DNA of 64,000 bases from Callorhinchus milii (taxonomy: Eukaryota), in the NCBI RefSeq assembly GCF_018977255.1, contig NW_024704743.1, positions 13,022,001 through 13,086,000 on the forward strand, in the 5' to 3' direction. Both the position numbers and the translations under genes were made by a program. The notes under the pieces are model-generated. The model searched no databases. It was not told where the DNA came from and was given only the letters and a program-made list of their open reading frames with translations. Numbering within the stretch: position 1 is the first letter of the stretch; every line of letters begins with the position of its first letter. This document shows positions 1 through 64,000 of the stretch, piece after piece.

Positions 1-189
1 CTTTTCCATCCCTAACACCAATTGTAGGACCCTAACCGCTAATTCAATGATCAGCTAACCTTCCAGGGTACGTGGCTTACTGCTGCTCTTTCCAAAAGAA
101 ACCCTTATAATACCTTCATTTCTGCTCGCTACGTTTACCCAAAATACAAACCGAAGGGAGAAAAGAGGAAAATAAATAAAGCAATTTCT

Positions 190-735
190 GTCAACAAAGA
201 ACTCATTTGATCATGTTTATTCTAGAGAGATAGTTTCCCTGGATGTAAACCTACTCCCTTGCACATGAAAGAATTGGTCATGTGCCAAGACCACAAAATG
301 GATACAATAAATATAAATGAGTATACAATCTACGCCTGTACACAGAAACACTGCCCCATAGCCATAGAAATTTACATTATCAGTGCAACATGTAGTTTCT
401 TTCTTACTATGACACCACACATTGTAATTTTTAAAAAAAAATCATTTAGTAAGCACAAGCGACTACTTTTCATATATTTTATAGTCTGTACAATTCCTAA
501 ACGAGAAACTTGAAAGGCACAATTGTCTATACAACATGTACAAAAATGGCTGGAGCGGACGAGAAAAAAAAGACATTGTTCATCTTATAAGTTGGTCTTA
601 AGTTTACGATTGCACAAACATGAATATCTATATCAGAAAGTGTGCTTTCAGGAAAAGAGTTTGTACAGTTAAAAAACATTAATTGTTTGTTTTTTAAATG
701 TCAAGTGATAGCATGAAAAGGTCCTGCTGAAATCT
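190..735 (-). other. HIVEP1: HIVEP1 3' UTR (left end approximate)
   Basis: AT-rich, repeat-free sequence between the stop codon and the AATAAA at 216-221. Confidence 0.7.
216..221 (-). terminator. Polyadenylation signal AATAAA
   Basis: tttatt on the + strand about 515 nt after the stop, followed on the minus strand by U/GU-rich sequence (~150-200). Confidence 0.65.
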
Positions 736-1884
736 TCATGTTGCTATTACTAGTCTGTCCTCATCATCACTGCTGACATCACTGTATTGTACAGTGACTC
801 GTCGCTGGGTAGTTCCCACAGGCTTCGATACAATTCTTTCTGGGGAAGCAGCCTGGCGGACTGGAGACTTGGTCACTTCTGCAGAGTATCCCTTTAAGCC
901 TTGCCCTGTGTCAGAGTCTGTTGTGGCAGATTTGTTATTGTGTGGCTGACGATGGCTGGTTTTGCTGATTCCATCGGCTTGAGACCTTTGCCTTTCTCCG
1001 GTTTTATGTGGCTGTCCGTGTTCCGAGGCGACAGAAGTGTCTGACACGTCCTTGGGACAACAAGCTTGAATTCGAGGAGAAACCTGAGGGGATAATGTGC
1101 AGGTTATCTGGCTAACGTGAACTGTAACAGGAAGGCTAATGGGAATCTGTTCTGACCTTGTTTGACAAAGTTTGTTGGTAAAATGAGTCTCAGTACTTTG
1201 ACCCATTTCTCCCAACATTGATGGCATAAAAGCTGGTGGTGCCATGTTCAGTATTTGTGCTCCTGGGCTAGGGGTACTTCGATTCTGTGGGTTGGTGGTT
1301 AGCATTTGAAGGCCAACAGAGTTAAGTGCAAGGCCTGAAGGGTTTATCTGTGGACCGAGATTTGAACTCGATAAAATGTTTAATGTCTCCAGGCCCAAAG
1401 GCTCAACAGTTTGTAAACTTGAGGTGTTCATACTGTGCAAACCACACACACTGACTTGGCCAAAAGGAATACATGGCAAAACTGTATTCATCTCCGAAAC
1501 ACCTAAAGATTTGGCCGTGGCCTCTGTTTGCAGGGCCTCGTCGCAGGAAGGGCTTGTTGTCCTGTGGATAACACTGACAGCAGGGATGGTGAGCTGCACT
1601 GGTCCAGCCTGGATGGGTACAAATGTAGAGTAAGCAGCTAGGCCAGCAGGAACTAATTGTATGCCCCCTACTGGCACCATGCTGTATGGCATTCTGCTCT
1701 GCTGTCGGGAATGAAGGGGGAGGTGGCTGAAGATGTTCATTGGTGGCTCCTCATCTGATACCTCGTACTGTAGCCCCACAGACTTGCGGGAGCTGGAGGC
1801 AGGAGAGAGAGATGCTGTCAGAGGATCATTAGTCCAAGCCGACCCTAGTTGCGGATGTGGCGACAGGCGGATTGAGCATGGTAC
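736..1884 (-). CDS. HIVEP1: HIVEP1 last coding exon VPCSIRLSP...FSHLPLHSRQQSRMPYSMVPVGGIQLVPAG...SSDDEDRLVIAT*
   Basis: Within ORF 736..1971. Acceptor ttgttctcag|GTA (phase 0). FSHLPLHS and the C-terminal DDEDRLVIAT are characteristic of HIVEP1. TGA stop at 736-738. Confidence 0.94.
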   Translation of the reverse strand, partial: VPCSIRLSPHPQLGSAWTNDPLTASLSPASSSRKSVGLQYEVSDEEPPMNIFSHLPLHSRQQSRMPYSMVPVGGIQLVPAGLAAYSTFVPIQAGPVQLTIPAVSVIHRTTSPSCDEALQTEATAKSLGVSEMNTVLPCIPFGQVSVCGLHSMNTSSLQTVEPLGLETLNILSSSNLGPQINPSGLALNSVGLQMLTTNPQNRSTPSPGAQILNMAPPAFMPSMLGEMGQSTETHFTNKLCQTRSEQIPISLPVTVHVSQITCTLSPQVSPRIQACCPKDVSDTSVASEHGQPHKTGERQRSQADGISKTSHRQPHNNKSATTDSDTGQGLKGYSAEVTKSPVRQAASPERIVSKPVGTTQRRVTVQYSDVSSDDEDRLVIAT

Positions 1885-2083
1885 CTGAGAACAAACAGAG
1901 ACAAACATTACATTTCCACAAAGATAATAACAATACTGGCATTCGATATATACTGGCATTCGATATAGCACCTTATCATGTCGTCAAGACATCTCAAAGT
2001 GCTTCACAGGATTTCAACTACAAAATGTAGTGATTGCTGTGTGCAAATTAGTTCCATGTTTGCCTACAAATACAACCATGAAA

Positions 2084-2207
2084 TGACGAAGGGTCATGGA
2101 CCCGAAACGTTGACTGACTTTCCTTTCTCCATAGATGCTGCTTGACCTGTTCCCAGAGACTTCTGTTTTTGTTTCAGATTGCCAGCATCCTGCAGTATTT
2201 TGCATTT
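2084..2207 (+). mobile_element. Second copy of the Penelope-like, hammerhead-like short repeat
   Basis: tgacgaagggtcatggacccgaaacgttgac...catagatgctgcttgacc...ttcagattgccagcatcctgcagtattttg, collinear with 33923-34057. Confidence 0.75.
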
Positions 2208-2906
2208 TATGAAATGAATGTCTAATTTTATCTGGGAGATTGTTGGCCAGGACACAGCAAGACACTCCTCTTTTTAAGTAGTGCCATGGGATCTTTAATG
2301 CCACATGAACAGGCAGGTGTGACCCCGGTTTAATGTCTCACGCAAAGGACGGCACCTCTGGCAATGCAGGGCACGCCTAAATGCAAGGATTATTATTATT
2401 ATTCCTACTCTTCAAACGAGTGTCTTTCAATGGTTCTTGCTTTCTTAAAGCTTGGGACAGAGTGTCAAATGAAGATAACTTGTTTAGAAGTATATCACCC
2501 AATTTGTTAGGAATTTTAAGCTTTTAATTCAGATAAAATTCTGGGGTCTAATTTGCGATATTTCTTAATAGGGTTCTTTCGTAAGGAACCAAGTATGTAA
2601 AGGGATGAGTTCCAGTAATTGTGAGCATGTCTCACTATCCAGCAGAAGCTATGCTCTAATATGATCCACTCCCAGAAAAGAGTTCCCATAGATTGGCAGG
2701 AATTCTAACAAGATTCCACATGCAATTTTATGACAACATAATACAAATTAAATGTCAATATTTGGTTCTAATACAATATTTTACTAAGATAATACATTTG
2801 CTTAAACTAAAGTGTAAAGTCTACCATACAACAAACCAGCAGTTACTTAAAATAGCCAGAGCTTTTGAGTTGGACAAGGTTACATTTCCTGACATAGACC
2901 ACATAC

Positions 2907-3397
2907 CTTTGGACCGATATTTTCCTGCTGTCTGTTAGGTGAGAGCAGGTGGCTGGGAGAGCTGTGATCATCCTCAGACATTGTATCTCTAGCTGCAGGG
3001 GAAGTCTTTGGGTTGCTGTTCTCTTCTTCAGTGAGACGCTGATGGATTGAGTCAGTTTTTGATTTCAGTTTGCTGGTTCCAGGATCCGTAGCAATCTGTG
3101 TGAACCAAGCATCAGGCAGCACCTCCAAGCTAGCAGTATGCAGTGCAATGGGCGCCTTTGCTATCCTCACCACATCTTCAATTAAAGAGGCAGAGGCAGC
3201 GTTCAGTGTATCAAGCTGGTGATCATGTCTCTGTATGTGGTGCTGAGGACTAGCTGTGACTGAAGGACTGGCTGAGAGTCCAGTTTCCCCTTGGCTGTCT
3301 TCATCATCATCCTCTACGTCATTGTCATCCTCATCCTGACCATCCGAGTCCTCGCCATCCGAATAGGGACGATCATATCCAGCTTTACTTCTATCAC
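2907..3397 (-). CDS. HIVEP1: HIVEP1 penultimate exon with the acidic tract (DGEDSDGQDEDDNDVEDDDEDSQ...SPSVTASPQH); 491 nt
   Basis: Within ORF 2880..3446. Acceptor ccttttccag|GT (phase 1), donor AAG|gtatgt (phase 0). Confidence 0.92.
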
Positions 3398-3899
3398 CTG
3401 GAAAAGGAGAAGAAAAAGTAGTAAAGTAGTCATGTACATTGAGCAAAACTGAAAACAGTATCCAGTGTTTGAATTCAAAAACTTTTTCAAATGTGGTAAA
3501 CTAAAATCCTCTTATACGAGGCCCCCCTTATAATTTGCTTATAATGTGGGTTCTGCTCAATAAACCCACATTTGACTTGGAAAAACAGACCGGCTGCCTT
3601 GCCAACATTAGAAAATGTCCATCTTTGGGCTGATCAGGTCACTACTGACATTATTTACTGTAAGTGCACAGTGTGTAGGAAGTGAGATCAGCAGTGAACT
3701 GATGACCTGTAAGTCGGCCATTTTTAGCATAGCCAACTTCTTGTGTACTGACCGACTTCCTGTACACATACCCAGTGAGGTCAGCAGGTGATGAGTGACA
3801 TGATGTGGGAGTCCTGATCACGAACGCTTCCTGCTAGAAGATGGCTTAAGTACAAAAAATACCTGACCTGTGGGTCATACTGTCACCGTGAGTGTCACT

Positions 3900-4052
3900 G
3901 CTGAATTAGGTAAGCAGGATGTGTCCCTGTGGGGAAAGAGAGTGCGCATTCCATTCCAACACATAGGAATTTTCACGTGTAGGTGCACACGTATCAAACT
4001 CTGTCTGGTCTAGATACTAGCATAATGATGGATTTATTTATGTGTCACACAC
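3900..4052 (+). mobile_element. 3'-terminal fragment of the same unclassified family
   Basis: gaattaggtaagcaggatgtgtccc...gcattccattccaac...tgtgtcacac, collinear with 13763-13920. Confidence 0.55.
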
Positions 4053-4329
4053 TAGTCTGACCAAATGAAAACCTGACAGAACAGGTTTGATGGCTGAATG
4101 CCCTCCTTCTGCTCATTTTTTCATACAATTCTAATAAGCTTTATGTGATATCTCTGTATAAACATTCACTTTTGGTCCTGAAGACGCCGTCGAATACCAT
4201 CCAGTTTCCACAAGAATCAGTATACATGATGATCTGTCCATTTAGAAGAGAAATCATTACAAAACATTTTATGAACCAATCCTCTATAACACTTCTTTAA
4301 GTATAGTAGGAGTTTGTGCAGCCTAGGCC

Positions 4330-5135
4330 TGGTCCACGGTATTGGACTTGGAGCCTGAGAACATGGAGGTGGCTGGCAAGTCACAAGCTGTCCCGTAAAG
4401 ATCTTCCCACCCCGCTGAAGGCAAATGTCTGACAGATAGCTGATGAGGCAACTCTTGGGACGACAGCTGCTGGAAAGCGTTACCTGGAGTCTGAGTTCAT
4501 ACATTCAGTGCCTAGAATCCACCTTGATTGGCCCGCAGAGAGGTAAGCACCTGCTGCTTAAACTTCATACTTCCAACTGGTTGAACGATCGCTCAACATG
4601 TGTCCGAGCTGCGGACAGGAAAATGGTGGCAATGCTATCATGCATTTCACGTTGAGCTGTACTGTCCACCAGGAAGCTCATAGGGAGTTCTTGGTACCTA
4701 CCATCCATCTACTGAAGGCTCAAGCCCGCACTTGTCAGATGTCAAATGACCAACCAGTGATTATCCTCCGGGGGGGGGGGGGGGGGGGGGTGGGGAGAGC
4801 TAAATGGGGTCTCCTTGGAGCTGAACTGACTCCAAGGTGACATGTTTGGCAACAAAATGTCAGAATCAATCCTCTATAACACTTCTTTAAGTATAGTAGG
4901 AGTTTGTGCAGTCTACTGTCTCGGTAGTCCGGTTGCTGAGCCAGGCAGGTCCGCAGTATTCCAGGGTTCTGCGGCTAACAGCACAGCCTGGCTCATTGGT
5001 AGTACTTCGAAGGGCAGACCAGTCACTGGAGGCAGGGACTCTTCCCACTCAACTCGCATTATCCCTGCAAGCCAAAGCCTTAATAAGTAGTAAGGTGGTC
5101 CTAGCTGGACAAGCAGTGGGAAAGCTTGCTAGACG
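4330..5135 (+). mobile_element. 3' end of an unclassified non-LTR retrotransposon: C-terminal CCHC region plus long 3' UTR
   Basis: KHLLLKLHTSN (KLHTSN at 4560-4577), then frameshifted CPSCGQENGGNAIMHFTLSC (4601-4660). The downstream 4760-5135 is the reverse complement of ~24180-24450. Confidence 0.6.
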
Positions 5136-6644
5136 GGTATAGTACAGCAACATGGATTTAGTTGAAATAGACTACAGCCAGGAAATATTGGCCATTGTTA
5201 AGTGTAAAAGAAGGGTGGAAGCATATAAGAGAATCCATAGGTCGCGTGTATTTTAGTCACTGTTATTACAGGATTAAGGAGATGGAATTAAGGAGATGGA
5301 ATTAACTGCAGTTTTATCAAATGCATCCCTAGTCATGTTAACACTCAAATCTGTTCAGTAAACACATTTGGTAAAACGGATTTAGACACAGACCAAATAT
5401 GAATCAGGAATGTTCGAAATAAGACTAAAAAATACTGACACACAGTCCATTAGTCAGTGTATTATGCTATGATCATATCCACTAACATGCAAAACTTTTT
5501 AAAAAAACAAAGGTTTTCCTTTAACATTTTATGGCAGGAAATGGCTTTGTAAATTGTTATGCATCACTGCAGACACTGAGGCTGGTGACAATACAATGGG
5601 TTATATTACCAAGGCAAACGAGCAAAAAACAAAACAGACAAGTAATTCATCACAAATGGTATTAACCTTTCATAGACTGCGTGTCTGAATTAATCACCAT
5701 GATAAGAAGTAATCCCATCAGATCATGGGAGACTAGACAAGAATACCAATTGAACACATCTAAAACTGCTCCAATTCTCATTCTGCTTTTACTCTGGTCA
5801 CTGAAGTAAATACAAGTTTGCAAAGCTTTAACAAAAAGAGTGATTGATTGCAAACTTAATAAAGTTAACAAGGAGACTTCAAAAACATGCTAATCACAGC
5901 ACACCCACCGAATGATTGCAATTTCTTAATTCCTCTCTAACCCCACCCACCTGTGAGAGAAGAAAAATTAGAGATTAAAAATCTGAAATTACTCTGGAGA
6001 CTAGAATAGTAGCATTCATTTCTACAAGAAGCACATGTTTAACTGTTACTTTCCCTTACTAGTTTTCTAAAATTGTCTCTTTTGTCATTTGTTTTTCAAA
6101 TGTGTTGCTCTTCCTTCTCCCCCAACATGACAGCTGCTTGTGTTTAGAGACAAAATAATTTCACACAGTGGTCCTTTGCTTTGATCTTCTGAGCTAACTG
6201 AAACCCAAGATGCATTTGATTTCTGGTTGACTGACTCAAGATTGAGATGTTACATCTTTCTGTCTGAAGGTAGCATTCACTTTCTCTCCAACACAGAATC
6301 TCAAAGGATAATCAGCACTGCGTGAAACCAACCTTTATAAAGAAATAATTCAAAAAGTAAAAGTATGGTGTAACATGCTTAAAGTTCCTAAAGTTGTAAC
6401 AAAATAATCTGTTATAATGGCCAGTCTCTTATTTTCTATCATTTTGAAGACAATTATTAGAAGGGTATGGGGGGGGGGGGGGGGAAATAGATGGGTGGAG
6501 GCTCATGTGGCATATAGAGACCAGCATATAGAAAACTACTGGGACTGAATGGCCTGTTGTGATGCTGTAGATACTATGCATGTAGCATAGCCAGGGCTTT
6601 CACATTGGTAAAAACGCTTTCCTGCAACTCCAGATTCTCAGCAG

Positions 6645-6815
6645 ATAATAATCCTTGCATTTGAAATAGCGCTTTTCACGTCGGGAGGACGTCCCGAAGC
6701 GCTTCACAGAACACACTGTAAAGTGAATTGCCTGTACATTTGTGGGCGAACGCGGCAGCCAATTGCGCACAGCAATGTCCCACAAACAGTCGTAGATTGA
6801 AAATGATCAATTTAT
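6645..6815 (-). mobile_element. Deu-SINE 3' half
   Basis: Near-identical to 7720-7885. Confidence 0.85.
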
Positions 6816-7708
6816 TATTGTTTTTGATATAACCTGAGGTTATGATAATTTGTGTATTTATCAATGATTAACCCCTTTGAATCTGTACTACATCAAGAGA
6901 AGTACAAGCTAAATCCCTGCGATTCAATACTGTGGAAACAAAAAAAGCCAGATTAAATCCAGATAATCTCTAACATCAGCAAAGAGTGGCCTTATTTTGT
7001 CTTCCTGACAATCAGTCAAATATCCTTTGCAGATAAAATTTAATGTTCTATTCTCTATCTGACCCTTTTCTTTTCTTATTTTGAAGGCATTGCAGCCCCT
7101 TTGCCCTTTAGACATTAACTCAATCTTTGGACAAACAAAGTACATTTCCCAAGGCTTTACGGTACACACTGCTTGTTTAACCTTTTTCTTCTCTTTGACA
7201 CAACATGGCTCGATCTGGGACTTGGGCAAGGTTCACTGCTAATTGTTGCCCTTCTGACCTCAACAAGACCCAATGACAACAGGTGTTGGCAGGTGTATTA
7301 TCAGCTACCGGTACTTCTGCTGTTAACTGAAGATCAAAGTGTTTTTTTTGTTCTCAGACTCCATTCCTAATACGATACAAATAGCAGCTTTTAAAACTAA
7401 ACTAGAAAGATTCATGATGCAATGAATGGAGCTTTTCAATTCATAATACTATGCTGACACCAATTTCTTCAATAGCAAGACAGACTGCTTGTTTTTAAAA
7501 TGTCACATTGTTTTAACAATTGGAAAGTTTTGTTTTCAAAAAAATTGTTTGCATGAAATAAATCATAATTCAAAAGGTTTCTTATATTTACAAAAGATAT
7601 TGCCAAATTATTTTCCGTTACATAGATTGTTAAACTTGGAATCTATGCACCTCAACCAATGCAAAACAAATATTTCTACTTCTGATTGTTATGATCTGTG
7701 GCCATTAT

Positions 7709-8030
7709 AATAATAATAATAATAATCCTTGCATTTGATATAGCGCTTTTCACGTCAGGAGGACGTCCCAAAGCGCTTCACAGAACACACTGTAAAGTGA
7801 ATTGACTGTATATTTGTGGGCGAACGCGGCAGCCAATTGCGCACAGCAATGTCCCACAAACAGTCGTAGATTGAAAATGACCAATTTTATTATTGTTTTT
7901 GGTTTTTGGAGGGATTATTATTAGGCGTGTGGAGTAAGGAAACTTGCCCAAGGTTTCGCCCTGCCTGGAATTGAACTCAGGTCTCTCACTTGCAAAGCGA
8001 GTGCTCTAACCACTGAGCTACAGGACTCCA
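7709..8030 (-). mobile_element. Full-length tRNA-derived SINE with Deu domain and L2-type tail
   Basis: Head ggagtcctgtagctcagtggttagagc...gagttcaattcc (A/B boxes), Deu-like ctgtttgtgggacattgctgtgcgcaattggctgccgcg, tail gcgctatatcaaatgcaagg(att)n. Confidence 0.9.
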
Positions 8031-8351
8031 CATTCTTCATTCATCAGTTCAGTAAGAATTCAAGATGATAAAAACATCACTGATCTGCACAGCATTTCCT
8101 GGAAGGTTTAAAAGGTCCAGACTGAAATGAGATTGGAGTCTAAAACGTGCAATTTTCAAACAGGATTCCTTAAGTAAGATCCAAGAGTGAATGTCTTCTG
8201 ATAACAAGTCACACACATCACACCAACTTTCGGAAAAATTCCAAAAGTAGATTGGGTCGGAGGGAGTTGCTGCCACATATTCAAATTCCTACCATTTTGC
8301 TGGGATTTAGACCCTATTTGTGTTGAGTTATAAAATACAAACCCATATATT

Positions 8352-8718
8352 ATAATAATCCTTGCATTTGATATAGCGCCTTATCATGACTTTGAGACAT
8401 CTCAAAGCACTTCACAGAATATACTGTAAAGTGAATTGATTGTACATTTTGTGGACGAAACCTGGCAGCCAATTGTGCACAGAAGTGTTCACAAACAGGT
8501 GTGGATAGAGTGACCATTATTTTTATTTATTTTCAAGGAATTATTACCCCCGGAAAAGCGATCCGCCAATTGACTAACAACCGGATTCATACTTACTGCT
8601 AGGTAAACAGAGGCATGTGGAGTAAGGAAACTTGCTCAACGTTTCTCCCTGCCGGGAATCAAACCCAGGTCTCTCGCTTGCGAGGCAAGTCCTCTAATCA
8701 CTGAACAACAGGACTCCA
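8352..8718 (-). mobile_element. Full-length Deu-SINE, long variant
   Basis: Same head, Deu domain and tail, plus a ~60-bp central segment (ccccggaaaagcgatccgcc...cttactgctaggtaaacagagg). Confidence 0.88.
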
Positions 8719-9154
8719 TCTTATATCATGGTGGGCATGTCTGATAGGTGGTCTACATTAAGAGCTTGCTTTATGTATCCAACAAGAAAGCCACAGGGGA
8801 GGGAAGTAAGGAGAATGCTGCATTTTCAACCCACACCCACACCATATGGATGTAAATATTGAATTTTAACAAGCTTTCTGTTGGCACTTTCTCTCAGATG
8901 TCTAAGTTAATCAACACAGTTAGATGGGGATCACATTAATAAGCATTTCAATACAATTGATCTTGATTGCTCACTGCTACCTTCTAGTGGACTATTCTGC
9001 AGCCCCCACTACATAATGCCAGTAACAGCTTTGGCTTCTCTCCAAGGGCAAATGTCAGGTAGACGGCACTGGGTGGATTCACAAATTAGAACATTTTTAT
9101 AACAAGAGCAAAAAAACCGAGCTGGAATTATCCTAGATAATTATTTGGGGAGGA

Positions 9155-9285
9155 CAAGTTTGTAGGGCTATGGGGAGAGAGCAGGGGAGTGGGATTGAAT
9201 TGGATAGCTCTTTTCAAAGAGCTGCACAGACACAATGGGCCGAATGGTCTCCTTCTGTGCTGTATAATTCAATGATTCTATGATT
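9155..9285 (+). mobile_element. CR1-clade LINE 3' tail
   Basis: gggctatggggagagagcagg...atgggccgaatggtctccttctgtgctgta...atgattctatgatt tail repeats. Confidence 0.7.
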
Positions 9286-11307
9286 ATAGCACTTCCACCC
9301 CCACACAGTGGTTCCCAAATATTACAACAAATATTAATTTCAGGTCTACCCTGCAAAAAAAAACCTAATGGCATATTTTGTCTTTGTTTTAAAATGTTTA
9401 ATTGTCTTGATCTAATAAGAACGACTATCCATCTATTAAGGGAGGAGGGGGCAATTATATTTGCCATAAGAGAATGAATGCCCTTTGAGTAGCAACTTTA
9501 ATTATGAATGGAAGGAGTTATTTTTGCTGCAACACATAGCCAGCAATCTGCGGTAAAAGGACCCTCTTATATTATTCAAGGAATTCTCTGAAATGATGGG
9601 CTATTTTGTCCCTCTGGAGGTAGTGTGGGAGGAATAAGTTCACTTTCAGCTCAGTCACTCATAGGAGGCATTATACAGCTCTGGGTAGCTAATTAGACAA
9701 GAACATGCCAGACTGTAAATTAATGGCAAATGTCAACTACCTAAACAGCAATGTTAAGGTGGTTGATAGCACCATCATGCAGAGTAATAACTGATACCCA
9801 ATTAACTGTGAACTTGGTTTGCAATATTTATATTTTCGTAACAATATTCATCATCTATTCTGCCAACAGGAGAAGAAAAGGAAATCAGCAATATCAATAT
9901 TTATGAAGAAGGGAATGCTATATATAAATAATGGTGATGTGAGAATCTGATTTTGCGTGTTAAAAGAAAAGTCTTAAGATAAGTCTCCCCTGGCTGCTAC
10001 AATAAACCAGGAAATGAAACTACAAAACGCCACATATTATGTCAAACTGCACTGAATGAACACAATTTCGATTGATGGTAAAAGACAAGTGTTGTAGCTT
10101 TCACACCAAAACAAACAATAGTTTGAACGCACTATGAAAACTTCAAAGCTAGAACTGGTAGGTTAGAGAAGATTAGATTTATGAGGTATCGCCAGAGTCT
10201 AAAATCTGTGCGCTCTACTGCATCAGGAAAACCTGGATTAGAATAATCCAGTGACAATACATTAGCAAAGCAAATTCATTCTGGGTACGCTGCGAACACT
10301 TGCAGCCAAAGTCTGTGTTCCGGTGATTCTTTAATAGAAATATTCTCAGGCTACATATAGGATCATTAGTTGGGTTTTAAAATTAGCATGTAGGTTTAGC
10401 ACAACTTTACCATGGGAGATTTAGGTTTCCTTAAACCAGTGTAAGATGATCAGGATTTAAATTAATAATGCTATCAATGCGATGGTGATGCTACGAGGGT
10501 TGCACTATAACATGCAACCCTTCACAATAGACCATCAATCAATCACAAGTTCCACATTAGTGGTTAAGAAAGCTTGCTGAGATACAAATCCTTGTAGCTG
10601 CACCAGTGTGTCGTATTACATTTTGCACCTGGCTCTCAGGCAGTTAATACACACTGACCACAAATATTCAGATTCCCGACATTGAAGCCTAACACTGGAC
10701 TGACAGGCTGCATTCCAGCAATCAAAGACAGAGTAAGGATTGTCTTTAACAGGAACTGTGAAATGAAAGGTATTTGCTAAAGCTTCACTAATTTGAAATC
10801 TTAATCTAAACAGCGTTGTTAGTTGCTAATCTCCTAAACAAGTTGTATACTCCATGTAACTCAACACCAAATCAAGAATCAATGCTTTGTAAAAAATTAT
10901 TAAGCTGTTTTTTGTTGAAGAGGATGAGCGGTTTACTAGATCAAAGCCACTTTAATTCTCTTCCATAGTTTTACCTTTAAGAACACTGGCTGAAAATGTG
11001 AGATTGTGCAGAATTTTTAAAAATTCTTAAATTCAGTCATAATTTAGAAGTGAATTTCTTTCCATAATCAATTTTGGCAGTTTTGCTCTATTTGTAATAG
11101 AATCATATTTTCCAGCACATATGCACAGCACACTGTCCCCGATGCAAGATTATTAATTATTAATTTTTCCAACATGGTTGAGATAGGATTTGAAATTGCA
11201 CTGGAATACTATGCATAATGCTGATTAATAATAATAATTATTTCAAGCGATATGACGCCTTTTCACGCAGGAGGATGTCTCGAAGAGATTCACAGGATTT
11301 AAAGTGT

Positions 11308-11821
11308 AGTGACTGTGTATTTTATAGGTGAATTAATAGGGGATGTGAAAGGGAGCGTGGCAGACAAGCTTCAACTGCTAATTACAAAACAATGAAATCG
11401 GATCCATGTAGTGATAATGGCATTTCAATTTGGAAACCTTGCTAATTGATTTTGTGTTCATCTCATTGACACTCAATAGAATTACTCACACGTTTTTTTC
11501 CAGCCTCTTCAAGGTCAATGGTGATAAATTACCTAGAGTTGTATTTCGGAAAAACACCAGCACACCCAACACAACATTCTCCCTATGAGATCAGGAAGTA
11601 TTAAGTGTGGAAGAGAATAAGCTTTTCAATATTAAAGAGCTTGTCCCCCCCACTTTCCTGCTGCCCCAGCCTTTCTGTCTTCTCCACCACCAGCACCTTG
11701 GACAGGGCTGGTTTAAAATACTATCATCCCATTTCATTGTTTTGTAATTAGCAGTTGAAGCTCGTCTGCCATGCTCCCTTTCACATCCCCTATTAATTTA
11801 CCTATAAATTACGCAGGCACT
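11308..11821. repeat. ~96-bp inverted repeat (11308-11403 / 11726-11821) with a ~320-bp spacer
   Basis: The arms are reverse complements with only a few mismatches. Confidence 0.9.
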
Positions 11822-12149
11822 GAATATCTGAACTTGATGATTACTGGCAGTCATGGAATAAATCACAACTGGATTTAGTGCAGTCAACATACCATTAATT
11901 AAAAGGTATCTTGTATATAATAAAAATAAACTTACAATTTGTCCTAATTATTATAAATGTATCTGAATAAAGGATCAACTTAAGATATTGAACAGAAAAC
12001 AATCACGGCAACTTGTGCTGTTCCAATCAAAAAAATGCACAGGTAATGCATACCTGACTAAATAATATCATTTGGGGTCAGTGTGACACATACCGTGCTT
12101 AAAAGTACCCAAACCAGACTGTGAGTTTCACATACTGTATGTTTGCTTA

Positions 12150-12370
12150 CACATGAAAATTACCCTACATCTGGAATGGAATACAGTGTCTCCCTGGAGG
12201 GCCGCACTCTGCTAACTTAATTCCAGAATGTATTAGGCACATGTTGGCTAGAATCAAGCCTTGGAAAGCCTGAGAACATGAATTGGAGTTTAACCAGCTG
12301 AAACTACATAACTTGCCATTCATAGCACTGTCTGGCAAGCTTCCCGTTACTTGTCCAGCTAGGATCACCG
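12150..12370 (-). mobile_element. Fragment of the same unclassified family
   Basis: aaccagctgaaactacataacttgccatt...gcaagcttccc...ttgtccagctagg; matches 24140-24220. Confidence 0.6.
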
Positions 12371-12582
12371 TGTTTTTAATGGACAACCAAGGTGAAGTTT
12401 TTGTAATAATTATTGCGATGCATCACTTAAAAAACATAGCAGGATATTTTGCAGCTGCTGTTTTAGGGAATATAAAAGCAGTCACTGTATTTACACGCGT
12501 CAGTGCAGGAGTGGGGCATACTCAGGAAATCACAAGGTGCTTTATTTTGGTTGATAAGTGAAAAAACAACCTGCTGCTAGAT

Positions 12583-13637
12583 TTCCTCGAGACCAAAATC
12601 GAGGGGATCCGCTCATCCGCCTCTGCCCTTACAACTGCAACCCCCTCCCTATCCCCCCTCACACTCCGGCCCATACCCATCCCTCCCTCCACACCTTCGA
12701 ACCTGCTCTCTCACCACCATTATAATGCACTGAAACCCACCACCCCCACCCTCGACCCCATCCCTACTTCTTTCCTTACCTCCCAGCTCCACCTCCTTGC
12801 CCCTCTACTCACAGACCTCAGCAACCATGCCCTGTTCACTGGCACCATTCCCACCATCTTAAAAACAGCCATCGTAACCCCTATCCTCAAAAAACTTTCC
12901 CTGGATCCATCCCTGCTCTCAAACTACTGTCACATCTCCAACCTCTCTTCCCTTTCCTCAGGGCTCTGTCCTGGGTCTTCTTCTCTTCAACATCTATACG
13001 CACCCTCTTGGTGAAATCATCCACAGACACGGTGTCAACTTCCACATGTATGCGAATGATAGAGATACCAAAAGAAATAGAAGCACATGTTGGTACCTTC
13101 AGGAGCAAATACAGGCTCTCCTCTCCACTGCTGAAATCAGGATTTAACAGGTCTTGTGAGGATGTCTTTCAGAATGTCTCTCAGAAATCAAATCCTGGAT
13201 GAGAGCTAACTTTCTACAGTTGAATGTCTGGCTCCTGTCAGCGCCTCCACACCTCAGGCACTGACAGCATCACCATCCAAGGATGCACACTCCACCTTAC
13301 TAAGTCAGTCTGGAACCTTGGCATCTTGTTTGACCCACTCTGCCTGCCTCTCCCCTCAGGCCGCTGAAACCCTCATACATGCATTTGTTACACCCTGGCT
13401 TGACTACGCCAACTCCCTGCTTGTCGGCCTTCCCATTTCTTCCCTCCACAAGCTGCAGATCATCCAGACCTCTGCAGCTTGTGTCCTCTCCCTCACCAGG
13501 CTCAATGACTTTATCACCCCCACCCTGCTCCACTGCCCCCCCATCCCCCAGAGGATATAGTTCAAGCAGGGTCCCCCATCCCCCAGAGGATATAGTTCAA
13601 GCAGGGTCCCCCATCCCCCAGAGGATATAGTTCAAGC
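12583..13637 (+). mobile_element. Rearranged, deleted L2 LINE fragment
   Basis: Collinear with 33315-34800, with deletions. AETLIHAFVTPWLDYANSLL; ends in a 35-bp triplication. Confidence 0.85.
13538..13637 (+). repeat. Tandem repeat, 35-bp unit x ~2.9 (cccccatcccccagaggatatagttcaagcagggt)
   Basis: Period of 35 seen directly (a13543, a13578, a13613). Confidence 0.9.
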
Positions 13638-13925
13638 TTGCCAGACAGTGCTCCAATGGCAAGCTCTGTGGTTGGTTGGCTGGTTACACTCCAGCAATAG
13701 TGGAAAGCACATTCTGGGGTCCCCAAGCCTTGGCTCTTGCTAATGTATGCCTAATACTTTCCAGAATTAGGAAGCAAGATGTCTCCCTCCAGGCAGAAAG
13801 TGTGCATTCCATTCCAACAAATATCTCAGGAATGTCTATGTATAGGTGGGATGCATGGAACTCTCAGCTTGGTTTGGATACTCTTAAAGCATGGTGATGG
13901 GTTTCCACATGTGTCGGACACTTGG
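13635..13925 (+). mobile_element. 3'-terminal copy of the same unclassified family
   Basis: gcttgccagacagtg...ccaagccttggctcttgc...cattccattccaac...gggtttccacatgtgtc. Confidence 0.7.
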
Positions 13926-14011
13926 CCTAGGGAGGAGAAAAAAAACAGCCAGGGTACCTACTCCTATTATCTATCAAATAACTGTTTAGAAATCTGCATA
14001 TATGGATGCTA

Positions 14012-14185
14012 CTACAACAACAACTTGGATTTATACAGCGTCCTCCACGCCAGACGGCGTCTCAGAGCACTTCACAATAACGGATCCCGGGGCCAAGCCA
14101 GGGGGAGGGGGAAGAAGGTGACCAAAGTCACGGTCGAAAAGAAAGGTCTTTAGCCAAGACCTGAAAGTAGGAAGAGAGCCTACCA
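14012..14185 (-). mobile_element. L2 3'-tail fragment (second subfamily)
   Basis: Reverse complement of the 57600-57770 tail (caacaacaacttg...cagcgtcctccacgccagacggcgtctcagagcactt). Confidence 0.75.
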
Positions 14186-14189
14186 TCAC

Positions 14190-15065
14190 TGTTTAGGTTC
14201 ACATACGTCCAATATATACTCATAAAGTTACCAAAAGAAATGGAAGCACATGTTGGTACTTTCAGGAACAACTATAGGCTCTCCTCTCCATTGCTGAAAT
14301 CAGGATTTAACCGGTGTTGTGAGGATGTCTTGTAACCTATAGCCAAACTATTATAAATTCAATCAATGACTTGGATTAGCAAATTAATCCTATTCCAGGA
14401 CATTCGTTTCCAAATTCTCAGCCAAAATTTCTCTGGGTCCAATCATATCCCTCTAATTTAAATCTTCACCATTCACCACCATATTCCAGATATATGGCCC
14501 CGGAAGCAAAACTATTTGGATCCATAAACTCTGGAAAGTCGTCCAGTCTGAGCACATTATGCAGCTGCATTAAATTCAACTCTGCTGGGTATAGTCTCCA
14601 TTCTTGGAACTCTGCCCACAATCTAGCAGGCAATTGGTTCTGATGCAAATTTATAAATCTATTGGTTTCTGCCTGTGGAAATTGTCAACGATAGGTACTT
14701 CCTGTTCTTTCACCTTCCTTAAAGAATGTGTTGGACTTCTAGATCTGATCTTCTCTCATGCTTTAATCTGTCTCTCAGGACTCTCCAGTATGTCTGGTCA
14801 ACCCGACAGCAATTTCCTCTCCATTCTATTCCATTATCAGGTGCCTATGAGAAGTAACATTACATCTTGTGTTAACTCTGTTTACTCTACTCCTAGCGTA
14901 ATCTGCTCAATATTGGCTATTAGTGTAGTTAAAAATTCACTGAATAAAGCATTCTGGAAAAATAACAAATTCAAATGGTAGTATAACAACAGGCCTGTAT
15001 CATCTACTTCCGATTCTAATAGAGCGAGCATAATGGACTCAATAAGGGAAAAAATGCTTGTGACA
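14190..15065 (-). mobile_element. Candidate endogenous hepadnavirus/nackednavirus-like element (decayed core C-terminal half, polymerase terminal protein, start of RT)
   Basis: Core-like LLYYHLNLLFFQNALFSEFL (14930-14989) and RSRSP (14732-14746) in one frame. TP-like PARLW...G-AIYLEYGGEW*RFKLEGYDW (14439-14630) and RT-like VTRHPHNT (PHNT 14313-14324) in one further frame. RLNPDFS and ILDV follow in shifted frames. By-eye comparison with recalled HBV/DHBV sequences only. Confidence 0.65.
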
Positions 15066-15097
15066 TCCACTTATATAAGGACAAATCCACTTATATA

Positions 15098-15175
15098 AGG
15101 ACTCCACTAACCTCAACCATGACATCTAGTGGAGTGGAGTCTACTAGATGTCATGGTTGAGGTTAGTGGAGTCCT
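15098..15175. repeat. Perfect 33-bp inverted repeat with a 12-nt loop
   Basis: aggactccactaacctcaaccatgacatctagt / actagatgtcatggttgaggttagtggagtcct. Confidence 0.92.
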
Positions 15176-15480
15176 GCAGTTCAGTGGTTAGAGCACTCGC
15201 CTTGCGAGCAAGATAGCTGGGTTCAATTCCAGGCAGGGTGAAACCTTGGGCAAGTTTCCTTACTCTACACGCCTAATAATAATCCCTCCAAAGCGAAGCA
15301 CATCATTTTTGATCCACGACTGTTTGCGGGACACTGCTGTGCGCAATTGGCTGCCGCATTTCGCCCACAAATAAACAGTCAATTTACTTTACAGCATATT
15401 CTGTGAAGCACTTTTAGACATCTAGAAGATGTGAAAAGCGCTATATCAAATGCAAGGATTATTATTTATCATTATTATTA
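15167..15480 (+). mobile_element. Full-length Deu-SINE, short variant
   Basis: ggagtcctgcagttcagtggttagagc...gggttcaattcc, Deu domain, (att)n tail. Confidence 0.9.
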
Positions 15481-16619
15481 TATCTATTATTTAGATATCA
15501 GTATCATTAAGGGAATGTTTTATAAATGGACTTTTGGTCCTTGATCATCTTGCTACAACAATGAATTTGATAACTAAGGAAATAAAAACTTTGTATTTTA
15601 AAGGATATGAAGCTCACAACGTTATAGGCTGAGAAGCATTAATTGCAGAACCATTCAAGGGAAACTCACTGTCAGACTCAACTAAGGCAGCTGTAGATTT
15701 CAGTCATACATCTCTTCCATCACCACTCTATCACCTTATAAAATCCTTCTTAGATCTACTTCCATAACAAACTATTTTGGAAACTAATATCCTAACTCTC
15801 AATATAACTTATAGTATCCACAAAATATACCAGAATCAGGCTACACTCAAGAAAATATCATTAGGTCACTGTTTTGTTTTCTAAATTAAATTAATTTAAA
15901 TAAATTATAAACTTCCTTTTATTTAAAAAAGGGCAACTGAACTGGAGTCTAAAGGAATACTTTATTCAGTGGGTGAAAAAAAACCTTAATCTTTAAGCAG
16001 TGAGAAATCTGCTTCTTAATCGTATACTTGAAACCCATCATTTATTCCTGCACTAGAGTCACTCTTGTTGATGCGCAACATGAAGGAGTTGGAGAGGCTC
16101 CACAAAGTTTATTGGCAACAGAGCTTTTGAGACAACCTGACAGCTAATTTGGAATTACGTAACCTCTGAAACAGTCAGTACTTGAATAGAAAAGACGATG
16201 CTAGTGTTGGGCTATTCTAAAATCTGCTCAAATCATCTACTTACATTAATAGTTTATAGAGCCTTTGCAACACCTCCCTTTAACATCTCACTGACAGGCC
16301 AAGAGGGGAAGTTTCAAAAGTGTTGCTTGGCTCGATTTATAGTGGAAGCAGTCCAAATCAAAATTATTCTCTTTAGACTCATTTCCTTTTAATTGACCCT
16401 GAAGTCTTAATTAATCTATATATTTCATCAAGATTAATAACAGCCCATGGAGTAGCATTTATTGAATTCCTACCTTTGGAACCCAGCTATTCTGGTTGAA
16501 TAGTGATGAAAGATTGTGATTAAAATCATATTGTTAAACAGAATTGTAAAACAAAGACTTGGCTTAGTTGACCCTTTCGTCTGTGCGTGTCTGTGTGTGT
16601 TCCAAGACCTACGTGAGAT

Positions 16620-16920
16620 CTGGAGCTCATAGTTTAACTAACCCTTCAGTGCAGTTTTGGGGGAGCCCTGCCATTTCAGAGATATGGATGAAACCGTTAA
16701 ACTGATATCCTGTGTGCCTGTAAAGAACCAATGATACTATTTGAAGAGAAACGTTTTTCCCAGTGACCTCGCCAAAAAACCTTCACTTCATGGTGGTTTT
16801 TGAGACCATGCTGTGTGACGCTTGGCTGAGTAGAAATACACAATCACTACTTGACAGCAATCTGTGAAGTACTTTGACATGTCCTGATGTTATAGGTGCT
16901 ATATCAAATAGAAGGATCAT
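16620..16920 (+). mobile_element. Degraded older Deu-SINE
   Basis: Collinear with 31300-31620. Confidence 0.55.
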
Positions 16921-17184
16921 TATGGCCATGTGGTCAATTGGACCTGCTCCTTCCAACAGATCACCAACAATCTACACACAAGGTCTTTACTCTCGAGAGA
17001 GGTAAGCAACTATAGGACAATGGAGTCCAGCATACAATTTGTTTACAAATTGCTGTTTTGTGAATACATGACCCAGGTTCAATGCCAATGACATAGAAAA
17101 TGGTGTATGTAGTTCTTGGTGAGTTGCTTCCAGTACATATGCAATTGACACATTCAGTTACACCACAAATTTCGTCACACAATC

Positions 17185-17305
17185 CACGACTGTTTGTGGG
17201 ACCCTGCTGCGTGCAATTGGCTGCCTGGTTTTGCCCACAAAATATACAATCAATTCAAAGACGTGATAAGGCAAATGCAAGTATTATTATATTATTATTA
17301 TTATA
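17185..17305 (+). mobile_element. Deu-SINE fragment
   Basis: cgactgtttgtgggaccctgctgcgtgcaattggctgcc; att tail. Confidence 0.75.
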
Positions 17306-18324
17306 TTGGACCTCAACTTGAGGATTTGAAAATCTCCTGAATTTTAAAAGGCATAAAACAAAAATCTAGACTATTAACCTGACATTATAATCAATGCATT
17401 CACTCTGGACTAGTGGATTTCCACAAGCATTGGTATGGTTCCATGAACCATTGTGTTCAATTAGAACAGTTGTGTTCAATTAGAATACCTGTGTAATATT
17501 CAATCTAATTTTTAATAATGTAGAGTATTAATACTTTTTTTTAATAAAAATGATCTAATTACCACACTTTTGTGGTGAATCCATTCTTTACATCTGTGAG
17601 TAAAAACATATAAAATTTTTAGTTCCCCTTGAGACTTGCTACTTTAGTACTTGTACAAAACCAAATCCTTTCTATTGACTGGCTTCCAAGTCTGGTGACG
17701 TTGCAACATTGCTTCGTCCAATCACTGTTTACAATAATGATACAACCTGAAACCAGGATAATATGCAAAACTGTGATGCTATCAGTGGAAGGCAGTGGAA
17801 ACCTAGTGAGGATTTAAGTGAAACTTTTTGTCTCTTCATCAAAGCAATTTTTTTCTACCTAATATATATATTATATATGGTAGTATAATATTATTAATAT
17901 ACTATAATATTTATATTATAATATATATATCAATATATGTGTGTATATATATATCAACAAAAAAAGTACGTTTAAATCTTCAACTATAATTGCTTCACAA
18001 TTTCCATCAATGGAGAGTGATTCCCTTGGTGCATTTTATGGAATGCTTTTGACCTTGCTCCTCACTCTCCAGGTTTAAAGAGTAGCCAGATGTTTGGTGC
18101 AGCTGCAGATTTTTTTGTCTATTTCAGTTATTTCAGCAGCTTTATTTTTTTTTCCCTCTCCTTTTTCATTCCCCCACTTGACCGTGTTCTCAAACTCTGT
18201 CCTCTCTAGCTACAAGATCAGGTTGAAATATTTTGACCAAGGTATTAAATTGAGGGAAAGTAACCTTGTACTGCATAAGATATAAACATATTGTACCTTT
18301 CCCCTCTCAACTCTGCCACTACCC

Positions 18325-18575
18325 ACTGTTTGTGAGACACTGCTGTGTGCAATTGTCTGCTACATTTTGCCCACAAAATAAACAGTCAGTTCACTTTACA
18401 GTGTATTCTGTTAAGTGTTTTGAGACGTCTCAAAGTCGTGATAAGGCGCTGTATCAAATGCAATGATTATTATTATAATATATAGGTTTCTATTTTATAA
18501 CTCAACTGTGAAGTGCCTTGAGATGTCTCGAAGACGTGATAAAGTGCTCTATCAAATGCAAGCATTATTATTATT
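18325..18575 (+). mobile_element. Deu-SINE 3' half followed by a second tail fragment
   Basis: Deu domain plus tail to ~18480; second tail 18505-18575. Confidence 0.75.
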
Positions 18576-19229
18576 GTATCCTCTAGGTTTTCAGTCATCT
18601 GCTAACAATAAGTTGTGCCTGCGATCAGTTTAAACACTCTCTCCCAGGTTCCCTTTGAAACTTTGTCAGCCTAAACTAATTAAATTTCCCTCGTCAGTCT
18701 TATCTCACCCTTGTTGCTCTTCCCTAATGAACATGAATTGTTTTTCACAAGAACATGATTTTGTACAAGGCCATTACAACAACAAGATTACATTATGAAC
18801 AGGAAACTGTAGTCTGCAAACTCAGGGCTATCAAGTCCACTGTAAACCCGTTTTATAAACAAAGAGGAGTTTTATAAACTGGGTTCTACTGTAACAAGAA
18901 TAATCTACAGTATCCAATTGAATTCAGAATGCCAAAAAAATGCACACAATGCTCCAAATGTTACCTTATGAATGAATCAAATGTTATGTTCGCAATAAAC
19001 AGTACAATGTTTACAAGGGAAGTTAAGAGAGAGGGTGGAATGAAGATGACCCTGAGGCCCATTTATTAAAATAATCTGGTTCAGCTCAGGTTCTTGCAAT
19101 TTATTAATTAGCCTGGTTAATGGAAACCTAATGTGCTGTGTACTTTCAGTCAATAGTTCCTGATCAATCATTTTCATTTTCCACCTTGGCCAATATCCAT
19201 CGAGCCATCGTTCAGTCAGATTTTCATAC

Positions 19230-19331
19230 CTGATTCATCGGTGTCTTGGTCCTCGAACGAAGCGACCGACAATCCCATTTCCATGCACTTCTTGCTGTGA
19301 GCCTTGGACTTCATATGCTTGGTCAAGTTTC
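19230..19331 (-). CDS. HIVEP1: HIVEP1 exon (G)[33 protein letters not shown](G); 102 nt
   Basis: Acceptor ttttaaag|GA, donor TCAG|gtatga. Completes the last zinc finger; phases 1/1 fit the neighbouring exons. Confidence 0.95.
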
Positions 19332-20750
19332 CTTTAAAATAATCAAACTACAAAGTTAACATTTTCTGGAACAGCACCTCTCATATAAAATGTTAGCTTC
19401 ACATGAAGCAATTTAATCACTCGCTTGTACATCTCAGCAGATAAGAATTTTCATATACATTAACTGCTTATGGATTGGGTTCTCTTCATACTGATGTGAC
19501 CAATTTAATGTTGGCTTTTTGGAGGAATTAAACCAGTATCCCACAGCAGTGCAGGTAATGTGGTACTTACCATTGACAAAGTGGTGGGGAGATAGCAGTA
19601 ACACAAATAGAAACAATGTCAAATTGTTTCAAACTTTGACAAGTCTCAGGTGCAACAGTGCGTGCCGACAGCCCATTCAACTACAGAGCAACTTAATCAG
19701 TTCCTCACCTGACTTTTACACATCCAGTTAGGGCTTCTCCTCAGTAGGTGTAGCAATTAAAACCACAAACCCTGGCTTTTCTCCTTCTCAACCTGGAACC
19801 GCTGAGACCAGCATCCCAGCTGCTCCAGCTGAGATCAACTAACTTAGTACATACTGGGAATTGAACCCCAAATCAACTTGGTCTAAACAGCTTGAGTACT
19901 GAACTGGACTTCACATGAGCTGGACTGAAGGTGCCTTTTACTCTCAGAATATTGGAGGAGGTCCAAATTTAAAAAAAAGAGTTTGAGATCACGATTTGAG
20001 TGTAAATACGGCGAAACAAAAAGATCCAGGATAATGTAAAAATTACTGTTCTGTATTTGAATGTAGGATGCCAGCCAGATTGTTGATCAAAGGCATGGAC
20101 ACAGACAGCTCCATATATTGAAATCACCAGTGACCAAAATGTTGTAATGATTTCAAATGACAAAGTCAAAATAAGAATCACTTGTGAAGAATATCAAAGT
20201 AATTAATTTTCAATTCTACTTCTTCAAAAAAATCTAGACTGAATCATGTGTTAATTTGATGTCTGATACCCAATTAAAGAAGGAAGATCTTCTGGCTTGC
20301 AGATGACCCATCCTAATTAGCTCTAAGAGCCATACAAAAGGCTGTGTTCAGTCTACTGTTTAAGGAACTGTTCACTGGACAATGCTCTTCACAGAGAAAT
20401 ATCTAAAGGTTCTCAAAAATAGGGCGGGGGAGAAATTTCACCCAAATCTTGATTTACTCGATTTATCTCAGAGGATTTGACAAATTTGTAAATAATCTTA
20501 ATTTTCTACATGTTGACTGAATTCAACAACATTTGGCTCTAAAATGCCACGTCAGTAGAATTAAAACATTTTTATGTAACAAAAACCCTGAACTGGGTAT
20601 TGTGCATTGTGCATCATTTGAGGGCAGTGATTTCAAATGGCAGTTGAAAACATGAACATTGGGGACTGTACACAAGATGCATTTTCACACAATGTGCTAA
20701 GACTGGTTTGTCAAAATAATCATTCTTTTTACTGTAAAACACTCATGTAC

Positions 20751-20926
20751 CTTTAGTTTTGAAGGAAAAGTTGCAGTAGTTGCAGTGGTAAGGCCGAAGG
20801 TCGGTGTGGGTACGAATGTGCTTTCTTAGCATACTGGGCTTTTTACAACGGATCCCACATTCCTCGCAAATGTACTTGCCCCTACCTCGTCCTCGAACAT
20901 ACACATACTCTTCGTTTGATTTATAC
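20751..20926 (-). CDS. HIVEP1: HIVEP1 exon with the C-terminal C2H2 pair: [58 protein letters not shown](G); 176 nt
   Basis: Manual translation. Acceptor caaaaag|G, donor AAAG|gtacat. Classic HIVEP ZAS-C fingers. Confidence 0.96.
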
Positions 20927-21810
20927 CTTTTTGTAAAACAAAACGTTCTTTGTTATTTTAACTGTACATTTTCATTCCTCCTGGTCTTAAGAAAACATTT
21001 ATAACAGGGTTCACCACATTTTAAAATGTGCTGTATTATGGAAAGAATGCATAGACAGAAAGGTCTATTTCACAGGTGCATTATTGTTTAAAAAAAGTTT
21101 GGTAAATCACGTTATCAAAATGGCTCAAAGCACTTAACAGGATTTTTCTATAAAATATAATGACTGTATCTATGTCAAGAAGCTATAAACTGTGCCAGGC
21201 TGACACCTTTGTAATTATGAGCACATGCAATTATTGCTGTCAAAGAACATCCCAGTTGAGTTATATAGTCTAGACTAGGTGAACAATTTCGTACCAAATT
21301 AGATATTTGTAAAAATTGTTACAAATCGGAGGTAATTTTGTGCTAGTGACCCAGACCTACTGGAACATGGGTGATATTGGGGCAATTTACACAAACAAAA
21401 TACACAAGAGAGAAGGAAGTAAGATATTAGGGAGAGGAAATTAGGATGGTGGAGGCTCAAGTGGGTTAAGCACTCCAAAGCATTATTTTGACATAAAAGC
21501 AAGTTGCTGATGTTGCCGAGTATAAATACTAGTACGAATTAGTTGGGCCAAATAACCAATTTCGGTGTTGCATGAACCCAGCTACTATATTACTCATAAT
21601 TCTTGGTAGACAAGAAGACCCGTCAGACTTCACAGCATTCTGAAATGACAAGTGTGTACTGTAATCAGATACATATAATACAGCTGAGAAACCACACAGT
21701 AACCAGAATAATATGAAACGTAATGTAATTACAGGAAGCACCATCACTGAGGTTTTGTGTTGAGTATATTCTACTGTAAAATAAAAAGAAGATTTTTGAA
21801 ATGAACTTGC

Positions 21811-21947
21811 CCTCCATCGAAGATCCTGATTCGCCTTGGTTCACTTTTCATTGCAGAGTGTAATTTGTCAAGATCACCACCTTGTTGAGGCTCATGCGAG
21901 TCCTTACTGTTACTTTCATGAGGAGAAAGTGTTCGACCGACCAGTGC
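21811..21947 (-). CDS. HIVEP1: HIVEP1 exon ALVGRTLSPHES...KSEPRRIRIFDG(G); 137 nt, phase 0 to phase 2, GC donor
   Basis: Acceptor tcttggacag|GCA. Ends GGA GG|gcaagt. EPRRIRIFDGG joins [14 protein letters not shown] of the next exon, as in HIVEP proteins. Confidence 0.9.
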
Positions 21948-22119
21948 CTGTCCAAGACAAGTAATCAGAAATAATTGATATAAACAGAGATGGATGTCCA
22001 TTATTTTTAATACTGTACCAATGTTTTTTAAAAATGGCTTTTATTTACCATTCAATCAGTATATTACAATATTCTTACTCAAATTCTAAGACATTTAGGA
22101 AATCCGATTTTAGACAATC

Positions 22120-22265
22120 CTTGCGACATCTCAAAGTACTTCACAGAATACACTGTAAAGTGAATTGAGTGTATATTTTGTGGGTGAAACGCGGCAGCTA
22201 TTCGCGCATAGCAGTTTCCCACAAACAGTTGTGGATTGAAGTCACCAATTTATTATTATTTTGGT
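22120..22265 (-). mobile_element. Deu-SINE fragment
   Basis: Antisense Deu domain and partial tail. Confidence 0.75.
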
Positions 22266-23519
22266 GATGTGCATGAAGAAATAAAATTACTGTTATTAGA
22301 TAAAAGGTGCACTATCTTAGAAAGTATTGTTATGATAATTGTTTATATGTACCCAAACACATCCTTTCTAAAAACATTCACACTTAAATCTCAACATGAC
22401 CAATACCTAAACATCTGATCTTCCATATAACCGCCTACATTTTGCACCTTCCCAGAACTGATCAGCAGTCAGATTACTGTCATTGACAGTAAATGTATAC
22501 AATGAAGAAAGGTATGATTGACGGTCATTATTTTGGAGTTTAGTATCCTCAAGTCAAACCCCTACTGTATCTTGAGCCTTAGTTCAGTCTTAGCATTTGG
22601 GCAACAATACAGTTGGCTTTTATACTGAGATCACGACTCACATTTCTCTTCTCTGTCCTTAGGTTTGAGAGACAAGACTCATTTAACTGAACATGGCTTG
22701 TGCCCATCATTCTTATTATGATGTAACTTGAGAAGCGTACTTTATGGTAGATTATAATTTAATCATGTAATAAGAATGAAGGTTTATTAACAGCTCAGTG
22801 GCCCCAGATATGCAATAAAATCCCTTAGGAAGCAATGTACAAAGCAATAAAAGCCATGTTGGAAAACACCAAAGCCACAAACTGAGGCATTAGCACAGTA
22901 GAAAGAAGCTTTTGCCAAAATAATCAGCAGCCCTGGTATTTTATAGCTAAAGTAATCTGGTTTGAAGGCAAGAATTTTTCCCTGAAGGCTGCAAAAGTTC
23001 AAAATGTGTTCCTCGTCCCATCAGCTGAAAGAGAAGCTGTAGCGTGCAGCATTTCTCTGCTAAAGAACTAGGAATCTTTGGCAAATGATCAGCTGAGACA
23101 TACAATGGAGTTTCTAAGCAGCTGCTCTCTGAAAGAGCAGATCTATTTAGCACTTTCCTCATCAATTGAACAAATTCACAAACCCTCCAACTACAACTCG
23201 TTTACCCACTGGCATAAAAGCTAATAAACCATAAACCATTGTACTGCATAAAAACAGCTCTGACATCAGTCGACTAATAATCATCTGCACACCATGCCTT
23301 GCTAAAGTCTACACCTCAATTTCTTCCATCAAAACCTTGGATGTCACCATAGATCTTGCCAGTTAATATGATTGGGTGAATCAGCCACTGACTCACTGTG
23401 CAGATAACAAAGCAAGAAATGCAATGAATTTCAAGAAGTAACCTTAAAAAAATGTATTTGAATGGATCAGACAAAAGGTTGCAAAGAAGATAGTTACAAT
23501 CTCTCCAAGGAGTCACTAC

Positions 23520-23648
23520 AATTGGCTGCTGCATTTCACCCACAAATAAACAGTCAATTCACTTTACAGTCATTCTGTGAAGAGCTTTGAGATGTCTAGA
23601 AGACGTGAAAAGCGCTACATCAAATATAAGGATTATTATTATTATAAA
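23520..23648 (+). mobile_element. Deu-SINE 3' fragment
   Basis: attggctgctgcatttcacccacaaat...gtgaaaagcgctacatcaaat...attattatt. Confidence 0.75.
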
Positions 23649-23924
23649 TAGATCCATAAAAGGACAAAATGTTGGATTTCAAACAACTACATCAAAGGTT
23701 GATAGATAGCATATCAAAACCCCAAAAAGGTTGCAGGAACTATTCTGGCACCAGTAAATAAGATGTTTCCATTATACTGTAGCAATCTGAAGTGAAATTT
23801 GCTTTAGTGTCAAAGCTGAAACATGATTAATACACACTAACTGTACAAACAAACCAATAAATTCTTCCTTATGAGAGAAATAAATAGAAGCAAGGAAAAT
23901 TGAAGAATTCGCATGATTTTTCTG

Positions 23925-24450
23925 GTCAAATGGTGACACGTGTGGAAACCCATCATCATGCTTAGAAGTATCCAAACCAAACTGAGTACCATGCGTTCCA
24001 CCCATAAATAGAAATCCCCATGTATTGGAATGGAAGGAGGGACGCATTCTGCTTACTTAATTCTGGAGAGTATTAGGTGCAGACTGGCAAGAGCCAGGGT
24101 TTGGGGACCCCACCGTGTGCAATGAGGTACGACTGCAGCTGAACCAGCTAAAACCGCTTAGCTTCTCATTGATATCACTATCTAGCAAGCTTTCTCACTG
24201 CTTGTCCAGCTCAGACCACCCTATCCATTAGGGCTTTGGTTTGCAGGGTTAACAGGAGCTGAGTGGAATGAATCCCTGCCCTCAGTGACTGGTCTGCCCT
24301 TCAATACTGTGGATCCGTCTGGCTCAGGCACCGGACTACCAAGACTACCACAGAGAGTTGATTTGATTCTGACATTCCATTGCCAAGTGGAATGTCACCT
24401 TGGCGCCAGATCAGGTCCAAGGAGACCCCACTAACCCCCCACAGGAGGAT
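23925..24450 (-). mobile_element. 3' UTR copy of the same unclassified family
   Basis: Reverse complement matches 4760-5135 and 13635-13925. Confidence 0.7.
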
Positions 24451-25008
24451 TGAGCTGAGACAATTTTATGACATTACTTTTATGCCATAAAATATTTTAT
24501 TATGCTTTAACAGCACACCAACACATCCCATTTAAAATCAAAGGGGGACAAACATTGGTGGGGGCGTGGGGGGGGGGGGGGGAAGAGATTTTGATTGTAC
24601 TGCGTTTGGTACATTTACTGACCAACAGAGAATCATACAATACAAAATGGCATTTATTTAGAGCCTTTCACTTCGGGAGAACATCCCAATGTGCTGGTTG
24701 AAAAAGAAACATGATTAACAAAGAACCATGTTGGAAGCACCTGGCTGGAAATTAAATGTTTACATTAAAGAGAAAAGTGGCTACATAATGATTAATTAAA
24801 GTCATCATGATGTAATTAAAATACACTACTAACATCGGAATGAGGAAAATAAATATTTTTGGACAAATATTCTTGAATAAGTCTTAATGTGGAAATCAAA
24901 ATAACTATGATATAGCGCTTTTTGGACTATCAGAAGATTAATTTAAATTATAGTTATTGCTGCTCTTTTGCATAAGTTATTGGCTAGAATTAAAATAATT
25001 GACAATAC

Positions 25009-28000
25009 CTTGGACTTATCAGCTTTCCACTTGCTTGAAGGTACCAATATGCCAGAGCGAGACAGGGTTGTTTTTGCTTGGGTGTACGTTAGTTTCTTAT
25101 TCTTTTGTTTCGAGCTGAGAAGACCAAGTACAACCTTTGTGGGCAGGCCTAATGGATTGAGATTGTTTGAGCTAATTGGCCAACTGGCATATGCGGAGGT
25201 CTTTTTGTCTGCCTGCTGTATATGTAAAGGCTTGCACTTTGTTAAATAACACCAACTGAAACTCGTTGAAGTCTTCAGAGTTGAAAGCGATGCACGTTGT
25301 ACATTTCGTGTGCTTGTTATTGGAAAAGAAGCTCCCACCTTTGTCCTCTCCAAGTTACTCATTGGCTGAATTTGGTTGTTTTTATTAAATGGTAACTTAT
25401 TACCTTGAATGTTAGTTGATGACTTCAACAAAGTGTTATTCAACTGTGGAGAAATGGAAGATATGGGTGCAGGTGATTTTTTAATAACGGTACACGAAGG
25501 GGAAGGAGAATGGCTTGAATGTTCGGATTTTAATGTCTCTCTTGAAATTACAGTTCTTTCCTGGCAGCTTGCAACTGCTGAAACCTCCTGGTTGGACTTT
25601 GTTGGTGAGCTATTAAACTCTGAAGTCTCAGGATAGTACTGTGGAGTACCTTCCTGATCAACAGGCAATGGAACATCCACCTGATCTGTGGTGCAAACTT
25701 GCCTCACCAACGTAGGCTTCTTGTGCTTATTGGAGTCAAAAGATACCATGCAGTGTAACTGAATGGATGTAAGATTACTATTGCTTACAGATCCATTTTC
25801 ATCCTTGGCTCTTTTTTGTTGATTTTCCATCGCAATGTCCAAGCTGTTAGCTGGTGACAGCATGCGTTTACTTGATACTGTAGTTTCCTGGTGTGCAAGG
25901 AGTTCATCTGATAAAATCTTTTTAGTATAATTCTGTGAGACAATGTGAACAGGTGAATTTCTGCTTTCACTTTGTGAATTGCAGTTTTCAGGAACAGCAG
26001 ACATTTTTATTTTAGAGGTTACTTCACTTTCATGGAGTTCTGGATAATCCTTTGCTGTTGTAAGCATCTCCTTATCCCTGGTTGAATTGTCAAGATCACA
26101 AATAACTGGAGATAGCTGGCTGGATTGGTCTGGTGTTAGTAAAATCTGTGGCAGCGTTGTAAACGTACCAATGTTATAAACAGACTTATTACTGCCAACA
26201 GGCACGACAAGAGAAGCTAGAGGTTGTATATTGCTAGGTGATTGGGCTGTAATTACTTGCTGAACCTGTGGTACCAAATACAAATTTGAAACAATTTCAA
26301 GTGACTTTGTGGAAACACTTGAAGTCAGCCCACTTGCTTCAATAGTAACAGGGATTGGAAGAGAAATTATTGGCAATTGAGGTGCAGCACTGGGAAGCAA
26401 ACAGGGTTGGCATGGGTGCAGTTGGTATTTGGGAGCAAATCTATTATCTTGAGGCTCAGAAGACTGTGATATACGTTGACCTAAAGTATTTTGGGCTAAA
26501 TGACCTGGCATTACATTTGCAAGCAATATGTTTGTGTTTTCGTGCGGGAGCTGACTTTGGATGGGCCTCTGAACACTGCCAGGTAGTCCCTCAGGCGGTT
26601 GAATATGAATTAGATTGTTCACGCTTACATCTTGTGCGGAAGACATGGATTCATGCTGTGTCGTGTGCTGAACTTGCAACGCGCAAGATAATGGATGCTG
26701 GGAAGTTAAAAAGGACACAGGCCTATGAGCTAAAGGACCTTTGAGATGGGGCACAGCAGAAATCTGCACAGAGAGATTTTGTTGAAATAAGTTGGAAGAC
26801 ACAACTTGAGGTTGAGAAGTTTCTGGCCCAATGCTTAAAGACATTTGTCGCACAAGAGGCCCTCTTCTTCTTTCAATGAGAGGTACAGATTCACATGTTT
26901 CTATTGGAGAAGAAATCAATGGTGAAACCATTTCCATAGGAACTACAGGCGACACAGACCTTGTTGGGGATATACTACCACAATCAAATGACTTGCTGCG
27001 AATTCCTGCAATGGCCTCCATAGAATGTTGCAAAGAACTACTTTGTTCAGATGCAGCGCGTCTCATTTCTCTGTAGTGCGAGCTGGGCACAACAAGTGTA
27101 TTCGTGCCACCAGGCAGTGTAAGAAACTCAGATGATTTATTGATTGCTTCTGCCTTTGAAGGACTCTCGATCCTTGGAGCATCATCCCGATCAAAGGAAG
27201 CTGATAAACTAGAGCAACGAGACAAACTGCTATCCCGACTGAGGCTTCTCGACAGTGTAGAATCAAAGCTCGATTCACCAGATGAATGTTCCATTTCAGC
27301 TAAGCGTATCCTTTTCTTCTTCGGTGGGAGTTTCTCGGTTGGTAGCTTGGAAAGTGTCTCACTTCGCTGAGGCCAGTGAAATGTTTCAGTCCCTTTTTCT
27401 TGATCATTTCCTTGGGGTTCCTGCAATCGGTCTGGTTCTTCTGTAACCAAGATTTCAGGAACTTGAATGTTACGTTGACGGACTAGACGGGATTGCTGTA
27501 AGGGATTATTAATATCAGCAGGCGCCATTCGCAAAGTTTCATGCATTTCTACTCTTGTCGCAGATGTTTCAAGTTGTTGAGCAGATGCAAGTTGAGGGAG
27601 GTGAATTTCTTCTTTACCCTCACCCACAAATATAGCAGGCTGCTTAATTTTGTCATTGAGATCCTTTTCTTGTAAAGGAACAGGAGAAATTCTATCAATG
27701 GATTCAGCATTCTCAAAGGAACTGGTTCTGCTCAAGGAGTTTGTATGTTGAATTACAGACACCCCACTGCTCGTCCTACTTGACTCTCCTCTCTCTTTTA
27801 ATGGACTGTGAACCGATTGGATTGGAATTTCGCTGCTAAAAGACAGTGCAGCCTCCAGAGAGTGTTCTGCATTGCTTATGTGAAAAGGTACATTTTTCGC
27901 ATTGATGCTGTTTGTTTGTGGAATACTGGCAATTGCATTGCTCCCTTTGGATATAACAGCCTTAGCAGCAACTGGATGTGTAGAAGGCTTCTTATTTACC

Positions 28001-31000
28001 GCTTTATCTCTGGTACATTCACTGGATACCACCTCATCATCATCACCAATGCTTCTAATTTTTCTTCTTTTCCTCACCTGCAGTGGTTGCTCCAGAACCC
28101 CCTTTGGCCCCATGACTCTGTAATGCAGTATTTGGGGCTGTGTGCTACGTGACGCAGTTTCCTGTTCTGAATCTTTTGAGACTGTTGGCTTGCTTTTTGG
28201 CCCATGGAGTTCTGAACAGTAGAATTTCTTGTGATTTTCGAAGTTCTCTAGCTTTCTGTATCGGTTTCTACAAGTCTCGCACTCGTACATTGACCCTCGG
28301 CCTTGCGACTTCTTCATCTTTTCCTGTGTGGGAAATGTGTGCTCAAATGATTTGCTCCTGGGCATCAAAATGTCTGCCAGGTTACGTCTATGATAGTTTT
28401 CATCCATAGAACACACCGATGCAAAACTCTGCCCATCACTGATTGATGAATCCTCAACTGCAGTTTGCCTGACCAGGGTTCGCGGATGGGCAGCTTGAAG
28501 GGATTTAGATGGGCCAAGAACAAACACATCATCACTGAATGAACCTCCAATTTTATCATCGAATGAATGGCTCTCGCGCAGTGGGTGGGCTGCAGGCATT
28601 GTACTGGTCCGTATAGTGGAGTACCCTGGAGTAGCAGGCATTGAATTACTTCTTGTAATTGGTAAGCAGTCAAGAGAAGGAAACTGAGGAGGAACCGATA
28701 GAAGAAAAACTTGCTTTGATTTGTCAGTGGGCGTAAAGGGGGACTTTGGTATATCAGAACTGGAGCTTGTTCGCCTTCCAGAATGAAGTGGCCGTAAATC
28801 AAATTGAAAGGAATCTTTAAATGTATATGGTTTGGGTGAATCTATACTCCCTCTCCTTGAAAGAGAGGTTCTTCTTGGTTTCACACTATCCAGCTGCTTA
28901 TCATCTACTACAGCTTCATTGTCTGATATCAACTTGGAAATGCGCTCCTCAAGGGTTTTTGTTGCTGCTGAAATGCGGACAGGAGCAGACAACACTGATG
29001 CTTTTTCAGGTGAGCTCAAATACAAAACGGTGGATATGACATGGCTGCTATGAGGTGGACAAGGAAGGATGTTCTTACCAGGATCCATGTCAGTGGTGGC
29101 TATCAGCTTTTGGAAAGGACTTATTGGGCTCATTTGCTGATCTGCACTCTCAGAACGCGAGAAGTACCCAGAATCTGTGCTGCCTAAACTTCGAGGGCTT
29201 AAATGATGCTTCACTTGCTGTTGCTGAGAAAAGTCGGTAGCTTGCTGCCTCTGAAGCTGTGCATGTCCCATAATCAGCTGAGGTTCATGTTCTTCTTGAT
29301 GACTCATCCTTATCTGTTCCTTATCTTCATGATCTAGTTTCTGAATTGGTGAAGTCAAGGTTGAGATAGACCTAATCCTTGCAGTCTGTGGATCAGTTTC
29401 CTGTTGTGCAGTTGCTCGTTCTGGGGATACGGTCGTCACCTTTGGGCTATCAGCCCTTCGGGGGGAAACAGTCACAGGATACACAACTACTTTCGGTAAA
29501 GCTGTCGTTACTTTAGACTCGCAGGATTTCTGTGGTGGGACTGATTCACCAATCTCGCAATCAAAGGTTTGATTTGCCAGTTTGTCTGATGACATGAAAT
29601 TTACAGGGTCCACATATTTTTCAGAATACAACATATTGCTAGATACTTGTGCAGGCTCTGATTCAAAGTGCTTCTGTTCAAACAATCTTTCTTCAGATGT
29701 GGATTCATCATCACTCTCACCACTTTCTTCTACATCTGAGTGAGTATTAAGTGCTCGGTCAGATTCCTGGGACAGCGATGCACCACTGCTCTCGGATCTC
29801 AAAACCAAACCAAGTTTGATAGCATGTGCATGGGACTTTTTGTGCTTATATAAATTGCTTTTAGTCTTAAATGAAAATCCACATGTAATACAAGGGTAGG
29901 GTCGTTCACCTGTATGGGATCGAATGTGTTTTTGCAGGACACTAGGTTTTGCACAAGCTCGATTACAATACTCGCAAATGTATTTCCCTTGCTTTTTAGG
30001 CTTCTGGTCTTTAAGCAAGATATCAGACATTTGGTTATAACCAGGTGCTACCTGAACACAGTTAGGTGGATTAGCTGCTATAGATTGTTTTGGATAACCC
30101 AAAAGTTGACTTTGAGGCAGACCGTGTGGCATGACAGAGGCCTGAGGATGACCTAATGGCGTCACTGTTAAATTGTACGTCGATTGATAATAGTGCTTTT
30201 CTTGGCTATGCTGGTGTGATGGTGATCCATTGAACCTTTGCGATAAGGCATGGTGTTGATTTTGTTGTGCAGCCGGTGAAACAAATCGGGTTTGCTGGTA
30301 GTGTACATATGACGAAGGCTGAACCTGTGCTTGTTCTCTATTCCCTGATTTGGGCACAATCTGAGTAACATTACAATAATCCTGTGATCCTGTGCCAAAT
30401 TCAGACTTGATCACTGAAGTCTGCTTTAGAACCTGTGAGGTTATTGTTGAGATTCCAGTGGACTCTCCTTGGGTTCCAATAGTGGCATTCGATTTTCTTG
30501 AACCCTCTGCAATTAGTGAGGATTTCCTACTTGAAAGAGTCTTTAGTTCAGGTTCCATAGCTTTCAATAAGACATCAAAAGCAGTACTTGCATATGAGGG
30601 AGAAATCCCGTGTGTACTGCAAGTATTGTTCTCAGGTTTAATGATCCAATGTTCACGAAACAGAGATAAATGATCAAGCTGATGTTGCGGTCGCTCTTTT
30701 GATAATGCGTGAATTTTATCTATTCCTGGTGATTTCACTTTAACATCCCTTTCAAGTTGTTGAGCTCTCCAATTTGGAGGTCTGCTACATGAATCAATTG
30801 AGTGCTGCGTTGCTTCAATCCTCCCCTTCTGCATTGATCTGCCTGGTTTGGTTTTCTCAAAATTTTGATTTAGCCCTTGTGAATGTTCTTGCTGAGACTC
30901 TCTTTCAGTCTCCACTCCTCCATTTTGCACAAACAAGTGGTCTTTCTTTAAAAGTTCAGAAGCAACTGAAGAATCACTAAACAAAACTGCTGCTTCCAAA

Positions 31001-31142
31001 TTCTCCCTATCATTGCGAGACTTTGCGAGTGTTTTCACAGGAGACCTGGGGATTTTCTTCAGAATGTTTTCAGCCACAATCTTCTTCCTCTTTATACCTT
31101 TGACTGTATTTGCTTTTCTTTTGCCTTTCGAGTCATGAAATT
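25009..31142 (-). CDS. HIVEP1: HIVEP1 giant exon (6134 nt): N-terminal C2H2 pair (YICEYCNRACAKPSVLQKHIRSHTGERPYPCITCGFSFKTKSNLYKHKKSHAH, ~29821-29985), isolated C2HC finger (YECETCRNRYRKLENFENHKKFYC, ~28215-28290), Ser-rich ZAS regions
   Basis: Lies within the 2088-aa ORF 24943..31209. Acceptor tttccacag|AA (phase 1), donor AAG|gtattg (phase 0). KGIKRKKIVAEN, SLGSTDSGYFSRSESADQ and KLPTEKLPPKKKR are Schnurri/HIVEP hallmarks. Confidence 0.97.
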
Positions 31143-31211
31143 CTGTGGAAACATTTAATTCAAGATAATTAGTGCCTCTATATAGCAGTAATGAAGCTGT
31201 TACATACATAA

Positions 31212-31625
31212 GCCTCAGCCTGACTCAGTTGGTAGCACTCTCGCCTCTGAGTCAGAATGTTGTGGGTTTAAGCCCCACATTGGGACTTAAATTCAGCCTA
31301 TGCTGACACTCCAATGCAGTGAGAATGCTGCATTGTTAGAGATGCAGTCCTTCAGATAAGTCCTTAAACCAAGGTCCTGTCTGCCTGATCAGGTGGACAT
31401 AAATTCAAAGAGATGGGAGTTTGTCCTGGCCAACAACCATCCAAATAACAAATTGGTTAATAATTCACTTCATGGCTGTTTGTGGGATACTGCTATGTGC
31501 AAATTGGCTGCCACATTCCCCCACAAATTACACAATCACTGCACTTTACAGTATATCCCCTCAAGCACTTTGGGATGTCCTCCTGACTTGAAAGGCACTA
31601 TACTAAATGCAAAGACTACTATTAA
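31212..31625 (+). mobile_element. Older tRNA-headed Deu-SINE (SacSINE1-like) about 70 bp upstream of the giant-exon acceptor
   Basis: gactcagttggtagcactctcgcctctgagtcagaa...gggtttaagcccca head, gctgtttgtgggatactgctatgtgcaaattggctgcc Deu domain, L2-type tail. Confidence 0.75.
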
Positions 31626-33165
31626 TATAAATCCTTTGCTTTATTTCACTTTCAAGCTATAATTCTTTATGTAAGAGTTATATAACAAATAGAAAGACTG
31701 TACATAAGGTTTATATAAATGTTTAAAGATAACAGAACTATCCATGTGTTTTTGCATTATTGATTTTGTTAAAAATGACTTACAATTCCCAGCCTGGATT
31801 AGTTTTTTTTAAACTATAAAAGGATAAAAGAAATATTATATCTCCTGCTCAATGTAAAAATCAGACAGGTCACATTTTGTTATGAATAGCTAAATACAGG
31901 GTTCCAAAAAGTCATGATGACTACCGCATTATTTAAAAATATCCCCAAAATATCTTTTTTTAAAAGACGTATTACACATCGTAATGGTATCACGGCTTTT
32001 TGATCACCCTGTAAATTCAGAAGGAAAGATCTTGCCTTTTTATAGTGCCTGATTGCATTCAAATGTTTTAAAGCAATCCATAAGTAATGTCTTGTCATGT
32101 GTTTTGACTGTTTTTATAGACAAAATGGGTAAAATGACCAGTTATTTTGGAGGAATGTTGGCTGAGACACTGGGATTCATTATTTTCCTTTTTTGGATGG
32201 AATCTTTAACATCCAGATGTTGCTTACTCTCTGTCCTGATGTTGCACTCTTGTCCTCCTGCTTCGCCAGGGATTAAGCTAACCTGCAAGCACTTTTTGAC
32301 AGTGCAAATCAAGTACAATAATCTATTATCACATTGCAAAATTATGCCCAGGGAAGGTAAGGTTTTTTTTAGTGTACATGTGTATCAGAAAGAGAGTAAA
32401 TAAGGCAGTTCAAACAATTTAGCTTTGTTCATTTACATGTGCCACCTGCAGGCGGAGCACTTCTGTTAAATGAGTGCTATTTGTTGGAACAGTGTGGCTG
32501 ATCGGATAAATTATCAATTCACAATCAGAGCAAACACTAGCGCTTGTACAAGAGAAATTCTGATCTGTGTAGTCGGACTGGCGTCTAAATCAATTAAAAT
32601 ATTAATTTAGGTTTTAGCAATTGAAAATCGGACCAAAGATGTTCACAGTTGAAATACTGGACGCTGATAAATTAGGATCTAAGATTTAATGCCACAATAA
32701 ACTACTAAATTTCATTCACTTTGCAACACCTGTCACTTTCTGATATTTCCCAGAAGAATAGATTGGACGCCTCATATGCTTGTAACTGGATTCATCATTT
32801 AAAAGGTACCTACGCCCACGCTATCTGTCAAATATTGCATTTCAGAGGACCAATTACTATGGAGTAATATAATAAGTTTTCTGTGCAGCAGCTGAAAACA
32901 TTTCAACATTGCTCTAAATGTTTTTTTAGCTTCCAGTAAATAGACTTGGCTGTCGAGCCCAACCAATTTTTCCTGGAAGCAAAATGTTTTGCTCATATAC
33001 TGGAAGTTACATGTCTGGAAACAGTCACTGTACTGGACAATCTTGGAGGCCAAAGACAACTCCAGGCTCCTTTTCTCCATCACCAACCGGCTCCTCCGCC
33101 CACCCTCTCACTCCTCGCCCAATCACACCTCTCACACCAACTGCGAGGCGATGCTGGACTTGCTC

Positions 33166-33312
33166 AATAACAACAAGAAGATTACATTTGTATAGTGCCT
33201 TTCTCGTCGGGAGGATATCCCAAGGCACTGGACAGCGTACAGCATTTCAGATCCGAGCTGGGATTGGGGGGGAAGGGAGGGGAGGGGAAGTGGGGTGGCT
33301 GATGGCATGGTC
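33166..33312 (-). mobile_element. L2 3'-tail fragment inserted antisense inside the L2 at 33030-35211
   Basis: Reverse complement of the L2 tail (aacaacaagaagattacatttgtatagtgcctttc...cccaaggcactggaca) interrupts the host L2. Confidence 0.75.
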
Positions 33313-33922
33313 CTCAAAACCGAAGTCGAGGAGATCCGCTCAGCTGCCTATGCCCTTCCGATCACTACCCCCTCCCCATCTCTCCCTCACACCCTGGCCT
33401 CTACCCATCCCTCCATCCACACCTTCGAAACTGTCTCCCTCTCTCACCACCACTATAACCTGCATGAAACCAACCAGCTGCTCCCTCAACCCCAGCCCCA
33501 CCCCTCTCCTTACCTCCCAGTTCCACCTCCTTGCCCCTCTACTCACAGACATCATAAACCTCTCCCTGTCCACTGGCACCCCTTTAAAAACGGCTGTCAT
33601 CATTTTCCTTAAAAATCCTCCCTGGATTCATCCCTGCCCTCAAATTACCGCCCCATCTCCAACCTCCCTTTTCTCTCCAAGGTCCTGGAATGAGTCGTTG
33701 CTTCCCAGCTTCCTCTCTCGCCACTCACTTCACGAACCCCTCCAATCAGGTTTTTGTGTTGCCCACAGTACAGAAACAGCTTTGGTCAAAGTGGCAAATG
33801 ATATTTTATCCATCCGCGACCAGATTTCCCTCTGCCTCCTTGTACTCCTTGACTGAATTCGATACCGTTGACCACTCCATCCTCCTCCACCACCTCTCCT
33901 CAAGCATCATGGTTCTGTCCTT

Positions 33923-34057
33923 CTGATGAAGGGTTGTGGACCCAAAACGTTGACTCACTTTGCTTTCTCCATAGATGCTGCCTGACCGGCTGAGTGTTCC
34001 CAGCGACTTCTGTTTTTGTTTCAGATTTCCAGCATCTGCAGTATTTTGTGTTTTGTT
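33923..34057 (+). mobile_element. Short Penelope-like repeat with a hammerhead-like core, inserted in L2 with a ~14-bp TSD
   Basis: ctgatgaagggttgtggacccaaaacgttgac...catagatgctgcctgacc...agatttccagcatctgcag. Flanks are atggttctgtcctt (33909-33922) and acggttttgtcctt (34058-34071). Confidence 0.75.
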
Positions 34058-37019
34058 ACGGTTTTGTCCTTGGCTGGTTCAGAATGTACCTCTCACACCT
34101 TCTCCATGTCATCTCCACAAATGGTTTCTCCTCCAGCCCCCGCATCGTCTTGTGTGGCGTTCCTCAGGGCTCTGTCCTTGGTCCCCTCCTCTTTAATATC
34201 TATATGCTCCCTCTTGGTGACATCATACACAGACATGGAGGTCAGCTTCCACATGTATGCGGATGACACCCAACTCTATCTCTCTGCCTCCACCCTTGAC
34301 TCCAGGACCACTGCTGTCCTGACAGAATGTCTGTCAGACATCAAGTCCTGGATGAGAGCTAACCTTCTTCAATTGAACATTAGCAAGACCGAGGCTCTCC
34401 TGATTGGCTCCCGTCAGCACCTCCACACCTCAGGCGCTGAAAGCATCACCATCCATGGTTGTACACTCCACCTTACTAAGCCAGACCGGAACCTTGGCAT
34501 CTTGGTTGATCCTCAACTATCCTTTCTACCCCACATCCATGCCATGACCCGCTCTGCCTTCTCCCCACCTCCGCAACATCGCCCGGCTCCGCCAGTGTCT
34601 CACACCACAAGCCACTTAAACCCTCATACATGCATTCATAACATCCAGGCTCGACTATGCAAACACCTTGCTTGTCGGCCTCCCCAATTCCGCCCTCCAA
34701 TGGCTGCAGAGCATCCAGAACTCGCACCAGGCTCCGTGACCCTATCAAACCCATCCTTGCCCGACTCCACTGCCTTCCCATCACACAGATACAATTCAAG
34801 ATCCTGGTCTTCACCTTCAAAGCCCTCCATGACCTTGCTCCCCCATATCCCTGCGACCTCCTAACCCCATACCAACCTGCCTGCTCCCTCCACTCAGCGG
34901 GCTCCAGCCTGCTTCATGACCCTCTCCTCGCCTGCCTCAACATTGGCGGGAGGGCCTTCAGTCACTCTGCCCCCACACTCTGGAACTCCATCCCGCGGTG
35001 CCTCCACCTCGCCTCCTCCCTTGCCTCCTTCAATACCCACCTCAACACCCTCCTCTTCGACAGTGCCTTTGATCACCCTCCTTCCCCCCCTGCCCTCCAC
35101 TCTCGCTGATCCCAACCCCCAGCTTGGGTCCAAAACATTGATTATCCAGTGCCCTGGGACATCCTCCCAACGTGTAAGGTGCTATACAAATGTAATTTGG
35201 TTGTTGTTGTTAAGAATTAATGATAAAACCATTCCTGAAATGAAGGGCTTTCTTCTAATTTCATGAAGCATTTACGAACATAAACATTGTCAACTGCTTC
35301 TGGCACACATCTGTTCCTGAAGTATTTTAGTGTACTATAGACTACAAATTGAAAATTAAAACTACAATTTAAGTACACTGTATATTAAGATGCACAGGTT
35401 TTGTTAAATGCTCAAAGGTGCATTCATTTTAACATTATTTTTGATAGCTAACAATTACATAATTCACTTTAATGTCAACAGACATAAAGCCAGGCTCAAG
35501 GATTTTTCCCTTTTTTGTATACCATGGCAGCCAAAATAAATCAGAGGAGTGGTTGACACACAAAGCATTGCTCTTTGCTACACGTATTGAGACATAAAGA
35601 TAGTTTTAAGCGCTTTCCCCTTACTTATATACTGTAGCAACAAAAATAAACCACAGCAATGGTTAATATACAACAATATTACTGTTCACTGCATGTATTA
35701 AGTCCTATGGGCTTTTCCTTTATAAATAAGAAATTGCAGCAATGGGTAACATATGAAACGAACAAAACCACTGTTAGTTTATCACAACTTTCATTCTCGG
35801 CCACAGAGGTACAGCATTCTGAGCCACTCCTACATTTTATTGGATTCTAGTTACATTAACGGACTTAACTTGCAAATTATTTTGATCCAAGGAAAAAATA
35901 TACTGACACCTTTTTTATTATAAATTATATATACATATATATATAATCCTATAGGCTCTGCTATAATCCTATTTAATATCTATGCTTAATTCCGCAGATT
36001 TGTATCTATTAGTTTCACCAGTATTTTAAACACAGCCAGCATATCAGCAATATAAAATTACAGAATCACTTTCTGTGAGAGCCCCGGGTTGCTTACAGGC
36101 ACAGAAGACAATTCTTGCACTATGCTACATTGGATGGTATAATGCATACGCAGTAGTCCACAAATGTATATCTTAAAATATTTCCCAGAATAAAAGCCAA
36201 ACAGCCATTCAACCTTTTGAATGATGCAAATATTTAACTCCTTTGTAAGAAATTTTCATACAATATTTAGGGGTTTTAAATCCAACAGTACTGTTTCATC
36301 ATGTAGTCTCTCTTATTTTCTAGCAAACTGATACTTTGATGAATGTTTTCATGGTCCATAGTAAACATTTATCAACACTAACATTGACAATACTACAACG
36401 TTAGATAAATATTTTCATTTCAAATACAATAAGGCAAATCAAAGATTATCTCCATTTGAGATTTTTCCCGTCAGCACATGCATCATGGCAAAATGGCCAG
36501 TGTAATGGTAAAAAAAATATTTTAAACTGGAATATGAATACCCAATTTTTCTCTTACTTCACCCATTTCTTCAGTCCTCCTTGATTTATAGCGAATCTGA
36601 GTTCTGGCTTGACAGAGCGTATGGTTTTGTTCCGTTCTGAGCCAGCTCTCTGAAATGTGCCTCAGCCTACACGTTATTGCAACACCCACGTCTCTTTTTA
36701 ATAAAGCTGTGGGTTTGCTTGAGAAGCCACTGAATTAAAAGATTGAGCTCAGACCATTCGTGGGCTGGTAACATGGGATTTGCCATGTCAATCCACAGAA
36801 AGTGAAGAAATAAACTTCCTTTTTGCTGGAATTAACACATTTGCCATACTTTGATTTATCAGCAACTGTAAACAACGATTCCACATTTGGTCATTTTCAA
36901 AATACTTGATACATTAGGCACAATCCAGAGGCAATTCATTGAGATGTCAAAAAAAGGATTTATTTCTACTAATGTAGTAACTGTATTTAGGAATTAGTGG
37001 TCATTCTGGAACATGACAA

Positions 37020-37200
37020 CCTGACTCTTTATCCATAAGGTAATTAACGACTGGAACAGGTTTCCAAGAAGGATGTCAGAAGCCAGGTTACTGGACTCAT
37101 TCAAAAAAACAGCTTGATGCTGTGGTAGGTTGGGTTTTCTGGATGGATGAGATCGGATGGTCCAATTGGCCTTTTTCATCCAAACCAATCTTGTGAAATC
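37020..37200 (+). mobile_element. CR1-like 3' fragment
   Basis: aaggtaattaacgactggaac...tcattcaaaaaacagcttgat...gatggtccaattggcctttt. Confidence 0.55.
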
Positions 37201-37849
37201 ATGCACCAATCGAGGGGATCTTCGACTTGCAAATTGTCAGCAAAGGGAGTTTCAAATATCCAAATTTGACAAAAATCTCCAGTTCTACGTGCCACAATCC
37301 TTTCAGCTCTATTTGATAATTGGTATAGCAATGGATCATTGCTTTTCTGAACTTAACTCCCAAGTTCCAAATCCACTGTCCTACAAACTCTTCTTCCTCT
37401 CTGCAACGTAACTGTGCTGCAGTCAAAATTCATTACAACATCTCCGAGTTAATGATCCCTTCTCCCAAGACTTCAGAGCTGTGGAAGTCTCTACCCCATC
37501 AGTCTTCCCTCCTTCATACATCACCTAATCACTACTTCTCAACTATGCAAGGATATTATATTTTGCTCCAACACACTTAGTAGTATTGAACTATGGTTAA
37601 GGACCATTAAAGTTGATTTTTATCCACAAAATAAAAACCCGGATGATTTCAGGCATTTTTGGGGTATATTTTGCATGTCAAAAAAGGGAGAAGATAGGGG
37701 CAGAGGGTGGGGTAAAGACAAAAAAAACGTAAATTTAGTTAACAATTAGTAACACTAACATATTTGCATTTTCTACCAATTTGAAAGGTAAATAGAGAAC
37801 ACCATATGTTTTCATAGGAATAACACAGGAGATCACGAGCAACATAACA

Positions 37850-37960
37850 CATTTTTGCCCACAAAATATAGTCAATTCACTTTACAATATATTCTGTGAA
37901 GCCCTTTAGGACGTCTCGAAGACACGATAAGGCGCTAGAACAAATGCAAGGATTATTATT
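37850..37960 (+). mobile_element. Deu-SINE tail fragment
   Basis: ttgcccacaaaatatagtcaattcactttac...aaatgcaaggattattatt. Confidence 0.7.
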
Positions 37961-38059
37961 ATGACAAATTCAAGTGATTCTGGCATCAAGAAAGCCCGCT
38001 GAAACACCTTTTATATGTCACGGTCCACCATCAAGGTTGACTTTCACCAAAACAGAATG

Positions 38060-38290
38060 GGTATTAAAGCCACGACCAACACCGTGATGCACTTGTACAG
38101 CATCTTTCAGAGAATGAAGCGAAAACTCACATGGGAAATAGGGAGAGGTAGGAGGAAGATGATCGAAGGCATGGGGAAAGAGGTAGATTTTGTACAAGGA
38201 TTTTGAAAGCAGTGAAGGGAGGCAAATAGGTAGAGGAATTTTGGAAGACATTTCTAGGATGCGAGACATAATAGACTGAATGACGCTGAT
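38060..38290 (-). mobile_element. Degraded L2-like 3' fragment
   Basis: Weak antisense similarity to L2 tails (cacttgtacagcatctttc...atgatcgaaggcatg...ttttgaaag). Confidence 0.45.
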
Positions 38291-40012
38291 GGATGGAAGT
38301 ATGGAGAACGTGTAGTCTGGTGCACCACCATATGGGTAAAAAAGAACTAGAATAGTTAGATCCCTAACTGTGGTGCTTTGCTATTCCACCCAGTATTTGT
38401 TTATGTGTGTGTTTTTTGGGGGTTGGGGAGAGAAAAGAAAGAGAGAGCCAACAGCTCACGAGACATAAAAGGTAATTCTTCATGGTTTCCCCTTTAACTG
38501 ATGATATATCTAGAGACTGTGCTGTCATCAAGTAGGAAAAATTGCCTACATTACATTATCTCTATTTTAGATCTCAGAAAAACAACAGATACCCTGATAC
38601 TATATGATATGATACTCAGATACCATACCATGTAACTTCAACTAATGTCATACAGTTCTTGATTTGAGTTTTATACCAAAAACAAGCAAAAAAAGCTTTA
38701 GGTTAGAACTGATACATATTTAAAAACAGGGTGAAGGTTTGAGTCAACGGTTTTAAAACTTAAACCTTGTGCTGGAATATGATGATACAGGGACACCTTG
38801 TCATAACCACAGTTGGAGGGTGGGTCCACTGGCTCACCGACCACATTATAATTGGAGCATGGAAATCTGGTTGATTTCCAGGCTGTTTGAGATTACTTCC
38901 TGCGCCGCATATTCACAGGAAGAGACATCCGACGCAACCTGATCACCCTGACGTTAATTTTTTTTTAGTGTGTTTCTTTTTTAAAAGGTCAGAGATTTTA
39001 GGAGAGCAGGAGGGGAATATCACTGCCCCCTTTCCCTCAGTAAAAGCACTAGTCTTAGAACAAAGATGAATGAATGGGGGTATTCAATATCATAAATTAA
39101 TCTAAGTACTGTATTTCATTATTCAACATTGTAGGACAGATATTTTCATTTGCTTTATTCCAAAACAAAAATAGGTAATGAACTACTGTATAAATATTTT
39201 CATTGATGCAGAAATCAGTATTAAGAGAATCCAATTAGCTTATTAGGATGAGGTATAAATCATTTGCACAATATGCCTCTCTTGTGGCTACTTTTATTCT
39301 AAGACAATTTTAATAGCATAGAACTGTATGTTCAGCTAGACTTGCAAATTGCTATTACTTATGTTTGATGGGCTTATTGATGAAGCAAAAAATTATTTAT
39401 TCTAAAATGGAATTAAAAAGTTGTTTAAAAAACTTTATGGAATTTAATTTGAAAACATTCATTTTTATCTCAGAGGAGTTTTGGTCAGAAAAGTGTTTTT
39501 TTTTTAAATTGTGATTAAACTACGTTTCCAGTCATACAAAGATTTTACAATTGTATAACATTTTACTTTTTAAAACAGGATTTTTTACTATCAATTTTAA
39601 ATTAAAGTATTTAATTTTCTTCCATCAAAGTCGAGGTGGGCCGAATGATTTTTTTGGTGGTGGAGGCTGTTGCCATTAATGTAAATTAATCTTCATTATT
39701 TTGCTCAACGAATGCCTTAGGGCACAGGATGAAACTTAATATACACCAGGTCTTGCTGATATGAGCTTTAACAAATTTGCACAAACTGCACTGTGGACTA
39801 GCAGGAACTAGGAATCATGGCCAAACCTACCTAACTTCACTCCTGTGAATATGATCAATGATTTTCCAAAGTCTTTTACTGACCATCTTACACAGAGACT
39901 CTGGACCTTCTGACATAATCCTGCCATGGGATAATCCGGCCTGGTTAACAATGACTGTGTAGTGAAATTTCAAAAACTTTTTAGATTAATACTGTAAATC
40001 GGAAATTCTCCA

Positions 40013-40298
40013 AAATAATAATAATCTTTGCATTTGATATAGGCCTTATCACATCTTCCAGACATCTCAAAGCAGTTCACAGAATATACTGTAAAGTGAA
40101 TTGACGGCATATTTTGTGGGCGAAACCATGGAAAAGCAATCCGCCAATCGACTAACAACTGGGTTTCTACTTACTGCTAGATAAACAAAGGCGTGTGGAG
40201 TAAGAAAACTTGCCCAACGTTTTGCCCTACCGGGAATCAAATCCAGGTCCTCTCACTTGCAAGGCAAGTGCTCTAACCACTAAGCTACAGAACTTCAC
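40013..40298 (-). mobile_element. Deu-SINE, long variant with an internal deletion
   Basis: Tail, central segment and tRNA head are all recognisable. Confidence 0.85.
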
Positions 40299-42499
40299 AT
40301 ATCCAGAGATTCCCAAGCACTTTGGTACAAAATAACTCTTGTGCTGATTACAGCTCCTCTCACAGCTCATTCACGTTCTGCGCTGTGCAGCCGGCAGTAC
40401 GATACTGTCTGTCTCTGTCAAAAAGCTAACCAGGGAATCACTTAAGGTGATGGAGTTGCTCTTTCTGTGTGTGTTCTCATTGTAAAAGGCTAACCTGCAG
40501 AAGACAAGATCATGTGCTTGTTGGCGCTTCCTTTGCCAAGGTTTGCAGTCTATTCAAGAGTAATTTAATCAGGATGAGGATCATGTTTATTGCCAATTGG
40601 TCCCCAAGAGATCCCATGCTTTAGTTATCACTACTGTGTTTGAGTTTCGGGATTAGTAGCAGCGAAACATTCAATTCATAAAGCAAAAAACCTCACCGCA
40701 CTGCTATTTTAAAATTCTAGCTCATGGGTGGTATTATGCAAAATACATTCAAAAATTGAATGGGAAAAGATACACATTGCAGTAAATTAAATTTCTCAGG
40801 ATCCCAGTTCCACACAAACAACAAAAAGTATAAATTACCACAAACATTTACAACACTTATTATCGATTTACTAACCCAGTGATGGCCAACTTGCAGCCCG
40901 CTTGACGATTTCAGGCATGTGTAATGCTTTTAGTCACAGAGCACTGTATCTGTGAATGGGAGGATTTCCCTTCCATTACAAGTGTTGTTCTAATGACAGA
41001 ATTTTGCCCTAAAGGTAGTTTTAATTATTCAGTTTAAAAATTATAAGGCAGTTTAGTCGTCTACAGATGTTCCCCAACATAGTTAGGATAAAATCCCCAT
41101 GTCCACAATTGGAACCTTGTCTTCTTTGCCCCAACCCTCCTGCTCCTGTTCTTAGACAATACGAGAAGGGCACTATATAAATGCAAGTATAAATGTAAAG
41201 CAACCTGTGGCTTACAGGCCGATGAGGCCGTCAAGAAGTCAAGGGCCCCCGAATATTCACACAAGTCTAGAAGAGTTTGTGTTCGATTGGTAGTGTATTT
41301 TCTGTTTTTTCTTGATTAAATATTTCTAGATTTATGGCATAATTCAAGAAATGTTCAATCACGAAAATATATTTTATTGGCTGACCATAAATGTTGGCCA
41401 CCACTGCTGTGGAACATTTTGTTCATCTCAATATGCATTTCTCCATATAAACATTACGAGCGTTACTAACCAAATAACCAGTTCTTATGGAGTTGGAATA
41501 TACAATGAAGTTGAGAATCAAACTGTATCTCTGGTTTAGACGTCTAATGCTCCATCAACAGAACTAACGAGCAACATAGTTGTAAATAAAGGCTTAAGCT
41601 TTGCTTTTTTTCCTACATTAATGATACAAAAGAGATGGCAGAAGAGTTTCCAAGCTGTATGTGATGAGACTGTACTCAGAAACACATCACCCAAAACTGA
41701 AAGATCCAACACATACCATTACGCATTTAGAACAACAGAAGAAGTCTTCAAGTCAATGACACAACTTATTTTAACAGTGAAATATCACTGCAAGACAGAC
41801 ACTGTGGCTTCATGAGGTGTAGTGTAATTGTGGACTACTGTCAAACGTTTCTCACTAATTGCAGTAGCATTCAACAACATCAAAAGTGTAAGGCTAACAC
41901 ATTGTGTTCTGTGAGGGAAAATTAATGGCCACTTTAATTTGAGTTAAACATCCCTTGATGGAACTTGGCTATCCTGTCACAGGCCAGTTGTCTTACCATC
42001 ACTCTACTCACTTCAAGATTAATTGAAACTTTTGAATTTTTGTTTATGAATTGAACTGAAATGCACACCAAAAGTTATGATTATGATGCTAAGCGGGATT
42101 AAAGCTCTGAGACATTATTCTACGAGAGGGGCACTATATAAATGCAAGTATTAAAATATCATACAGGGCTAAATACAGTAAACTCCTGATAACAAGACAC
42201 TGGCTTAACTAGTCACTGTCACTTACCATTCTTTCAATATTCCAACTACTTACAATGCAAAATGTTACTAAGGGACTGGACTCCGCTTGACATGTCACTC
42301 TACTTAACATATAATTAGTCGCATTCTAGAAATCCTTGTAAGTACTTACAATATAAAGTTGATCAGATAACTAGTCCTATAAGATGGCATCTTGCATCTC
42401 AGAGACCTCCTCCCCATCCTAATGATTGGTGCAGGTGCTGGAGACCTCTGGTCTGTTGGAGGGCCGCGCTGTGGCTTTCTGCCTCACTTCCTACCCTAT

Positions 42500-42660
42500 C
42501 CTGTAGCTCAGTGGTTGGAACCCTTGCCTTACAAGTGAAAGGACCTGGGTTTAATTGCTGTGTGCAATTAGCAGCTGCGTTTCACCCACGAATTATACAG
42601 TCAATTCACTTTGGACGTCCTTCCGACTTGAAAGGCACTATACAAACGTAATTTTGTTGG
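42500..42660 (+). mobile_element. Internally deleted SINE (head joined to Deu/tail)
   Basis: cctgtagctcagtggttgg...ctgggtttaattgctgtgtgcaattagc. Confidence 0.6.
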
Positions 42661-43032
42661 CGGAGTTGTTGTATATTCTGTGCAGTGCTTGGAGACGTCT
42701 CGAAGACGTCTCGAAGGCTTACTTGCACAAAAAAAAGGAAACAAAACCAAATATTAGTCCCATTCGAAACACACTGTGGTTTACTGAGACCTGAAAACAA
42801 AGGACAATGAAGCACACTCAATTATTTTATAACAAACTAACTCTAAAAGAGTATTAAGAGTAAAAGTACTTATCTTTTTGTTCTGTTTAACCAAGCATCA
42901 GCAAGACCAATGGTTACCAATTAAATATTCTCCCTGATGGTTGAGACTAAAGATTCAGTATTCAGAACCAGCTAAAATAAATCAGGCCAAGATTTTTTAA
43001 AAATATTGAAGTATTTGTTATACTTAACTCAC

Positions 43033-43116
43033 CTTTACTGGGGTCTTCTGGAAGCTGTGATTCGTGTTCCGTACATTCTGGAGCCTGTAGTTCTTTTTGT
43101 GCTTCTTCAATTTTAT
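43033..43116 (-). CDS. HIVEP1: HIVEP1 short N-terminal coding exon, (D)KIEEAQKELQAPECTEHESQLPEDPSK(E); 84 nt, phase 1 to phase 1
   Basis: Not in the ORF track; read manually. Acceptor ttttaattttcag|AT, donor AAAG|gtgagt. DKIEEAQKEL matches the recalled vertebrate HIVEP1 N-terminus, and the phase fits the next exon. Confidence 0.9.
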
Positions 43117-44140
43117 CTGAAAATTAAAAATAAATGAATGTTTCTATGGCAAATAATAAAGAATGAGACAGAAAGACATCTGCAACAATATTCATTTAAC
43201 AGAAAAGATATTTTGGACAGTATGGGGAACTCTCCAGTTTATGAAAAGTTGGAAGCTTTTAACCTAAACACAGACCTCCAGCACATGGAAACAAACGGGT
43301 AATGTTCATCCCCCTCTCCCCCCACCATCAAATTCTATACGTCTGGATAGTTCACTGATTTTTCAAACTTCTGCAAATTTAGTTGGTTTTCTTTGCACTA
43401 GTTTGTGAACTTTCTGTACTTAAGGCATACAAATAAGTGTTGTAACCCTATTGTCCATAGCGTAAATTAAGAGCACTCTTGGTACAGCATCATTTTACTA
43501 TAAACAGACTGAATGCACAAAGATAGTCGTTAGTTTGGATCAATTGGCAGCCTCTCGGTCACTGTTCAGTGTCCTGAAAATAAATCTATACTTTTGATCA
43601 AGTGTTTGACTGCTAACTTGCAGCATTTATTTGGAAAATCTAACCAAAGTTTGTGTACCAGTCACATTACTTACTTATTTCTATAACACACATAGCTGCA
43701 AACCACCTGAGAAATGAGCAGAGGCCAAAGCTGTTGCCAGACAGCTTGAAGGCCATAGAATAAGTGTTTACTCCATTCCTTTGCCTCAATTGTTCACTAT
43801 AATGATGTACTTTAATGATGACAAAGATAATGTCCCCAGTTTTCAAAAAATGCATCAAAAGGCTTAAAAGATGTGCAGCTAGTAATCAAGAAATCAAGGC
43901 AATAAATTTAATGTATGGATGATTCCTCAAAGTCCTTGAACCTCGAAAGACAATATGTTGGAAGCAGACAGGAAAACTACTGTAAACAGGATTTGTTCTT
44001 CAGGAAAACAATCTCATACCCTCTAAGTATTCCGGATATAAAACATGAGCATCGCAGGCTTGCAGTACATCCTGTTATTCAGGGAATTCAACTGACCAAC
44101 AAAGACTTAAAAAAACTTCTCCGTGGTCACAAGGTCCTTG

Positions 44141-44198
44141 CAATTAATTAAACATACCTTTGTGATGGCCAATTAATTAAACATACATTTGTGATGGC
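44141..44198 (+). repeat. 29-bp tandem duplication
   Basis: caattaattaaacatac(c/a)tttgtgatggc twice. Confidence 0.85.
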
Positions 44199-44799
44199 CA
44201 GTTATTTTTCCCACACAGAAAATTGGATATTTATTTCAAATTCATAAGCAGTTTGCAACTTAGCTTTCCATCAAGTTGACAGTGATCAAAGAGCTCCTAC
44301 ATTAAGGGAAACTAATAATCAACAATTGATCTCAATGCAAACTCACATAGTCAGATCGTTTGCTAGCACAGAGGGTCACTTACAAACGGATGATATGCCA
44401 GAGAAATGGCAATTAAAGAGAACAGAAAGCTGCAAAATAAGTTTTTTTTAAAAAAAGCTGATATCTGCTCATATACTGAACATGCCAAAAAAAAACAGTC
44501 TCTACCCTCTACAGCACAACCCTGTGATGCGCCTTGAGATGTTTTGACTATAAGGCACAATATCAAATGCAAGGATTATTATGAAGTAACTGGAGCAAAC
44601 ATTTCCACAGTACTTATTCTGCAGAATTAATACTACCTGAATTTTTCATTCAGACTAACAGAAATGACATACTGTTCAACACAAAAACATTTTTGTAGTA
44701 TTGATAAGCTAAATTAATTAGCATAAAAACCAATATATTTTATTTAACCAGCGAACAAAATAAGTCATTCAATTTAACAGTAATACCTACAACACCCTC

Positions 44800-45203
44800 A
44801 ACAACAACAACAAATTACGTTTGTATTGCGCCTTTCACGTTGGGAGGATGTCCCAAGGCTCTGAACAGTCAGGGATCTGCACCCGAGCTGGTGGTTAGGA
44901 TCAGGAGGAAATGTAAGCCGGGGAAGGGTAGGAGGGTGACCGAAGGCATGGTTGAAGAGGAAGATCTTGAGATGGGTCTTGAAGGAGGAGGTGAGGCGGA
45001 ACTGTGCGATGGAGTTCCAGAGGGTGCTGGCAGAGAGGTTGAAGCCCCGCCCGCCAAAGGTGGGGCGGGCATGGTGGTGGACTTGAAGGGAGGCTGCAGC
45101 CCGCTGAGCGGAGGGAGTGGGACAGGTTGGTAGGGGGTGAGGAGGTCACAGAGGTAGGCAGGAGCAAGGCCGTGGAGGGCCTTGAAGGTGAGGACCAGGA
45201 TCT
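44800..45203 (-). mobile_element. L2 LINE 3' end
   Basis: KILVLTFKALHGLAPAYLCDLLTPY; (CAA)n tail at ~44800-44812. Confidence 0.85.
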
Positions 45204-46048
45204 TAATAAGTATATTAAATAAATAGAATCTATGAAGTCTTACGTGCACATAGAAGATTCACCAGCTGAATCAATCTCTACACAGCTGAGATCAAATATC
45301 TGGAAATACTTCGAATCTATCTCCACGCATGACTCAATATACTTTGTCTATTGTTTGGGATTGTGTGTAAGCATTAAAGTATAGTCAATGGAAGTGCAAA
45401 TCATAATTTTCATATTCAAGCACTGCTAAGATGATTTCATGAGATGTCAACAATTATACTGGATGTAATTTAACTACTATCATAATCTGATGTCACATAA
45501 GTAGTGTTTCTGTCATTCAGGTACGTAGCTTTCATTCATTCAGTAGCTGAAAACAAAGCAAGGAATAGTGTTTCTTTTCAGCTGGAACTATAACTGGAAG
45601 CTTTGTAATGGAAGAATGGGATGGCCATCGATCCACGTTAAGTTCATACAGCAACAAATACATTTACTACATAATCCAATTTCAGAGATCCCTCTTTCTG
45701 CAACTTGATGTTATAAAGAGAATCAACTCAAGTTGCTCCAGGAGACTGGTATGTAAAGAAAGAGAGATGGTACGAACATTTAGCATCGTTTAGCTTGAGG
45801 ATACATTCCCCATGGATTTGCCTCCTAATTTGTCACTATGTTCTTTGGAAAAAAAAATGAAATTGTAAATGCGATCCTATCCCTAAAATTAATGGACATC
45901 AATGTTTCTAATCTCAAAATATTTTCTGTTAGCAAGGCTATTTGATCTACTATGCTTCCAATATGAGTGATTACTACAGCTTGAGGTTCTGGTCATGTGT
46001 GTAGTCAATGGCATGGAGCCCAAACGCATGATGGCATTGCTTAATGTA

Positions 46049-46104
46049 AATCCAGTACCTTGTGATGCTTATGTGATATCATAAGCATCACAGGCTACTG
46101 GATT
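46049..46104. repeat. 25-bp stem, 6-nt loop hairpin
   Basis: aatccagtaccttgtgatgcttatg-tgatat-cataagcatcacaggctactggatt (2 mismatches). Confidence 0.85.
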
Positions 46105-46495
46105 CTCAGACAAAAGAGAATCATGCAGAATGACTGTCATGTCTATTTCTCATTTTGCGTCAGTGATCTTTGAATGTCAAAGCAATATAGGACCACTTCT
46201 CCAGTATCTTAGGATCCAAAGCAGAATTCCTTGTATTGAGGTTTGTAACCTAGTTTCTTGGTAAATATCGCCGAGGTCCATCTTTGGACTTCCACGTTGA
46301 AATTAAGCAGGGCCAAATGGAGCGTTTTGCTCATTTGGCCGTACTCTGAGTCTTGCATTTGCCATAATTTGCCACATTATGTTCCAGCTTTGGAAGTACA
46401 AGTATAAATGAATCAAATGATGCTGCTCCCTTTTGAAGAATGGAGAACTGTTGTGAAAGGCATTAATAGTAATGATAATAACAACAATAATAATC

Positions 46496-47545
46496 CTTCA
46501 ATCCACCACCTCTCCTCTCACCTCAACCTTCACGGCTCTGTCCTTGACTGGTTCAGATTGTACCTCTCACACCACCTACACTTCATCTCCACAAATGATT
46601 TCTCCTCTAGCCCCCACACCATCTTGTGCGGTTTTCCTCAGGGCTCTGTCTTTGGTCCTCTCTTCTTCAATATTTATATTCTCCCTCTTGGGTGACATCA
46701 TCTGTCAGACATAAAATCCTGAATGAGAGCTAACTTTCTACAGTTGAACATCAACAAGACTGAGGCCCTCCTGATTGGCTCCCGTCAGCACCTCCTCACC
46801 TCAGGCACTGATAGCATCACCATCCATGGATGCACACTCCATCTTACTAAGCCAGTCTGGAACCTTGGCATCTTGTTTGACCCTCAACTATCTTTTCTAC
46901 CCAATCTGTGCCATGACCCGCTCTGCCTCCGCAACATTGCCCGGCTCTGACACTGTCTCACACCGCAGGCCGCCAAAATCTTCATACATGATTTCATTAC
47001 ATCGAGGCTTAACTATGCAAACTCCTTGCTTGTCGGCCTCTCCAACTCCTCCCTGCATAGAACTTTGCAGCCCGTGTCCTCTTCCGCACCAGGCTCCGTG
47101 ACTCTATCAACCCCATCCTCACCCGACTCTACTGGCTTCCCATCACACAGAGGATACAGTTCAAGATCCTGGTCCGCACCTTCAAAACCCACCATGGTCT
47201 TTCCCCATGTACCTCTGCGACTTCCTAACCCCCTACAATCCTGCCCGCTCCCTCCGTTCAATGCTTCACATCCCCCGCCTCGCTTGCCCCACTATTGGCA
47301 GATGGGACTTCTGTCATTCTGCCCCCACTCTCTGGAACTCCATCCTGCAGTCCCTCCACCTTGCCCCCTCCCTTGCCTCCTTCAAGACCCTCCTCTTCGA
47401 CTGTGCTTTCGATCACCCTGCTTTCCCCTGCCCTCCACCCTCCCCGAACCCGACCTCCAGCTCGGTCCGAAACTCTGACTGTCCAGCGCCTTGGGATGAC
47501 CTCCCGATGTGAAAGGCGCTTTACAAATGTAATTTTTTTGTTGTT
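46496..47545 (+). mobile_element. L2 LINE 3' part, same subfamily as 33030-35211, with an internal deletion
   Basis: GFPQGSVFGPLFFNIY, NFLQLNINKTE, SAPTLWNS; tail gtgaaaggcgctttacaaatgtaattttttgttgtt. Confidence 0.88.
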
Positions 47546-48106
47546 ACATTTGATATAGCGCCTTTCACATTAGGAGGACCTCCCAAAGTGCCTTGCAGGA
47601 TATATTGTAAAGTGATGCGACTGTGTGGTGTTTTGTGAACACGTACGGTTAGTAGGTGATGCTTAGCTCTGGGCCTCAGCAGAATTCCATGCGCAAAGAA
47701 GCTTTGAGGGTGTGAAGCTAAGATTTTGATGTCTACAGCTTCTTACCAGTCACCCTGTATGGAGTAAATAAACTATTGATTCCAATAGAACTCTAGTTTC
47801 AAATACACCAGGAAATCAGGTGCAGGCTGACGTGGATATGATGGTGGTCTGCCACAGAACAAGAAGTCATGATACATCACGGAGCTGGTTAATTAACAGT
47901 TTAGAATTACAGATCCAGATACAAGTTAAGAAGGAGAATCTATATGCAAGTTAGGTCTTGCCACATTTGGAGTAGAAGGGCAGATTTAATTTGCATCTAA
48001 GTTTTGCGTTCAAAGAGGCAAATTTAGGAGGTACATTTAATATTCAATGCATCAAATATACCAGGTCATAAAAGGTGAGGGAGGAGCCCGTCAGGTCCTA
48101 GCAGAA

Positions 48107-48273
48107 TTCTCAACGGTGACTTCTACGAAATCGGGCCCGGGGCATTGGACTTTCTGCCTCCAAAGGGGATAACGGCTATGGAGTTTTGTTTGCTTAAAAT
48201 AACTGGCAGTCAAAGTCAATGAGCCACAAAACAAATGCTATGGGTTAGGCTTCATAGAAGTCACCGTTGAGAA
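48107..48273. mobile_element. Candidate MITE: 19-bp perfect terminal inverted repeats
   Basis: ttctcaacggtgacttcta (48107-48125) / tagaagtcaccgttgagaa (48255-48273). No TSD evident. Confidence 0.5.
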
Positions 48274-49084
48274 CATTTAATTTAATTGAGAAGGTGGGGA
48301 GGTTGAAGAGATGGGCGTTTGCAATACGTAAATCCTGGTACCTTTAATCAGATAAATATTAAAGGTACTTCCAGAGACTCAAGTGTGCATAATATTTATT
48401 ACAATGTAGATAGACTGCAGAGTGGTTTTTAATAAGCATGAATATAAAGCCTGTTGCCAAAAGAGGGAACTAAAGAGACATACAACCCTGCAAGAAAAGG
48501 TGCAGTTCTGTAGCAACTAGTCACGTGTCAAAACACGACTAGATACTGTTGCCTGCATTTTCTTACTCAAATTCATTTATATGTAAATCTGATCCTAGCA
48601 AATCACAGGAAAATCCCATTTAGTTCCAGATGATCAGTATTTATACATCAATCCCAGTTATTGGTCTAGTTATGCAGTAAATTATCTTTATCCATTCCAT
48701 CCTACTGAATAAGGTAAGATCCAATTTCACTGGAACATTGTGGAGGAATAACACATTTTACCCCTTGTTAAATATATCTATAATTTTTTTTAAAATTACA
48801 TCGTTTGTACCCCGCAGTCACCATTAAACAGCATTAATTATGACTTGGGAATGACCACAGAGTATTAACCCTCATTGTTTGGTATCTGAGTTCACGATGC
48901 TGCTACGGTGCTACATTTGAACAGTTCATTTTAATCTGAATGAGACTGACCATTTTAAAGATCAGCGCACACTGAACAGGAACTAAAATAGTGTGGAAGC
49001 AAAAACAAATTAACTGACAACAAAAACCCCCCAAGACATGAGATTTTCTTTGAATGCTTAAAAAAAACCTTCAGGGGATATACT

Positions 49085-49208
49085 GGCTGCCGCATTTCCT
49101 TTACAAAATATTCAATCAATTCACTTACAGAATATTCCGTGAAGCGCTTTGAGACGTCTCGAAGACATGATAATGCGCTATACGAAATGCAAGGATTATT
49201 ATTATTAC
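49085..49208 (+). mobile_element. Deu-SINE 3' fragment
   Basis: tggctgccgcatttcc...gcgctatacgaaatgcaaggattattattatt. Confidence 0.7.
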
Positions 49209-49349
49209 AATCTGAAATTGTAACAGAAACAGAATCCCATTCCAGATTGTGGAAATCCCCTGCAAGGCACATATTTTCTTTGAATGTTTAAAGATTTTCT
49301 TTGGACTAGCTGAAAATGCAACAAGACTTAACCCATATTTCAACGATAA

Positions 49350-49625
49350 CCAAAACGCCCCAAAACTTTGGAATGCTCTCCCTCAATCCCTCCACCTTGC
49401 CCCCTCTCTCCCCTTTTTCAAGTTTGGGTCGCACTCCCGACGTGAAAGGCGCTCTATAAATGTAATTTTGTGTTGTTCCACCTGAAAACCTTCCTCTTTG
49501 ACCATACTTACGGCTACCTCCCACCACCCCCCCAGCTCGGAGTCAGGCTCCGCCACTGTTAAGCACTCTGAGAAGTTATCCTGAGTGGGGGGCGCTATCT
49601 AAGTGCAAGTTGTTGTTGTTGTTGT
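49350..49625 (+). mobile_element. Two adjacent L2 3'-tail fragments (both subfamilies)
   Basis: APKLWNALP...cgtgaaaggcgctctataaatgtaattttgtg, then ...gggggcgctatctaagtgcaag(ttg)n. Confidence 0.65.
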
Positions 49626-50574
49626 AACCATATAATGACTATTTCTTCAGAAAACGTACCTTAACTTGGTCACAGCATACATCCAATTCAGCACCAAGGC
49701 TACCAAATGTTTCCACTAATCAATACACTCTCAACATGAATACAATATTCTACCTTTATAAGTCCCTGAGATCGTATATATATGTATATATATCAGTATA
49801 TATCCTGTAGATTCGAGACATGGGAGTCTGCAAAATAAATCCCTGAAATTTCATTCCCTGAAAAACAGCACTGCACACAAGATAGAAGTGTATAAATGCG
49901 ATAATTCTTCAGAAGATGGTATATAGAAACCTTTACTTACCTCTTACAGTAGTACTGGAATGTTACATTATATTGGAAATAGAAAAAGGTGAATCGATGT
50001 GAAGTTCATTGCTGTTATCAGAGAGCAAAGACATTCCCTGTGAACAATTCCAGAGCATGAATGAACCATTAAACTGTGCCCAGATGAGCCTTGTTTTTTT
50101 TACACAGAAATTTACTGCAACTGAAGGAGCCGCGGTGTCCAAGGAAATACATAGGCACGGCTACTGTGCCATTCAATTCTACAAGCAAGCTGTTAGCAGC
50201 GATCTACAGATAATGAGAACAGTGGAGCAATGATTCGCCTTGACAAATACACTTTGATTTCAAGCCAACACTTTTCCATCCTTCTAGGCAAATCAATTTA
50301 GTTATTCCATGCACATTACATGCCTCCACCTGAACTATATATCAGACAAACGTGCTGAAAGGACTGTACTTTTGCAGGTTCGAAACAGGAAGTTGGTAAT
50401 ATGGAAGGAATACCCTTTGTAGTTTCACGTAGTCAACCAAGAGTCTCCCCATGCATGACTGGAATCCAGTGATGCCTGAATCAGAAGATCTCAAACATTG
50501 GTTATACACGGAGAAGTTGTAGTGATTTTAGATAACAGGGAACCTTTTCAAATTCCCGTGGCTGTACATCTCTG

Positions 50575-50785
50575 TCATAGATTCATAGATTCATAGAATG
50601 ATACGGCACCGATGGAGGCCATTCGGCCCATCGAGTCTGTGCCGGCTCTTTGACAGAGCAAGTCACTTTCACTTACCCCAATCGCCAGCTTTCTCCCCAT
50701 AACCCTGCAAACCCGTCTTCCCCAGATACCTATCCAATTCTCTCTTAAAAGCTGTTATCGAATCGGACTTCACTACCCTTTCAGT
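50575..50785 (-). mobile_element. CR1-clade LINE 3' tail
   Basis: (catagatt)n then ggaggccattcggcccatcgagtctgtgccggctct...tatccaattc. Confidence 0.75.
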
Positions 50786-51484
50786 GAAATTGATGAGATT
50801 TTGCAGAAATTTAATGCCATCCTTCCCTCACCCCCCCACCACAGACAAAAAAACAAAAATTAAAGTACTACCAGCCTCAAGGAACTCACCAAAGAAATGA
50901 GATCCTTTAGAACAATGAAATGTAAATAATTGTAATGGTAACATTAGGGATTTGTAGCGTTAATCGGAGAAGCCGGTATATTTATTTGCAAATTCATGCT
51001 TCAAACAGAATCTTTTCTTCCTAATACTGTTTGTATGAAAAATTGAGACTTCATTTGGGCAATAAAAAAAAATGCAAAACCAAGTATCCCCCGAATGTGG
51101 ATCAATGAACGTAGATCAATTAATCTGCTTCAAATTACCAGGTTTCTGCAAGATTCCTAGAGGTTCATTCTTCTCACCATTTGTGCTTACCATATATGTT
51201 ACTTCTGGAGCCCATGCCAAAGGCAAAACATAAATTGAATGAGTTTCAGAATGTCAAATCCTAAATATGAAAGCACCTATTGCAAATTTTAATTTCCATT
51301 GACCACTTCTCTGTAGCGGTGTACAACAGCTCTGCAAGGCCGATTCAAGGGATTCGGATACCCCGCTCAAGTGGTATCATTCAACAACTGGAGGATACTT
51401 TGAAATAATAAAGCCATCAAAAGACCAAATCAACTGAATCATATTGGTATTGTAAATAATAATAATAAATTTGTCAATGAATCC

Positions 51485-51785
51485 ATGACTGTTTGTGGGA
51501 CACTGCTGTGTGCAATTGGCTACCATATTTTACCCACAAAATACAGTGAATTCATTTTTCAGTATATTCAGTATATTTTGAGGTGTCTCGAAGATGGGAT
51601 AAGATGCTATATCAAATGTGACGATTATTATTATTATTATTATTGTACTGTTCCTTTTAAAAGCCACAGGGTAAACCAAATAATAATGGAGTAAGGAAAC
51701 TTGCCTAAGGTGTTGTCCTGCCCAAGAATCAAACCCAGGTCCCTTTATTTGCAAGGCGAGTGGTCTAACCAGTACCCTATGACTC
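51485..51785. mobile_element. Deu-SINE 3' half (+, 51485-51645) next to a SINE head (-, 51685-51785)
   Basis: Deu domain plus (att)n; antisense head ggagtaaggaaacttgcc...cccaggtc...gcaaggcgagtg. Confidence 0.7.
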
Positions 51786-54700
51786 CACGAAAATTAATAA
51801 TGAAAATATTTGAAATCCTCAAAAGAACACAGGGCATTAAAAATATAAAGCTTTCTGTTAATCATCCAGTTAGATCGGTCACTGAAACAAAGGAACTATA
51901 CACAAAAACAATGTGAAATTTCAAGCTTACTAAGGTAGTAGGCAGTTTTATTCCAGGCAGCCAATTTTGCTGAGAATTAGGTATTGTGTACACAGGCTTG
52001 AAGAAATCCAGTTCTAAACTGGATACAGATATTTTATACGATTACTTTCTAGATTGTTAACCATGTTAAATCGGGGAAGAAGACCGACTGCGCTCCCCAA
52101 TGAGAATAAAAATGCAACTGTCACAAAATCCATAACACTGATGTGTTGTTCCTAAATGGTCACTACATCCTCCTCCATTTTGTTTGCCTATTCAATATAT
52201 ATACAAAAATACAGGCAGAGTATAAACTCCCAAAAGTACACAGAGCACAGAACCCAAAATAGGAACTCAAATAATAGTGCACATTTGCATTATTGACTAT
52301 ATTCCTGCAACTACTTAAGACAAACCTGAGACCTTAAATTCCACCTGAAATGTTACCTGCAAGACCAGTTTGTCTTACAATTGCAGAGAATTATGGACAA
52401 TTCTTAAATTCAATGTCAATTACTGGAATTCAGTATCTAAATTAAGAGTGATTTTTTTTGTAAAATGAAGTTGATGGCTTCACAGATCAAGACTAGAAGG
52501 AATATCGCACCTCTACAGGTTTCACAGTTAGCCTGAAGTTCCATTTTGCTCCCACTCTCCACATTTCTCTTTACACCTGCCGCAAGATTGGGAGATTGGT
52601 AGACATGCCCTTTACTTTGTAACGGATATCATTACTGTGAAATACATTCTGCATAAAAAATTTGAATTACAATTCAGTGAAGATCATAGAAATTAGAAGA
52701 TGTTTGGTCAATTGAGCCTACAGTGGTGCTAGATCATCCACTACAGCTATCTATTCTAATCATAATTCTCTGCTCTCGTCATTCCCTTTAACATTATTCC
52801 TCTGTCCAATTCACTTTTAAATGTTTTGGCCTTCAATTCTTCAAAGGTCACTAACGCAAAACATTCCACATTCAAGACACCCTTTACAGGAACATGAATT
52901 CTTCTGCATGAACTCTTCTAAACTTCCCCCAGAAACAATACTAAATGTAAGCCACCTTGTCACCAATTTAGCAAGCAATGAAAATAAAGTTTCATCCTGT
53001 ATCCTCTAAAAACAAGTCAGATTTTGGGATGCAGAATTATGTTCCATTTCACATTTTTCAAATCATGTTGAGAAAAACTGTCACCATTCCAGCTCCTGAA
53101 GTAACGTGACTGATAAGAGATAAAAGTCTTCCAAGAACAGGCTTCAGACTTAACTTCACATTTTACCAGTGATTTTTAGCTTGGAGAAGCTTGAGAAAGT
53201 TGAATTCAACCAAATGCCTTAAAGGCTTAAAAAATTAGGTAGAAACAACATCAACGTGAGTGAGAACCACTGGAGCTACAAGAGAAAGATAATCTCATTC
53301 TTCAGGCCAGAAGGCAAGAGGATTGGCAACTTGAAAGTTGCTTCACTGATCACGAACGGTGCCATGATGCAAGATTGACCCACTTATGGGACACTGAGAC
53401 ATACATTTATTACGGTGCTCCAGGTTGCACTAGACAAGGCAAGATTTTATCAAGTGGCAGATTGAACTGGAGTGGCATTGCTGCAAGTCAGATGATGCAC
53501 CTCTGGTTTCCTTGTTAAGGAATCCCACTAGAATTTACCACATCGTATGTTAGACTCCAACAAATAGCAAACTCAACATTTTAGTACTAAACGTGTTAAA
53601 TTCCAGTCCTCTACAGGAGTTGTTTTTGCTTCTACATGTCAAAAGATAATCAAATGCCAAGTGGGTAAAGTGATTTCAAAGCAAACTGTGTGGTTCTGTT
53701 TGGGTTTTGAAAAAGATTTTGGAGCAACTCCCAATTCATCGAAGGAGTAACAGAGGCTTTCCAGCAATAAAACTTTTTTTTATTAAAAAGCCTATTACTC
53801 AGCAGGTTCAATGTAGCAACCTCTGATTCCAACTTGATCATTGATTGCACTTAGATCTGATGTTGAGAGGCTCCCAAGGCATTGTACAAACTAGGGAATC
53901 ACACTGTAAACAGCAGCCAGTGCAGCGTTTAAAAAGTATTGATTTGTAACCCATCTGTACATACCAACCTGTAACCCATCTACTGAATCGTTTTCAGCTG
54001 GAGTCCATGTTAAACGATTTTTGGAGGTGGAATTTTACTTAGTAAAAGAACTTCAACATCTTAATTCTCAAGTGGGTGCCTCTTTTATTCCAAGATGGTT
54101 GTGAGACTTTGAAAGGTAATCTGCTGTGTGTTAATCAACTAAGATACCGGGGGTGACATTCTTCTGACTTTATCAGTTCTCCAGCTGCTGTTGGAGGATG
54201 TGAGAAGGGGAGCACGTATCTCTCAATTCTGATAGGCCTAGAAGAAACCAGCCCATTTTTCTATCCAGCATTGCTACTAGGAATTGTCCTTAATAGTGTT
54301 AAGAGCCATGACATGAAGGGAAGCATGCCATTCAACCCTGTTTAAAAAAATCACTATTATAAATTATGCTCGAGAAGAAATTGCAATCTATTATTTTCGT
54401 CTCTCTCTTTCGGATGGTTTCAACTTTATTTTGTATTTATTGTAACAAATATATAGTCTGTATGCTTGACAGCAATTCCCTCTTAAGCACTTTGAGACGC
54501 TGTGACTTACTAAATTAAATGCAAGCAAATCCAGCCTTCTATTTAAGGTCCCTTAAGGGCAAAATTGTGTTCAATTCAGGGAAAAGAATAGCTTTTCACA
54601 TATCGAACAGACTTCCCATGAACGTTTAAGGAACTGTTAAAAAGATTCGATTTAATAGATTAAGCACTATTTTCACAATTAATCAACATGAAAATTGCTG

Positions 54701-55229
54701 TATTAATATTTGCTTGTAGGCTCAAATTCTTAGTAAATCCAAAGCAATACCACTTAAGAGGTTTTTAAATTGATACTCTGCAATCTGTAGTTACTACTGA
54801 TGTAGGCTATACAATGATGTGCTGTGCCCTTAAAACTATCAGTAGATGGGCAGAGATGTAAACCATGAACCAATAATTGCATCACTATAAACACAATGTA
54901 AATGCAATTAAATAGACTCAGTAAAAAAGATGGCTTTTTCCCACTATTTTTAAAAAAAAATTAGATCCACAATGACTCAATCAGTTTCCTGTGCAATCTC
55001 ATAAGGGGTAACCAATGTGGAAGTAATTGTCTAAACCCAAAGTAAAAAAAACAGAATCATTTAAAAAATAAATGTAGAAATACCTCTTTCTATGCAATAG
55101 ATGAAAAAGAATCTATTGCAGTCCTACCCAATCCTAATTGTTTCCCTTCATTACAGTGCATCATACTTTTAAAAAAGGGTGTTGATTCAAGAGGCAGTCT
55201 GAACCACTTGATGTACTCTTCCCTCCTTT

Positions 55230-55575
55230 GTGAGATTAATGGTATCAGGCTTCGCACCTCTATCAACGCCATCCCTGCCAAACTCCATCAGCTCCAGGAA
55301 CCAGCGGATTAAGTTAAACATTCTGGTGCTGACCTTCAAATCCCTTCATAATATGGTTTTGCAATCTCTTTCAATTTCATTCGCTTGCTGTATCTTCTGC
55401 TCCTCCAAATCTGCATTTCTCATTGACTGCTAGTTTCTTCCTCCATCCTAACTCTGTTCCACGATTGATGGTTGAGCTTCTAGCCACTATGTTGCCGCCC
55501 ACTCTTTGAAACTCTTGCCCCTCAAAATCGCTTGCTTTGCACCTTCTTGCCATGCCTTCAAACCCTTTCAGTTAA
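55230..55575 (+). mobile_element. Old, degraded L2 3' fragment
   Basis: QRIKLNILVLTFKSLH motif; resembles the L2 C-terminal region. Confidence 0.6.
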
Positions 55576-55939
55576 ACACCTGTGTGTTATGCTGCAAGAA
55601 GCGATCTCTGAATATCAGAATGATTCAGAGAAGTATATTTTGTATTTCCTATTCAGAGTAATGCTTTGCACGTGCATAACTAAGGCTGTGTGCAGAGCTC
55701 TGTTATCCAGCACTGAATGACATTTAGCTTGAATTGTTCTTAAGGAACAGGAGTGCCAAGAATTATAAATCTGCAGAGCCTGCAGAGGTAAATTCTAATT
55801 ATACTGCAGTAAAAATGACATTGAATTAATTTCTGAGACCATAGCGTGCATCAAATCAATACCAGCTGTGGCTCGAGCATCTTCACACCTACCGCCACTC
55901 CCTGTCGCAAGCAAAAGATATTGCAACAATAGCTCTAAA

Positions 55940-57770
55940 ATAGCTCCACGCCCACCACCTCCTCCATGCACCCTCTCACGCACCCTCAATCATCACATCT
56001 AATGTGCTAAGAGGTCATGGACTTCCTTACCTCTAAAATTGACAACATCCGCTTGGCAGCTTCATCCTTCTGCCCCATGTCATCTACCACCACCCCCATT
56101 CCGTCTCCCTCACCCATTCTACCCTCAGCACCTACCACAGCCCCTATCCTACATTCATTTGCCCCCATCTCTCCTTCCTCTCTCATCCACCATCAACACA
56201 ATGAAACCCACCACCTGCTGCCTCGACCCCCTCCCCACCCAACTGATGATCACCCAGATCCCCCTCCTTTGTCCACTGCTGGCAGACACTATTAACCAGT
56301 CTCTTTCCTCAGGATGAATCCCACGCCCCCTCAAAATCGCAGTCATCAACCCCCTCCTATAAAAACCTACCCTCGATCCCTCCAACCTCAGCCACTACCG
56401 TCCTACTTCAAACCTGCCATTCTTTGCCAAAGCTCTGGAAAGCTTTGTTACCAAACAACTTTGTGCTCACCTCTCCCTCCACACCCTACTCGAACCCCTC
56501 CAGTCCGGTTTCCGCCCTGCCCACAGTATAGAGACAGCGCTCGTGAAAGTCACAAACGATATCCTCTCTATCTTTGACCAGGGCTCCCTCTGCCTCCTCG
56601 TCCTCCTGGATCTCTGCTCTGCGTTTGAGACAGTCGATCGCACAGTCCTCCTCCACCGCCTTTCCTCCATCATCCACCTCAGTGGGACGGCACTCGCTAG
56701 CACTACATTTCTGCTAATGACTTTTCTTCTTGCTTCCACCCGGTCACCTGCGGGGTACCCCAAGGAGCCATCCTTGGCCCCCTTCTCTTCCTCATCTATA
56801 TGCTCCCTATCGGTGATGTTATTCGCAGATACGGGGTTAACTTCCACATTGTATGCGGATGACATTCAACTCTACTTTTCCACCTCCAGCTGCAAACCCC
56901 AGTCCCCTGAAGTTCTGTCAACTTGTCTGTCGGACATCAAGAGCTGGATAAGCACAAATTTCCTGAAGTTAAACGTCATCAAGACGGAAGCCATACTCTT
57001 TGGCTCCCGTCAACATCTTCTGTCCCATGGTTTCGATCTCTTCAACCTACCTGACCTGTCCTTAAAACTCTCTGAACCAGTGCACAACTTAGGCTTCAGG
57101 TTCGATCCCCGGTTATCCTTCCTCCCCCACATCCAGTCCCTGACCAGCACCACTTTCTTCCACCTCCGCCACATTGCCCTCCTCCAACAATACCTCACCC
57201 CAAAAGCTGCTGAACCCCTTGTCCATGCCTTTTTCACCTCTCGGCTGGACTACTCTAATGCCCTGCTCGTTAGTCTCCCCTCTTCCACTATTCACAAAAT
57301 TCAACTCATTCAAAACTCCGCTGCCCGCATTCTCAACCACACCAAACTCCGTACCCCGATTACCCCAGTCCTTGCCAAATTCCACTGGCTCCGTCACAGA
57401 GTGGATCCACTTCAAGATCCTCACTCTAGTGTTTAAATCCCTCCATTCCTTGCAACTCCCCATTGCAGTACCCGCTTAGCCTCCACTCAACTGGGTCTGG
57501 CCTCCTCCGTGTTCCCCGAATCCTCCGCACCATCATTGGCGGCCGTACCTTCAGCCACTACACCCCGAAACTTTGGAACTCCCTCCTTCAACCCGTTTGG
57601 TCTGCCCTCTCCTTCCCCATCTTCAGGTCGCGCCTGAAGACCTTCCTCTTTGAGCGCACCTATGATCACTTTCCCCCTCCCTCTGGCTCGGCCTCGGGCT
57701 CCGCCATTGTTAAGTGCTCTGAGTCGCCGCCCGGCATGGAGGGCGCTACATAAGTGCAAGTTGTTGTTGT
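55940..57770 (+). mobile_element. L2-clade LINE (second subfamily), RT remnant with 3' tail
   Basis: ORF 56543..57436 contains LLDLCSAFETVD, LYADDIQLY, NFLKLNVIKTE and SRLDYSNALL. Tail ...gagggcgctacataagtgcaagttgttgttg. Confidence 0.92.
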
Positions 57771-59129
57771 ACCACTAAAATTTTATTTATTCTGCACTCA
57801 TATTGTCGATTTGATGAAAAAACTTGTGTTCAAAGGTGCAAAATGTGCAGTGTTAGTGTATAAAGTCGTACGTTAGTAATTGTGCTGAAGTAAAGTGGCT
57901 AAACTATACTGGAAGAAAAATATTGTCTGCTTGAATTTTATCATCTGCATATGTGGGCAGTCGTGAGTTATGCTTGTCTAACTCAGTCAGCTACACGTGC
58001 TCAGTAAAACTGACTCATGGGGATACTGTCTTTCCGAGCATGTGGAAAACTGCCACTGGAGAGGAAATAAGAACAATTACATAATGGAAACCTCAGCTTG
58101 GGGTCTAGCTTGGCAAGCCAATCTGAGTGTGGCTGTGCTATGGAATACTTTGGTTCATGCCTTGGGCTAATTTTCTCAGCAGTTGTCAGTGATCCCACTC
58201 ACACTTTTGCATGAAGTGAATAAAGAAATCCCAGTGTACCTGCTGCATCTTCCTGTTCCCAATCCTTTGAAACAAAATGTGTGCTGATTTTAAATCTCTT
58301 AAACATAGCACTAACATTTGCTGCAATTAATTTTATTCAGGGGATTTTAACACTTACACTGCCAGCTGAATTTCGAGTCTCCTGTCTGAACAGCAGAGTT
58401 CTGTTCATTTTTGCTTTAGTTATTGATACTGCGAAATATACTAGTATTACAGCAATAGTTACTTATAGCTGTTATAAATGCCTTTAAGGTTTAAGTACAG
58501 TCTCAAATAATGGGATCCGAGTCCTGAACAATTAAATACTGGATCCTAAGTTTCGAATAAGGTTGAGCAAACTGGACTGAAAATGGCTTGTTTATAGTCT
58601 GTTATCTGAACACACTGGAATTGCTACTTCCCTTTAGGCAGGATCTAAAAATTATGAATGGAATCCTTGCAGCAGGCTTTTGATGATTGCTCTGGATATA
58701 ACTGTCGTGGGAGTTTTGATCGTCAGAATCCTCTCTTCAGTGCAGTTGCTGCATGGCCATGTGAGAGTTTACTCCTACGCACTGGCTTGTTAACTTGCTC
58801 TAGCATAGAAGCATAGATCCACACAGCAAAGAGCTCACTTGTCTCACCATTATTAGGAAAAGCAGAAAAGATAACATTTCCATACCTGAGCAATTCTTCA
58901 AAAACTTGGATTATAAGATAGCCAGTAGCAGATCTAGAAGGGAGTTTTGGAGGAATTTCTTTACAACAGAGAATACAATACAATTCACATTTATATACTG
59001 TAGTATATTTCATGTCGAGAGTTGTCTCAAGGCACTTAAATGGTGAAAATGTGGAACTCACTAACTCACACCAACTGTGGTTGGAGGAGAATGTATCAAT
59101 GTATTTAAAAAGAAAGTTAATACATGCAT

Positions 59130-59265
59130 GAGGGTGAAGGAAATAAAAGGATAAGGAAGAGAGAATTAGGAAGGCTGGAGTATTCATGTGGAGTATAAAC
59201 ATGTGCACAGACTCAGTTGAGCCAAAATGGCCTGTTTCCATTCTGTAAGATTCATTGTAATTCTA
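59130..59265 (+). mobile_element. CR1-like 3' tail
   Basis: catgtggagtataaac...ttgagccaaaatggcctgtttccattctgtaa...ttctatg. Confidence 0.55.
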
Positions 59266-59304
59266 TGCATCAATTACAATAACTGTAACAACAATTTGCA
59301 TTTA

Positions 59305-59700
59305 TAATAATAAGCCTTGCATTTGATCTAGCCCATCATCACATCTTCGGGATGTCTCAAAGCACTTTACAGATTATACCGTAAAGTGAATTGACTGTAT
59401 AGTTTGTGGGTGAAACACAGCAGCCAATTGCGCACAGCAGCGTCCCACAAACAGTCGTAGATTGAGTGACCAAATTATTATTATTATTTGAAGGGATTAT
59501 TACCCCTGGAAAAGCGATCCGCCAGTCGACTAACAACCGGGTTCCTTCTTACTGCTAGGTAAACAGAGGCGGGTGGAATAAGAAAACTTGCTTAATGTTT
59601 TCCCTGCCGGGAATCAAACCCAGGTCCTCTCACTTGCGAGGCGAGTGCTGTAGCTAACACGCTACAGCACTCCACACCAAAACTCTATAGGACTCCACAC
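59305..59700 (-). mobile_element. Full-length Deu-SINE, long variant
   Basis: Collinear with 8352-8718. Confidence 0.88.
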
Positions 59701-59829
59701 TGATAGGTTACAGGACTTATATAGTGCCTTTCACACGGGGTAGTGTCTCAGGGCACTTGACTGTATTACTGTTACAATGAATGCACTATATTTCACTATA
59801 ATGCAATCCAATAGTCAGATAGAATTAGA

Positions 59830-60065
59830 TGGATACACTTACAAATGGAAATTTCCATGTTTGGAACGGAATGTGCACTCTCTCCTTAAAGGGGCAATCC
59901 TGTTTACCAAATTCTAAAGAATAATAATCGTAAAGTGGCAAGAGCCAAGGCTTGGAAATCCCAGAGTGCATGTTGAGGTACTGCTGGAGTCTAACCAGCT
60001 AAAACCACATAACTTGCCATTGAGAGCATTGTCCAGCAAGCTTCCTGCTGTTTGTCCATCTAGGA
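59830..60065 (-). mobile_element. Fragment of the same unclassified family
   Basis: ggcaagagccaaggcttgg...aaccagctaaaaccacataacttgccattg...gcaagcttcc. Confidence 0.65.
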
Positions 60066-63000
60066 TTTACTTTAATTCCACATTTCTTTTAAAAAAAATT
60101 AAATTCTTCTTTACCTAAATCTATCCAATTCACCTACCAGTTGAATATTCAACAAATGGCAAAAACAGAATACTCCATGAAGGAAAGCCTGAGAAATGGT
60201 GATTTACATCCCACTTACAGCAGTGACCAAACACCCATGAGATTTAACAGATCCATCCTAATGATGGAATGTAAATTATAATCCACCATTCCTCATGGTA
60301 CACATCTTCCAGTGATACTGTAACTTGCATTTTCAGCCATGAGTTGAAAACAGCAGAGTTTTTCTCATATGTAAATTGATCCATCTAGAGGTAGAGATCA
60401 TGTTCATGCAATCCTGAAAATTACTTCCAGCAGCAGATTGCAAAGCTCACTCAAACACCAGGCAACAGAGATGCCAAGAAAGCAGCAGATTATAATATTT
60501 ATCTGCAGTTTCAGTCAGTCACCTGATACTAAAACCACGTTGTTCCAGACTGAAGGCGTTTGGGAAAAATCTGACCCAATTTGATCCTGAGCTCCCCAAG
60601 AACTAAATAAGGCTGCCCAATTGCTAGAAAATTATCTATATAGATGACAAAGTGGGAGTTGAAGTTTCAATACTCCATCCTCCTGAAGCGTAGAAACCAA
60701 ATAAAGCTTAGCTATTGCCTCAGGAAGAAAGAATGCAGTTCAATAGTGCAAAAGGTTTGATTTTGCTCCCCAATCATACCAAACACAGTGTCTGGTCGTG
60801 CTAATAGAACAAGTTCCATTTAAAGAAATAAAATTTTCTTATTGATGAAATGTACAGTTATTTATAGCGTTCAATGGTTTTACATTTGTTTCATCCCATT
60901 TGCAGTTTATTTCAAGTTATTCAACCATTTAACAACCATAAACTGCATTCTTTAAATTGCTCACAAGGAAACGTTTCAAGATATACTGCAAGACGTTCTT
61001 GGTTTTGTCAAAGTGAAAAACACACAGAAAGTAGACAACATTAGGCAAAAATTCTGCCAAGTAACACAAATCTGACTGCTCCATTACAAGGTCATCTATC
61101 ATTATTTAGTGACATCTGATAAATTGCTCCACTGTGGTCGAGTGAAAACTTTAAATCCTTATATCATTTCCAGGATCAGCAGCTTAGGGCATCTATTATT
61201 TTCAGAATGACTGTCGGATTCATGACAAAATCCTGTCATTGCACACTTCCAAGTGTTTTGCATGTGTAGTGCTTGAAAGATACTGCTTTAATCTAAGCTA
61301 TCATAACTGTTTGGTACTGCATTAGATTGCATCCTATAAATTATAGGGCTCTTGACATTTACAGCTTTTTTTGAGTTAAATGTTTCCACCAAGCTTTTAG
61401 TGATTCAACGGTTCAGACGCAATAAAGCTGAACAGTTAATAATATTTAAAGTGCATTCCAATTAGTCTCTGTGACAGCCGGGGGTGGGGAGGGAGAGGTA
61501 GGAAATACCTATGGTAGACAAACAAACCAATTCGGCCTTTTTTAATTTGGCTAAGCAATTACAGGCTTTCCCGCACTCAGTTGCAGGGTATGTATAGGAT
61601 ATTGGAGCTTTCTCACCTACTGTACTCAGCAAATTGTAAGGAAAGGTATTAAATCGAATAGAACTCTTAAAAACATTGTACACACAGGAAATCACTTGAA
61701 AATACAATTCTAAATTTTAAAAACAATTAGTTTGTAACAGTAAATTGCACCAGATAACTTGTGATTTACACTGAATTTATTAGCAAGATGCTTACAAGGA
61801 GCTACTTTTGCACCATTTTTGGTGCTCACTTCTAGCAATTCATGTGTGTCATTTGGATGAGATATTAAACCGAGGTTTTGCATGTTAATAATGATATGCT
61901 GGCTCAGGATTCTACATAAAATAGTCTTAAATTGTTGGTTTCACTAGTGAGACTGTTGGTCTCGCATGTCAGTTTGCATGATCCACAGCACCGTTCAAAA
62001 AGAGAAGGACATTTCTTCCGGTGTCCTGACACCCAAATAAAATTGATCGTGGTAGTTTGTTGGACATTTGTGGTGCAAATGGCTGCCACGTTGACTTACA
62101 GTCACTAAATTTGATAGAAATTACATATAAAGTGGCTTCAGATTTTTTATGTGATACAACTATATAATGTACAGGTTCTCTCTTTCACTAATAAGTATGC
62201 ATGTCTGTATCACCAATTGACAACGTAAAGGAGCTTTAGGGCTGGTTAATAGAATCATAAACAAACTTACCTTCAAGCCTGAAGGCAGTATGTGCAGCAA
62301 CAGCTTTCATTTATTATTGTGTATTTTAATGAGTCCCAAAATGATTGACAATTTCTGCTTGCATGACCCGATTTCCCTGGCAGAACACTCAATCGGCAGA
62401 AATGATGAGCTCATTCCTGTACTTGTTAGAGTGCATTTCACGTGGCTGCAAATTTGCACCCAGCAATGTCCCACAACAACAACAAATAACATTTATATAA
62501 GCCCCTTTTACGTCAGAAGGACTTCGCAAGTGAATGACGAATTTTATAAATGAACCATCCTGAGACCAACAGAGTTGTGGATAAACTTGCAAATTTTGAA
62601 GGAGGAAAAAAAATCTCATTATTGATCTTGATTTACTGAATTGTTAGCACCAATAAGGATTGGAAAACAGGAATCATTTATTTTCCAACAAGTACTCCTA
62701 CTTCAGCTCTGTAAAATAGCCAAATGAAAATATCGTTATGTTTTTCCTCAACAATTTGGCAGTGGCCATCTCAAAGCACCTTTAACTGATTCGCTTTCTT
62801 CCCAAACCATGCTTTCCACCCCACAATTAAGTTCAACAATCTAAAGCTAATTTATGTAGAATCCTGAGTCAATGGGAAGCTTAGCGATTCGGATTTCACA
62901 TGTCGATCCTCGCAGACAGCAGAGAGAGGATGAGGAACATGCATGTATACAAGTCTGTGGGTCACACCAGGCTGAAAAGAGACAGGCAGAGAAAGAGAAA

Positions 63001-64000
63001 AATGGGCAGACAGGTACAAAATGTAAAATACTGTCGAATGAAGGACAGGGTGAAATCAGAGTTACAAATTGTATTTTACTTTTACAAAGAGTTTGTATTT
63101 ACAATATTTATTTTAGTGGACTAGAAACAGTAATCCTAGTGTTTTAGGAGCTTTATTACTCCATTAGTGGTGGGGGTCAGTATCACAGTTTAAAATGCAC
63201 TGAATTGGCTGGAACAGAGACAGGAGTCTCCATAGCACTTTTAAGGGTTAAATAATACCCACCAAGAAACATTAATTTAAACGCAGCTCCTTCCAGGATT
63301 TTGTTAAGCTAAATCGGTAACTAACAAAAAGCTTACACCCAATTAGCATTTTGAACGTTGATACAAAGGTCGGACAGCTTCTCAAACACCAGCTCCCTTC
63401 ACTGAAGCTTCATGCCATTCCATTCCCAATGAAAGTGCAAACTTCAAAGATCCCTGTACCACCATGCCTAAAAGCTAATAGCTTTCAAAACAAGCTGTAC
63501 GTTGCTGCACTAAGTCAGGAAATCCTCCTAACTTGAGGGTTCCACGCATAAAATTACTCATTTACATGGAAATGGGATATTCTACCTCCTTAAAGAGATG
63601 TGAATTCAGCATCAAGTTGGAAGGGGTGAGAGAGAGAGATTATTATCTGCAAAGCAGCTGTTGCCCATTTCTGTCTTCAAAAAAAGTGTTAGGCACTTTT
63701 TTAAAAATAGTTTCACTAAAATATTTACATATTAATTAGAGGGTCTGGAAAATTCCAATGCCAAGTTGATTGAATCTCCACCCAACTGCTCTGAAATGTT
63801 GAAAGACCCTTTCCCCAACCACCAATGCCTCAAACAATGAGTGATAATAAGGAGCTGAAAGATGACCGCAATGGGCAAGTTACATTGTGCTTTTTCTCTC
63901 CTGGTCTGTGTTATGGGATTAGATGCGTTCATCTGGGCTATAAATCACCTTTACACAACCTCAACAGACTGCTGAAAAAAACATTTGAACTACTGCATTA

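Follow-up and report, generated by a model that had tools for sequence, protein, structure and literature searches.

A candidate germline fossil of a hepadna-like virus in a HIVEP-type intron of Callorhinchus milii

Endogenous elements of hepadnaviruses (eHBVs) are well known in sauropsids, as with eHBV-Meta.1-Sauria in the accessible parts of PMC7955980. That hepadnaviruses infect cartilaginous fishes is also already known: exogenous viruses from Chimaera phantasma and from a guitarfish (Rhinobatos) group with the metahepadnaviruses in the available text of PMC8227577. For Callorhinchus milii itself, the accessible part of PMC11089739 reports one 'relatively short' eHBV from a tBLASTn screen, and its readable supplements give no coordinates for the element. 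The available text of PMC12241316 mentions no sharks. The dates at the hepadnavirus/nackednavirus tree carry a calibration of 69 million years in the accessible part of PMC12691608. A second chimaera element or an endogenous nackednavirus is not reported in the literature covered, which mostly leaves subscription papers aside.

The window analysed here is a stretch of 64,000 nucleotides from the C. milii assembly GCF_018977255.1 (contig NW_024704743.1) and contains, at about 14180-15070, a segment that the initial annotation had read as a relic of a hepadna-like virus. Custom profiles, run with controls, give a signal for viral core and terminal protein (TP) in this segment (Table 1), whereas no standard search does so and reverse transcriptase (RT) finds no support at the protein level. 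We consider the segment probably to be a germline relic, no longer functional, of a reverse-transcribing DNA virus of hepadna-like type (order Blubervirales), too decayed for ordinary searches; this is a judgement in which the scores were weighed against a genome with at least one hepadnavirus uptake. The fossil would retain the back half of the core and most of TP, with perhaps the opening codons of RT as well.

Table 1. Features of the segment and its borders in window coordinates, with strand where assigned.
Feature	Position	Strand	Basis or remark
Core-like open frame, 62 codons	14885..15070	-	Best block 14930-14989, similar to the helix-4b region of hepadnaviral core
Core frame continued, four stops (14759-14884), then RSRSP	14660..14884	-	Frame reading
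Stretch from 14728, weakly aligned to the start of TP	within 14660..14884	-	6.9 bits, p per position 0.0012
TP-like frame, one in-frame stop at 14466-14468	14430..14684	-	Custom profile
TP-like blocks	14637-14654, 14547-14630, 14529-14543, 14439-14501 (T3 region)	-	7.7, 17.8, 9.5 and 13.9 bits
Candidate RT start across three frames, ~34 codons past the TP end; unproven	14190..14340	-	Motifs
110-base second copy of 14222-14331, splits an L2	13059..13168	-	10/110 bases differ, no indels
L2-type 3' tail, closes the RT side	13999..14180	-	Repeat depth; repeat cover 13999-14165
SINE-type repeat, closes the core side	15065..15496	.	Repeat analysis
36-base inverted repeat at the SINE junction	15098-15175		
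18-base direct repeat at the SINE junction	15065-15102		

The segment had been described as non-repeat DNA flanked by an L2 tail and by a SINE, and this description holds: it has single-copy depth in all four of the runs examined for read depth, with repeats on either side, of which the tail is one that we, like the earlier reader, take to be an L2. Its base composition is no different from that of the neighbouring intron DNA. It lies in the gene's sense in an intron of ~16 kb between HIVEP-type exons at ~19.3 kb and ~3.5 kb, so that its placement in an intron stands. The paralogue is presumably HIVEP1; of the many zinc fingers, only a pair is HIVEP1/MBP-1-like. A very large HIVEP-type exon with an open frame of 2,093 codons and two zinc-finger regions is present at 24943-31224 on the minus strand. 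At the SINE end of the segment (15065-15175), a near-perfect 36-base inverted repeat with a 6-base loop adjoins an 18-base tandem duplication, and this structure is probably an insertion-junction fold-back.

The segment is not confined to the assembled individual. An identical contig of 1,005 bases over 14149-15153, which extends into both flanking repeats, was found in one run (X1); nine of the 24 listed runs, all of one organism, carry all or part of the segment, and 70-100% of its words are present in six runs from six samples. No RNA run is listed among the carriers, which has no bearing on expression. The segment is endogenous in the usual sense, being chromosomal, enclosed by host DNA, broken in its frames and carried by other individuals. 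The search for paralogous copies that had been proposed returned, in a genome of 991.5 Mb, the 110-base copy as the sole other match at the DNA level, and a protein search of the genome returned no further copies.

Similarity to viral proteins was assessed with codon-level, frameshift-aware profiles that allow for neutral decay and were built on proteins from viral genomes; a lineage-balanced version represents five hepadnavirus lineages. The genomic null comprised 19 stretches of 10 kb in addition to the window, on both strands and reversed, lightly masked. The peptides named in the initial annotation are all present on the minus strand (core block 14930-14989, RSRSP from 14746, PARLW from 14630). 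For the core block of 20 columns the score is 16.5-17.5 bits, with none of 892,000 null positions higher (null maximum 15.0, ungapped), the limits of this block and of the TP blocks having been chosen after the match was seen. With a held-out profile of two core proteins, the best block falls at the same place (11.8 bits, 35 null positions higher). As a local alignment the core is weaker (p ~0.004-0.016 per 1.5-kb window), and it adds ~8 bits once TP is given, in viral order only. The RSRSP that had been likened to the basic tail of the core does follow the block in the same frame, but across four in-frame stops. Beyond the SINE, where the N-terminal half of the core would lie, scores are at background, including a weak tblastn match at 16926-16973.

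The TP blocks reach 21.9-25.3 bits, above all 892,000 null positions (null maximum 15.2 for the 21.9-bit run), and a held-out profile of three proteins places its best block at the same site with 20.8 bits and no null position higher. Local alignment of TP gives p ~1e-5 to 2e-3 per 1.5-kb window. Its gapped score is 37.4 bits, where the highest of 594 null windows has 27.6, and its Forward score alone is 27.4 bits; this support is strong locally and by itself below genome-wide significance. The TP block is also the one that hhalign selects in each of two comparisons (E 0.0078 and 0.0009), at probabilities of just 5% and 23%. The best single lineage is that of the fish metahepadnaviruses (25.6 bits). 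The glycine that had been assigned to the T3 motif is indeed found at 14501, 43 codons past the P of PARLW, but the register is better read otherwise, with PARLW as the P-x-R-x-W turn that precedes PA[RK]FW by nine codons (17.8 versus 14.4 bits) and the R-L-Y-P after it as the conserved motif itself, a KYP-like block of 9.5 bits. Between that block and the T3 block (13.9 bits) is a gap in which about ten residues are missing, and weak blocks at 14728 and 14654 carry TP upstream over a frame change. The annotation had seen no clear priming GxY, and no frame holds one where the priming motif would align.

In the first frameshift-aware runs, low-complexity windows dominated and the target stood behind 12-38 of 465; in later runs ~12% and then ~4% of the null was masked, and heavily masked windows were discarded. 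With the first profile set, p per 1.5-kb window was 0.016 (core), 0.0023 (TP) and 0.0016 (the two combined). The Forward score for core followed by TP is 24.7 bits with the first set, 22.2 with the held-out set and 32.8 with the balanced set over 1.5 kb (mean of the three sets 31.3, close to what chance would give genome-wide, ~31). For the balanced set the null has a mean of 10.7 and a maximum of 23.9, and none of the 594 genomic windows reaches 32.8. The element by itself scores 35.3 bits, compared with maxima of 22.9 in 692 local triplet shuffles, 21.0 in 731 Markov samples and 18.9 with 715 column-permuted profiles, and 32 decoy pairs of RT and RNase H give at most 11.1 bits. Core lies before P on one strand, and the same element drops from 35.3 to 25.9 bits when the order is made wrong. 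Leaving out any one of the five lineages yields 31.8-36.0 bits; when indel rates are set higher, the score drops to 14-28 bits. The fit requires several deletions, and the distance from core to TP, 353 bases in the earlier register and ~380 in the better one, compares with 394-505 in 17 of the 19 genomes measured. The frameshift-aware search that had been recommended thus produced a core and TP signal, but nothing for RT.

Standard methods detect none of this. A significant profile match to core, TP or RT had been set in advance as a test, and no frame gave one: with six frames read through with X, Pfam returned no hepadnaviral match and no other family, PF00906 (core) and PF00242 (TP) included. 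Among 1.84 billion proteins, phmmer had no match to the TP frame at E 0.001, the core frame retrieved nothing relevant from PDB sequences, and the best tblastn match at the locus has E 2.2. Plain HMMs from 18 P and 16 core proteins gave 2.2 bits for the core piece, below other sites of the window, and nothing for P. Over the whole genome, PF00242 and PF00336 had no match above cut-off (PF00242 also misses the TP of a second element described below), and whole P proteins matched RTs of retrotransposons and retroviruses alone. Single-sequence fold models reached pLDDT 48 and 36, and a fold search with the first was uninformative (best Z 5.8).

These blank searches are what would be expected if the segment were ordinary old intron DNA whose chance likeness to hepadnaviral motifs was selected by looking for motifs over very many windows, a reading that we regard as unlikely but serious. 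A genome of such size offers ~2^31 start positions, with a chance level of ~31 bits; by our arithmetic, 31.3-35.3 bits corresponds to ~0.05-0.75 chance loci per genome (overall roughly 0.05-1), and to more where tails are heavier than theory, as they are by up to 3.5-6 times in real windows and local shuffles. The profiles and blocks were, moreover, refined after the target had been seen. Chance would not, however, readily account for the fact that none of the 594 real windows and none of the 2,138 shuffles or decoy profiles comes within 8 bits, that the support from core depends on viral order, or that adding deeper lineages lifted the score from 24.7 to 32.8. That the segment is instead the decayed remnant of another retroelement, virus or host gene appears highly improbable. 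It would fit a single-copy, repeat-bounded sequence with stop-poor stretches of 62 and 85 codons, but the six frames contain no Pfam family, the genome holds no other full copy by DNA or protein search, and the ORFs of 20 retroelement loci of the genome show no credible match (best E 0.006, at a repeat edge).

The genome does contain a recognisable hepadnaviral element. Searched with PF00906, it yielded a separate locus on contig C5 (E 9.6e-10), on the minus strand at about 27,349.6-27,351.8 kb. Its core is in two pieces with a SINE between them, and its TP, with a GLY priming motif, is split by another repeat and followed by the T3 region and a spacer with a preS-like start. In tblastn this element has E 2e-13 and is closest to white sucker HBV, with pieces 41-49% identical to it; the virus was named by matching the TP of the closest genome (L071) by eye to a row in the accessible material of PMC5604429. 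As positive control in the custom core and TP profile it scores 74-84 bits. Its core pieces and those of the intron segment do not align to each other. Also seen in the genome were near-identical young retrovirus-like elements with a single stop between gag and pol on several contigs (L060-L066, L068), and a family of LTR-type elements in which pol forms long open frames and of which many lie on small contigs (L050-L056).

The annotation had mentioned a report of a ghostshark element, which might or might not be this one. The report exists, as PMC11089739 in its accessible part, but most likely concerns the other locus. Since the element on C5 alone is visible to tblastn, it is probably the published eHBV. 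Skipping its repeats, it is longer than 'relatively short' suggests. That the intron segment is the published element is scarcely credible: only one 'relatively short' element is given for C. milii in the available text, which could describe the segment, but it came from a tBLASTn screen, to which the segment is invisible while the locus on C5 is conspicuous.

Some 250 bases are left past TP. The RT motifs of the initial annotation are present there in three frames, from 14336, 14313, 14299 and 14218, but are no better than chance at the protein level: given core and TP, an RT profile contributes ~0 bits in 12 of 12 settings, a likelihood ratio of ~1. At the nucleotide level, the 25 bases at 14312-14336 agree with the RT start of a human HBV-type genome (L021) in 23 of 26 columns, a post hoc match whose score is equalled by one of 1,912 null pieces, with the other 20 of the 21 viral genomes at or near background. 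From the T3 glycine to the RT-like valine, of unproven identity as RT, there are 55 codons, versus 170-272 in 17 hepadnaviruses. The segment stops at the L2 tail before the YMDD and RNase H domains would begin.

A short hinge between TP and RT may be nackednavirus-like or the product of a deletion, and loss of the spacer is as plausible. Within the favoured reading of a hepadna-like fossil, we consider a variant in which spacer and envelope gene were both lacking from the source virus and TP passed into RT through a short hinge. The segment would then stem from a non-enveloped virus whose core and TP were of hepadnavirus type, as a germline fossil that may exceed 100 million years in age, a reading that we think distinctly doubtful. 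The 55-codon interval points this way, as does a hinge of ~34 codons compared with ~24 in RNDV (by eye, from supplement rows in the accessible part of PMC5604429), where the 25-base match sits; by eye, TP is not followed by a preS-like Met-Gly start of the kind that the element on C5 has. Yet the RT on which the hinge depends finds no protein-level support, and the nucleotide match is to human HBV alone and was noticed post hoc. The spacing of 21 between the T3 glycine and tryptophan is hepadnaviral, most nackednavirus rows in the material available having 23 (by eye), and among single lineages it is the enveloped fish metahepadnaviruses that fit best. Other deletions are seen in the element, and the spacer may have gone during or after integration. 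If this variant were true, the segment would represent a nackednavirus-hepadnavirus intermediate, by the literature covered the first endogenous envelope-less member in a vertebrate, and also the first such sign from cartilaginous fishes; the question of the spacer bears on the timing of envelope gain.

On the general picture of eHBVs, a linear piece of viral DNA would have been captured at break repair in a germ cell, and both ends would later have been cut off by the L2 and SINE insertions. A 110-base piece would have been copied 1.2 kb away into an L2, and the remainder may have decayed neutrally, with no protein product and with transcription only as part of the host intron. The short copy resembles a templated insertion from 1.2 kb away. 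Because it has no indels, the frame changes in the copied region predate the copying. The differences between the two copies (95% interval 4-16%) correspond to ~220 million years at 2.2e-10 per site per year, the rate assumed in the accessible part of PMC4422223, and to ~50 million at 1e-9, our own assumption. The divergence thus points to an age between tens and hundreds of millions of years for the DNA, whatever its origin.

We would place the segment in the order Blubervirales and assign no family. It works like an eHBV, but is kept out of Hepadnaviridae because it lacks the priming motif and because neither its spacer nor its RT is proven. If the fossil is real, a holocephalan germline would hold a second hepadna-like insertion, much older than that on C5 and of a distinct lineage, and the implication would be that BLAST-based screens miss such fossils. 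Orthologues in other chimaeras, in sharks or in rays would set, by host dating, a minimum age close to the hepadnavirus/nackednavirus root, where dates now rest on much younger calibrations.

Like the sauropsid eHBVs in the accessible text of PMC7955980, the segment is a sub-genomic, broken and fixed germline fragment with pieces of core and P, and some of those are likewise intronic; it differs from them in its cartilaginous-fish host, in lying below BLAST detection, in having no assignable genus and in showing no spacer. With the element on C5 it shares the genome, the order of core then TP and the interruption by host repeats, whereas the GLY priming motif and the spacer with its preS-like start belong to that element alone. 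The nackednaviruses and proto-nackednaviruses (PMC5604429 and PMC12691608, both in part) would share its short hinge between TP and RT, if the RT-like piece is real, but by eye, against the supplement rows at hand, its TP spacing and RT-start motif look hepadnaviral. Among exogenous viruses, the fish metahepadnaviruses (bluegill HBV and eastern sea garfish HBV) give the best single-lineage TP score, with 7-8 identities in 28 columns, and unlike the segment they are intact and enveloped and have a long spacer.
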